Below, in pieces: positions 1 through 64,000 of a stretch of 64,000 nt of DNA (within the stretch, counting starts at the first letter, position 1; every line of letters starts with the position of its first letter). Made by a program: the position numbers and the translations under genes. The notes below the pieces were generated by a model. That model ran no database searches, was not told where the DNA came from, and saw nothing but the letters and a program-made list of their open reading frames with translations. This stretch comes from Klebsormidium nitens. Lineage: Eukaryota > Plantae > Klebsormidiophyceae. Location: the NCBI GenBank assembly GCA_000708835.1, contig DF237109.1, forward strand, positions 62,001 through 126,000, written 5' to 3'.

Positions 1-2289
1 GGAGCTTCCACCACTTAGAGATTGCTGGTGAGTCTGGTTCCATCGTCTTGCAATTGAGCTGCCGTTGTTGGGACTACTGCAATATAAAGATATGAAACTG
101 GCTTTGAAAGCATAAAGTTGAGCTGGTAGGATGTAAGGAGGGCGTTGCATAGCTGGCTTTTAAAAGGCAGTGTTGGACGACATTGTGACGTCGTCGTCAA
201 TATCCACCACTTCGAAGTTAATGTTCTCCTATCTTGGCATTGCAGGTGGCGGTCGGATGGCTGGCAAGGTGGGAGCTTGTTCTGATCATCTGCGCCTTGT
301 GGCGCAAGGAAGGTTGGCAATATTTATACAAAGCTAGGGGCTCGCTGAGCTTTGGTCTAGCTGCTTTGAAAGCGTTCAGGACGGCTGATTGAAGGCTAGA
401 AGCAGGACTGAACGTGAAGCGGAGTGCTCCAAATGCATTATTGATAACATTGCATCTCTGATGGTTTTTTCCTTCTCTAAAGCCCTTCGTCAAATGGGCA
501 CCCACTTGAAACGACTGTAAATCTTCGTATGAAGTCTGCGTTTTGGCAACAAAACTAGCAAAGTGTAGCAAGGCTATGCTGTTGTGATGGGTGCATGCCA
601 GCGGCAAATACGGATGCAGCAAATTGACATCCGGGATGATTCAGTGCGCATGCGAACGAGCTTGCAATGCAACGGGCTGCCCTCGACTTCATCAATAAGA
701 CGGCAAGAGCCACATTACTCCATGGCATGCCTGGCATTTCGTGATGTGCCGTCCTAAGTCCCGCTTAAACAATCTACTTACAACCTGCTTTCAATATTGC
801 ATCATACTGGCACGATGTATGCGGTAGAAATCACCCAGTAAATTTTGTAGGCTATACAATACAGATATGCCGCTCACGAATCTTGGTTCCATTATCCATA
901 TATACCTATTAGCATTGCTCCGACAGGATACCGTCATTATTAGCTCTTTCTAGCTAATGATGTGCTTTAAAGCCGTGAAGCTCTAGAAAGGTGCCAGGCA
1001 TAATAATGTACTGCTCTCATGCAGGATTAAATATAGTATTAGTAACTCAAGTCTTGTATACGACAGTATGCTAGAAGGACGACTTGAATTGCATGATGCT
1101 GGTCAGCTCCATAGAACAATTCAAGTGCATTGAAGCCTCACTGCATGAGGCTTCGCTTGTACTGAGACCGTAACAGAGTCCCCAGCCTCAGGTAAATCAC
1201 CGGGGCGTCAGTCGAATGGTCCATGGGCCTGGCGGCCCCCATGGCCGACGTCAGGACGCTGCCCGGTAGGTAGAAATATAATCGGGGCGCGTCGGCCAGT
1301 GCTGGGCCCTGGCATGCTCCCGGTACTGCTACAGTACACCGTACGGTAGTGTTAAAATGTTGCACATTTTGTAGCAGCGTACAGGTGCTCGAAAAGTCGA
1401 CGAATATGCGTCAATATTGCGGCAAGACTGCACCACGCACATTTTATTTTGGCGGAAACTTGGACGGCACTTGGCGCATTATTGATTCCGATTTCGTACG
1501 CGGAGCGCGCCAATTTTCCGCGTAGACTGCCGGAATATTGCCCCAAGACAAATTGCACCATAGCTGTCCCGTGCATGACGTACATGCTCATGCACTGAAT
1601 AACTAATCAGCTTGCAAGATCAGATTCATCATGCCGTACGGTACCGGTGACTGAAGTATTTCGACGCTGTTTCATACTTGCCGCCACGCACGGTGGGTTT
1701 CGAAAGATCATCTGTCCTTTCAGGATGCATATAACCCGTCCATATGTAAACGTACATATGTATTGTACGCCGTTTATGGGGATCGTTGTTCACCGTGATC
1801 ATCTATGAATATCACACTAAATAAATTCATAATGTGATCAACGAGGCACTGCATTCTCCGGTCAGTGCCGCCGCACTTTTGAAGACGTATTTCCCATCAG
1901 CTTCAGATCGACTCAAAGTTTGAACGCAGAATTTTCATCACCTCCACGATTGCCTTCAAATTTTGCAACTCAGCAATCGAGGCCGCGCAATGGCCACTTG
2001 GAACGGGTAACTGTAAACTAGGGAGATTTCGTTGGAGGTGATCAAAAGAGGCAGTGTTTATGAACATCCCATGCAGCTTGCACGGGCCCTGTATGTGTCA
2101 TCCAACGTCTGGCCGGCCCAACAAGCTACCGTGATCTCGTGTCTCCGAAACACGCCAAAGGAAGTCCGGCAGAGACGCAAGCTCTTCCGGCTTGGTCCAA
2201 CCTGTCGGAGTGCAACCACCCGGGGTTTACTGAAAAATCGCCATTGTGTAATACGCCAGCTGTCGTTATCTCACATATGGCTACTTCAT

Positions 2290-5200
2290 TCAGAAGCGCC
2301 GACTACTGCTGCCGATCCCGTTCACAGATTCAGGGGACGAAGGCGTCTGTTTGTGGAAGCTCCCGTCGGCTCTCCCGCCGAGGACGATCTTTCGCAGCTC
2401 GTTTGCAACTTCTTCAGCGGTCACTTTGGGCGGATTTGTAAAACCGACGAACTCAAACTGCGCGCAGAACCGCAACGGTCAGCTGTGGGGCCACCTCTAC
2501 TCTGTGGTACGCCTTTGCGGAGCATGGTAGTAGGGATGAGAGCAGTCAGATGCGTTATCAAATTCGAAGATTGCGAAAGTAATGGCGAGTAGCATACGAT
2601 GTCACTTGTCGCAACGTTGAAAACGTTCTTAACCCTCTGTCAATCAATCATTTTGGAGTCTACTGAAGTCGACAAAAGCGCATCATTGGTGGTGCCATAT
2701 AGGATTTCTGTTTCTCTTGCGGGAGCGTAAGCGACGGCAACTGTGGAAAGGTACAAGACAGGTGCTGTGTGGGCGCACCGTTTCGCCTGTTTTGAGCTCG
2801 AGGAACACCCGGCTCTCGCGCATGCCGTGCTTCTTGAACTGGATGTCCTTGATCGAGTCGTGCACGAACTGCAGGTTCTGCGCAATCAGAAAGATGCAGG
2901 TTCAGAATCTTCGACAAGTCGCCGTGCTCCAAAAGTTTCCCTTGTCGAAGTACCAATTTGGTTTCTTCAAAAGCGCGCTCAGATCATACAATTCATTTGA
3001 AGGTATGCCAACAATAACGATGCCTTCAATACACGCCCAAGAGTGGCACCGTCTAAGCGGAGAATGCAGCGACCTTGGAAAAAATGCTTCTACGTTTACC
3101 AGAGGATTCGACGAACTCCATCTCAGGCCTCAAAAAGAAGACCGTCGTTACGCAGTCTCCTTTGCCCGAGTTCTGGCGCTTTTGCAAATCTGTTGTGAAG
3201 AATTCACAGCTCACCTTCTCAGGGTTCTCCGGGCGGTCAAAGATGAGTAGCGTCGGTGTCGCTACCAGCGTTCCGGCCCGGTTGTGCACCATGCCGTGCT
3301 TGGAGCAGCTGTACCCTGGCGGATCAACGGAATGAGAGGGTTCAGCGGAAAGCGTGGTCTAAGCGGAAGCGCAGCGAGTGACAGAGTTACGGAGCGGGAA
3401 GCATTCTGCATATGTCATGAGCCGTTGAATGCTGAAAAGGTACGTGTCTAGCGTCGAGAGTAAGCGTGAGAAGAGGGCTCTCGAGGAGCTGCAGTTCAGA
3501 CAAGTCCGAAAAACCTAACGCTTCGGTTTCTTCAAAATACTTCCAAAGCCATCAGACGGTCGGGGTGAGTTCTTAAAATAATACTGATGGATCCATAAGC
3601 CACAGCAAATGGAAGTCCGGAAAGGAGGATGTATATTCTGAATGGGCAAGTCGACGTTGGAAGGACTGGGCAGAAATGTTGTCAAACGGGAAGAACCTTA
3701 CGAAGATCGAACCTTAGGATTCAAAAGCCATGACAAGCGCAAGAATAAAGCTCACTTTTAAGGACGACCTCCCGGGCCGTTTTGGTGCGCGGCACGAAGG
3801 CCCCATCGGCGGTGACTCCCCGCTCAGCCAGGTACCCCTCGAGGTGCGCCACGGTCCCTTTGACTTGCTGGAAAATGGTGGCCAGGACAATGCCCCGGTC
3901 GGCGAACTTGCTGAACTGGACGGGCTTGCGGTTGGCGCCGTAAAAGCACAAGTGGTTGCTGCGAAGTCAGAAGGGCGGGGTTTGAGAAGTATAGCTGACT
4001 GGGCATAAATCAACTGTGGTGATTGAAGCGTATGATTGGCGAGACATTGCAGACGGAAGCATCGAGCGGCTTAGCTGGCTGCGACGGAATCTGCCGTTAG
4101 AAAACAATATGACGAGCAGAGAAGGTATTCAAAGGCAGGCGAGCCAAAGCCTTCTCCGATGGAGGGTCGGCGGGCATTACCGGACCTTTGAGCTGATCCC
4201 TAACTGCGTAGATGTATCTACGTCCTACCCCTTTCGAACGGCATCATTCTCCATAGTGCTACATGACCAGGAGTTGAGACAGGGCGCCAACGCATCCGTT
4301 GAACTATTTTGTTTCTTTAATTATTTGGCTTTCCGAGAAGCTCACCTGCCCACGTTGTCTAGCCGCACAATTTTCTCGTACGCGAGCGCGACGCTGAGCC
4401 GCGCCTCGTGCGCTTTCCGCGAGTCGGGCAGCGTAGGCGCCCAGCACACGTGCTGCTTCGTTACGTACAGCGTGCCCGCCAGCTTCTTCGCGTTCCTGGG
4501 AAAACAAAAAGCTGATCACGTCAGCAAGGAAAGCGACAACGAACGCTGACGTCGAAAAATAAAGGAAGAATTGTTGTTTCGTCACACACAGCATGCAGCC
4601 AGCTTCTTCGCGGTCCTGCAGAAAGCAGAACCCGCTGACGTCAGCAAGACAAAAGGGGGCCAAATCCGGGCAGTGAGCAGGGCCGACGTCAAGCAGGTGG
4701 AGAGGAGTCAGGACAGTTGAGCGTACAGCTTCCTCGCCGTCTGGGTTCAGAAAAGCGGACGCCATCAAAGCCAGTACAGAGAAGCGTTGACAATAGCCAA
4801 GCGAAGCGGGAGTGATGCCTGTTATGCTTGGCATTTGCTTCACGTCTGGAGGAACGCCGCATCCCTCCTGAAGCAAAGACAACATAACGGCTGAGTTCGG
4901 AGTACCGAGCACGCTTGCTGATTTATAATCCCCTAAATTGTTTCCACGAAAGAAAGGCCGCTGAGGTCGACGACATGAAGGTACGTTCCGTCCCCTTTTG
5001 GCAACCAACTACGTACACTCACAGAGCCATGCAATCTCTTCGAAATCTCGGACAATCCCAAATCATTCTCCAAAAGCGCCACTTAATGCTTCCTTGTCAT
5101 GTCGCCCTTGAACACCCATTTGTCACCTCACCTGCAGGGAAACGCGGCGACCATCTTGTCTTCTCTGGGCAGCCCAAAGCGCGCTTGCACCATGATATCT

Positions 5201-8200
5201 TTGGTCAGGTCCTCCTGTTTCTCCAGCAGGTCTTCCGCGATCTCGTCGTCCTTCCGTTGCCGGAGCAGGCAGATGATATCCGGCAGCTTGAGTTCCGCTT
5301 CTGTTCCGCCGGATTCCGCTCGTTCCAACTCGGCTTCGTCCTCTCGGCCCACCCAAGAGGCGGCGCTAGCCGTGCTGGACTGCCGCTGAAGATCCGGGGC
5401 ACGGGACTCCTGCAGAATGATGACGTCCTTGTGACGTAAGTCTCGGTCGTGTGGGGATGTAGGTTTCGCGTTGACAGAGGGGTGAAAACGCAATTCCCCA
5501 TTTCACAGCCACTTGTGCTGCTTGATTGACTCCATGTTAGAAAAGCTACGTAACCGACAAGATTCAGACGGAGTAGTTGGTAATGAGGAATGCGAAGCCG
5601 GTTAAAATCCTACTTTCAGTTGACGCAAACGCCTAGGCTTTCCAAACATCAGAAGATACTTCGTGGACGGGCTCTTGCCTTTGCAGGGGTCTCCGGCGCT
5701 TCCCCCCAGTCGCTGCTCCGACGTCTCCGGTCGCTTTTTCCCGCCACGCTCGTTCCGTGCTCGCTGTTGAACCGGTCCCAAGCCCGCCAGTACTCGGCGC
5801 ATACTTCGTGCGTGGGCGCGCGCCACAACTGCGGGGCGACACGTGGCGTGTTGTTTGACCCTGGCAATGAGATCAATGCTTCTGAACTCAAAGGTGGCTT
5901 CCAGGGTGGAAGACAAGGATGTGTTTCACGGTGCCAGTCTCGTTGAAAATGTTTAGTTCAAACCGTACTTGGGATTCTCTTCCACGTCATGCAAGCGTTG
6001 CAGGTTCCTGAACACAAAAACAGGTCATGAATACGGACCTGCAACACTTCGGAGTGTCCTTTGGAACCGAACCCATTACGAGCTGATGCTCAGGAACGTT
6101 GTTGAGAAGATTTGGAAACAGGTCCAGACCAACTGCCCACCTCAAGGATTTTGTTTAGCCGCGCCGCGGCCTTCTCCATCTTGCTCTTCTTGAGCCCGCT
6201 CCCGCCGCCGTTGAAGTAGTCGTACAGCACCTGCAGGGCTTCCCGCATGTTGGTGTAGTCAGCCATCGTCATCGGCTCGGGATCCTGCATCCAAATCAAG
6301 ACAAGGTGGTTAGCCCTCGGATTTGCTCCGACAAGTTGAATTGAAATTCACTCCTTCAGTTGCGATGAGTCTGGGCGACGATGCCGACATCTGTGTATTT
6401 GTACTTCGCACTTCCATCAGAGAGTTTACCAGTCGGACTCTGAGTTGTCGTCATAGCTTGTCTGTGTAAAGAGGAGACACGACTACCCGACCTGCTCAAT
6501 AGGAGACAGGAAAAACTTGCAAAATCTACAAGCCAGTAAGACGACAAGGGCCGTAAGACTTGGAACTCATTTCCGGCTTCTGAACGGACAACATCGGAAG
6601 AGGGAGGGGTCAGTAAGCAGGAGCGATTAAAGTTAGGTGCGGTTTTGCTGACCTCATCCTTGTTGAGCGCAAACTCCTCCATGCAGAAGAGCAGGCCCAT
6701 CCAGATCTCTTTCAGGACCCGCCGGAACACGCGCGCGCTGAGGTAGTCGTTCATCATCTGGGAGGTAGTACAAGAAGCAGATTCAGGAGAAGCGCTGTCA
6801 CAATCCTCGGCGCAGGTAAGAGGAAAAGTATTCTGGAAGTATGGGCATTTTCAAGCGTCTCGTTTTCGGTTATCAGGCGACGTCGTCTCCAATACAGACC
6901 GACATAGTAAGGAGATATCAGCAGAACTTTATCGTAGAAAGCCACGGAACAGGAGGTAATTAGGTATGAAATGCTAGTACATCCTCCTGATGGGCAACGC
7001 AAAAGCACATTGACCTTCAAAGGCAGAATTGACACTTACCTTCAGGTGCTGATCCAGGTATGACGTCAGAGGTGCGAGTCTCTCCTCAATGGTGGCGGGC
7101 GCCTCATGGGCCTTGTCCTTGGACGGCGACTCGAAGAGGTACTGTACCTCGCTCTGCATACGGCTCTGCAACCAAGTCCGATTCGATTCAGGGAACATCA
7201 GCGAGAAAGGATGGGACGAGTGTGAATGAAAGCAGGGAGTTAGGCTGGGTACAGGTGCGGGCGCGGAGCGCATTAACCTGTGCTTTAGTAGTTTCGATTT
7301 CTTGGTGTCCTATCCCTTTACTGGCAATGTCTGTTTGAACTGAAAACTACTGAAAGACTGAAGCGGAAAGAGGCGCTTCAAGCAGAACATCAAGAATTCC
7401 TCAGGTTGATTCTGAGAGGATCAAAGATATATTCTTTCAGCGAACCTGCTCGAGCGCGCGAAGATCTTGGCTTCAAAGACGCGCATCGAATCCCGAGAAA
7501 AGGGGACGTTCTTGAATGCTTTAAGCGCGGTTGCCTGTTGGCGTATTGCTCTGCCCTTCACCACATCGAGTAGACAAAGTCTCTGCTTTACGGATCTTTA
7601 GGAAAGGAAGAGACTTTAAGGATCTCTAGGAAAGGCTGGTCAGAAGGAAGGTGCGTCCTATGGGACGAAGGATTTCTGAAGCAGAACAAACCACGAGCTT
7701 TTCAAAGCTTGAAACAGGCTCCAGCATCAGCACGGCTGGCTATATTTTTGCAACTTTAACATCACACAAACAAGGTGATTTTGCTGATATACACCAACCC
7801 CTTCAAATCGACAGCGCAGCCTCTCACCTGTATGTTTTCAACGATAGACCCCACCACGTCCTCGTACGTCTGACTGAGGTAGTCTTTGAGCGCCTCAAAC
7901 CCTTTCCCGACCGGATCCTCTTCCTTCCCCTCGTTCAACACCGCCCACATCCTGGGCATGAACGCCCCTCCCGACTCCCTCTTCCCCCGCTCTAGTTCCT
8001 CTGGCCGCTCCTCGTCGATCGACTGCCGCGCGCTGGACGCCCGGCTCGTGTTCGACGACCGGTTTAGGACCGACTCGTCGAGGGAGGGGCGGCCGCTGGA
8101 GGGGTCGGATTTAGAAACGGATTCCAGTTCTTCGTCCGGGAACCCTAATTCATCATCGTCTTCGTCTGTTCCTTCTTCCATGCTGACCCGCTTCGCCATC

Positions 8201-11200
8201 TCGCCCTGGCTCTCCCGCTTGTTCGTGTTCGTGGGCGCTCCGTTCGGTTCCGCTGTTCCGCTGGGGTTGGAAAGCGGGACCCCGGAAGTCCGGCGCGAGG
8301 GGCCAGACTCGACGGCCGCCTTTTGGCGGTGCAGGGTGTACGCTTCGGTCCACTTTTTCTCCAGGTTGTGCTCCAGCTGCTGCTGCTGGGTACGTACCGC
8401 GCTTAGGTTGTTCAGCTGCAATTGACCAGGCCCGCGAGATGAGGCGACACTTTCAGAATTTAATTTCTCGCGGGCAAGTTAGGTGCTATAAAATTGAAAG
8501 TGCAACACCAATAATTACCGTCTGCAGTATGAGTGCGTGCATGTAAGAGGGCAAAGTAATCAAGAGATTCAGGTGACAAAATGATTTCCGAGAATGTGAG
8601 TCCGGAGAAACACCCTGGAAGGAAGTAGGCTCAACGACTTGAAGCAGGATTCAGTCCTGCTCAAGGTGTTCCCAAACACAATCTTTGAGACATTGCCTTC
8701 TCACTCGTTACCAACGTCTTGCAGTGAACCACCAAAAGAAAATGATCTGAAGAACTGTGAGAGCCAATAGTTGAGGCCCCGTAGAGACGCGACGCGCACC
8801 TTGACGCAGAGGCTTTTGGTGATGGAGAGCTGCGGCGGGGCCTCCTTCCGGCGCATGAGCTTTGTGAGGATGCCCTTTTCCTCCTCGCTCGGCAACGAAA
8901 CCGGCAGCTCCTCCAAACACAGCTTCTCGAGCACCTGCAAACATTGATTCTAAGCTCAACAAACCGAGTCGCCAACACTGCGGACCTGATTTGGTTCTTG
9001 AATCCATGCTCATTGACAATTCTGAGTCGCCAAATGGTTTCAACCAGAGGTTGTTTTTGGATCTGCGGTCGAAAACAACCGCCGAATATGTTGGAACCGA
9101 TTTTTTCTTGAGTCTATGCTCGACAACGTTTGCGATTTGCCAAATGATTCGGAACGAATAATTTCCTCTTGGAACATCTACGAGCGGGAAAAGCCTTCGA
9201 CCATCTGAATGGAAAAGCCTTCGACCATCTGAATGGAAAAGCCTGCTCTCATCATCCGATGCGACGCGGAGGACTCGCTTGGTACAAGTGACAATGTACT
9301 ACAACTGTATTTCAGCACATCCAGACGCAATCTTGGCTCAAATCAGACAGGAGGTAGCAGCGTTCGGACCGCTGCGCTCATGATACTTTTGAATCAGCAC
9401 ACATTCAATCCGTCATCAAAAGCAAGTGCTGTTTACCTGCGCGTAGGTCTGGATGGCGGCGCAGACCCCGGCCTCGGCGGCCGCCATGTAGTCGCGGCCG
9501 AAGGCCAGCTGCAGCACGCGGTTGTGCATCTCGTCCGTCACCTCGTACACCAGCATGTACAGCTCTGGGACAAAAGGAGAAGCATCAGAATTCAAGGTTT
9601 AAGATTCAGCGTTCGGGTTTGAATCATAGGCTTTCAGTTTCTTATTTTGTGCAAGACATCTCGCCTTAATGACGTCCTCCGATATTTGATAGCACTGTTG
9701 TTGCAACGGTGGAACCGCACTCTGTTTCTTCTTTCCAAAAAGGGACTATGACGAAAAGGTGAAGTGGTCGAACTCTTGCTTTACTCTGGGCGCAGATGCG
9801 CAACCAAAAAGCTCACTCCAGCTTATTGTAATAAGAAAGGTCGGAGGCTTGCGCCTCTACTACGATCTTACAGCTTATCACACTCGCCGATAGTCTAATC
9901 ATAACGCAAGCAGAACTCAACAGATGATTGGCTCAGCCACCCGAAACAGAATGTCGTCAGCCGTTTTCGACAATCTCGCAAGTTTCTCAATGTTGAGATT
10001 CGACCTTAGCAGGTACGAAGAAGCTAAAGTGGGATATTGGCTTCAATCGTTCCACTCCTCGGAAACGAAGCCACTCCTCCGCCGCTCCACCGAGTGTGTC
10101 TCCCGTAGCCCGTATTTCTCGTTCATGAAGCACTCCACACACCGGACTCCAAAATGAAACTCAGATGGTTCAAATACTTGTGAGTATTCCTCACCGATGA
10201 TGGAGAAGCTGAAGAGCGCGCTCTTGGCCGCGGAGACGGGCTCCCACTTCTCGGTGCACACAACGGAGCTGATCCAGTCCATCATGCGCGGCCGCGTCTC
10301 GGCCATCCACGCGACGATGTGCTCGTGCAACAGCGACTGCACGTCCAGCCGCGGCTGCCGCACGCCCAGGCCGTCCAGCACCGCGTGCAGGTCCTGGAAG
10401 GCGACCACCAGGTCCTGGAATAGAGGGGAGTGGTCGCCCAAGTTTGAGATTGAGGAAAGAGAATCAGATTCTGATTCCGTTCTCCGGAAAGGAAGGCGGG
10501 GAACTTGGTGTTCAGCCGGGGCTGCCGCACGCCCAGGCCGTCCAGCACCGCGTGCACCTCCTGGAAGGCGATCAGCAGGCCCTGGAACAGGGAAGAGAGG
10601 TCGCCTAAATCAAGGTTTAAACGAAGGGGACTGCATTCTAAGGGAAGGCCGGGACTGCACGTCCAGCCGCGGCTGCCGCACGAAGGGCCGTTCGGCAGGA
10701 AGTGCAGCTCTTGGATGGGGACCACCACCTGGAACAGCGAAGAAACGTAGCCGGAGCAATTGAAACTGGGTTTGGTTGTCAGGCTGGTGGATGAAGAATG
10801 CTCAGGAGGACGTAAAAGGAACCGAACAACGCGAACCCGTCACGAGCTTTTACTAGTCTTGACTGCAACGCATAGAAAGCTCCCAACCTTCGACCTAGAA
10901 AAAGCACTGCACGCACCGCGGTCTCCACGTCATGACACTTCACAAGCGCGAGCAGCCAATATTCCATCACCTTCCAGGCCCGCCCGCACTTCCTACTCTC
11001 TCCGTATCTCACTCCATCGCATAGCCGTTCGGCCAAGCTCTTTCTCCTCCTTCGAAGGAAGTGCTCCGTCTCCCAACCTGTGCAACTACCGCCTGACGCA
11101 CCCGTGGAGTGTTTCCGAGCGCTCCGCAAACTATGTACGACCTACCTTATGCTCCCGGGTGAAAGTTTTCCCGGGCGCCGCCTCGACGTACTTCTTCACC

Positions 11201-14200
11201 GCGGTCGACAGCGCCTTGTAGTACACGTGCGCGGCTGTCGGCACCAGGTCCACCTCTTCCGGGAAAGACGGCGCGAAATGCGCGTCCAGGTTCGCGATAT
11301 CCGCTTGCACGGCCGCGGCCGCGCGTGCGAGCGACGCTGGGTCGAGGACCACCGCGCTGGCGGGCGCGGGGCCGTCGGAGGCGAAGAGGTGCGCCTTGAA
11401 CCGGTCCTCGCAGCACTTCTGCGGAATGACGGAACGACGGAACAGAAAGCTGAGCGCCGCGCGGGATATTTGATCGGAGCGACGCGCCTTTGTCAAAATC
11501 GAGCAGCAGAATGGACAAAGAATCGAAGCAGTATCGAAGCAGTATCGAAACGACAATCTACCGCTCTCTTTTAGGCACTCGTTTTCCGATACTTTCTTTT
11601 TCCAAGTCTGCAACAATCACGGACTTGCGAAGAACGAAAGAAGCACACGCCTTCGCACGCTTAAAATGTTGGGAGAACAAGCAACTTGGAAAGATTCGAC
11701 AGCGAACTTAAGCCATCAACTTGACTCTCATTCCATTCAAATCTCTGCGGGCCTCTCCTCCGCTTTTATTACTGGAGTTCTATAATTGCTTTCCTTCTCC
11801 TAATCTGAATCGACGTTGTGCTTCTTAATCGAATGACGGTGCTTGAACGCGTCCCAAAACCTTCAGGTTCTACATCCCAAAACTTGCAAGCTCTGATCAA
11901 CAGACGCTCTGGCGTACCTCGACCCAGCTCCTGACGGGGATGGCAATCTTCTTGACGTCCAGCTCCCACTTGAGCAGCAGGCTCAGCAGCTGCAGCACCA
12001 GCTCCAGCGCCGCCGGCGGTTCATTTCGGGGGAACGCCGTCTGGAATGACGTCACCGTGCTCGTGGCGGGCTCCATCAGAACTGCAGATGGGGTGTGCCG
12101 GAACTCTCGTTATACGTGAAACTGACACCTCTGATTTAGTGTGCGCCACTTCTGCTGTCTGACCAATTTGCTCTGTAAGCAATGATGCCGTTTGATAGCT
12201 TACAACGGAGCGGTGATTCGAACCCGTCGTATTGCGCGGCAGGCTTCGAGCAGATGCATGATTGAGGAGAAGATTGCCTGACAACGTTTAAAAAACCACT
12301 CTTCAAACTGTCAGAAATGCGGGCCACGGTTTGACCCCGAAATCTCAACCAGATGCCGGTTGAGGGCCTCTCCAGTGTGCCAAAGAAAGTCGTTCATAAA
12401 CGAGGAGCCAACCCCTTAGCAACAATCTTCTGGATACGCGATCTACCGTCTGTTCTTTGCTTGCGGTTCACACATCCGTGCCGCACACAATACTGCAAAG
12501 ATGTCCACCTGTTTCCTCTTGAGGCCTTTCGAGCTTTGAAGCGATTGATGAGGGATTGCCTACCCGCGATGGCCTCCCCGTGCAGGTCCATCTCGCGCTT
12601 CGTCAGCAGCCCCTTTTGCGCGAGGTAGCTGACGTCTGTCAGCTGCGCGACCGTCGCGCGCAGGTAGGGCGGGCCCGTCTGGTACCTGTGCGCGAGCTCG
12701 CCCAGCATCGCAAGCGAGCAGCGCGCGCCGCGGATGTGGAAGTGGGACTCGAAGAGGTGCAGGATCTCGGACCAGTGTTGGTTCAAGGAGAAGGACTCGC
12801 CTGCGGGCGGGGACGAGATCTGGGCGTCAGTTGACAGTTCTTTGAGCCAACCGAAGGTCTGTTGTATAGTCTGGTACCAAGAGAATATTTGCTAGTCCCT
12901 TTGGATATCAGTGTTCTCCTCCAGGTTTTTGAGGACTGGAATGGAAAAGCCTAGGATCTGCACGACTTATCTTGAAGAACTTCTGTGCACAATTTCTCCT
13001 CCAGGTTTCTGAGGTCTGGAATAAAAAAGCCTAGAATCTGCACGACTTTTCTTGAAGAACTTCTGTGCGCAATTTCAACACGGAAAGAGGCACACTCAAA
13101 AGTTTAGCGGACGCCGCGCATTGTCATGCCTTTCGTTGAACAGCCCGCTCAATGCAGATTCCGGTATCTTCTTTCAAAGAGAAAGAGGATTTTCCTGAAA
13201 CTTCTCGAAGGACTCTTGTATACAATCCCAATCGTAGAGACGTGCACGTCAAGGCTTAGCAAACGTGACACATTGATTTTTGAGAGACCCGCTCCATCAA
13301 ACTTCCGTACCCTTTTTGAAAAATGCTCACCAACTGTATCTTCGTTCTCTTTCCACGCCACTGCCAGCAGGGCATCGTACGCCTTCTCGACGTCAGCCAC
13401 CGGTATCCTTGCCGCATCCCGCCCGTCGGCGTTCTTGCGGCGGTGGTGCGTTGCAGTGCAGACGACCTTCAGCTGGACCTGGCTCTTCATGGGGCGGCCT
13501 TTCCAGTCGCGGAGGGCGACCATCTTAGAGGGGACCGTGACTAGAGTGGCGCCTTTCGGGGAGCCGGAGGCAAGCAGGTCCTGGAAGGTGAGGGATCCCT
13601 CGCCGATGAAGTCGTCCGTCACCTGGGCCGACTGGGAAAGAGGGCGAAGAGCAAGTTTAGGATACTTTCACGGCATTTTCGGGCGAAATTCTCGAAAGGC
13701 TAAGCGAACCGCAAGTGGAGTGCTGATTGCAGCCTAGTCGCCGATGCAACATTGTTCACAATGCAGACCTTCCAAGACACTGTTCAAATCAAGAAGACTC
13801 TCCCTCTTGCCTTCCTATATTGCCCAAGCTGGCTACCCTGCTTTGACGAGCCCTCTTTCAAAGAGAAAAAGTACAGGACACGGGTAACCAAAACGAAGCC
13901 ATCCGTTTCTGAGGATCTACGATTGCTCACACCCACTGAGACGTTTATATTTTACAAAGAGCCTTCCTTGACGTTCCTGCGTCCAGATTGGTACCCTCAC
14001 CTCTGGCCTCGTTGACTTGCGAATCTTTCTCGATGCTAGCTTTCCAGCCGCATTGACTGCTGTGGCCGGTAAAGTGGCCACCCGGTTCATGGTTCCCATG
14101 ATGCTCATCGCCCCATGCTGCGGATCTAGGTCGTCCGAGTCCCAAACCTCGACCAGAACCTCGTCCTTAAGGCTAGCCGCGTGAAAGACCGGCAGCTTTT

Positions 14201-15648
14201 CCTTCCATTCTGGGTTGAGCGAGTCGTTAACCACTCTCGTTTCGGCCCTGACCGGCGCTGACCCGTCTGAGACGAGGGTCACAGTACAGTATGGGTCGCA
14301 TTTACTGGCCTTTACTGCCTTGCACGTGCACAGGTCCTTGAGGATGCCCCCCATCGTGAAGTCGGTTGCTTTGATGTCGCTGCCTGACAGGACCTCGACT
14401 GAGAGTGTGCCAATAAATCCGGGGAGCGCTTCTTGTTTCCGCAGGATGGAATCGTAACTTTCGAGCTCGATCTTCTTCCAGGCTTTGTATGCGTCAAAAC
14501 TCTCGAAGTCGGTCGGCAGGTGCAGGCCTGCGTCCGCTTTGAGTGCAGCTACGCGGGCCTTGATGTCTGCAAGGAGATGTTCGGAAAGATGTTGAAAGGC
14601 GTCAGCGAAAAGCAAAAAGAAGAGCTTGAAACGACTATAAGAATAACACCAAAGGTGTCTTTGGGACCGGAAGCGGTGTGCCATGTTCGAAAAGTAACTC
14701 ACCGGCGGGCTTCAACAAAAGTACCAGCTTCTTTACAGTCGGGTCTCCTTACTGGCTACCTAAATCAATATGCTACTGTAAGTCTTGCTTGCAGGGAATC
14801 GGCTGCACTTGCAGTTCAAAGTAATTTGCATGAGAATGGCTTAATCGAATCACAAAGTCGCATTGTTCAATCCCACTTTACCATGTCTTAGGTGCGAGAG
14901 GTGCATGAAAGCAGACTTGATGAGTGTCAGAGGTCTTGAGAGAGATTTTTGTTCGAGGGCATAGAACATTACGACGATCAAACTAAAGCGGAATATTCGA
15001 ATAAAAACTCTAAAGTTCATCTAGTTAACAAAACTTGGGGAGAATGCAGTCAACTTCAAAGGCAAGCTAACCTGGTATGCGGAAGGAGAGCTCGTTCTGA
15101 ACCTCCACCACTGCCTCTTGGTGCGCTTTAGTGTCAAAACCAAAGGCTCTCCTGAGAAACTCTGCAGCCGCGTAGCACTCTTCAATCGGCTTAGCACTCT
15201 CCTCCTGTGCAGCAAACACTGCCCTCAAGGCAGCTCTGTACACGCCCGCCATCTGATTCTGGTCCACCTGTTTCCTTGTTGAGAAAGCTGACGCAGTGTC
15301 GGCACCGCCACTCTGATATTGGCTTTGCAAGCTAGCAGTCTTTGGCTCTGTGAGACGATCCCCATCCTGTTTCCTGTCTTGCCAGACTATCTTAGCACCC
15401 TCAGGTCCGCTATCTGACACGCTGCCCCACTTGTAGTTGCCACCACCCTCTTGCAAACTCGCTGCGGGGCTTTCTCGTCGCCCTCCCTTTCCATTTAGTC
15501 CTTCTGATGTGTGCACTTCATCTTCATTATCTGACGAGTCTAGATCGATGTCTGCCAATGTCAGCTCGATTCTAGGCCTGGCTGTACCCTGAATGTCTCC
15601 ATCGATGATGGAAGCTGCCGAAGCAGCTATTTTGGCGGAAGGATCCAT
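2290..15648 (-). CDS. Munc13-4/BAIAP3-like protein with N-terminal helical motif, C2 domain, MUN (MHD1+MHD2) and two C-terminal GRAM domains; 20 exons, about 1570 aa
   Basis: Hand-spliced exons (- strand): 15648-15072, 14566-14001, 13631-13331, 12800-12564, 12081-11918, 11418-11146, 10414-10195, 9564-9437, 8934-8800, 8415-7828, 7165-7040, 6757-6653, 6284-6141, 5828-5679, 5409-5132, 4495-4346, 3958-3756, 3315-3215, 2877-2779, 2457-2290. They sum to 4713 nt with consistent phases. C2 motifs: GTLSVEVLSGSDIKATD, CDPYCTV, LNPEWKE, VEVWDSDD, DDFIG. MHD1-like: EKWEPVSAAKSALFSFSII and SLCVKLNNL. MHD2-like: LAPLTSYLDQHL..VFRRVLKEIW, YDYFNGGGSGL, IICLLRQRKDDEIA. GRAM-like: FGLPREDKMVAAFPC..AGTLYVTKQHVCW and YSCSK..RAGTLVATPTLLIF. 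Confidence 0.85.
4470..4650 (-). repeat. Tandem duplication (120-nt period) of branch point, 3' splice site and first ~20 nt of a GRAM-coding exon
   Basis: Functional: ccttgctgacgtgatcagctttttgttttcccag|gaacgcgaagaagctggc (exon starts 4495). Copy: tcttgctgacgtcagcgggttctgctttctgcag|gaccgcgaagaagctggc (equivalent position 4615). Confidence 0.85.
9187..9244. repeat. Intronic 24-bp tandem repeat, about 2.4 copies
   Basis: ggaaaagccttcgaccatctgaat twice exactly, followed by ggaaaagcct. Confidence 0.9.
10333..10740 (-). repeat. Three tandem copies (1 functional, 2 degenerate) of a 3' splice site plus the first 70-80 nt of the MHD1 exon
   Basis: ttccag|gacctggtggtcgccttccaggacctgcacgcggtgctggacggcctgggcgtgcggcagccgcggctg (10414); ttccag|ggcctgctgatcgccttccaggaggtgcacgcggtgctggacggcctgggcgtgcggcagccccggctg (10581); ttccag|gtggtggtccccatccaagagctgcac...cgtgcggcagccgcggctggacgtgcagtc (10728, with a 30-nt exact match to the exon). 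Confidence 0.9.
12914..13076. repeat. Intronic 80-bp tandem duplication (2 copies)
   Basis: The unit ttctcctccaggtttttgaggactggaatggaaaagcctaggatctgcacgacttatcttgaagaacttctgtgcacaat recurs 80 nt later with a few substitutions. Confidence 0.9.
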
Positions 15649-16435
15649 CGTTAAGGATAATCTCAGCCCAAACTCCTTAGAAACATTGATTCAAGCTTTC
15701 ATGCTGTCAGCTTTCCTAATCGCAAAGCTCCAATGCGTACAACCAGCTTCCGAATATGCGCGAAGCAGCACAGTTTCTTCCTTATAACAATCTTAAGCCA
15801 CGCTCAAGCTCATGAATAGCGAAGCGCTGGCGGCGCTTGTGATAGAGGAGAGAACGTGTAAGACTAGGAAAGGGCATACATCAAGGACTACCGTATGCAG
15901 AAGTTTGAACAAACGCATCAGCTGTGTGGCGGCAGCACAGCCATCTTACTCATGCAATGGTCCGATGCTAGATCACAGCAGGTATGCAACTTGGAATGCA
16001 AAGATGCAACTGTCAGGTCAGTCTAGGTTTCTATCGAACGGACGGCAGCCAATCTTCTTGCGCGCGCAATGCTTCTGTAGTTGCGAACCGTCGATCTGAA
16101 ATCACTACCCGGCAGGTCGCTGCCTGGAGTTCCGTTCAAGATTCCGGCCCAGCCAAGAAGTAGAAATCAGCTCCACTCAAGCAGAGACCAAGAGCTGTAT
16201 TCTTAATAGAGTCTTTTCCGATGCCGGAACGGAAGAGCAGTACCACAGCGGAAGCCAGAACAAGATTTGCATGCATTTATTATCTTCAGTCTTCAAGTTC
16301 AAGCAGGAGACTGCAATTTCAAAGCTTCACCTGTTTCAGAGACCTCAGTTCAAGCAGCTGCCAGATCAGATACGGGTAGGGAGACATTTATAGAGGGCCC
16401 TCCACTTCTGTAACTTGTTGAGTCTAATTGACGCC

Positions 16436-18752
16436 ATGGCCATCACAGCATCACACGCAACGGTCCGGTTGCCGTCGTCGTTCAGCTGTAGCTCATCTTT
16501 GCAGGATGCGGCTCCCACTTCGTCCTTTGCACTTCAACACACCAGCAGAATCACTTCAGCGTCCAAGCCTCGTGGGTTATTATCAATTGCTAGTGCACCG
16601 ATTCATGCAGGCTTGTTTGCAAAGACTGCATATCTTGGCCGTCAACTAGCCGTAGTTCGCGCCACACAATTGCGTGTATCAGGTGGTCACAGAGGGCGAG
16701 GTGGAGCTTTGGTGACGCGTAATGCTGGAACGGTGGTGAGTCTTACAGCTTGAGAAGCTTTTCTTTTTGAAACGCCCCTTGCTCATTGTCTAAAATTCAA
16801 AGGAGGATACTTGCGATAGGATAGAGCAGAGTTTCGCTAGACTAGTTTGGCCTCCCCCTGGAAGGGAATCGCTCCCCACCAAATTCTTTACTTGACATTC
16901 TGAGCAGAGCAATTCAGCAGAGTTGGCCTCTTCTCATATCTGAGAAGTCGGATCCCCTTCAGGACAGTGGTTTGTCAAAATGTTCCCGGATCAGTTCAAA
17001 GCTCACCGTCAATTCTGCTTCAGACCTTCCTGCCATGGCTGCGGCTCTTGCCCTCCGGTATGAACTGAGAGTCACTTAATGTTCAATTTTTTGTCCTAGC
17101 TCCTTGCCAACTTCATATACAAAGTTCCCCAATGATCAGGCCAGTAAGTATTGACATGTGCAGGAAAAAGTGACCGCAAAGGAACTGGATGACATTCTGT
17201 TGAATGAAAGGACAAAACCAATCGGTGAGTGAGTTCTGCTACCATTGCTCTTCTTAATCATAGTCCAACTTCGAAAGTCTCGTCATATATCAAGGAGAGG
17301 TCGCAAACACACGATATTCAGCTATTTAGTGGCCAGAATTGCGGACGCGCTTCTACTTCAAGTTTTCCACATGCCACCATGCTAGCCCCTCTTATGGGAG
17401 GTCATCAGTGAGTAATAGTGGTAGTCATGCGATAGTCATGCAATGGGCTCGATTCGAATGAGTCATACTTCCAGGAGATGATGCGGCGCTTAAACAAAAT
17501 TGGAGTCAAGAGAATGAATGTCCTTTGATGTGCAGTGATTGACTTTTACGCAACGTGGTGTGGACCTTGCATCATGCTGGCACAGGAACTGAAACAGGTC
17601 AGCTTCTTCTCTTTGTTGCCAGACATGAATGCAGTATCTTCTGTCCTCTTCTGTAGACTGTAACAAGTGGGGGATCTTTCTTAGTCCCTGGCTCCCTCGA
17701 TTGAGTGAGGCAAGCTGGCAGCTCTCGCGGTTCTATTCTTGTGCCTCTCTTTTTTTTGATTGTCGGGTATGTATGGCATGCCTCTCGGATTGACGACTTT
17801 ATTGCTCTTTGCAGCTCTCAGCAGAATTGGGGGACAAAGTGAGGTTCTTGAAGGTAGGTTGATCACGAGATGTTGATTACGCCCAAGCTTTAAGACCACC
17901 CAAGTTCACGCACTCGGAGGACAGTTCCAATCTGACTACTGGGCTTGTTTATGGCACTCCAGGCATGCATCTCATCTGTGTTCTGAGTTTCCTAGTCACT
18001 GTCGTCACTGTAACGACCATGCGTGTTTGGGCTTTGCTCTGCTAAAAAGTGTTGCTTGTCAAAGTTGGCTTTGGACGAAATTCTGATTGCTGTACGGACG
18101 AAAGGGCTCTCGAAGTTCAGTTCAAAATTTGAGCATCTACCAGATCACTTGAAACTGCGTACTAGGAAGGGACTTACACGTCAAGCTGTGTCTCTCTGCT
18201 CCTCGAGCCTGGACTGAGGCCCACCTCATGCTCTGAAGACAAAATCCATCCCCTGGCGGAATAGTTGATAATAGTAGGCAAAGCTGCAAAAGTGATATGT
18301 CTCCTATTGCAGGTCGATACCGACGAAGAGACGATGCTTGCAAGCCAACTACGAGTAAGATCTCTTACCTGCGCCTTACAGAATTCTGAATTGTCTGCCG
18401 GTTGGTTGGGTTTGTCTTGTCGAACGGACTGATGGCAAATCGAAGATGCAGCTTCTAAGCAAAAATGACGAGTGTGACGACGAGCCCGTCAAAGGCATAA
18501 TAGACATCAGGCGACGAGGACTCTCGAAATCGTACCTTGTCGTAATCATCTCGTCTGATTGCTTGTTTTGTGCTTGTCTAGTTTGCGGCATTCGTCATAT
18601 GGTCGACTTAACACTATCGTATGGCTCTCATGCAGATCCAAGGACTGCCAACCATGGTCTTCGTCAGTGACGACAAAACGAAGAACGCTATCCGAACAGA
18701 AGGGTTGTTGTCTTCTGAACAGATCAAGGAAATTATAGAGAAGGAACTCTAA
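16436..18752 (+). CDS. TRXZ: Thioredoxin z (CITRX), plastid-targeted; 6 exons, about 206 aa
   Basis: Exons 16436-16735, 17164-17224, 17536-17597, 17815-17853, 18313-18354, 18636-18752. Ser/Ala-rich transit peptide, then EKVTAKELDD..PIVIDFYATWCGPCIMLAQELKQ..KVDTDEE..IQGLPTMVFVSDDKTKNAIRTEGLL. The AQEL and AIRTEGL motifs are TRXz-type. Confidence 0.9.
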
Positions 18753-19837
18753 AACAATGCGTGCGCGCAAAAGATATTGTAGTTGCACAGATGGCGCCAC
18801 TACACTGAAGGCTTTCTGCCCTGCTGATGAACATGTTCGACGAGCTTCAGATTCAAAAGCCGGCTAGACAGGGCGAGCTGATGATCCGTTGCAAGGACCA
18901 GATTTGTGACATGATCATGAAGAGACAACTCCTTTCAAGGCGATCCGACAGACATGTGAGTCTGCAACTTGCTTGTGGAACGGCATGCATGCAATGATCA
19001 CAATGATGGTAGATAGTCTGAGCTATAGTGATGCAATCGCGACCCAACCTACATGTAATGTCCGACTCGATCACTTCAGTGCATGCAAGTCACCTTCATC
19101 GTGGATCAAACGTTCATGTGCCACTGAGTCACCCAGAGATCTTGGGAGCTGTTGATTGAACGTATCATTGTGCATGAGCTATCCTGTAAGTCATGTGCAA
19201 CTATGGACGGTGGAGCCATGGCCAGCCGCGGCCAGACTGGCACAAGGTAGCTCGTCATTTAGTCGCGGGTGACCATGTCATAATCGAGCTATATCAATGA
19301 ATGATGGCGCGTGCGCATATTCGTTAGCCTTTGTGATACATGTCCAATACTCAGCTAAAGAGCGGACGGTTTTTTCTTGAAGCCGAATTAAGCATCCAAC
19401 TTAACCCTCCAAATTGTTATAAACTGCATGGCGGTAGCACCTCCAGTCTTGTTTAATCAAGAAGGTATTAAGCAGATAGGCCAGGCCGCTGCATATCTTG
19501 TTCAGCTGGCTTGATAGGCTGCCACATGTACGCAGTATACCTGAGTGACTCAGGATCTATACCAGAGCGCATGGAAGCTCCTGCTTATCTTAGTACAATC
19601 AAAGAATAGCGCCCTCGTATGCAAACAATATGATCACCATGTAGCTTCAAAAGAGCTTGCTATCCCAACTCTAAAACGTGTCAAGAAGCAATTCAGCTGT
19701 CCTCTTTACTCTACCCTCCTGAAATTGAAAAGTCTGCAGTATTGACAATACGAGTGCCCGAGTGACCCAGGATGGTGCATGTCAGATCTCCTGATTAAGA
19801 TGTTAACAAAGAAACACTGCTAAACACCAAAATGGGT

Positions 19838-20727
19838 TCAATGATCGCTCGTTCGCGGTGGGGCTACTGGTTGATGAGATGGATTCCCTTGCGGCGCCTC
19901 AGCTCCCGCCTCCTTGATCAACTCTCCGATGCTCTTCTCCAGCTCATCAATGCGCCCACCCATCTCATCAAGTGTTGCGCAGTCAAGGAGGCAACGCATT
20001 GCAGCTTAACATGATAAGATGGTATAGAAGAACTCCAAAGCACTGATGCAATTGTGATGGCAAGCCTCAAGGCAGTGGGCAAAGCACATTCCCAGTTTGA
20101 GCATCTTCAAATAGACTTGCAGGATTGCACTCAGAGCGTGGGAGGATATTCCTTGAAATGATGCTGTCCGACATTGTCTGAAACCGTGCTTGCTGCACAT
20201 AAGTACAGATGGGGCACGTTAGCGGCTCCGATCATCAAGCCTCAAGTGACTTGCTTACCAAGACAACACTGCATTTGCCCCCAGAGTTGAGGAGCCACTC
20301 CAATGCCTACCGTGCCGCACTAAACGCAGTCCAGATTTAAAAACTTCTGCCACTTGTGATGAGTTGGCCCTTTCTAATGAGCCAGCACTGCGGGCCACCA
20401 GGATTAGACTATGCCTGGGGACTTACCATCTGCTGTAGTAGGTTCTGGACGAAGGCCGTCAAGTCTGCCGTGTTCTGAGGTGGACTAGCGTCCGTTTCAG
20501 GAGCTTTGTTGTCCCCCTGGAATGTTGCCACAGTCTTGTATCACTGAGATGCAGATGTGACAAACTCAACAGCCTTATTATTGTCAGAGCATGTGCCTCC
20601 AAACCTGCTGAGTCTGAAAGCGTTGAGTGCCTTTCAGAGTGCAAGCATCGCTCATAATCTCCAGTTTCAGATGCACTGAAGTAGGAAGAATGCAGAACCG
20701 AGACTTTACGGTTGACATACTCACCAT
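19838..20727 (-). CDS. HSBP1: Heat shock factor-binding protein 1 (HSBP); 4 coding exons, 89 aa; not recovered by the ORF track
   Basis: Exons 20727-20725 (ATG only), 20516-20427, 20192-20150, 19971-19838 give [63 protein letters not shown]..., the canonical HSBP coiled coil. Confidence 0.95.
19972..20149 (-). other. U12-type (minor spliceosome) AT-AC intron, 178 nt
   Basis: 5' site A|ATATCCTCC; branch sequence CCTCCTTGAC with branch A at 19983, 11 nt from the terminal AC|. Removal restores the conserved S-R-I-D-E-M frame. Confidence 0.92.
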
Positions 20728-21478
20728 GCCTCCCCTCTGCTCAAGCTGCTTGGCGGGGGCAGACTATCAAAGCGCCGCCAATTGAAGCAGGGACTTTACT
20801 CTGACGATGCTAATGCAATTGTCAGGCCTTCTGGAGACGTTTGATCTTGGGAATTACGATGCCAATGGGGAAAACAATTGGAGGAAAGACGCCCGAAAGA
20901 CGTTGTCAAAACGTGAAGGAATTTCAATCAACACCAATTTCTGTGTTGGTTTGAAGTTGAACACAATCCTGATCTGGAATTCTGCTTTGAATGTTCCGCT
21001 GCTCGTAAGCCGTTCCGGTCTTCGCAGCGGACTCGCCCGAGCTGGACTCACGTCTTTGTTTCTTTCCGAAAACATCTCTGGTACGGCGGATTCCGCTAGC
21101 TTTGGCGGAACGTGGTGTAGGCTGTGCCATGCTGCTGTACGGAGCCTTTCCTACCCCAGTCTAAATTCTTATCATGCAATAAATTCTTATTATGCCTGCG
21201 CCTTTGTCTGTGCTTGCAAGAATGCTACGAGTACTACTGCTAGCGGTGACAACGCTTGATTAGAGTCTACTTTGTCTTGAGTAGATAGTTTTGCACGTCT
21301 GTGTTCTGTGTTGTTAGGGTCCGGTGAATGCCCCGGGTTTCTTGTGGTCCGCCCGCCTGTTGTCTTGCCCAACTGCTGGTACATATACAGAAACGTTGAA
21401 ACGTCTCTCCTGGAACTTGCTGACTCTCCTGTTCTCTGATGCACGGGGTGGTGGTCACCAAAACCAGTCAAGAACACA

Positions 21479-24400
21479 ATGTCAAGTGTCGCACGTCATG
21501 CCTGGAGCCGAGCAGCGCTTGAAGCGGCTCATCTGCACTCCCAGCGCATCTCCCACCATGTCAGGGCAGGAGCCTTGCCTCTCACAATGTGGTCAGCCTC
21601 CTGGCTCTTGAGCGAGCTGGAGATGGTGCGGGCTTTCAGAAGTTGTGCATCAGGTGTTAGAAACAAGAGAGGGAGCGAAGCGGAAGTGGAAAGTGCGCAG
21701 GGGGCGGCCGTGCTGGATGCGGGGGCAACAGTCACTGACAAGCGGACGAGGTGATCAATCAGAGATTACTGACAGTGTTGTCTGACTGTGTTTACCCTCT
21801 GTCCGCTGGCTGCACTGGAGCAGACGCTGATGGTGGACTTTTGCAGTACTAAGATTCACCAATCACCCCCCGAGGTTTTGACATCTGTGGTTCTGTTTGA
21901 AACATCCTAGCTGAATGTGTCAATATCGGGGCCGCTTCTTTGCAACTCCTGTTATACAAGGTAAGACGGCCGTATTGCTTCTCTGCACTCCGATTTCGCT
22001 TAACAAAGATGATCGTACCTGTTGATCTTCACTGCTGTCAGATTCAAGCGTCCCACGCTCACCGCCCCATTTTTCTCTTCGTTCGCACAAAGTCACCAAT
22101 GAGTTCTGGCAATGAGAGCTTTTGCTGACTTAACCTGACGGTCCCAATCTTTAAGGTATTGTATTGTCTGCAGGCCCTTCCTCCGCAAACGGAGGCTCGA
22201 TGAGGTGTGCTGCGAGCGCTTCCCACAGTATAGCAGGAACGTCATTCAGTCCTGGATATTGCAAGGTCAGAGTTCTTCCTCTGTTGACGTTTGAATGTGC
22301 GGGGCGTCTCAATGACTTCCTGGAGAGGAAACTTGTGCAAGGCTCGTAATGTAGGTGGCAATTTGGTTCTAGGCCACTCCATCGGTCAGTCTGCAGAACT
22401 ATACTTGCCAGCTTGCTAAGCTGTGGCAGCACGTTGATTGAGATGGAAAACTATCAAGTCCGTTACAGGCTGTGGTAAAGGAAAACGTCTGAAAGCTGTG
22501 AGAGAAGAGTGTACGGCTCCTTTGGTTTGGCTGCTGGCAGGCCGGCTGGAGTCCATGTTTCTTCAATAGTCGTTTTACTGTTTCTCTGCGGCTTTGAGTG
22601 ATTTCAGATGTTGTACGTGACTTTCAGTGTCCCAAAGTTTGTCCCCTCCCTTTGTCAGCACACCTTAGGGCAAGTGCAAGCGGTCAGATTCTGTTATTTT
22701 AGATTCAAGTTGGGCTGCAATTCCTCCCCACAAGACGGCTTTCTCAAACACGACTTCGATTCTCCCCACCCCTCCAACCCTTTTCCAACAGCGGATTGCA
22801 CGTTACCAAGCTTTGGGATACTGAATTCAAGTTTCGCAAGCTCCAACGGCCCAGCCAGCAGCCTTGTGACAAGACTTTGAAACCAAGCTCGAACCTAACG
22901 GAAATCTCGACATTGAAACCTGATGGCTACGACTGCAGGAAAGGTGCTGGTAGATGGACATCCTGTCACTAAGGCAGGCGCCCAAGTGAAGGAAGATAGG
23001 AACATCATTCTGAACGCAGAGCAGCCCAAGTTTGTCTGCCGGTGAGTTCGGTCTCTGCTGAGTATCACGAGGTTGGCTGCAGTGCGGCCAGTTTTTGAGC
23101 GGCCTTGACTGACAGTCCTTGTCTATTCCCTTGTCAAGACACTTCAATAAGTCGTCCGGATGTAGTTGGACTGGTCTTCACAATGTTTAGCGGCTTCCGA
23201 CTGTGTTCATTCCGGTTTGAAGTTCAGAAGACCGTACCTGAGCACCTTTCAAAGGTGGTAACTTCTTCTGTTAGTCAGTCTCCAGTTTCGGACTTTCAGG
23301 GATCTCAGGAGATTCACTGCAGTGGACATTGACTGGTCTGTCTGGGGCAAGGTCTTCGACTCACAACAGACCTTAGCAGTCACATTCCGCTCGTCTTCTT
23401 GCAGGGCAGGCTACAAGCTGGAGGGCGCCTTGGATCACTTCCAAATCGACGTCACCGGAAAAGTTGCTCTTGACTCGGGGCTCTCTACTGGAGGCTTCAC
23501 GGACCTGCTTCTACAACGGGGAGCTACGAAAGTGTACGGGGTTGATGTCGGGTATGGCCAGGTAAGCTCTAAGTCAGGAACACCACTTAGTCAGGCGCTT
23601 GAGCTGAACCCTTGATGCCTTCGATACTTAGTGATCGTTTTGCCGCACCCTTTCTTGCCCTGTTGCTCGTCTGACCAGAAATATGAATGTGGACGTAAGG
23701 TTTCACGTCGACCGAAAAGTGCTAAGTTCACCAGCTTCGCAACTCCTCCGCGTACAGCTTCGTACACTGCCGCTCAGGTAAACCTTTGTATTGATTCTGT
23801 GCTTACCTGCCACGTGATCACTTGAAGCTTTCTCATTGATCCGGAGGACCGCAGACGAGCGCTCACCCATCTCGGTCGACGCGGGACCCAAATCGGGACT
23901 TTTCTCTTCGATCGCAAGTCTATGGTCCCCTTGAATCGGTGGTTATTGTCGCTTCTAGCGAAAAGGATCAGGAAGAACGGACCTCGGGGGGCAAGGGATG
24001 AGGAAGCAGATCATAACAATACGTGGCGCGCGTGCAGGTAGCGGAGAAAATTCGGCAGGACGAACGCGTTGTGATCATGGAGCGCACCAATTTGCGGTAC
24101 CTTGAGGGGCTGCCCGAGCCGGTGGATCTCGTCACGCTCGACCTCTCCTTCATATCCATCCTCCTTGTGAGCCTCGCAACTGCGTTCAGCTTGAGACATC
24201 GTTCTTAGTGTCTGCCTCATGACCGGTGTATGCTTCACCATCTGAATCACGAGTTTTTCTCTTCGCTTGCACCATAGCTTTTGCTTCTTTCTCCCTTTCA
24301 TAAGATTTGAAAACCTCTCTTACAGAGGCCTTAATTGTCGAGTTTTCAGCATGTTCCTCGGCGCAATGAAGTGGCTTTGACCGTGGTGGATCAAGTATGG

Positions 24401-25423
24401 GTGAGAGGGTTCCTTTGCAAAGCGGGTGCTCTAGGCGGATATCAGGCACGCTGCTTTGTCCAAAACAATCCCGCCTATTTTCCTGGACTGGTTTCTCGAA
24501 AAATCTGTTAGCTTTGTCCATAGGACACAATGGAAAAATTTGTGCAGCAGCCAAGCCGTTTTCGTCACCAGTTCCTTACGAGAAGGATATCGTTGACAAA
24601 CTTGGAGTTTTTTTCACGAGTTTGCGCTGTGACGTTGCCGTTACTGTTCCAGCTGCGCTGTAGGAGACGGAACAACATCTCCAAGATTCCAACGTCTTGG
24701 ACAGGTCAAAGTAAGACCCTTGAAATAGTTGCCTGACCCGAGCCGCGGGCCACCATTGCAGGTCATGCCGGCGGTGGTGGCGTGTATGAAACCGGAGAGC
24801 ATGCTCATCACTCTCATCAAGCCGCAGTTTGAAGCGGGTCGCTCACAGGTAAGACGGGACTCTGCTGCTCTTGTACAAGAGCGTCTAGAGTCCAAAACAG
24901 AACTTTTTCAAGAATGGTAAATCTCTTATCGTCGTTAATGAGAATGTACGGTTCTCACTACTTGGCTATATAATATACGATTATGAACGAAGGTTCTTGA
25001 CTACCTTTTGTGTAAGAGAGGCCCTCAACGCTTCCTTTACATTCACACTCCCTGTACTCCTTCTGCTTCCACTCCGTTGCTTTGTGAGTCTGTTATCGTC
25101 TTTCCCGAAAAGTACCCAGCTTCCGGATTCAGGAGCCTGTAAAGATGTCTGCTTCTCGCCTGCAGGTCGGGAGTGGTGGCATCGTGCGAGATCCGGCTGT
25201 GCACCAGGACGTTCTGTGCAGGATTATAGCGGGGGTGAAAGCCTTTGGTTTCGAGTGCATCGGTCACATACAATCCCCGATCAAAGGGACCGAGGGGAAC
25301 GTGGAGTTTCTCGGCGTCTTTCGGAGGCAGTGTCCGCCTCATAGCGGCATCTTACAAGAGGCTGCAGATGCTGGCGTTGCAAAGGCCCCCGTTAAGCTTC
25401 GAGATGACCGGACGCAAGGTTGA
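21479..25423 (+). CDS. tlyA: TlyA/hemolysin A-family rRNA 2'-O-methyltransferase (S4 + FtsJ-like domains), organelle-targeted; 7 exons, about 365 aa
   Basis: Exons 21479-21750, 22174-22265, 22939-23041, 23405-23561, 24038-24166, 24762-24848, 25166-25423. Motifs: [100 protein letters not shown]. Confidence 0.93.
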
Positions 25424-26143
25424 CTGATGTACGGTACGGGTTTAAGCCACCATTAAGTACTGCCATGTACTGATCACGATGCGCTCACTGCTGACTGCAT
25501 GCGCCGCTCCCAATCTGCATATCATGTCGACTCGATCACAATCCCATGCATGCTCGATGCAGTGCGATCCAAATCAAGCGCGGGCTAGAGCCTGCTAACT
25601 GGCAGGGCTGAAATTGCACAGAACCCTGTAGCAGGTACATGTCGACTTTGAAGTTTGACATAATTTTGTTCCAGCGGGGCCGGTCGAATGCAGTGCAAGC
25701 CAAGACATTGCCCATATTAACCACCAATACATTCCTTTTGCATGATTCGAATATAAGCCAGCTGTGCGCAAGCTGCGCCCATGTGTGATATAATATAACG
25801 GACCGACTCCATGCACTATAGACGCGCGTGCATCGATCCACAAGCTACCTATGGTGGGTATCGACGGTATCGACCGGGCGACGGTCCGGTCTCAAATTTC
25901 TTACACCGGTGTTACGCGTCGCGACGAAATGTGTACGCGGTACTGACGACCGTACTCGGCGGTACTTGAGAATGAGGTCCGAGTTCATGAGTTGAAAATT
26001 TTCTGACACGTCGATTCTCGGTCAAGTGCGTACTCTCCGGAGGTACGGTACCGCTCGAGTCTGCGCGTGCATCATTCTGAAATTCATGGTCTTGGTCGGA
26101 ACTTCCGACTTGAACCACGGACGAGTACCGCGGTACCCAGACT

Positions 26144-26630
26144 NNNNNNNNNNNNNNNNNNNNNNNNNNNNNNNNNNNNNNNNNNNNNNNNNNNNNNNNN
26201 NNNNNNNNNNNNNNNNNNNNNNNNNNNNNNNNNNNNNNNNNNNNNNNNNNNNNNNNNNNNNNNNNNNNNNNNNNNNNNNNNNNNNNNNNNNNNNNNNNNN
26301 NNNNNNNNNNNNNNNNNNNNNNNNNNNNNNNNNNNNNNNNNNNNNNNNNNNNNNNNNNNNNNNNNNNNNNNNNNNNNNNNNNNNNNNNNNNNNNNNNNNN
26401 NNNNNNNNNNNNNNNNNNNNNNNNNNNNNNNNNNNNNNNNNNNNNNNNNNNNNNNNNNNNNNNNNNNNNNNNNNNNNNNNNNNNNNNNNNNNNNNNNNNN
26501 NNNNNNNNNNNNNNNNNNNNNNNNNNNNNNNNNNNNNNNNNNNNNNNNNNNNNNNNNNNNNNNNNNNNNNNNNNNNNNNNNNNNNNNNNNNNNNNNNNNN
26601 NNNNNNNNNNNNNNNNNNNNNNNNNNNNNN
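26144..26630. other. Assembly gap (487 N)
   Basis: Run of N; the ORF-track entries crossing it are artefacts. Confidence 1.
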
Positions 26631-26675
26631 AGTGTAAGAGAAGGCGCTCTGCAAAAGTCAAGAATGGCGGCCAAC

Positions 26676-27252
26676 TTTGGTAACCATAAACTTGGTGTCG
26701 GATTTGCGGGTGTCGGAGTTGCAAACCTCCCATCATCGAAGAGGACGCGCCGGTCGGTACCTACCCCCGCCTTCATTCTCGCGCCAACATCTTGCAGATT
26801 TTGCTCTTCGCGCCAGTTCCGACCAATGTCCTCAAGGCGAATTCGCGCGAGAGAGCACGCCTAGCTGCAATTGGCCTGTGGCCGGACTGCACATCTTATG
26901 AGACCAAGGAGATAGGTATACCGTAATATATGTATAATGCGTATATATGCGGCTCGATATTATCTACCTAGTATCTAAACCCCGACTAAAACCAAAAGTC
27001 GTAACCCGTATAAATACCCGCTTTACACCCGTGCCCACCTTAAACCCCTATACTAATCCCGTTTCAGTGCAGTGACACCGTGTTATTATCTCAGCATGTT
27101 TGATCGTACCTATCTTTCTTTATTTTGTACCGTCCGATGAACGGTACCCTTGAATTTATGACGAAGTCTGCGGTCGGAACTGAGCCTCTGCCGGCTACGA
27201 CTCTCCAAAATCCGACACCGGGAAATCCGACACCAACTTTCTGGATACCCAA
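26676..27252. mobile_element. MITE-like element, about 580 bp, with ~45-bp imperfect terminal inverted repeats and an AT-rich core
   Basis: tttggtaaccataaacttggtgtcggatttgcgggtgtcggagtt (26676-26720) versus reverse complement of 27207-27252, ttgggtatccagaaagttggtgtcggatttcccggtgtcggatttt. Each arm has two GGTGTCGGA units. Confidence 0.5.
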
Positions 27253-28526
27253 CTGTGCGCCTCCTATGCTGCTAATTGAGATTTGCCCTCAATAAAACTT
27301 GATGTTGGAGCTTCAAAGGACATCTAATGACGCCCTCCCAACATTTTTTTTTGCTTGTCAAAGAGTTTCTATAAGCTTCACAAGCCTCCTCATAGTGTGG
27401 CATTTTGATGCTTCAGTGAAAGTGTAAAATATAACAGTCCACTACACTATTATGACACTCAGTGACGGACGAGGAAATTACTGAGAGTACTCGTTGCGTA
27501 CATGTTACAGAAGTCCGAGTCGTCGTAACGTGGACCGCCGGTACTACTGACGAAATTTGATACCGGGTCCCACATTTTCGCTGCGGGAGTCGACTCGGCC
27601 GGGACCCACCGTAGGTAACTTGTGCACAGAAAGCCTTCTAGTGCGTATTATGTGTACGTTGTGGTCGACCTTGACTTAGGGACCACGGAGATGCACCGCG
27701 CGCGCCGTGCGCCGCCATGTAATGCACATGCCAGCATGGCCCAGGCCGCGGCCGGGCGGCCCACGCACGGCACCATGCGCCGGGACTCCCCCATTATATA
27801 AGCACAAGTGCACTGACGGGAGTCACGAATCATAAATGCCTTCGATCGATCTACTTCATTGAGCATATATAGTATCATTGCCCGCGGCCGATCTGCAGGG
27901 CGGCGCAAGGTCGCGCAGCGCCTGCTGCCTAGGGCGCTTCAACTGCCGCGCGGAGCGGAAGACGCATGCATAGGCCGCCCTTGTCCGAGTGAACTTTAGA
28001 ATCAAAGTTGGAAAATTGCAGTTTACGTAATACCAGACTTCATATTGCTTCATTCAGTGCACCCACGACATGCCAGACGCGCACGGCTATATGGATGGTC
28101 AGCACACGGAACATGTGCAGTACCGCACTGACGAAGGCGACAAGCTTGCCAGAGGCCGCAAGGCAGCTGGCTGGTAAGTCAATGCCGCAAACATGTCACT
28201 TCAGAAGCAAGTGACTGAGTAAGCACATGCGGCATGACGTATGTACATTGAAATTCTCCAGGTGAAGTCAAGCCGCCAATGCACGCACTCTATACAAAAC
28301 ATAGCAAGAGCGCACTTACAGTTGACCGACCGCTGACAATAAGAGGACGGCTCATTCTCGATCAAGGACATGCTACCGCCCTGGTCGGCAGACCACACCT
28401 ACTCTCCTGACCTGTCCTTCCAATTGCTCGCTCGATAAATTCTCCACGACAGGCTGAACGCCATAAAGCCATGCAAACCCCGTTTGAGAACTTTGCCCAG
28501 AAGTCCCGGTCATGTAACCCAGATTG

Positions 28527-31500
28527 TCACCTTTTGGGTATGGCGTGTCCTGTGGCTGTGAGATGCTTGAAGAGCTGCGTTCTGCGGTCAGCAAGGAGAA
28601 CACTGTGAGCGGTCTTTGTTCCTGTCGCAACTTGCTTCCGACAGCCCAAACATAAATCAGCGACGCACTTTGCAGGCCTTCGCAGGTGACATACCGACTG
28701 TCCTGCTCCCAGATATTTCCAAGCACTCTTGTTGTGGGAAAGTGACTATCCTGGATCCGGGCTATCAAACAAAGATTCAGGATTCCAATTATGGAGGATG
28801 CTTTGGTACCTCATGCAGCACACCTTCCACCAAAGACGGTCATATTGTGGCTAGAGTGAATATGCAGGTTGCCAAAATCTGTAGCGGTGGTTGCAATCGG
28901 TTTGCAAGAGCGATACGAGTGGATAAGGTTCCGGCAACGGCTCTTAAATGAGGACAGCAACGAAGGTGAACAAAGCAGGATACGATGGCAATGAGCGAAG
29001 GATGCGTGTCCGACCCACCTGCTGTCGAACTCTTCCCCGCATGTTACGCACTCCATCTGGGAACCGGCAGTGGCTGCCTGTAATAACGGTGAAGAGCCGG
29101 TGTTAGGCTCGGCGCATGGTCGCATTAACTCATAACTTCACAAGCTTACCGTGCTTTACACTTTACACTGAATCGGCAGAGAAAGCAACTTCGCCTTCCA
29201 CAGCTTCTAATGACATTCTGTTCTCGCCCCTTTGCACAGCGGCTTCGAAAAGATTGTTCCTACCTTCCAATCAGTACCAGGACTTGTCAGGGATCGTTTT
29301 GTGGGGAGGCGGGCATAGTGCTTAAGAGCACAAAGCCTATTTTCAGTGTTGAGATGACCCACTGTCAACAACGTAAACTGCATATTGTGCTCAAAACCCC
29401 TCATTACAAGGAACTCTGCTTCCAAGGTCCCGGGAATCGAAGCCCGCGTCAAAGCACAAACGTGCTGAGGCTGTAAGAGATTCTCGAAGAAGAAAGGTCA
29501 GCAACGCCTCACCTTCGAGCCTTTCCCCTTCTTCCCTTTCCTGCCCCTCGCTGACGTCACATCCGGCGCAAGCTCGGCGGCCTGCGCGCCTTCCTTCTTG
29601 GCTCGGTTCGCCGCCCGCCGTGCCTTTTTCGCCTTCGCCGTGTCCCGTTGCGGCGCCTCTGTTTCGTCATTCTCTTCTTTCGAAACTTCGGCCGTTTCGT
29701 TGGTTGCATCTCTTTCTGCGCTGACCTCATTAGCTTTCCCCTCGCTTTCCTCGCCTGTCGGAGCCACGTCTGTGGCACCCGGCTCTTCGTCAACCTTCTC
29801 CACATCGTTTGCTTCTGTCTCCCTTTCTTCCGCAACATTTTCATCCGATTTCCCGGCTTCAGAAGTATTTCGTTTGCCCCTCTTTGTCCGAGGAACCGCC
29901 CCGTTCTGCGCCTTATGCAATCGCAGCAAGTCCCCTAGCCCATCGTCGTCTTCCGCCCCGCTCTCTGCGCCGTCCTCTTCAGCTTCGCTTTCAGATTCCT
30001 GGCTCGCATCTTCAGAAACCGTCCCATCGTCCGACCCCTGGCTTGCTGCCTCTGCTCCTTTCGAACCCCGCTGCTGCTGCATTCGCATCAGATCGCCTAA
30101 CCCGTCCTCGGACTCAGCCTCGGAACCACTTTCTTCTGCCCCGTCGCTCCTACCATTTTCATCATCTCCAACGCTCCCCTCTGCTTCGCTATCTTCGGTA
30201 GGCGGCCGCGCTTCCTCCTCCCCCGTTTCTAGTTCACTCCTCCTACTCCTCTCCGCTTCTTGCGCATCCAACTCCGCCAGGATCTCCTCGTCCGTGACCG
30301 GACCCCGTCCCTTGCTGATGTCATCCTGCGCGCTGCTGACGTCAGCGCCCTCCGACGCGGTGTCGAAGTCGTCGTGGATTTCGTCGTCTGAGGCTGCGCT
30401 AGCGTCCTCTTCTTCTTGCAGTAGCGCTTCCTTGAGAATGGCCGCCCGCTCGAGGTGCTTCCGGGACTTCTCGTGGTTCTTCCACCTGAGAGGAAAAGAC
30501 TGATTCTCTACACGCTTTGTGGGCAGATTGAGGGTCATCATGTCGTTGCCAAACCGTTCACCGAGTGAGGATGCGCTCGACAATCTTTGTGGCCGTTCTG
30601 GTTTAGTGGACGGTAGAATATGTTGCGAGCAAAGAACCTGATCTACGTCAGGACCGTGGCAGAGCGTGCCTCTTTTATCGAATCTCCCACCAATCAGACT
30701 GTCATGCCCTTTAACAATTCCTCTGCAAGAACTCTCTTCGTCACAACGCGCACTTCAATTCACCATCAAAGAATGTTACGGCTACCACCTGTCGGCTCTT
30801 AACAAGCCCTGGGTCACTCACTGCTTCTCTGACTTGAAGCTCTTTCCGCACGCTACACAGTAAAATTCCTCCTCCCCTCCCTCCTTCTTGTCTTTTGAAG
30901 CGTCCCCCCACCAGCCCTCGTCCGTCAGCTTCTCCGCCCCCTCGTTGACCGCCCAGTCCTGCTCCACATACATCGCCGCCGCCTCCGCTTTCTTACGGGC
31001 CAGCTTCTCACGATGAGCGCGAGCCTCCTCTTGCTCTCGCAGCGCCTGTCAGGTTGAAGAATTAACTGAACTAATCTAGGTATAGATATTCCTGTATTTC
31101 GCCCAAAGTTTTTGAGGTGAGAGAAGTTGGTGAAAAAAACTTGTGTTCTACTATTAGCAAATCGCTTCAAGCCCCTAACATTAAACTCGCAACTGAGGGG
31201 CTTTCAAGGAGGCTGACCGCTGAGAAGGACAGTGCCCTGAAGGTCTGCAGTTTCATATCAGAGAAGAGTATCTGCACGAAGAAAGAGACATTTTCAAATT
31301 GGTACACGAAGAAGTGCGAAGGATTGCCAACTCCAAAATAAAGGTGCTACTCCAATCAAGTCCTGTAAAATGAGAGCGATCTCCCACTTTGCAAACAGGT
31401 GCGGCCCCCACCTGCAGTTTTTTTTGCTCGAGCGTCCGCTCCATGACGCGCTTGTCGCGCTTCTTGCACCACGCCGCGAGCGCGCGCACCTCCTCGTTGA

Positions 31501-32507
31501 ACTTCTTGCGCATCGCGCGCACCTTCTTCGCGTTCTCTGTCTCCATCAGCCGCCGCACCTGCCGGTTCGGCGCCGCGGCCAGGTTGTACTCGGCAGCCCA
31601 TAGGAACTCCTTGACGGTCGTGAAGTTGAGCCAGTGGGAGTAGAACGACGAGACCGCCGAGTAGGGGCTCGAGAAGGTGCCCAAGGACGGGAGGGGGCTA
31701 AAATCGAGGCCGGTTCGCCGGGCGGCCTGGTGAGAGAACAAGATTGAGAAAAGAATTATGGCCCTTCAGGAGTTTGTGAAGAGAACAAATTTTAATGGAA
31801 GGGTGGTAAGAGGGGGCTTGCTGGTTCGCGAGGGCACTTGACACCCCAGCTTCTTCACGCTTATCATGCACCAAAGCCAACAACTGTGACTAAGCGGCTG
31901 CTCAGTTTTATTTAGACGAAATGAAGGCTGTTGCCCTCAAAACTCTTAAGCTTGATTGGGGACGATCATGGATGCAACCTGCTTGGCTGCGAGCTGCCAC
32001 AGCCACCACCGTCTCAACAAAGTTGAAACCCAGTTTGCATCTGCCATGAAATTCTGATGTCTGTATTTCTGAAAACGCCAGTGAAATTGATGCTTGTTGC
32101 TGGCTCACCTGCATTTCGTTCTTTGCAATCTCGTCAAATACCTTGCCGTAGACGCTGTAAAACCCCTGGCCGGTGTCCCCATAACCCGAAAATGCCGAAG
32201 TGCTGAAGTACGCCCAGAGGTTGATGCCCTCCTCCGCTTGTGGGGCGCCCGTCTCTGCCCCCGCATAGTGAGTGCTGCCCCCCCTCAGGATCTCTTCCCT
32301 GTGTGCATCATACCAGGCGCGTTCGTTCTTGTCGCTAAGCACCTCGTATGCATTTTGAATCTCTTTGAAGCGGACAGTGGCCTCCTCCTGCCGTCCGGCG
32401 TTCTTGTCCGGATGCCAGACGAGCGCCAGCCGGCGGTATGCCACCCGCAGCTCGTCGGGGCTGGCATCCCGCGCCACCTCCAGCGCGTCGTACAGATCGC
32501 GTGGCAT
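28527..32507 (-). CDS. DNAJC21: DNAJC21/Jjj1-type J-domain co-chaperone with two C2H2 zinc fingers (60S maturation); 6 exons, about 674 aa
   Basis: Exons 32507-32109, 31726-31412, 31045-30822, 30485-29513, 29077-29019, 28581-28527. J domain (YRRLALVWHPDKN..ERAWYDAHRE), RRLMETENAK..KKRDKRV, first finger [25 protein letters not shown], long acidic region, and last finger CVTCGEEFDSRTQLFKHLTATGH. Confidence 0.93.
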
Positions 32508-33450
32508 GATGAAAACAGACTCTCAGAGGTGGTGCTTGATCTAGTCCACGCCTGAGCGTATAAAACATGCATTAGCTGCATAAAGTGGTGGTATTAGTAA
32601 GTTGCCGTGGTAAGTGCCTGGCAATCACGAAGTCAACTGGTGGTGTGCTATTGCTGGACAAAACGGGATTCTTGCTGCCTTAGCGTGCAGCTCATCTCCT
32701 TCTAGACTAAAAACGCTTTCTCTGAAAGAGACAAAAGCAGCCATAACGAACAGCAGTACCGTCCTTGATGGTGGCCAGTGCAGTTGGCTGCCAAATCCGC
32801 GCCTGGAAATCGAGTTTGCTGCGGACTCGTGAAGATGCTGTACTGTGTCGACATGACCCGGGTGCGTGTCTGAGCTCGGTTACAGAGCACCGTGTTTTTT
32901 GCAACCGCTGCGTGTGTGAAACTCTAGAACTTCAAATGAATAAGAGGGGATGGTATACATCGATCGATATCGAACAGAGGTTGCAGGGTTCTGACTGACC
33001 CGGTACAAGATTGAGAGTGATCGGTAGAAATTGTGACCGGTTGGCGGCAGGAAGACGACGAAACTTCAAACTGCGTGGCCAGCACCAGCCTCACTGTCAG
33101 TGTCAGTGCCAGCATACGAATTTTCAACAGTGCAAGTCGACCAGCGAGTTCCCCTTCCTTGCGGAATCGAAGCGCTTCTCTCCCTTCTCAGAATCTCACG
33201 GTAGAGACACAATTGGAGGTGTGGGGATTGCTGGATAAGACAGGGCGCGTTTCTTTTGTTGCCCAGGTTTCCTAAGCGGCCTGAAGGAAGTATTGCTTGC
33301 GCAGACTGGATACTTACGGTTGTGCGCTTCTGTACATTTACAATAGTGCAAAGCAGGGTTTCTGCAGGGGTCACTGACTTCTTCACTACCAGCACCTAGA
33401 GGTGTGCAAGAGCGCATTCTTTAGAAAGCAGACAGAGTATTGTAGCAAAC

Positions 33451-36116
<2,666 letters not shown>

Positions 36117-37143
36117 GTTGTTGGACTCGCCAGCACAGAGAAAGAGGTTGGGTGACATGGTCATGTCGGAGCTCCTGGTAGCCGCAGCAGTGCAACATGC
36201 ACTCAGCGTGGCTGCTGGTTTTTGCTTGGACCAAGCTGGTTGTAGGTCGTGTAGAGATATGAGGGTACATATTATGTCAAGCTTGTGAATTATGCAGCAA
36301 ACCTTTGACTGATCCAGTGCCAGCCGGGGATTTTCGCCCTTTCATTCCATGCAATGCTCCTCGAGCATTCACGTGTGGCCGTATTGTCGCTAATCCAAAA
36401 CTTAAAAGTCATGGGCGCCATGGCCTCTCCAATCTGGGCGTCTTGCAATGAAGAAGCCCTCTCTGTTGAAGATGTTTTCGTGCCAATGCAGTATGTCAAG
36501 CATACCTACTGAATACTGTCCGGAATGCCCAATCACCTGCGCAAGTTGATCGTTGCTCAATCACCAGCTGAATGTTGAAAGAATCATCTATGGCTTGGCA
36601 TGAATTCGGCAGGCCGTCAACGTTCCTATGACAGATTATTGCATGCAATACGTTCCGACGAGTCCGTGCTTCAGCATGCATGCTTGACAGTGACCATGAT
36701 GAAGCTTCACATGTGATTATATATGTATAATTTGCTTGTTATATAGGACATAATCCCATTGTATATGCTGGTGCCTTGAAGACTTGCACGACTCGGAGAG
36801 TTGTGACCGGCCGAGCCAGTGATTCTGACCTAGACCATCAGCTATATATCTAGCAACAGCTACCAGCGTACGTAACAGGCCATCCATGTTAAGCAAGAGC
36901 CTAGCATGCAATTATGGTTACAAAAGGCCCCAACTTCGCAAGAAGTGGAGCCTTGAACGCGGTCGACTTGCGGCCAGAGGAAAATCAAACAGCAGTCCAT
37001 CGACCAGGCTTTTAAACTGAACACCGCTTGAAAGGCACGGCCTTTTAGACCAGCATCTCTGCTTCATGGACAGGTTCTTTAAGCAAGGTAGAACTCTAAG
37101 AAGCCTACTCATATGCCAACTCCCTCTACAAGAAATCCAAAAT

Positions 37144-40100
37144 TCATGCCTTTCTCCGCTTCTTCTTCCTTCGCCTCCGCTCCTCCTCACTATCTTCGCT
37201 CTCGCTGTCACTCTCACTGCAAGAGCCAGCGATGCCACATATATCAGAAACAGCAAACACTCCCACCGTTATTCTGAACAAAGAGAGGTTCAGGAAACAC
37301 ACCCGACGCAAGGGATACTGAGAAACCCAGCACGACTGCATGTCAGGGGCAGCGATCAGAAAAGATTGATCGGTCTGTCCAATTGACACAACAAACAATT
37401 TTGACCCTGTGTCTCTCGTTCTTTGCATTCGTCACATCATGCTGCATCACATGCGCAGACTAGCTAAGGAGCTGCAAAGTTTCCTAGAAAGACTTTGGCT
37501 TTGCACGTTCAGTATGAACACAGAATCTTGGCAAGCCTTCACTTCAAACCGCTTCTCGCCTCACCTGTCGCTGTCCGACTCCGAGTCGCTCTCGCTGTCA
37601 CTGTCGCTCTCGGAGTCGCTGTCAGTGCCGCTGCTGGATGCGTCCGCCTGCAACATAGACAAGTAAGGACTGGGCTTAACAGGTTGCGAGCGCTCAGGTA
37701 AGCTCCAAAGGGAAGGCAGTCCTGAATCTCGCAATAGGACACCCGTTGAACACTGACGGACCGCCTAAATCAAACGCCTCAGCGCCCTCGATTGAGGACT
37801 TGAGTATCTCATAAGCGTTGATGACGCTCGATGCAATGACACGAAGCCTTCTCTCGCACACGTGGCTGCCGACCTCTCTAGACCGAAGTGAAGTCCTTTT
37901 GGAAAAGGTAACAACTGAAGGACTGGCACACGCACGGTGGCTGCATCCCCGCTGTGATCAGCTTCTTGGAACATGCCCGACACAGATTGCATTGCGCGGA
38001 TAAATGACTCAGGTGCGACTGAAAAAGCGAATTGGTGTTTGTAGAATGGAAGCAAAGGAGAAAACACGGAATTTCTTTTCGAACACTGGGATTCAAAACG
38101 CATGTGGATATCATGCTGCCAAGCCACTGGGCACGTGCAAAGGTAGCAAAGACAAGGAACTCTTAGCCGAGAGAAACGCTGACCCAGGATGGAGTGGTTC
38201 CCTGGCGGCTGCTGCATTGGTCCTTGACGTGGAAAAAGCAAGAAGAGTCCAAAGCAGCCAAGCCATGCAGAGGCCGAAGACAGAGGCATAAACGAGTATA
38301 GGCTTCAAAGCTCGAGGCGCCAGCTGGCGGCGGGGCGCGCACCTGCGGGGGCGGCTGCTGCTGCATGATCTGCTTGGGCATGTTCTTGAGGTGCTCGCGC
38401 AGGCCGTCGGTGAGCCCCCCGAGCCCGATGGACGTGAAGAAGTTGATCGAGAAGCGCGTGTTCTTGGGCGTGTCCCGCGGGAAGATGCCCTCCACGTCAG
38501 CAGTGTGCAGCGGGTCCGTCAGCCGCGCGTTCAGCTGACGCAGGCCCAGGTGCTCCGACAGCTCCTGAAACCGCGGGTTGATAATTGCGTTTAGAGAAGG
38601 GTCAGATCCAGACGATGGGACGGGGACGGGGACAAGTGTACACGAACGCAAAGCTCTTGTAAACATCACCGTAACACGGTCGAAGGGAGGGGCTGCTCGG
38701 GCAGCTTCGCAGAAACTAGATTGAGAGGCAAGAGCAACGTCTGCGACCACAGGCTGAGGGTTCAAGATGCTTTCCGAGGCACCGAAAAACCTTGAAGCAA
38801 CAGGAGAAGGATACGTGCAAGGGTAAGCCGATCGCAAAACGACCGGACGAAGAGTGATGGTAAACCATGATTTGAACAGTGATGTTTCCCAGGGAGTTAA
38901 GGACACCTCTAGATGCACAGGCCAGAAAAAAGATCTAATTGGACTAACGGAGCAGCGCATGCGGGGCCGCACCTGGAAGAGGATCTTGATGAAGATGCGC
39001 GAGGAGGAGGTGGTGTCCTCCTCGGTGAGGCGGATGTAGCCCAGCACCTGCCACTCCAGCGCGTCCGTGCCCAGCAGGTGGGCAAAGAACTTGGCCACGT
39101 TGCGCAGCTTGTTCGTCTCCAGCCTGCGCACGTGGAAAAAGCGGACAGTCAGAAGATGGGGCGGGTGAACATGTCGAAAGGAAAACCGCAAACGGGTCCT
39201 CCGTCGTTGCGTTGAGTTCTAAGTGCAAACTATCGGAAAGAGGAAAGTAAGGCCTCTCTTTCCCGGACAAAGTCTGACTTTGGGGAGCTTTCGCCTGACC
39301 AAAACAACAACCCCTTGACTGCCGTTGTTTCGCAATCCATGACGAGTGCATCTGATGAAAGCGGGTTTTCAAATATGCTCGACATGCTTGTATGCATCTA
39401 CACCTGCTTTCAAAGCAGGGAAAAGAGCTGCGAGAGCCCAAACTTTTTGTAGCGAACACGCCAAAGCTGGAAAATCGTAACTTTGACGCACCTGTGGATC
39501 ATGGAGTACTGCTTGACGAAGCACTCCTCGAAGTTGGCCTGGTAGGTGCGGTTGAGGTTGCAGAAGCGCTGCCCCAGCAGGCCGTAGTAGCGCATGTACG
39601 TGCGCTCCTGGCTGCAGCACTCCAGCAGCATCAGGCACACCTCCATCTGGGGCACAGCACAGCACGGACAACGGTCAGCATGACGTCAGCCAGCTCGTGC
39701 AGCTGCCAATCATCGCATTCGGCGAGCACCAGTAGTCGACAATCAAGTGTTGATAGTACGTGACCAGAAGACAGGCTCATGATTATATCTGGACTTCTTG
39801 GCAGGCTTTTGCTGGCAGACACCTCAGCTTTGATCTGGCTCGTTTCACGGACAGCGTTTTTTCATATCGTGGCAGACAACGGGAAACCAGGAGAGCGCCC
39901 GCAGCTGCAAGAGTTCACCCGCAACATAGGTCCATGCATAAAGCCGACATCTGCACGCCAATCCGAGGCCCACAGGAAGACAAACCGCTTGCTTGAAGGA
40001 ACTGTGGACTAGCAAGACTTAAAACCCAAGAGTTTGAAATCGACAAATCCGACAATTCCGCCCAAAAATCCCTAGCCCCGGTCGGCCTTACCTCTTGCCC

Positions 40101-42801
40101 AGGCGCCAGGTGTATCTTGAGCAGCTTGTGGCCCGCCTCCTCAAAATCGACGCTGGACATGATGGTCAGGTAGATCGTACGCCGCAGGTTCACCAGGTTG
40201 GTCTCCGTCTCGTCGCGGATCTGCATCTGCTCCTCCGTTTCTTCCTCGTCCTCTTCGTCGCTCTCTTCTTCGTCGTCCTCGCCCTCCTCGCCACCTTCTT
40301 CCTCAGACTCCTGCAACAAAGTTACGCAAAAATCTCAAACGTGCCCAGGCGCGCTTTCAGGAAGAAAACGCGTTTCGATTGCACTACAGCAAGTAAGGGC
40401 TTGAATGAATGACAGCGGGTAGTCACGGGTCTGGAACAGGGATCTGGGTAAGTGCTCAGTGTCCGAGTCGGTCAGTAGGACGAGTTCGCCCTCTCTAGTT
40501 CGATTCAGACAGTCACCAAAGTTGAAACAGACCTTAGTCGGAGACCTATGGCAGCCAGACCTTTATGCTAGCATTTTCTCCAACCAAGACCTGCTCTGCC
40601 TTACCTCTCCAAGAAGCTCCTTCTTGACCTTCTCGTAGGCTGCCTCGTCTTCCAGGTAAGTGGGGCTCTCCTTGAAGATGTCTGCACCAACAATCAGGGA
40701 ATGATCAAAACTCCATCGCAAATTGTAAGAAAGGGCTATGAGGACCTGAACTGTGCGCCGAGCAGAAAACCAAAGTGCTCAATCGTGCACAAATCAGAAA
40801 CCAAACAGCTAGGATGGGCAAGTGTAACCACTTCAATAACTACTTCAATAGTTGGATACCGAGGACGCTGATGCAACACTGGTCAATTCAGCACACCCGT
40901 GATCGAAACGACCTGACACAAGCGGCTTGCCAAAGATGCTTTTGCTGAAAACCCACAACTTCCTAACCATGATAGAAACGACCTGCCACAAATGGCTTGC
41001 CTCAGTATCTGAAAGAGGCTTCTGTTAAGAAACCATAACTTCAGAATCGGCTGCGCTCCTTGACAGGAGGCTTTTTGCATGATCAAAGAATCGCACACTC
41101 ACCTAGCGCTGTCTCGGGGTCCAAGTTGTCCTCCAGCGACACCTCGTGCGTGATCTGGTCTTCCGTTTCAACCAAATCCAAATCTTTCCCCACGGCAGGG
41201 AACGCCTCAAACTTGGTCCGCCTGGCCGCCGACAGGTCCTCGAAGATGTACTGCGCCCGCAGCCCAACTTCGCCTTCTTGCGCAATCCTGCGCATTGCCT
41301 CGAAGATGCCGTGCAGCCCCTGAGGCGACATGTCCGCCAGAGTCGCTCCGACTTCCTTCACAAAACCCGCAGCAACCTCAAAGCTGTCCTCTGTTGGCTT
41401 TTCCAGGAGCAGCGTGAGCAGCTCGAGCGCGATCACCTCGTGGGCGACTTGCTGGTTGACTAGGTGCGCGATCATTTTGACCGCCGCCAGGCACAGCGGC
41501 TTGTCGTTGCGCTTGAACGCGCGCCGGAACTGCAGCACGACCCTCTTCAGCACTAACTCCCCCAGCTCCGGGAACTTGGTATTAACCACCGCTAGGAGCG
41601 CTGCGTAGACGGGCGTGAACGTGGGCGACGCGAGCTGGGATTTGAGCAGGGAACGAGCGAACAAGCCCCGCCCACGAATCAGGTTCTCGGAGAAGAGCTC
41701 GAGCACGATGTTGCGGATGTTGGCCGTGTTGACTTTGTTGATGAGCCCGTTGATCGACTTGCGCAGCGCATCCCACGTGAGCCGTTGATACTCCTTGCTA
41801 GCCTTGTCATCCACCGCTTGCATCATCCGCGCCAGCTTGAACGGGGGGATGTACGCACCCCCCGTCCGCGTAAGCGCCGCAATGTTCGCTCTCGCCGGGC
41901 CGTTTGCAACAACCGGAGCCTTTCCGTTTGCTCCGTCGGGCTCGGTTCGCTCTTCCCTCAGCTCCTTATCTCTCCCGTTTTCATCCTCTCGCAAACGAGG
42001 CTCTCCCCGGCCCCTGTCCCGCCTGTCGTCCTCCCTTTCCCCCCTGTCTCTCTTTCTATCTCGATCGCGCCGCTCCCAATCGCCGTCGTCGTTCCCCCGT
42101 CTCCGGTCTTCCCGCCTGTCATCCCCTGTCCTGTCATTATACCGATCTCGACGCCGGTCCCTATACCGATCCTCATCATCATCCCGCCTCCTTTCCCGCC
42201 GGTCATCCTCCCCCCTCCGATCGCGCCGGTCATCATCCCCCCTCCGGTCGCGCCTGTCATCTTCTCGCCGCCTATCCCTCCTCTCCTCATCGCTCCGCCT
42301 GCTACTCCGCTCCTCCCTCCCCCCCCTCCTTTCATCCTCCGGATCGTCCTCCCCCCCATACCTGCTTAATTTCCTCAACTCCTCATCCTCCGGCACTTCT
42401 TCCAGCCTCTCGCCCCCGGCTCTCCCCATTCTCTTCCGAGGACTCATCGGGCTGGGGCTGGGACTCCGCTGCCCCCTCCGGTGGTCCGGCGTCGCTTTTG
42501 GCGGCTTCAGCATGACGATCCTCTCGGGCGTCGGGCTCGGCGTCACGCTCGCGTTTGCGCGCCTGACGGGCGCCTCCCCATCCGCTGTGGGGCTGAAGTG
42601 GGGGCTAGCTTCGTCGGCTCGGGGACTGGGGCTCCGCAGGAGGGGGGACCGCGGCCCCTCTTGTGGGAGGGGTCCGGACGGCGCATGGTGTTCCTCTGCT
42701 TCGGGCGACATGCTGCGGCTGAGCAGCGGCTCGAAGGGGGAGCTCAGGCCGCCAGCGCTGACGTCAGGGCTTGGGCTGCGGTCTCCCGAGGGTTCCGCCA
42801 T
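37144..42801 (-). CDS. CWC22: Pre-mRNA splicing factor CWC22 (MIF4G + MA3 domains, RD-rich N-terminus, SD-rich C-terminus)
   Basis: Large first coding exon 42801-41103 with [74 protein letters not shown]. Later exons give [93 protein letters not shown]. The stop at 37144 follows S/D-repeat exons. Confidence 0.95.
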
Positions 42802-43909
42802 GGCAGCAAGGCTGTGAATTAAACTGCAGGGGGAAGATTCCTGTTGATGCGCAACATTGAACCTGTGGAAAAGCGAGACAACAGAGGACGGCCAAAAGAA
42901 TCTGATCGTAAACTGACGGTTTTACAATCATATTAAGGGTCCACAGGAGCCTGTATGCAGCAGCCCAGAGACACTGCAAAAGCCTCGGCCTTGATCCATC
43001 TTGCACAGGGTGGCCCAGTATACCTGATGCAGGCAAGGCAACATCGTCATGCAACCTGAACTCGGCTGCCGCGGCCGTTATGCACAATTGCGGAGCCGGA
43101 TCAACCAGTAAGTGCACCCTTGTGTGCACCTTTTCCTTGCCAAATCGTAGGTCGACTGTTGCAACTGTGCAATTGCTAAGACTTCTGGTTCCTTGACTTT
43201 CAAGATAGCTTCCAAGAGCTTGGAAAGTGAGGACCTTTACCATCAAGTTCAGGAGCAGAAACAAGCAGATGGAAACTTGCGGGCAAAGGCGTAGTCCTCA
43301 AGCTACAATTCCACTTCAAGAAAGCAATCTTAAAACCCAGTAGGTCCCGCTGAAGTAGCGGAAGAAGCAGGAGCATACCTCACCTTACGAATGAGCTTTA
43401 AAGTGCAAGGAGTAGTCAAACCCGACTAAGGTGCATACAATCAGGGAACGAGTGCTTCCGCTAGCAGCGCCTCTGAACAGAAGCCCGCAATATTAGAGCT
43501 CCAACGGGAGCAGCGCCTACCAACATCGCTGCCCAAGGCACAAACAGGTTACAACTTATACAGGCTGCAGTGGCAAAGTTGCGCCCTGTTCCTCCTCCGA
43601 TACTGCACGAGCTCTGAAAAAGGTCCCTGTGCAGATTGCGCGGCACAGCATGCGAAAATTAGTAATTGGGATGAAACGCTCTTCCAAAGTAAGGAGTCAG
43701 TTGTGTCTGCGCGTAACAGACATTGAATCGAGGAAGAAGCCTCTAGCTGAGCTGCGGGGGAAGACACTGCTTGGGTAGGGGTGCTTGCAAGAGCGCCTGC
43801 GCTTTCAGTTTCTGGTTGGGCGCATGGCCTGAGACATTGACGTCAACATACCGTAGTGGACATCACCAATCTTTAGCAGTAGCTTTGAAGGCCCTTGCAA
43901 GTGTTCCCC

Positions 43910-45993
43910 ATGGCGACTGCCGCTGTCGCTCGCACAGTGGGCAGTGCTGGCGGTGTCTCCTGCCGAGCAAAGGCCAGCGTGTGCTCCTCTTCCCGCCCTT
44001 TCCTTGCCTTCTCAGGCCTCAAGTCCAACACTCTGTTGCTGAAGCAGCAGCGAGATGCATTCCAGCTGGCACGATGCAACAAGCGGACGGCCGGTGTGGT
44101 AATGGCGGCAACCCTCGACCTGTTGGACTTTTCAGGCAAGCCTCTCGGCACAGAGACCCTTGACTTGAACGCTGCCAGGCCCGAGACGGCGCGCGCAGTT
44201 GTTCACAGGGGTCTGATCACAGAGCTCCAGAATAAGAGGCAGGGGAATGCGCACACCAAGACCCGGTCTGAGGTTCGGGGGGGAGGCAGGAAGCCGTACA
44301 AGCAAAAGGGCACGGGCAATGCTAGGAGGGGGTCCACCCGGTCGCCGTTGATTGTGGGGGGAGGAGTTGCATTTGGGCCGAGGTCAAAGAGCTGGAGGAT
44401 CAAGATGAACAAGAAGGAGAAGCGGCTGTCCATCAGCACGGCGCTGCAGAGTGCGGCGACTAGCACAGTTGTGGTGGAGGACTTCGATGACAAGTTTGAG
44501 GAGCCGAGCACAAAGAAGATGATCAGTGCATTGCAAAGGTAGGGTTTGTGGCAAATATTTCAAGGAGTGCCACTGCGACTCTGCATTGGGAGTCGTGCCA
44601 CGCCGTTGATCACTAAGTTCGATGGCGCTTTTCGCTTTTCGGAATGGTTGATTTATTCCACTGGCCTCCTGGTTCTTGCCTCGAGCAGTACGTTTGCGCC
44701 TGTGCTGGTTTCTCTTGTAAATGAACGTACTGGGGGATTGTAGAATGCAGAATGCAGAATGACGCCAAGCTCTCAGACTCACACCCACAATGTCGTGGCT
44801 TTTGGTAATGGTGTGACAGGCTGATGGTTGTGCCTGGCCCGTCGTCATCTTTGCTGTCCGTGTAGCACTCCGACTGTTCTGTGTGACGCAGTTTTTCTGT
44901 CCTTTTAGGGAAACTAATCTTGGTCTCGTGGGATTCCTTTTGCGTATCAACCTGGCTAGCATAGTGCTTCCTGGTCTGCAGTGAGAGCAACCTCCTTCAA
45001 AGGAATGCTTTTGTAAGTGGCTGAAGGGTGATGTTCGCATCTGCTACCATATTGGTGCGGCTGCGGAAGCATACAAGGCGCAGGAGCACATTTGTGGCTG
45101 GCTTTTGCACTGTCTCCTCCACACGATGTTCGTTTCGCAGCAAGTGGACCCATAGCGCCACCTGATCAATCCAGCAGCGTTTGCATGACACCTTGTCTAT
45201 CGCCCTTGGCAGTCGCGTACTTGAATTTGATGGTCCTGCTTTACAGAGAAACAGAATGTAGCTTTTCAACCACCAATGTACACATTTGTACACAGTTCGC
45301 TGCACACGATTGGGCATGTGCTGTTATTGACATCCTTTCTGTTTCTCCTTGTCCCCAAAGGCCCGCACCTCAACCAGGAACATTGACATATGCAGTCTCT
45401 GGAGAAGCCTGCTGGTAGCCTGAACTTTCGTGAAGAGGGGGAAAAGTTATCAGCATGTCGTTCCTTGGGAAAACTCATCCAACACAATCAGTGGGTGTTG
45501 GATGGAGTTAAGCCTTTCATTAAAGGAATTGACTACCACATGCAGCAGATGAGAAGTTCCGATCTTTTGCAGGAGTACTGCTAAGACGTCGAAACATCTT
45601 GCAAACCATGGGAGAAGACAGCTTCTCTGTCTTGTATGTTTCTGTATATAATGTATTGTGAGATTTTTGGGCTTTGGAAGCAGCTGGAATCTTGGTTTGA
45701 ATCTGATTTTGGTGTGCAGTTGGGGGGTTGCTGCGGAGGAGGAGCACGTGCTCTTGTTGCTCCACGCCCCCATCCCTCGGGCCGTTGCCAAGTCCATCAG
45801 CAACATCAACAATGCGAAGGTCATGACCCCCGGCGCCGTCAACCTGTACGACATCCTGCGCGCCGACAAGCTGGTCATCACAAAGTCGATGCTGCAGCAC
45901 TTGAACGAGCGATACCCACCCAAGGGTGCGCTCGCGGAAGAGGACGAATCGGAAGAGGAGCCCGCAGCAGAAGCCGCGGAGGAAGCTGCATAA
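43910..45993 (+). CDS. RPL4: Plastid 50S ribosomal protein L4 (uL4c), nucleus-encoded; 2 exons
   Basis: Exons 43910-44538 and 45720-45993. Transit peptide, then [65 protein letters not shown] ... [14 protein letters not shown], with an acidic tail. Confidence 0.95.
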
Positions 45994-46963
45994 GCACTCA
46001 GGTATTGCAATATGATAGAAAGACTTGAGCGAGGGGACCGTTCGCACGAGCCTCCCTGTCTGCCTCGCGTTTTGCACGAGGGGCAGATGTAAAAGTGTTC
46101 AGCGAAGCTTGGAAGGTTGGTAAGCATGTGGATATGCCAGTGTTGTTGATTCGAAAGTCACATGAACGAACTTACTTCGGACTTGACAAGGACGAGCTGC
46201 CATCAGCCATCGGGCATAAAACAGCTGGGATGGTTGCCTTTCATCAACTGGCCGCCTAATACGAGTTGCCGAATATACTCAATATGAGCCTAGCTCGATT
46301 GTCTTCTGCACGTCAGTGCAGTATCATGCATGTTCACGTCTGGCCGGGTTGACCGTCACATGACAAGCAGTTGCATGGTTTGAATGTTGGCTGAGGAAAT
46401 GCACTCAACTTGGCCGCCCTGACGGCCCCAGCCTGCATGCATGCCTGCTGATGCATATATCTGCTGCGCAAGTAGTGAGAGTGCTGATCCGGCTCTGCCA
46501 CTCGAGTATTGTGTCGACCGTCTGTACAACTCGCCGCGGCCGCGGCCGCCTGCGCAGCCATCATTCTCCCATGCTGCATTTGAGTCCTTGGAATCATGGA
46601 TCGGGAAAATCTTGGTATACGCTTCCGATCAGACATCATGCATGTGGTACATTGCACCGCGTATTGAACAGGCTGCACTAGTGGAGCTAACTAGCTATAC
46701 AGCATGCCGTGAGCTCGGACAATTCATGATGCTAGCCCACATGGCCCTGCCAACATGAACATGTACTCGTTGGATGCAATCACATCATGAAGGCGATTGT
46801 CTTGCACACAGGCAACCTACTGTATGTGCAGCGCGAACCAGTGATTGACTGCGCCTGGGCGCCGGCGGCTAGCGTGCACGGGCTTCAAGTTCCGGCTACT
46901 ACGCTTCAGTTGGACAATCAATCTTATATACTCTCTTGAACAGTCCTCCCCAGGAATTGCGTA

Positions 46964-49900
46964 TCATACATACAAAGAGTTTGCAAAGACGATGCCTCGT
47001 CGTATACTGTCGCTGGCCGTTTGGAACTTCTCCTCCAGGTTCTCGTCCCCGATAGTCTTGGCTGCTGTTCGTAACTGCACCAAGCACACAGCACGTCAGC
47101 GGCCAAATCGATACGGAAGACGGGGCATTGCGGCTTGCTGCATGTCCATCATACCAGTTGCGCGCCAAACGCAAAAACTTGCAAAGCAGAGCCTATCTTC
47201 TGCAGAGGATTCTTACAACAAGCAGTAGTTGTCGCAAACATATTCTGCAAGGTATTATGGCATGAAGATGCTCGGAAATAGAATCCCACATTGTCAACCA
47301 ATCTGACCGGTGATACTCACTTGGTTCAGCAGCTCGTCTAGCCTCCGCATTGCTCGTATTAGACTCCCCTCGAAGTTGTCCGTCAGCTTTATTACTTCAG
47401 AGAACTTGGCACCCTGTCGGTTGAGAAGATAAGTGTCACGAACATGACCTCATTTGGTACCATAACATGAGTAACATAGTCAATTCAGCAAAGTCTGCTT
47501 ACGCCAGATTCGGAGAGGGCTAAAGATTCTGAGCTCCGGTGGTTTAACACGGTTCTGCTACATTGGAAAAACTTTCGTTGCACGCATGTGCGCTACGGCT
47601 GACTTGCCTGACCTGACGATAACCAACAACCCGGCTTTGAATACTGAATCTTAAGAAAGACAATTTTACCACCTGGTGTCTGCAGATCCGAAGACCAAGA
47701 GAGACAGCCTTTGCCACGTGGTTGTCGCAGTTAAGAAGGACAACTTTGAGAACTCCAGAAGGTTAAGTAAGACGGATTTTTGCCACAGGTTTTTATATCA
47801 ACTTGACGGTTAAGACAGACAAGGATTGGGCCGCACCTTGGACCAGGCGTAGACTGCGTCCATGAGGAAGGGCTTGAAGCTGTCGGCATATTCGTCGACG
47901 TCGATCTCGATCTTGCACTCCTCCTGAACCGTCGCCACGTGCGCCGCAGTCTCGCGCAGCGCCGATAGCGGCTCGTGCAGCTCCTTGATCGAATTTACCT
48001 GGCAACCAAAAAGCGGGAGCAGGGATCAACATTGCTTTCATCGTTGCCAAACAACGTCTTTTGTCAGGCGGCTTCTCCGGAAGTCCTTGACTCCGGCTTC
48101 TTGAAAAGATGCATGACGAAGCCTTCTTGCATTGAGAAGGCGGGCAGCAAGTTTCGCCTGTATAAATGACCCACAAGAAAGCTCTCGCTCGTCGTCTTGG
48201 ATCGACGCACCCACTTCAAACCGGGGGCCGAAAAAGGCCTGCTGCCCCCTTCAAGGCGAATTTGTTAGATGTAAGATACCAGCGGACTCAAAGAGGTCTG
48301 CGTCTCATCACGAACCCGCCCCCAACAATGCCAAACTCATTCCTGACCACAAAGCACGCCATTGATGTCCTCCGGTTTTGCTAAGTATGCAAGTCAGAAG
48401 TCTGCTGCAGTGCTCATTCTCCAACGCAGAAGACAGCTATCATATCTACTCGATGCCTCCAGTCCACCAAGTCAAACCTCGTCAAAGAAGAACCAACATC
48501 CCTGCTTCCCACCTGTTTGTTGGACTTCTCCATCTGCATGAAGCAGCTGGCGACGGCCGCGATCTGGTGCGCGTCGAGGCGCGTGAAGACGCCGTTGAAC
48601 ATGAGCTCCGTGACCAGCAGCTCGTCCGCGGTGTCGATCTGGCACGCAGCGCGCCCTTTCAGCTGCACCACGCCGTCGCCGTTTATGTGGCCCAACCGCT
48701 TCAGCACGCGCCCGCGGTTGCGCAGCTCGTCGCGGAAGAGGTGCAGCTGGAAGCGGGGGGGTAAATGTTGATGATTGTAAGAACTCTTCACTTGAACGAA
48801 AGTAGCAGTGGTGCAATGTGCAAAAAAGTATGTGTTGCGCAGCTCGTCGTGGAACAATTGCAGCTGGGGGTGGGGGAGAGACGGGAGTCCCTTTGTTACT
48901 TTGTTTCCAGGAGACAGTGATACGAAGGGGAGCTGGTGAAATAAGTAATTCCGTTACGCAGCTCGTCGCGGAACAGGTGCAGCTGGAAGGTGGGGAGAGG
49001 AAGGGTGGATGAACACGTGAGTGCCCGTTCATTTCACTTTCGAAACGAGGAAGCTAAAATGCCAGACGTGCAGCGAGTGGTCTGGTTGCTCAGTCGTCGC
49101 GGAACAGGTGCAGCCGGGGATGAGGCAGTTTCTTCACATGATCGTCTTGCCGGTATGCAGGAACTGAAGCGCAGTACCTCAACGTTGGCTTACAAAATCG
49201 CAGCTGTGATTAAGAGTAAGGACGGCTTTCTTTTTCGACTTTCCAAGACTGCATGGTCACAGAAAATCATAGCAAGCAGCAATCGATCCGAAAAGCCGGC
49301 CCGTACCTCGACATCAGACACTCGACCAGCAAGAAAGACTCATTCTCAGGCACAGGGAGCGCAACGGCAAGAGTTCTATTTGCCAGAATCTTTTGAAGAT
49401 AACATTGAAGTTCCTCCGTTTGCTTTTTAGGGTTTCAGGGTTTCGGGTTAGGTTTAAAGAACCTAAGGCCCCTAAAACCCTAAAAGTAAGTATGCGCATA
49501 CGCTCGGGGCCCACCTGCGAGTCCGCGGTGGTTTGGAGCTTGAGCTTGGCGGCCTCCGCGTCCAGCTGCGCCTTCTTCTGCATCGCCGCGTACGTCTCCG
49601 CCTCGCTGCCAGACTGCAACATACACGGCGTCGATTGAGCTGCTTTCTGCAGTGCCAAGAACCCATCTCAGGTGGTGTCGAAACATGTGGAGGACAGTAG
49701 CGACGTAAGACCGAAAAGACCATGCAGCAAAGCAGCTCCCGCCTCCTCGTCCTCCTTCCTTTCCTCAGCGGGCAAGGAAACAACAACGAAAGAGACTAGT
49801 CACGAATGACATGACTGAGCATGAGGATGAGTGCGATCCGCCGGAGGCTGACCTTGAAAAGCGGGTGTTCCAGCAGCTCTGTCTCCCTGTCCTGCAGTTG

Positions 49901-52900
49901 TTGCACCGCGTCTAGGAACGCGTCGTCCCGAATGCCCATGTCCTCGATGGGGTCCAACCGAGGCAGGCCGTCCGGGAAGCGCTGCTCCATACTGCGCACT
50001 TGTTGTAGCACCATGCGCCGCGCCTCCGCGGGCCGCAAGTCGCCCGGCAGCGTCACGCGCAGCGAGCTGCGGCAAAGGAGCAACGAAATTGCGGGGTTTG
50101 GAAGAGCACGACTCGAAGGATTCTAAGATCAACGGCTTGGTGATGAGGTCGCCAGTTCAGGCACTTAGGATCCGACCGTTTGAGGTTGCAAGCTGGATGT
50201 ACAAACGGCATTCGTTTTCAAGTGGGCGAAAACAGGGACCATTGCGAGTGAGTGCACCAAAGAATGGGTTAAGAGGTATCGCATCTGGTGGATAGATAAG
50301 TCAGGAATTCCTGTGCATTGGGCTGCAAAACAGGAAAGCTATACTCCCAAGGTACAAGGTCCTACTTTTAGATAGTCCTCTAGGTCACTCTCCCTTGAGC
50401 CAAACACTGTCCCAACGGCTCACCTGACCGCCGTGATCTGCGTCAACTGCACGGGGATCACTTGCATCTCGCCCTCCTCCTCCGGGGAACACGGCCGCGG
50501 TTTCGGCCGTCGACTCCGGTCTACTCTCCCGCTGTCCGGCGCGCAGTAGAGCAGCGTGTCGGCCATGTAGGACTCTGCCGGGGCGGGTATCGAACCGTTC
50601 CGCATCACGTTCGCTGCCGGGGGCGTGCGCTTGACCACCGAAACGACGACGCCCCAGCCCCACTCGTCGACTCCGTCGTGAACCTGGAGGAAAGGAAGCC
50701 GTTCAAAAAGTCGGTAACCTCTACCGTTGCATGTTTGGTGTTTCAAGGGCCGTCCTGTCAGAACAGCTCCGTTCGCCTGAGTCGGACTGGGACGAAAGTC
50801 CACTGCGATGAGCGGCTTGAACCCGGTCCCTGTCAAAAGTGTCAATACATGCACCTCCCTGCCATCTTCACGCCAATACAAGCATCAAGGCGAGACACGG
50901 ACCTCGTTTCCTCCTGAGTACCTCAGACCCTAAAACTGGAAGTATCTGCACTTGAGAAAACGAAAGACCGGGCATTCCTGAAATACCTCAAGGTGCAATG
51001 GGAGTCGCTTTAAGCGTGAACGCGGTGCCCACTACCCTTCGACACTGTCGAAGAGCGCAAGTCTCGATTAGACAAGATTGGACTGGTAGGGTGAGTTAGT
51101 GCAGTGCGCTGAGACTTATGCCTAAACTTCAGTATGTGTACGCCCGTTTCCCCTCACCTGTATGAAATTCTGATAGATGTAGTGAAAGATAACAGCCAGT
51201 TAACACTAATGAAGACGGGTAAAGATACTTAAGCAAATAGGGTAGGTACACAGGTGCGGAGCGGGTGATCCTTTGGCTTAGTATTTTCAGTGAACCGCAA
51301 AATGCATACTGTTCACAGGACCGAGGATTACCTGGATGAGCCGGCCCGGGCGCATGAAGTGCAGGCACCGGTCCGGCCGCAGGACCTCGGCCATTATGAG
51401 CTTCTCCAGCGCCGCGATCTCGACGCGCAGCTTCTTGTAGCTGTCCGCGGACTCAGGGGGGGGCACCACAATCGCCGCCGACTGGCGCTCCAGTTCGGCG
51501 GCGTCGGCCTCCAGCTTGGGCCGCTTCTGCAAGACACGTGGCATCCTTTAGGTGGTGCACACGTACCGCGTTTGCATTCGGAGAGAGTCGGTCTTAAAAA
51601 AGTGAATTGAAGATAAGAGCCGTTGTGGATCGTGCGATAAGGAGAAGGTCAGCAACATACATGGCGGCATTCCACCAGTATCATGCGCAACTTTCTACGA
51701 TGCCCAGGCGAGCGCAGCTTTCGACTAAACAGGCAGCAAACGCGCCAGCAGTCAAGAGCTCCAGCCATAGTTGACACACTCAGAAGCCAAACACTCCTCA
51801 CGAACTTAACGACAAAGGGGGGTTGCATACAGGGTCGAACACAAGCACGGTGCTCGAGCACAAAAGCAAGTCGCAAGCCAGCCTGCGTGCGAGCTTCCCC
51901 TTGCAGAGATCCACACTGAAAGGGTGAACAGCACACATTCATTTTGACAGCTGTTGCCTTTGTACATTGCTCTTCGCACAATCACATCACCACCGCTATC
52001 CATAAATCCAGTGGCTCATCTTTGTCTTACGAATATCTCGCGGCGCACCTTTTCGTGGAGGAACTGCAGGAAGGAGTGGCGGATCGCGTGCTCCGCGCCG
52101 AACTGCCCGTCCGCTCGGCTCATCAGGTTCAGCAGCGTGTAGTAGCTCAGCTTGAACGTGCTCTCCAGCGGCGCGGGCCGCCCCAGCATCATCTCTTTAC
52201 ACGTGGGCATGTCCATTTGGTCATCCACCATGGTAATGGTTATGCCTTTATCGTCCTTCCCGCGCCGCCCCGCGCGGCCGCTCATTTGGATGTATTCACC
52301 GGAGGACATGTAGCGGTGGCCCTCGCCGTCCCATTTGCGGACCTGTGTGAAGACCACCGTCTTGGCCGGCATGTTCAGGCCCATCGCAAACTGCAAGACA
52401 GGAGCGGGGGCGATCAGCGGCTTGAGCGAGCCAACCAATAGACCATTTGAACGATCTCGCGCAAGAAACTGACGGCGCAATCCTTTGTGTGCTGCATTGG
52501 TTCTAGCATTGTCCGATTGAGTCAGATGGGAAAGTACTCGACGCCGTCGTTTCGAATCTTTCGGAGCGATGGATTAGAACCGAGGAATGATTGCAGATCC
52601 ATACCAAGGGTCGGCATTGCGATACTTCTTTTGGCTGCGGTGCGGAACGACGACGGAACAACAATAATTGGAAACTTGACAGAGTCCCATCAACGATGAC
52701 CCGACTGGAGCTGCAAATGTTGTCCTACAGTTGCAACCCAAACCGTCCCAAATCCCGCGTTCAAGATCCACAAAGGACCGTGTCCGTAACAAGGAAACAC
52801 ACGGCTCCAAACCTTGCCCGACAAACTCAACAGCTCAAAACCAGTGCGAAAACCTCAGGTTTGTGGGCTTACCGTTTCTGTGGCGAAGAGCACTTTGACG

Positions 52901-55900
52901 AGGCCCTCCTGGAAGAGCAGCTCCACAATCTCCTTGATGATGGGCAGCAGCCCCGAGTGGTGGATCGCCACGCCCTTCTTGAGCATGCCCAGCGCGCCAG
53001 CCACCGCGTCGATCGCGCGGTCCTCCTCGCTCAAGCACTGCGGAGTCGGGCGCGGAGTCGAGTTATTTCTTGCGTTTCCTTTTCCGATTGTCAAAGGTTT
53101 CTCGAAAGGTCGACTTTCAAGGGAGAAAGTACTCCGCGAGCAGATTGGAAAAAGAGGGAACGGAGGATGGGTGTGAACTTGGAGTGGATTGCTTCTCAAC
53201 TGTCGTTCGGAAATGGCAATACAGACAAGATACAACAGATACCCCTTTTGCAAGGGTTTTCGTTGAAAAGAACATGCTTCTTACCTGTCAGCTTGGGAAC
53301 GGACTCGCAAAACCTGAGTTGTACCCGATGTTCCTTTGAAGCCTTTGGAAAGCAGCCTCGTGTTCAAGAAGATTATGAGCTTAGTGCATCGAACAATTGG
53401 ACCAACCCAGCTGTCTCGGCGCGAGGGAACCGAGACGGACTCTATTCACCAACGCTCTTCCACCCTCACTTGCAGCAGCCAATGTCGACAACACCTCTCA
53501 AAACGCATGCAGACACACCTGGATGGCGCTGTTGAAGACCTGTTCGATGTTCTCCGCCTCTTCGGCGGTGCTGAAGTCCAGCTTGTGGGCCACGTCAGCC
53601 GCCAATAACTCCAGCTCACGCCGCGCAAAGCTGAAAACGATGACTGGGTGTAGCCGCCGCTCCTTGATCATCTGCACGAGACGGACGTCAGCGACAATCG
53701 GTACGGGGCTGCGAGGCTAAACTTCGAGGGCTATATCCACGAAAACGACGGTCTCCAAACTTGCTGTTTGAAAACGAAAGAAGACTTTTAAATTGTCAAT
53801 GAAAGGGCAGCGAGCCGTGATTTGTATGTATGCCAAGATTCACAATCGAGTACGAAGCGAACCAGAGTGTTCCGTGGTCCCTCCACTATCGACGGGGACG
53901 CCTGTTCTGAAAGGAGCGAACTGCAGAACATCACAGAACAAGGACACTTCGTCTGATAGAAGGGCTGAGAAGGGACACCGACAATCATAATGAGAACAAA
54001 CCTGTTGTCGAGCTTGAAAACGTCAAGGGGCAGGCCGACAAGCCCGCACAGCGTTGCAAGCGCTCCGCACCTTGATGATCTTGATGATATCTTTGTTCTC
54101 CGTTTTCTCGGGGGCCCCTTTCCGCTTGGGCGGCGGCCGGTCCGTGATCTTGCCCCCGTTGGCCAGCTTGCTGCCCAGCTCGCCGTCCTTGTCTTTTCCA
54201 AAGGTCGCCAAGAGCTTCGTAAAGTTCTCGTCCCGAAAGTTGCCCTGGCAGCAACGACGTGGAGGCGTGATGACAAACCTTCGTGGCAATCACACGATGA
54301 CTTGAAGGGTTGGGAAATTGACTAGATTTTGCCTTGATTCAGTCTATCATTTTCAGACTGTCAAAACCTGTAGAAACACTGAAGACCGATTGAAATATCC
54401 CATGGTCTTTTGTGGGGAGTGAGGACAAGATCTTCTACGATTTCGAAGCATGTCGAGAATGGTGACGTTAAACCAGACTTTAAACTTGCAAGAAAACGAA
54501 TGCAGGCTTGGCAAATTCCATGTCTAATGTCTAAGCTAATATCCGCCTTCTAATTAACGCGATAGTAAGATCACAGTGCCGTAGGTTTCCCAGATACCCG
54601 CCGCACCTTCTCATCCACGACGAGGTACAGCCCCGCCCCCCCAACCGGGAATGCGTAGTGCTGCAGCGGGACGGGCCGCCTGTCGGTGTAGACCACGTGG
54701 CAGGGCTTGTTGTGCACCGCGCAGATCCACTCGGCAAACTCGGTGGTGTTGGACATGGTGGCAGACAAGAAGACCATTTTGACGGCCGGCGGGAGGAAGA
54801 TGATGCTCTCCTCCCAAACCACGCCGCGCTCGCGGTCCTTCATGTAGTGGATCTCGTCGAAGATGACCCTGGAAGATTGGGGAGGTAAGGTTCGTATTTG
54901 CCCGAAAAGAAAGTGGTGGGCGCAACAGGCCAACAAAGGGACAGACGGACTATGGGAGTGAACGAGCTGCAGGTGAGCTCGTCCTTTCCAACTTGGCGGA
55001 CATGGAGATAGAAGACATAGAGTGTTACTCAATAGTGGCGCTGGGAAAAGCTATTGCATGTATGCTGTTGATCAATGGATGCGAGGCCCACTGAGAACAC
55101 TGCTGGCAAAAGTTTTGAGAAACCTGAAATCAAGTAAGTCAATGAGACGAAAAAGCACAGGCATGGCGCTGGCTCTTGTGGTGGGAATCGTGGCGATGTG
55201 CCAATTAGAAGGGGGTTCACCAAACAATCGAACTAGAGAGAAGATCAAGTGGGCACAAGTTCTATGTTGTCTTCCATTGAAGTGCCTGGTTTTGACATCG
55301 TAGAGCAGCATTTAATCAAGTGTTTTTATGCTATCATGCCTGGCAAATCAGTCTATGTCCCAATTGACCCTTTTACCCTCAACACAGTACCACCTACTGA
55401 TCCACCACCCTTCCATCAGCCTTGGCGCCCCCTTGTTCTCAAACATGACACTCCTCCTACAAAGAGGAGGCCTCCTCACCATGCCACTTCGCGCATGACC
55501 TCCGACCCCCGGTACAACATGCTCCGCATGATCTCGGTGGTCATCACGATGCACCCAGCATTGGGGGAGATTGTCACGTCCCCCGTCATCAGCCCCACGT
55601 CCCCGAACTCCGTCTCCAATTCCCTGTACTTCTGGTTGCTCAGCGCTTTGATCGGCGAGGTATATATCACTCTTTGCTTGTCCCGGAACGCCATCGCTAT
55701 GGCATACTCCGCCACCGCCGTTTTACCCGCTGACGTGTGTGCTGACACGAGCACCGACTCCCGCCGCTCGAGGCACGAGATGGACATCTGCTGAAATGCG
55801 TCTAGTTTGAAAGGGAACTCTTTGGCCATGGGCCCACTATACTGAGGGTGATGAATGTCGCCTAACCCCGCTTCTCTTTCACCGTCAGGGGGCTGGTAAT

Positions 55901-56045
55901 CCGAGGGCAAAGCCACTTCGTGTGTGCACGGGGGGGCTATCAACGGAACACTTCCGACAGCTTGCACTTTAGCGGGGGGCCCGGGGGCCTTTGCCTGATC
56001 AGCCACTCCATCCGCCTGCTTCCTCTTTGCTGCTAGACCCTCCAT
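46964..56045 (-). CDS. HEN2: Ski2-like DExH RNA helicase, exosome cofactor of the MTR4 family, HEN2-type
   Basis: [108 protein letters not shown] arch [30 protein letters not shown], ending [31 protein letters not shown] and the N-terminal [19 protein letters not shown] resemble recalled Arabidopsis HEN2 more than MTR4. Confidence 0.9.
48717..49125 (-). repeat. Four tandem copies (117-131 nt period) of a 3' splice site plus the first ~30 nt of a HEN2 exon
   Basis: cgcttccag|ctgcacctcttccgcgacgagctgcg (functional, 48746); cacccccag|ctgcaattgttccacgacgagctgcg (48863); accttccag|ctgcacctgttccgcgacgagctgcg (48982); tccccgg|ctgcacctgttccgcgacgac (49113, AG lost). Confidence 0.9.
49425..49485. repeat. 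Short head-to-head telomere-like (TTTTAGGG) inverted repeat in a HEN2 intron
   Basis: ttttaggg tttcaggg tttcggg ttaggtt taaag aacctaa ggc ccctaaaa ccctaaaa. Confidence 0.7.
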
Positions 56046-56460
56046 GGCTGCAGCCTTTCAGGGAACCCCTTCCTCTCAATCGCCGTTGGCACAATTCTGA
56101 TGTTCTCTGAACTACTGCTGCCCTATAATACCGTAGAGTCTATAATAGAGTTCAACCTCCCAACTTCCAAGTTCAAGGGAGAAGAGGAAGAAGGCCATGC
56201 AATTTTCAATCGACTCCGCTAGTGACGGAACCCTAGAAGTAGCCAGCCTGGTAATGGTGTCTCGGGCGCGGGGTGGTTGAAGCAAACGGCAATTTTGACG
56301 TTACCAGTGCCGACAAGAAGGCTGCCACTGGTCACTGTTCATTGTGCCCCGCATTGCCATTGCCAACGCATGCAGCATTGCAGGCGTTCAGTCCCAGCGG
56401 GCATTGATGAGGAAGGAAGGGTAGCTTCTGAACAGCAACTTTGATATTTTTGTGAGAGGG
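56046..56460. promoter_or_regulatory. Likely bidirectional promoter between HEN2 and SPOUT1 (415 nt between start codons), with a telo-box-like AACCCTAG
   Basis: Divergent ATGs at 56045 (-) and 56461 (+); aaccctag at 56229-56236. No TSS data. Confidence 0.45.
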
Positions 56461-59400
56461 ATGGCATCTGAGGATGAGAGGAATGGTGGTGCAGTGGGCC
56501 CAGAACCACCACAGAAGTCCAGCCACGGAAAGGCATCAGATTCAGCGTTGCGTAAGAAGAAAGGAAGTAGCCACCATGCGGAGCTAGAAAGCGGAAAGTT
56601 TGAAGAGAATAGCAGAAAGAAGTCTTCGGCAGGGAAGGTGAAGAAGAGGAAGCATGAAGCAAATGGGAAAGATACGACGGAAGCGGTGGGTGACCATGAA
56701 AAGAAACACAAAACGCCCGTAGAAGATAGTCAGAAGGTTAGGAAAAGTCCTGACACCAGCAGGGGGCCTCGACATCATGTAAGCGAAGGGGAGGCTAGTG
56801 GTGGCAAAGTTGCAAAGGATAAGAAGAAGAAAGAGGCGAAAAACCTGAAACAAAAAGCGGTCAAGAATGCAGCAGAGGTTGCCACCAAGCCGGATACTCA
56901 GAGCACGGGTCATCAAGGAAGGGACTGGACGGTGTCGATCGCAGTCGCTGGGTCTATCGTGGACAACGCGCAGTCGCTTGAGTTAGCCACCGCTGTGAGT
57001 GGTCAAACTAATGAATTGGCATCACCTCCATGAAGAACTTGTGAAGTTTCCAACTGCCGTTGCTGAGTGTGGGGGCTGAAGCTTGAAGCCCTTTCTCGTC
57101 ATTCCACTGATGACTGTCTTTTTCACACACCCATGTCTTTTCAGCTCCTGTTTCATCCCTTTGCAGCTGGCGGGCCAGATTGCTCGAGCTGCGGCCATCT
57201 TCTGCGTCGATGAGGTGGGGAAGCTGTAGTTTTCAAATCTTGTTGGTCGCAGGTTGTTGAGCAATTCAAACATTCCCCCCACTTGGAAGTCACTTACTTA
57301 TGATCAGCTGAGGGTCAGGCACATCAAAGTTAGAGATATGGGGGCTATCAGTTTTGCACTGCTTGCCCATACCTTCTGTTCTTATTCCAAAATGGAGAGC
57401 ATCCAGCAAGCGCAGGGTACATTATACCACCGCAGTCTGAAGTCAAGCTCATGGGATGTTTCCGAGACCTATGCCGGGCACCCACCTATCTATTCTAGTC
57501 AGCAGATCTGAGCACTGCCCTGTTTGTCAAGCATCAAACTGAAGTTTACATTGATCCAAAGGTTACCTACCAGTACAAGGTAGTTGGAAAGGGCTTCCGC
57601 TGAGCAATTTCCACTCCCACTCAACACTCTTCTTAAAAACGGCTTCTTCAGCTGCCCCGACAAACTGATTGATGGCCCCACTTTTCCGCTCCCCAGGTGG
57701 TTGTATTTGAAGACGGCGACGATGACCCTGGCCGTCGGGCTCCCCGGTGGCGCCGGGGCGAGGCGGGCGATAGTGGGGCAGTGTTTCTAGCCAGGCTGCT
57801 GCAGTACTGCGAAACTCCGCAATACCTGCGACGGCACCTTATTCCCATGCACCCAGACCTGCGGACAGCAGTAAGTGGCGCGCTTCTTGAGTCGTGCCCA
57901 GAGTCCCGTGCTCATTGTAACTCGTAGTAATTCTTATCCAAGTCCTGGTCGGTTTCAGATTCACTCACATGCGGCTCTCTAGCTCTTCAGTAGACCGTAC
58001 TTCACACGGTCGAACATCGATCTGTGGTCGATGTGTCCTGAAAAGCTGGGATGTTATGGTAGACTGATCCTTTTCTTCCGCCAAGTTGATCTGCATAGTG
58101 CTGCTTGCGAGACAAGTATTCACACTGCTGCCTAAGCCTTGTACAAGCAAGAACTTCCTAGCCCGATTCCTGGCATCCTACCGAGATGAAATGTGGTTCG
58201 ATGGTTGGCAGATGAAAAGGCTCCTCTGCACATCTACGCTCGTAGCTGCCAACACTAGAGTTTCCTCTTCAAACGCCGCATCGTTGCTCGTCCCGTTCAG
58301 GGTTTGCTGGCCCCTCTGGACGCTCCGCACCACGCGCGGGCTCACGAATGGATCCCCTATCGTGAAGGTGAGTCAGCTCCACCTGCGGCCGCCCGTTACG
58401 ATTTTCGCCTCAGCTTATGCTTGTGTTAGCATTCCATCAAGAGCCGAACTTGTTCGAGGCAATGCGTTGTTCAAAGAAGGAAACAAGAGTGCGTTGGATA
58501 CCTCCTCCGGCAAGGTAAAGTCTGCATTTGTATTGGGTTCGTGTCTCGTTAAAAGACGACAGATGATTGTTGAGACCTGAGGCGTCTGGGTCAGGAAGTG
58601 GCACTGGTAAACTTGCCTCGACTTCCAGGATCATAACAGCGATGGTTACAGCGAGAAGTAAACCGGTGAGAATCAGAGCAAGTAAAGCATGGAGAGCGCC
58701 CCGCACGGGGAGGAACTTTGGGCCCTGAACAGCACTGCGCCTGGTTATCTCACCGGAGCGCGTCCCTGTTGTGTTGCAGGGGTGGTGGTCGTGAAACCGA
58801 GCGCCGGAGGCAAAGCCAGCGGGGGCAGCGGCGCCCTCGTCAACGTGGGGCTGCAAAAAGTGCGCTCTCTTGCCGAAATTTGTATTTCTGGGCCGTAGTT
58901 CGACCTTAAGTCAAACCACTCATACGCTGGGTAAAGAGCTTTGATCCCCGCTGCCGCTCGCGAGGAGGATGTGTCGGTCGTCCTTGCGGCCGTTTGGTTT
59001 GCTTAAGTTCCTCTCGAGTTCCACGGCAAAATAGCACGCTCACGTCACGCCTTGTTGCAGGAGGTTCGCATCGCGCAGTCCCTTGAGGCGGGCCTGCGGG
59101 TCACAATGGCTATGGGCGACTCGCGAGAAGCGCTGGACGCGGGTGAGAGGACACCGGACGTTCGCAACTTGCGTCTTCTGCGCAACTGCAACGTCAATTC
59201 TCTCTCGAGATGTCAGCGTGTATTGTTGAGAAGCACGTCAAGGGTGCTCAAGCGAAGCGTGGTCGGTCAACGTGGATAACTGATGACGTCAGGGCTTCGA
59301 GACGAGACGCTCGAAGTCCAATTCACTGCCCATCACAACCAAAGGTCCTTCATTGATTCGCTAATTCGCGCTCGCCAGCTTCCTCGCAACCCCGGCTCAG

Positions 59401-61098
59401 CATCATCAATCAAACCTTTTGGGTTCAAGAGCTTTTCCGTTCAGAAGCGATTCCGTTTTTACAGCTTCTACTTCTTCTTTTTAACTGGTTTGCTTTGCGC
59501 CCCACAGGGCGGCCGCTGAGTGCCGTGTCTCCGTCGGAGCCCCGCGAGCGGCTGGGGCTGTACTGGGGCTACACCGTCCGCCTCGCCAAAGGCCTCAGCG
59601 GCGTGCTCGCAGAATGCCCCTACGCGGTGAGCCTCATTGTTCCGCTGTTCGTCGTCGCTAGACGCTGGAGACGTGCAGTTGGCTCGTCTGCTTCCTAACC
59701 CTTTGAAGCTTGGGGAAGTCAAACGCAAACGGTGCTTGTGTTGCTGTCAGTCTCCTATGGTTAGTTTTTAGAAGGTTCCACATTTACCAGATTTCCGCGT
59801 TTGAAGATTCTGGAGAGCTTCGCAACATACGATATTGTTTCGTCTCATCCTCGCTGTATCTCTCACTATAGGCAGGCTACGACTACACGCTGGGGACGTC
59901 CGAGCACGGAGAAAAGCTCCAGAGCACGGAATTGACACTGCCCGCCTTCAAGTGAGCTCGCGCGCCTTGATTTAACTGTGCGGTGTCAAACAGGGGGCGC
60001 TGCTGACAATCTTCGTTTGTGTGCGGACGCTTTCGATTCCCAACAAACTCAAAGCACGTTTTTCATTCTCTCGCCACAAAAATGAAGCTGTGTCTAAAAC
60101 TGCGCTTGGTTTGGACGTGGAAGAAAATGGTCACAAGAAGCAAAAACTCGACCTGTTGACGTCATGTGACGCCGTCGTGACCGAGACACAAGCTCTTTGG
60201 TGCGCAGGCACTTGCTGATTGTGTTCGGGGGTTTGGCCGGGCTCGAGGAGAGCACCGAACTGGATGGCGATATCGAAGTAAGGCGTTTTTTCCTTGCAAG
60301 TTTCCCAGCCAAGTGATGTCTCGGACGAAGTGCAATTTGTCCGCGATGGCTGCCAAATGGGCCTCACTCTGGCTTACGGTTTTTTTCGGATGGCGTACGT
60401 GCCCTCGTAGCAAGATCGAGCCGTTCCCGTTGATGCAACTTGGTGTTAAAGCTTGGTAGGCTTCACGTACGTTGTTTGCGAAGTGGTCTCAGTCGCGTCA
60501 CACAGAGGCCCATCAGATGAGGCGGCTCTTCACGTGGGGAAGAGCCGTGACTCGCTTTTATCCAGACTACTTTGCGGTGCGGTGTGAAATTCCGAACAGC
60601 TGTGCCAGGGCAGCCAGTTCTACCGCCCATATTGCAGCCGGGTTGATCTCCAGCGCCGCGTGCAGGTGAAGGACACGGCGGCGCTGTTCGACAGGTACCT
60701 CAACACGTGCTCCGGCCAGGGCAGCCGCACCATCCGCACAGAGGTGAGTATGCGCGGCACCGCAAGGCATGTGTTGCATATGTATATGGGCTCGTGCCAA
60801 AAAGCATAAATTCCCTGCCGGGGAGCTATTTCCAAGCTGTGTGTTGGACTATCTGACCCATCGCATCGTCTCGGCAACCAGCATTGAGCATTCTTTTGGT
60901 GCTGAAAGACTCTGTACATTTCACCACTGAGATAGAGTGCAAAGCTGCACACTGGGTGAGCAGTCTTTCCGGTTTTCCCGGAGGTCCCTTTCCTGGTTGA
61001 GCAGCCGTCACTGACCCCCGCTCGTCCTCTAACAGGAGGCGCTGCTGATTAGCCTGACGTTTCTTCACGAGCCCATCCAAAGAGCGGTTGGCAAATAG
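56461..61098 (+). CDS. SPOUT1: SPOUT1/C9orf114 (CENP-32)-family SPOUT methyltransferase with a Lys-rich N-terminal extension; about 11 exons
   Basis: WTVSIAVAGSIVDNAQSLELATA|LAGQIARAAAIFCVDE|VVVFED, FLARLLQYCETPQYLRRHL, GLLAPLDAPHH..EWIPYREG, ALVNVGL, GLRVT, GLYWGYTVR, CPYA..GYDYTLGTSEHG, HLLIVFGGLAGLE, FDRYLNTCSGQGSRTIRTE|EALLISL; TAG at 61096-61098. Confidence 0.93.
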
Positions 61099-62048
61099 TA
61101 AGAACCCCACAGGACGAGATCTGCAAAGAGCTCAGGCGGCGCGCCGCCTGCTTGTTGACCGGGAAGCATAGCTGTAGGGTCGGTTAACCGGGAACATGAG
61201 GGCAGCTGTCAAGGTACCCCGGAAAAATACCATCCTTAACTTGTTAGTGTCAGCGCAAAGAAGGGCGCTCGAGGACGCCATGCGTCAACTGCGGACAACG
61301 CATGCAGGCTCTCAATCACAATGCTAATTTGATGCTACAATCAACGCCACTGACTGACTAAACGTGAACATGCATATTGTCGCGAATTAGTATTTCGATG
61401 GAGTTTTGTTGAAGGCCGGTGCGGTACCCCGGCATGACGTGACCGCTGCGGTGCACCCGGCCGGGTTCAACGATCCAACCAATCATGTGCAATGCAATTA
61501 TTATATAATGTGGACCAAACATGCCCGCCATGCACTTTCATACTGCGTACTGCCGCGTGTGTCTTCGCGCAAATTTGAGCCTTGGATGACGGTTGCAGTG
61601 TTTGTAAGTGAAGTTTGCAATGGTACGTCTTTTATAAATCTATCTCATGCCGCTACAGGACGGTGCTCTCCAACGTTTTGCAATCATGTGGACTCTGAGT
61701 AGATATCTTACACAAATTTTCTGATAACGTGTAATCGAATCTGCTATCACTTACTTGTCACTTCAGTGAGTTTTCAAAGCAATACTGAATCTGCTTCGAT
61801 TCCTGATCAGATATGTCGAAACTCAAATCAAAGGAGACTACAGTAAAGGATACTACTAATAATGGATTCACTGCGGCGCTGCAGCAACGAACTTAGTGTC
61901 ATGGTCAAGTGACCATAGGTACTAGCCCGGCTGCTTCCAAGCTAGTACGGGACACGTCGAATACGTTGACAACTGCCCATATACTAGTGAGTTCAAGCAT
62001 ATGTACACCACAGTCTTCATCCCAAGTCAAGCAGCTGCGCCTTCATCC

Positions 62049-64000
62049 TCAGCTCGCCGGTTGCCGCCGGCCCAGGGACAAGGTCCGCTTCCACGGCTCT
62101 TGCACTTGTCTGACCGTCCACTTCACCTTGTGGGGCAGCGTCTGCGAGCGGTAGCGCTCCTTCCGGTCCTCCAGCGACTCGTGCGGCTTCTCCACAATGT
62201 CCAGGTACTGGGCCTCACGCCAGAAAAAGTAAAAGGCAACAGCTGCGCCGGGGCCCACCACAAGGGTCGCCGCCGCAAAGAGCGCGGCAGCCTGGAGGCC
62301 CTCTTGAACGAGGGGGATCATGAGAAAGCCTGTACGGAATCGCATTGCGTCAACATCCATCGCCTTCATGACACCTCACCACCGCGAACAATTTTCTTGT
62401 CGTGTCCGCCATCGCTTTTGGACAGGAAGAACGGGTAGGCGTGTTGTTCGAACCACTCGAGAGACTTTGATCGAGCAGGTTCCGATCGTCACACCAGCAC
62501 TCCTCACCCAGATTTCTACTCGAATCTCAAATGCAAATGTACACTGATCAGCCAGCTTAGACAGTTGCTCGGCACACAGATTCCGACAAGACTTGCCGCG
62601 CCCACCTGCCCAGAGCACGATCTCGTCGACCCAGATGAAGAGGATGGTGTGCAGGTGCCCCTCGTAGTGCATCAGCACGTTATACAGGCTGCTCACGATC
62701 GTCGGGTCCTTGATCACCGCAATGATTGCATACATGTGCCAAGCGATGCACCCGCCCGCAATGATGAGCAGCGAGTTCATCGCCGCGCGGTGGCCCTTGA
62801 TCTGCTCCCTGTCAATGGCAGCAGCAACGGTCGTGTGCTTGTGCATCTTTGGCGGCCCGCGGCCGAAGGGGCTCCAGATGAGCTGCCACAGGAGGGGCGT
62901 GGTGAAAAAGAGCGCGGTGTTCCAGATAAACTTGGCCTTGTCGTGGCTCAGCACCATGCCCGCCAGGAACGGGATGAAGCCCACTATGACCACCACGCAC
63001 GCAGCCACAATGCGCGCCTGGTGGACGCGCTTCGGCCGCACGTCGTGGTCGAACTTGAGGGCGGTTGACGCGACCTGCAGGAAGGAAAGCTGGCTCGAGC
63101 GCGGACCAATGGCCGGGGGGGTGCACAGGTCCCGACTGAGCCCTCTTAGTAGAGAAATTCCGCAGGCGGAGGCTCTGGAAGCGAGGGCTCTGAAGAATGA
63201 CAGCTCATCTAGATGCAAGAAAAAGGTTTCAGCACTACGGTGGATCCAATTAGCGGCCGCCTCGGACATTCACAGCCGTCGATAGAACCATCCAGCACTT
63301 CCAAGGGCGGGTCTGGTTGCGACCATTCTTGGCCCGCTTGCGGTGCGCACCTTGTTGAAGCTGAGGTAGGCCACGATCCAGACGAGCGGCGTGATGACGT
63401 ATGACCCGATGACGAGCGCCACGACCACGACCAGCGTGTAAAAGTGCACGAAGAAGTTGGTGCGCGCGTCCACGCGGGACGACTCAATGGCGCCCGCCAT
63501 CTGCCAGCCCAAGTGGGTCGTGATCTGCAAGAGTGGCAGGCAGGGGCTTCATCAGATTGGACTGGTTTCATGTATACTGGGAATCGGCAGACAGATCCTG
63601 CCGTGATAGTAAGCCTACTCGATCAATGCAGGATACAGATTCCGCACCTCTTACCCTCAGCAAGCAGCAATCATGATACGATATCCAAACAGTATGACAA
63701 ATCCAACTATGGTGCTGTGCCAAAGATCGCACACAGTGCATGGCCCTTCACAATGACTACAAAGAGCCGCTACGAGCAGACGACAGCAGAGCTATACTAT
63801 GACAAAAGAAAGAGAGAGCAACAGGAGTCAACAACTCTTACAAAGTATCCCAGCGGAATGATGCCGTACGTCTCGCTGTTGGCCATGGTCTCAAAGAAGG
63901 GCACAACAAAGCCCAGGAAGGCGTCAAACCCCAAGATCCCAACGTAGTGCGGCTGTAAAAGAACAAGGTGCATGGTAAGCAAGCAAAAGGAGGTAGCGCA
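62049..64000 (-). CDS. Multi-pass membrane protein resembling the fungal AscI/PaxA/AtmA membrane terpene-cyclase family; 5' end lies beyond the window
   Basis: Exons 63952-63842, 63524-63351, 63074-62606, 62329-62049 give 344 aa in frame with many hydrophobic helices. Motifs: HYVGILGFDAFLGFVVPFF, AIESSR, GSYVITPL, VGFIPF, TPLLWQ, AWHMY, LFIWVD, VVGPGAAVAFYFFWRE. The CDS is well supported; the family call is from recalled motif order. Confidence 0.7.

Follow-up and report, generated by a model that had tools for sequence, protein, structure and literature searches.

Results

A spliced membrane-protein gene at the end of the window

The DNA analysed here (the window) is a 64,000-nucleotide stretch of the genome of the streptophyte alga Klebsormidium nitens. 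At its upper end, on the minus strand, lie four coding pieces with GT-AG boundaries, read from the sequence and its list of open reading frames. A search with one of them (exon c) recovered, at 100% identity, KFL_001600220 (P0001), a K. nitens protein of 445 amino acids annotated as "hypothetical protein"; by tblastn, the window exons encode residues 102-445 of this protein with identical sequence. KFL_001600220 stood in for a joined-exon model in searches and folding, and exon DNA was concatenated solely for the calculation of GC and GC3. The features, given in the direction of transcription and followed by a flanking gene, are:

63953..64000, minus strand: 3' end of the upstream intron; acceptor ttttacag/CCG at 63953/63952
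63842..63952, minus strand: exon a, residues 102-138 (PHYVGILGFDAFLGFVVPFF...); acceptor cag/CCG, donor TTT/gtaaga
63925-63923, minus strand: D111 codon (exon a), a conserved Asp
63525..63841, minus strand: intron between exons a and b, 317 nt, GT..AG; joint 63524/63842 present in contigs of 4 runs
63351..63524, minus strand: exon b, residues 139-196; contains the ESSR motif
63485-63483, minus strand: E152 codon (exon b), in the ESSR motif, with R155 downstream
63075..63350, minus strand: intron between exons b and c, 276 nt, GT..AG; joint present in contigs of 4 runs
62606..63074, minus strand: exon c, residues 197-352 and the first base of G353; ends in phase 1
62627-62625, minus strand: D346 codon (exon c), in the FIWVDEI motif
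62330..62605, minus strand: intron between exons c and d, 276 nt, GT..AG; joint present in 4 runs, partly retained
62049..62329, minus strand: exon d, coding part, residues 353-445; QEG, the GPGAAVAFYFFWRE motif and a hydrophilic C-terminal tail
62216-62214, minus strand: E391 codon (exon d), within the GPGAAVAFYFFWRE motif
62051-62049, minus strand: stop codon (exon d), read from the sequence
61581..62048, minus strand: probable 3' UTR; lower end approximate, inferred from transcript contig sizes
56.4-61.1 kb, plus strand: SPOUT-type methyltransferase gene, flanking the gene in the window

Transcript data agree with this exon structure. Contigs from four public runs, each from a different study, were compared with positions 62000-64000 and contain exactly the three predicted joints, with an exon depth 10-100 times that of the introns. 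Because spliced contigs cannot derive from the genomic locus as DNA, we conclude that the gene is expressed and spliced. The intron at 62330-62605 is also crossed by a separate unspliced contig, at ~6-15% of exon depth. Placement of the probable 3' UTR follows from contigs of 729-769 nt, of which 333 nt fall on 62000-62332 and ~400-440 nt below 62000. Altogether, 20 public runs from seven studies, presumed to be RNA, contain the stretch, many of them with ~63% of the sampled words, roughly the exonic share.

At 63952 the contigs of the four runs exit into an upstream exon that encodes ...IANLIKEHFN, corresponding to residues 92-101; the gene thus has at least five exons, four of them in the window. 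Residues 1-101, encoded beyond 64000, form the disordered N-terminal segment and membrane helix 1. The first-pass annotation had suggested that a FAD monooxygenase might be fused to the protein beyond the window, an idea that does not survive: past 64000, KFL_001600220 has only the disordered segment and one more helix, and it contains no FAD domain. The same annotation's reading of four in-frame GT-AG exons encoding a polytopic membrane protein is upheld by the joints in four runs and by the identity to KFL_001600220. This region is therefore confirmed as the 3' four-fifths of a nuclear K. nitens gene that is expressed and spliced and encodes a polytopic membrane protein. A transcriptome protein of K. 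subtile (P0002) is 81% identical to KFL_001600220. The GC3 of the gene is 0.86 beside 0.65-0.77 in neighbouring exon ORFs, on which basis we judged it to be host-like.

Genomic neighbourhood

Besides the SPOUT-type methyltransferase gene, the readable flanks hold a DExH helicase gene. These are housekeeping genes, and no prenyltransferase, PKS, P450 or FMO gene is found in the readable flanks; the earlier proposal that the gene may mark the edge of a biosynthetic locus finds no support in them. An 85 kb JGI metagenome contig (L008) carries a 58%-identical orthologue (P0003) whose introns fall at the same protein positions (~residues 86, 186 and 326 of P0003). On L008, the orthologue sits between a SPOUT-type methyltransferase gene, the last exons of which match window positions 60200-61100, and a HECT gene; the orientation of the cyclase-like gene is inverted between K. 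nitens and L008. By synteny with L008, a HECT ligase gene would be a neighbour in K. nitens as well.

A sparse family in streptophyte algae and chytrids

Neither the exons nor full-length KFL_001600220 match any Pfam or NCBIfam family, and exon-wise scans returned noise. Even at E<=1, Pfam contains nothing for KFL_001600220, including the ABA4-like family (DUF4281) and other membrane enzyme families. A sequence-profile search of the PDB, with the three closest proteins combined as query, gave no match, and word-index protein searches (with exon c, a 3-sequence profile and a 15-sequence profile) recovered the near relatives P0001-P0003 only, with no named fungal enzyme among them.

A HMMER search of 1.84 billion (1.84e9) representative proteins with the 3-sequence profile returned 33 proteins at E<=1e-3 and 13 at 1e-10. 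Named algal relatives are K. subtile and Spirogloea muscicola, the latter with two proteins (P0004 at 1e-51, and P0016), and the named fungal relatives are chytrids, namely Rhizophlyctis rosea, Chytridiales sp. JEL0842 and Boothiomyces sp. The remaining hits come from Logan or JGI data and lie on eukaryotic contigs, where neighbouring genes include IF4E, exportin-T and O-FucT. Across the 1.84 billion proteins, HMMER found no land plant, named chlorophyte or ascomycete below an E-value of 1e-3. Homologues in this set span 328-372 aa, and the algal protein is 21-25% identical to the chytrid members. As judged from sequence, the family appears sparse and eukaryotic, its named members coming from streptophyte algae (Klebsormidium and Spirogloea) and chytrids. 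The widespread occurrence in Viridiplantae that the first-pass annotation had named as a reason to abandon its reading is not what we see, and the gene appears to be absent, or unrecognisable, in land plants.

Relatives of ~190 aa on ENA contigs were considered as bacterial half-size homologues and dropped, as same-strand upstream ORFs resemble further exons. An internal duplication relating the N-terminal to the C-terminal half was likewise rejected (hhalign probability 1.3%). A literature search on the locus tag and on DUF2834 yielded nothing relevant.

Alignment of the family reveals the signature DxFLxxxxPFF, ESSR, GxSxxxPxLWLPxY, PxLxPLxW, GH, WH, FLxVD, EEG and GPGAAxxxYxxxRE; the motif order put forward in the first-pass annotation coincides with this consensus. 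F121, G378 and E391 are invariant, and E152, R155, G178, W187, P256, G363, Y386 and R390 are nearly so. The four acidic residues that had been singled out earlier (D111, E152, D346 and E391) do lie in family-conserved columns. E152 and R155 are each kept in 14 of 15 homologues, E152 being the second most conserved acidic residue, and D111 is kept in 10/15. The D346 column holds Asp in 12/15 homologues and Glu in one chytrid. In Spirogloea A, the closest relative outside Klebsormidium, Thr-Leu replaces D346-E347, and the proposed catalytic Asp is therefore not universal.

DUF2834 (PF11196) gives weak sub-threshold matches in 8/37 family members, over the last three helices, with a best E-value of 0.019. 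In P0003, residues 271-364 align with DUF2834 positions 4-95 of 96 at 10.2 bits (E 0.94), against a Pfam gathering threshold of 22.9 bits. All family scores are far under this threshold, and KFL_001600220 has no DUF2834 match.

Phylogeny

A tree of 22 full-length members, built by maximum likelihood (LG+C20, unrooted), separates chytrids from the rest with support of 89/90. Klebsormidium and Spirogloea A form a clade (100/99), and Spirogloea B groups with other non-chytrid sequences (82/81); the separate placement of Spirogloea A and B makes two old paralogue lines. The shared intron positions, the microsynteny and the Klebsormidium-Spirogloea clade point to old residence by vertical descent, and argue that the gene has been passed down from the ancestor shared by Klebsormidiophyceae and Zygnematophyceae, or from an earlier one. 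With an unrooted tree that contains no Dikarya, an ancient transfer, in either direction, may still have occurred.

Predicted fold and an Ascomycota look-alike family

An AlphaFold (AF2) model of KFL_001600220 built from a 37-sequence alignment reached a pLDDT of 81.5 and a pTM of 0.79, and is all-helical, with ~9 long membrane helices over residues 60-400. Exon c encodes helices 5-8 and the FIWVDEI motif. Foldseek against the PDB gave nothing above the generic helical background and no transporter match; the Foldseek-independent VIA-align, run against 48,161 chains, peaked at a Z of 5.2 on generic helices and found no solved relative.

In the ESM Atlas, an Ascomycota cluster of 361 aa leads the structural matches (TM 0.67/0.81, 330 residues aligned, rmsd 2.8); the row after it has TM 0.17-0.30, and the rows that follow have TM <=0.33. 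A language-model feature search with the algal protein likewise placed three Ascomycota clusters (361, 359 and 384 aa) on top, at 0.92-0.94; the best of these scored 0.94 with 226/256 features, and 21 of the 30 listed feature neighbours belong to this Ascomycota set. The chytrid member P0021, used as an independent query, returned the same three clusters at 0.94-0.95. With either query, fungal DUF2834-bearing clusters of 336-364 aa follow at a greater feature distance, scoring 0.79-0.80. Proteins of the matching Ascomycota clusters are ~360 aa long, lack a Pfam domain and are labelled only "hypothetical protein". Predicted fold and language-model features thus support a fungal (Ascomycota) family as the nearest large look-alike of the algal protein.

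Possible correspondence with AscI, AurD, CtvD and PaxA

AscI/AurD/IdtA-type enzymes are, to our knowledge, a recently recognised class known only from ascomycete secondary-metabolite clusters, and we know of no solved structure among them. AscI (ascofuranone), AurD (aurovertin), CtvD (citreoviridin) and AstD are fungal membrane-bound epoxide-opening cyclases or hydrolases (PMC6486709, PMC8827043, PMC12312803). AscI has eight transmembrane segments, carries no Pfam motif and shares 27-29% identity with CtvD and AurD. Five of its residues, D61, E103, D296, E353 and D355, are essential; D61, D296 and E353 also occur in AurD and CtvD, where E103 is reported not to be conserved (PMC6486709). IdtA/PaxA, JanA, PtmA and DesA are tetrahydropyran-forming cyclases of indole-diterpene clusters; PaxA/IdtA, a helical cyclase of the membrane that resembles AscI, has its active site between C-terminal helices, with an essential D279 there, and was reported to show no clear relationship to PaxB (PMC12038925).

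In the ~350-aa homologues of the algal protein, conserved acidic columns fall at approximately D57-71, E97-112, D261-296 and E306-341; these are D71, E111, D296 and E341 in chytrid P0021, and D111, E152, D346 and E391 in K. nitens. The first three lie near AscI D61, E103 and D296, a correspondence by residue numbering alone. Two differences accompany it: the spacing from D346 to E391 is strictly 45 residues in all 15 homologues, compared with 57 from D296 to E353 in AscI, and E152 is near-invariant here, whereas its presumed counterpart on this numbering, AscI E103, is unshared with AurD and CtvD. Judging by description and numbering, the Ascomycota look-alike family quite probably contains AscI, AurD, CtvD and IdtA/PaxA. 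The likeness to AscI and PaxA proposed in the first-pass annotation is accordingly retained in part: an Ascomycota look-alike exists by fold and features and fits the published descriptions, but no ascomycete protein appears at E<1e-3 by HMMER.

Discussion

A putative epoxide-opening enzyme

We favour the view, with a probability of about 0.6, that the algal protein is a relative of the fungal family that would hold AscI, AurD, CtvD and PaxA, and that by analogy it may open epoxides. A cyclase or hydrolase function is a less secure proposal than the membership of the named enzymes in the look-alike family. In the membrane-embedded AscI, AurD, CtvD and PaxA, buried Asp and Glu residues protonate an epoxide on a lipophilic substrate, after which a nearby hydroxyl or water attacks to give a tetrahydrofuran or tetrahydropyran ring. 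In the algal protein, a lipophilic epoxide of isoprenoid, carotenoid or oxylipin type could be bound between the C-terminal helices, with D346 (helix 8) and D111 (helix 2) as candidate acids, and the near-invariant E152-x-x-R155 and R390-E391 pairs might hold the helix bundle together. We infer both the activity and the substrate by this analogy.

More speculatively, and as a possibility on which we would not insist, Klebsormidium and Spirogloea may retain a fungal-type membrane epoxide-opening cyclase that forms tetrahydrofuran or tetrahydropyran rings, either inherited from an early eukaryote or anciently exchanged with soil fungi. Its product would be a cyclic-ether lipid or terpenoid made outside any gene cluster, through a pathway lost in embryophytes.

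Alternative explanations

A different reading accepts the shared fold and holds that the ascomycete family is not the AscI/AurD/PaxA group, or that the algal branch is not a cyclase; the protein could then transport lipids or small molecules, serve as a scaffold in the membrane or be an enzyme whose substrate is not an epoxide, with its conserved charged pairs serving structure or transport. The bare "hypothetical protein" labels of the matched Ascomycota clusters leave room for such a role, as does the want of a biosynthetic neighbourhood, and high exon depth with spliced contigs in runs of several studies fits a constitutive, housekeeping-like gene. Within the protein itself, the loss of the key Asp in Spirogloea A, the better conservation of the ExxR and RE motifs than of the buried Asp residues and the recurrent weak DUF2834 matches (8/37 members) point the same way. 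Against this stands the close fit to the AscI and PaxA descriptions: about eight transmembrane segments, ~360 aa, no Pfam domain, an ascomycete family and an essential intramembrane Asp near the C-terminal helices. Furthermore, the acidic residues of the 335-361-aa homologues have nearly the same numbers as those of AscI, and structural searches found no transporter above background. We consider a non-cyclase role, or a misassigned ascomycete family, doubtful, yet plausible enough to be kept in mind, and prefer kinship with the epoxide-opening enzymes.

The origin of the gene invites a further alternative, since it had been suggested at the outset to be either fungal-derived by horizontal transfer or cryptically ancient. 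The rest of the family is mostly fungal, the family occurs patchily within Viridiplantae and gave no match in land plants, and both Klebsormidium and Spirogloea live in soil or subaerial habitats, all of which would suit a recent transfer from a fungus to Klebsormidium. Yet identity to chytrid members is just 21-25%, algae and chytrids are split in the tree (89/90) with Klebsormidium joining Spirogloea A (100/99), at least four spliceosomal introns occupy positions common to the 58%-identical relative, microsynteny is kept and codon bias is host-like. A recent transfer is hence unlikely, and decidedly so; occurrence in two streptophyte-algal classes fits the other half of the suggestion, old residence. 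As for assembly contamination or a chance arrangement of ORFs, we found no evidence in its favour and regard it as excluded: exact GT-AG joints occur in spliced transcripts from four studies' runs, algal housekeeping genes surround the gene on one contig with synteny in a related alga, and K. subtile has an orthologue. The first-pass annotation had already argued against contamination, and the spliced transcripts, synteny, K. subtile orthologue and host-like GC3 bear it out.

Significance

The algal protein adds a new member, from an unexpected part of the taxonomy, to a membrane-protein superfamily that has been little described. Should its kinship with AscI and PaxA hold, the presence in streptophyte algae and chytrids of an expressed and conserved relative outside any cluster would mean that the fold is far older, and far more widely distributed, than the natural-product clusters of fungi. 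Such a relative would also supply divergent sequences with which to define the catalytic core (D111, E152/R155, D346 and the GPG...RE motif), and would hint that the algae related to land plants have an epoxide-derived chemistry of lipids or terpenoids that is yet to be explored. Should the AscI link fail, what is left would still be an orphan family, well delimited and confidently modelled, to which no solved structure corresponds.

Comparison with known systems

Of the systems to which the algal protein can be likened, Pyr4/AscF/PaxB-type terpene cyclases and the ABA4/neoxanthin-synthase-like DUF4281 proteins offer an analogy only: they too are small polytopic membrane proteins that use acid catalysis on epoxidised isoprenoids, whereas the algal protein has no Pfam sequence-family match. 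DUF2834 shows nearly full-length recurrent matches within the algal family, but it covers only ~96 positions and has no known function.

Comparison with the IdtA/PaxA group, made by description, places algal D346 (helix 8 of ~9) analogously to PaxA D279; unlike that group, the algal protein has no verified counterpart of the conserved IdtA Cys66, and its gene has no indole-diterpene gene context.

The algal protein is also comparable with AscI, AurD, CtvD and AstD. The algal gene differs from these in having introns, in encoding ~60 extra N-terminal and ~50 extra C-terminal residues, in its location away from any adjacent epoxidase, PKS or prenyltransferase gene and in the occurrence of its family in algae and chytrids; in AscI numbering, the C-terminal D-to-E spacing also differs by 12 residues. 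What they have in common is a polytopic, all-helical membrane protein with a core of ~340-370 aa and no Pfam motif, conserved intramembrane Asp and Glu residues at positions that look comparable by their numbering, and, for the algal protein, best fold and feature matches in an ascomycete family of the same size.

Gene neighborhood and inversion

Annotation of the window places two genes at lower coordinates than that of the membrane protein (KFL_001600220):

49800-56045, minus strand: multi-exon SKI2/MTR4-like DExH RNA helicase gene, assigned by a DEAD-box domain match and ORF motifs
56452-61100, plus strand: SPOUT/Methyltrn_RNA_3-type methyltransferase gene, with a counterpart at L008:589-1655

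The DEAD-box domain match falls in the helicase exon at 55479-56045, and the ORF list for this gene shows further motifs (18 residues, not reproduced here). The methyltransferase gene ends tail-to-tail with the membrane-protein gene, the gap to the latter's 3' end being ~0.5-1 kb, whereas on metagenome contig L008, which carries a 58%-identical relative, it sits upstream of the membrane-protein gene in a head-to-tail arrangement. The membrane-protein gene is therefore inverted between the two algae, within conserved flanks (methyltransferase ... HECT).

Retention of the last intron

In all four public runs, unspliced contigs keep the intron at 62330-62605 at ~6-15% of exon depth, which suggests partial intron retention. 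Retention would shift the frame past residue 352, and this shift would in turn remove the GPGAA...RE helix.

Other homologues

Two homologues lack introns:

L001:10001-11008, homologue P0037, without introns
L003:1950-3002, homologue P0012, without introns

Their GC3 is very high (0.79-0.93); both contigs are eukaryotic and of moderate GC, and the genes adjoining the homologues are fragmented by introns. Relatives of 191 aa on ENA metagenome contigs (L009:780-2475, L010 and L011) match the C-terminal half only. Upstream of them, on the same strand, lie ORFs measuring 225 and 70 aa, and these relatives probably represent the final exon of a eukaryotic gene with introns rather than half-size prokaryotic homologues.

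The closest relative outside Klebsormidium, Spirogloea muscicola paralogue A (P0004), retains the ESSR-like, EEG and GPG...RE motifs, but carries Thr-Leu at residues 338-339, as compared to a buried Asp in the family (K. nitens D346-E347), and may represent a non-catalytic or re-purposed copy.
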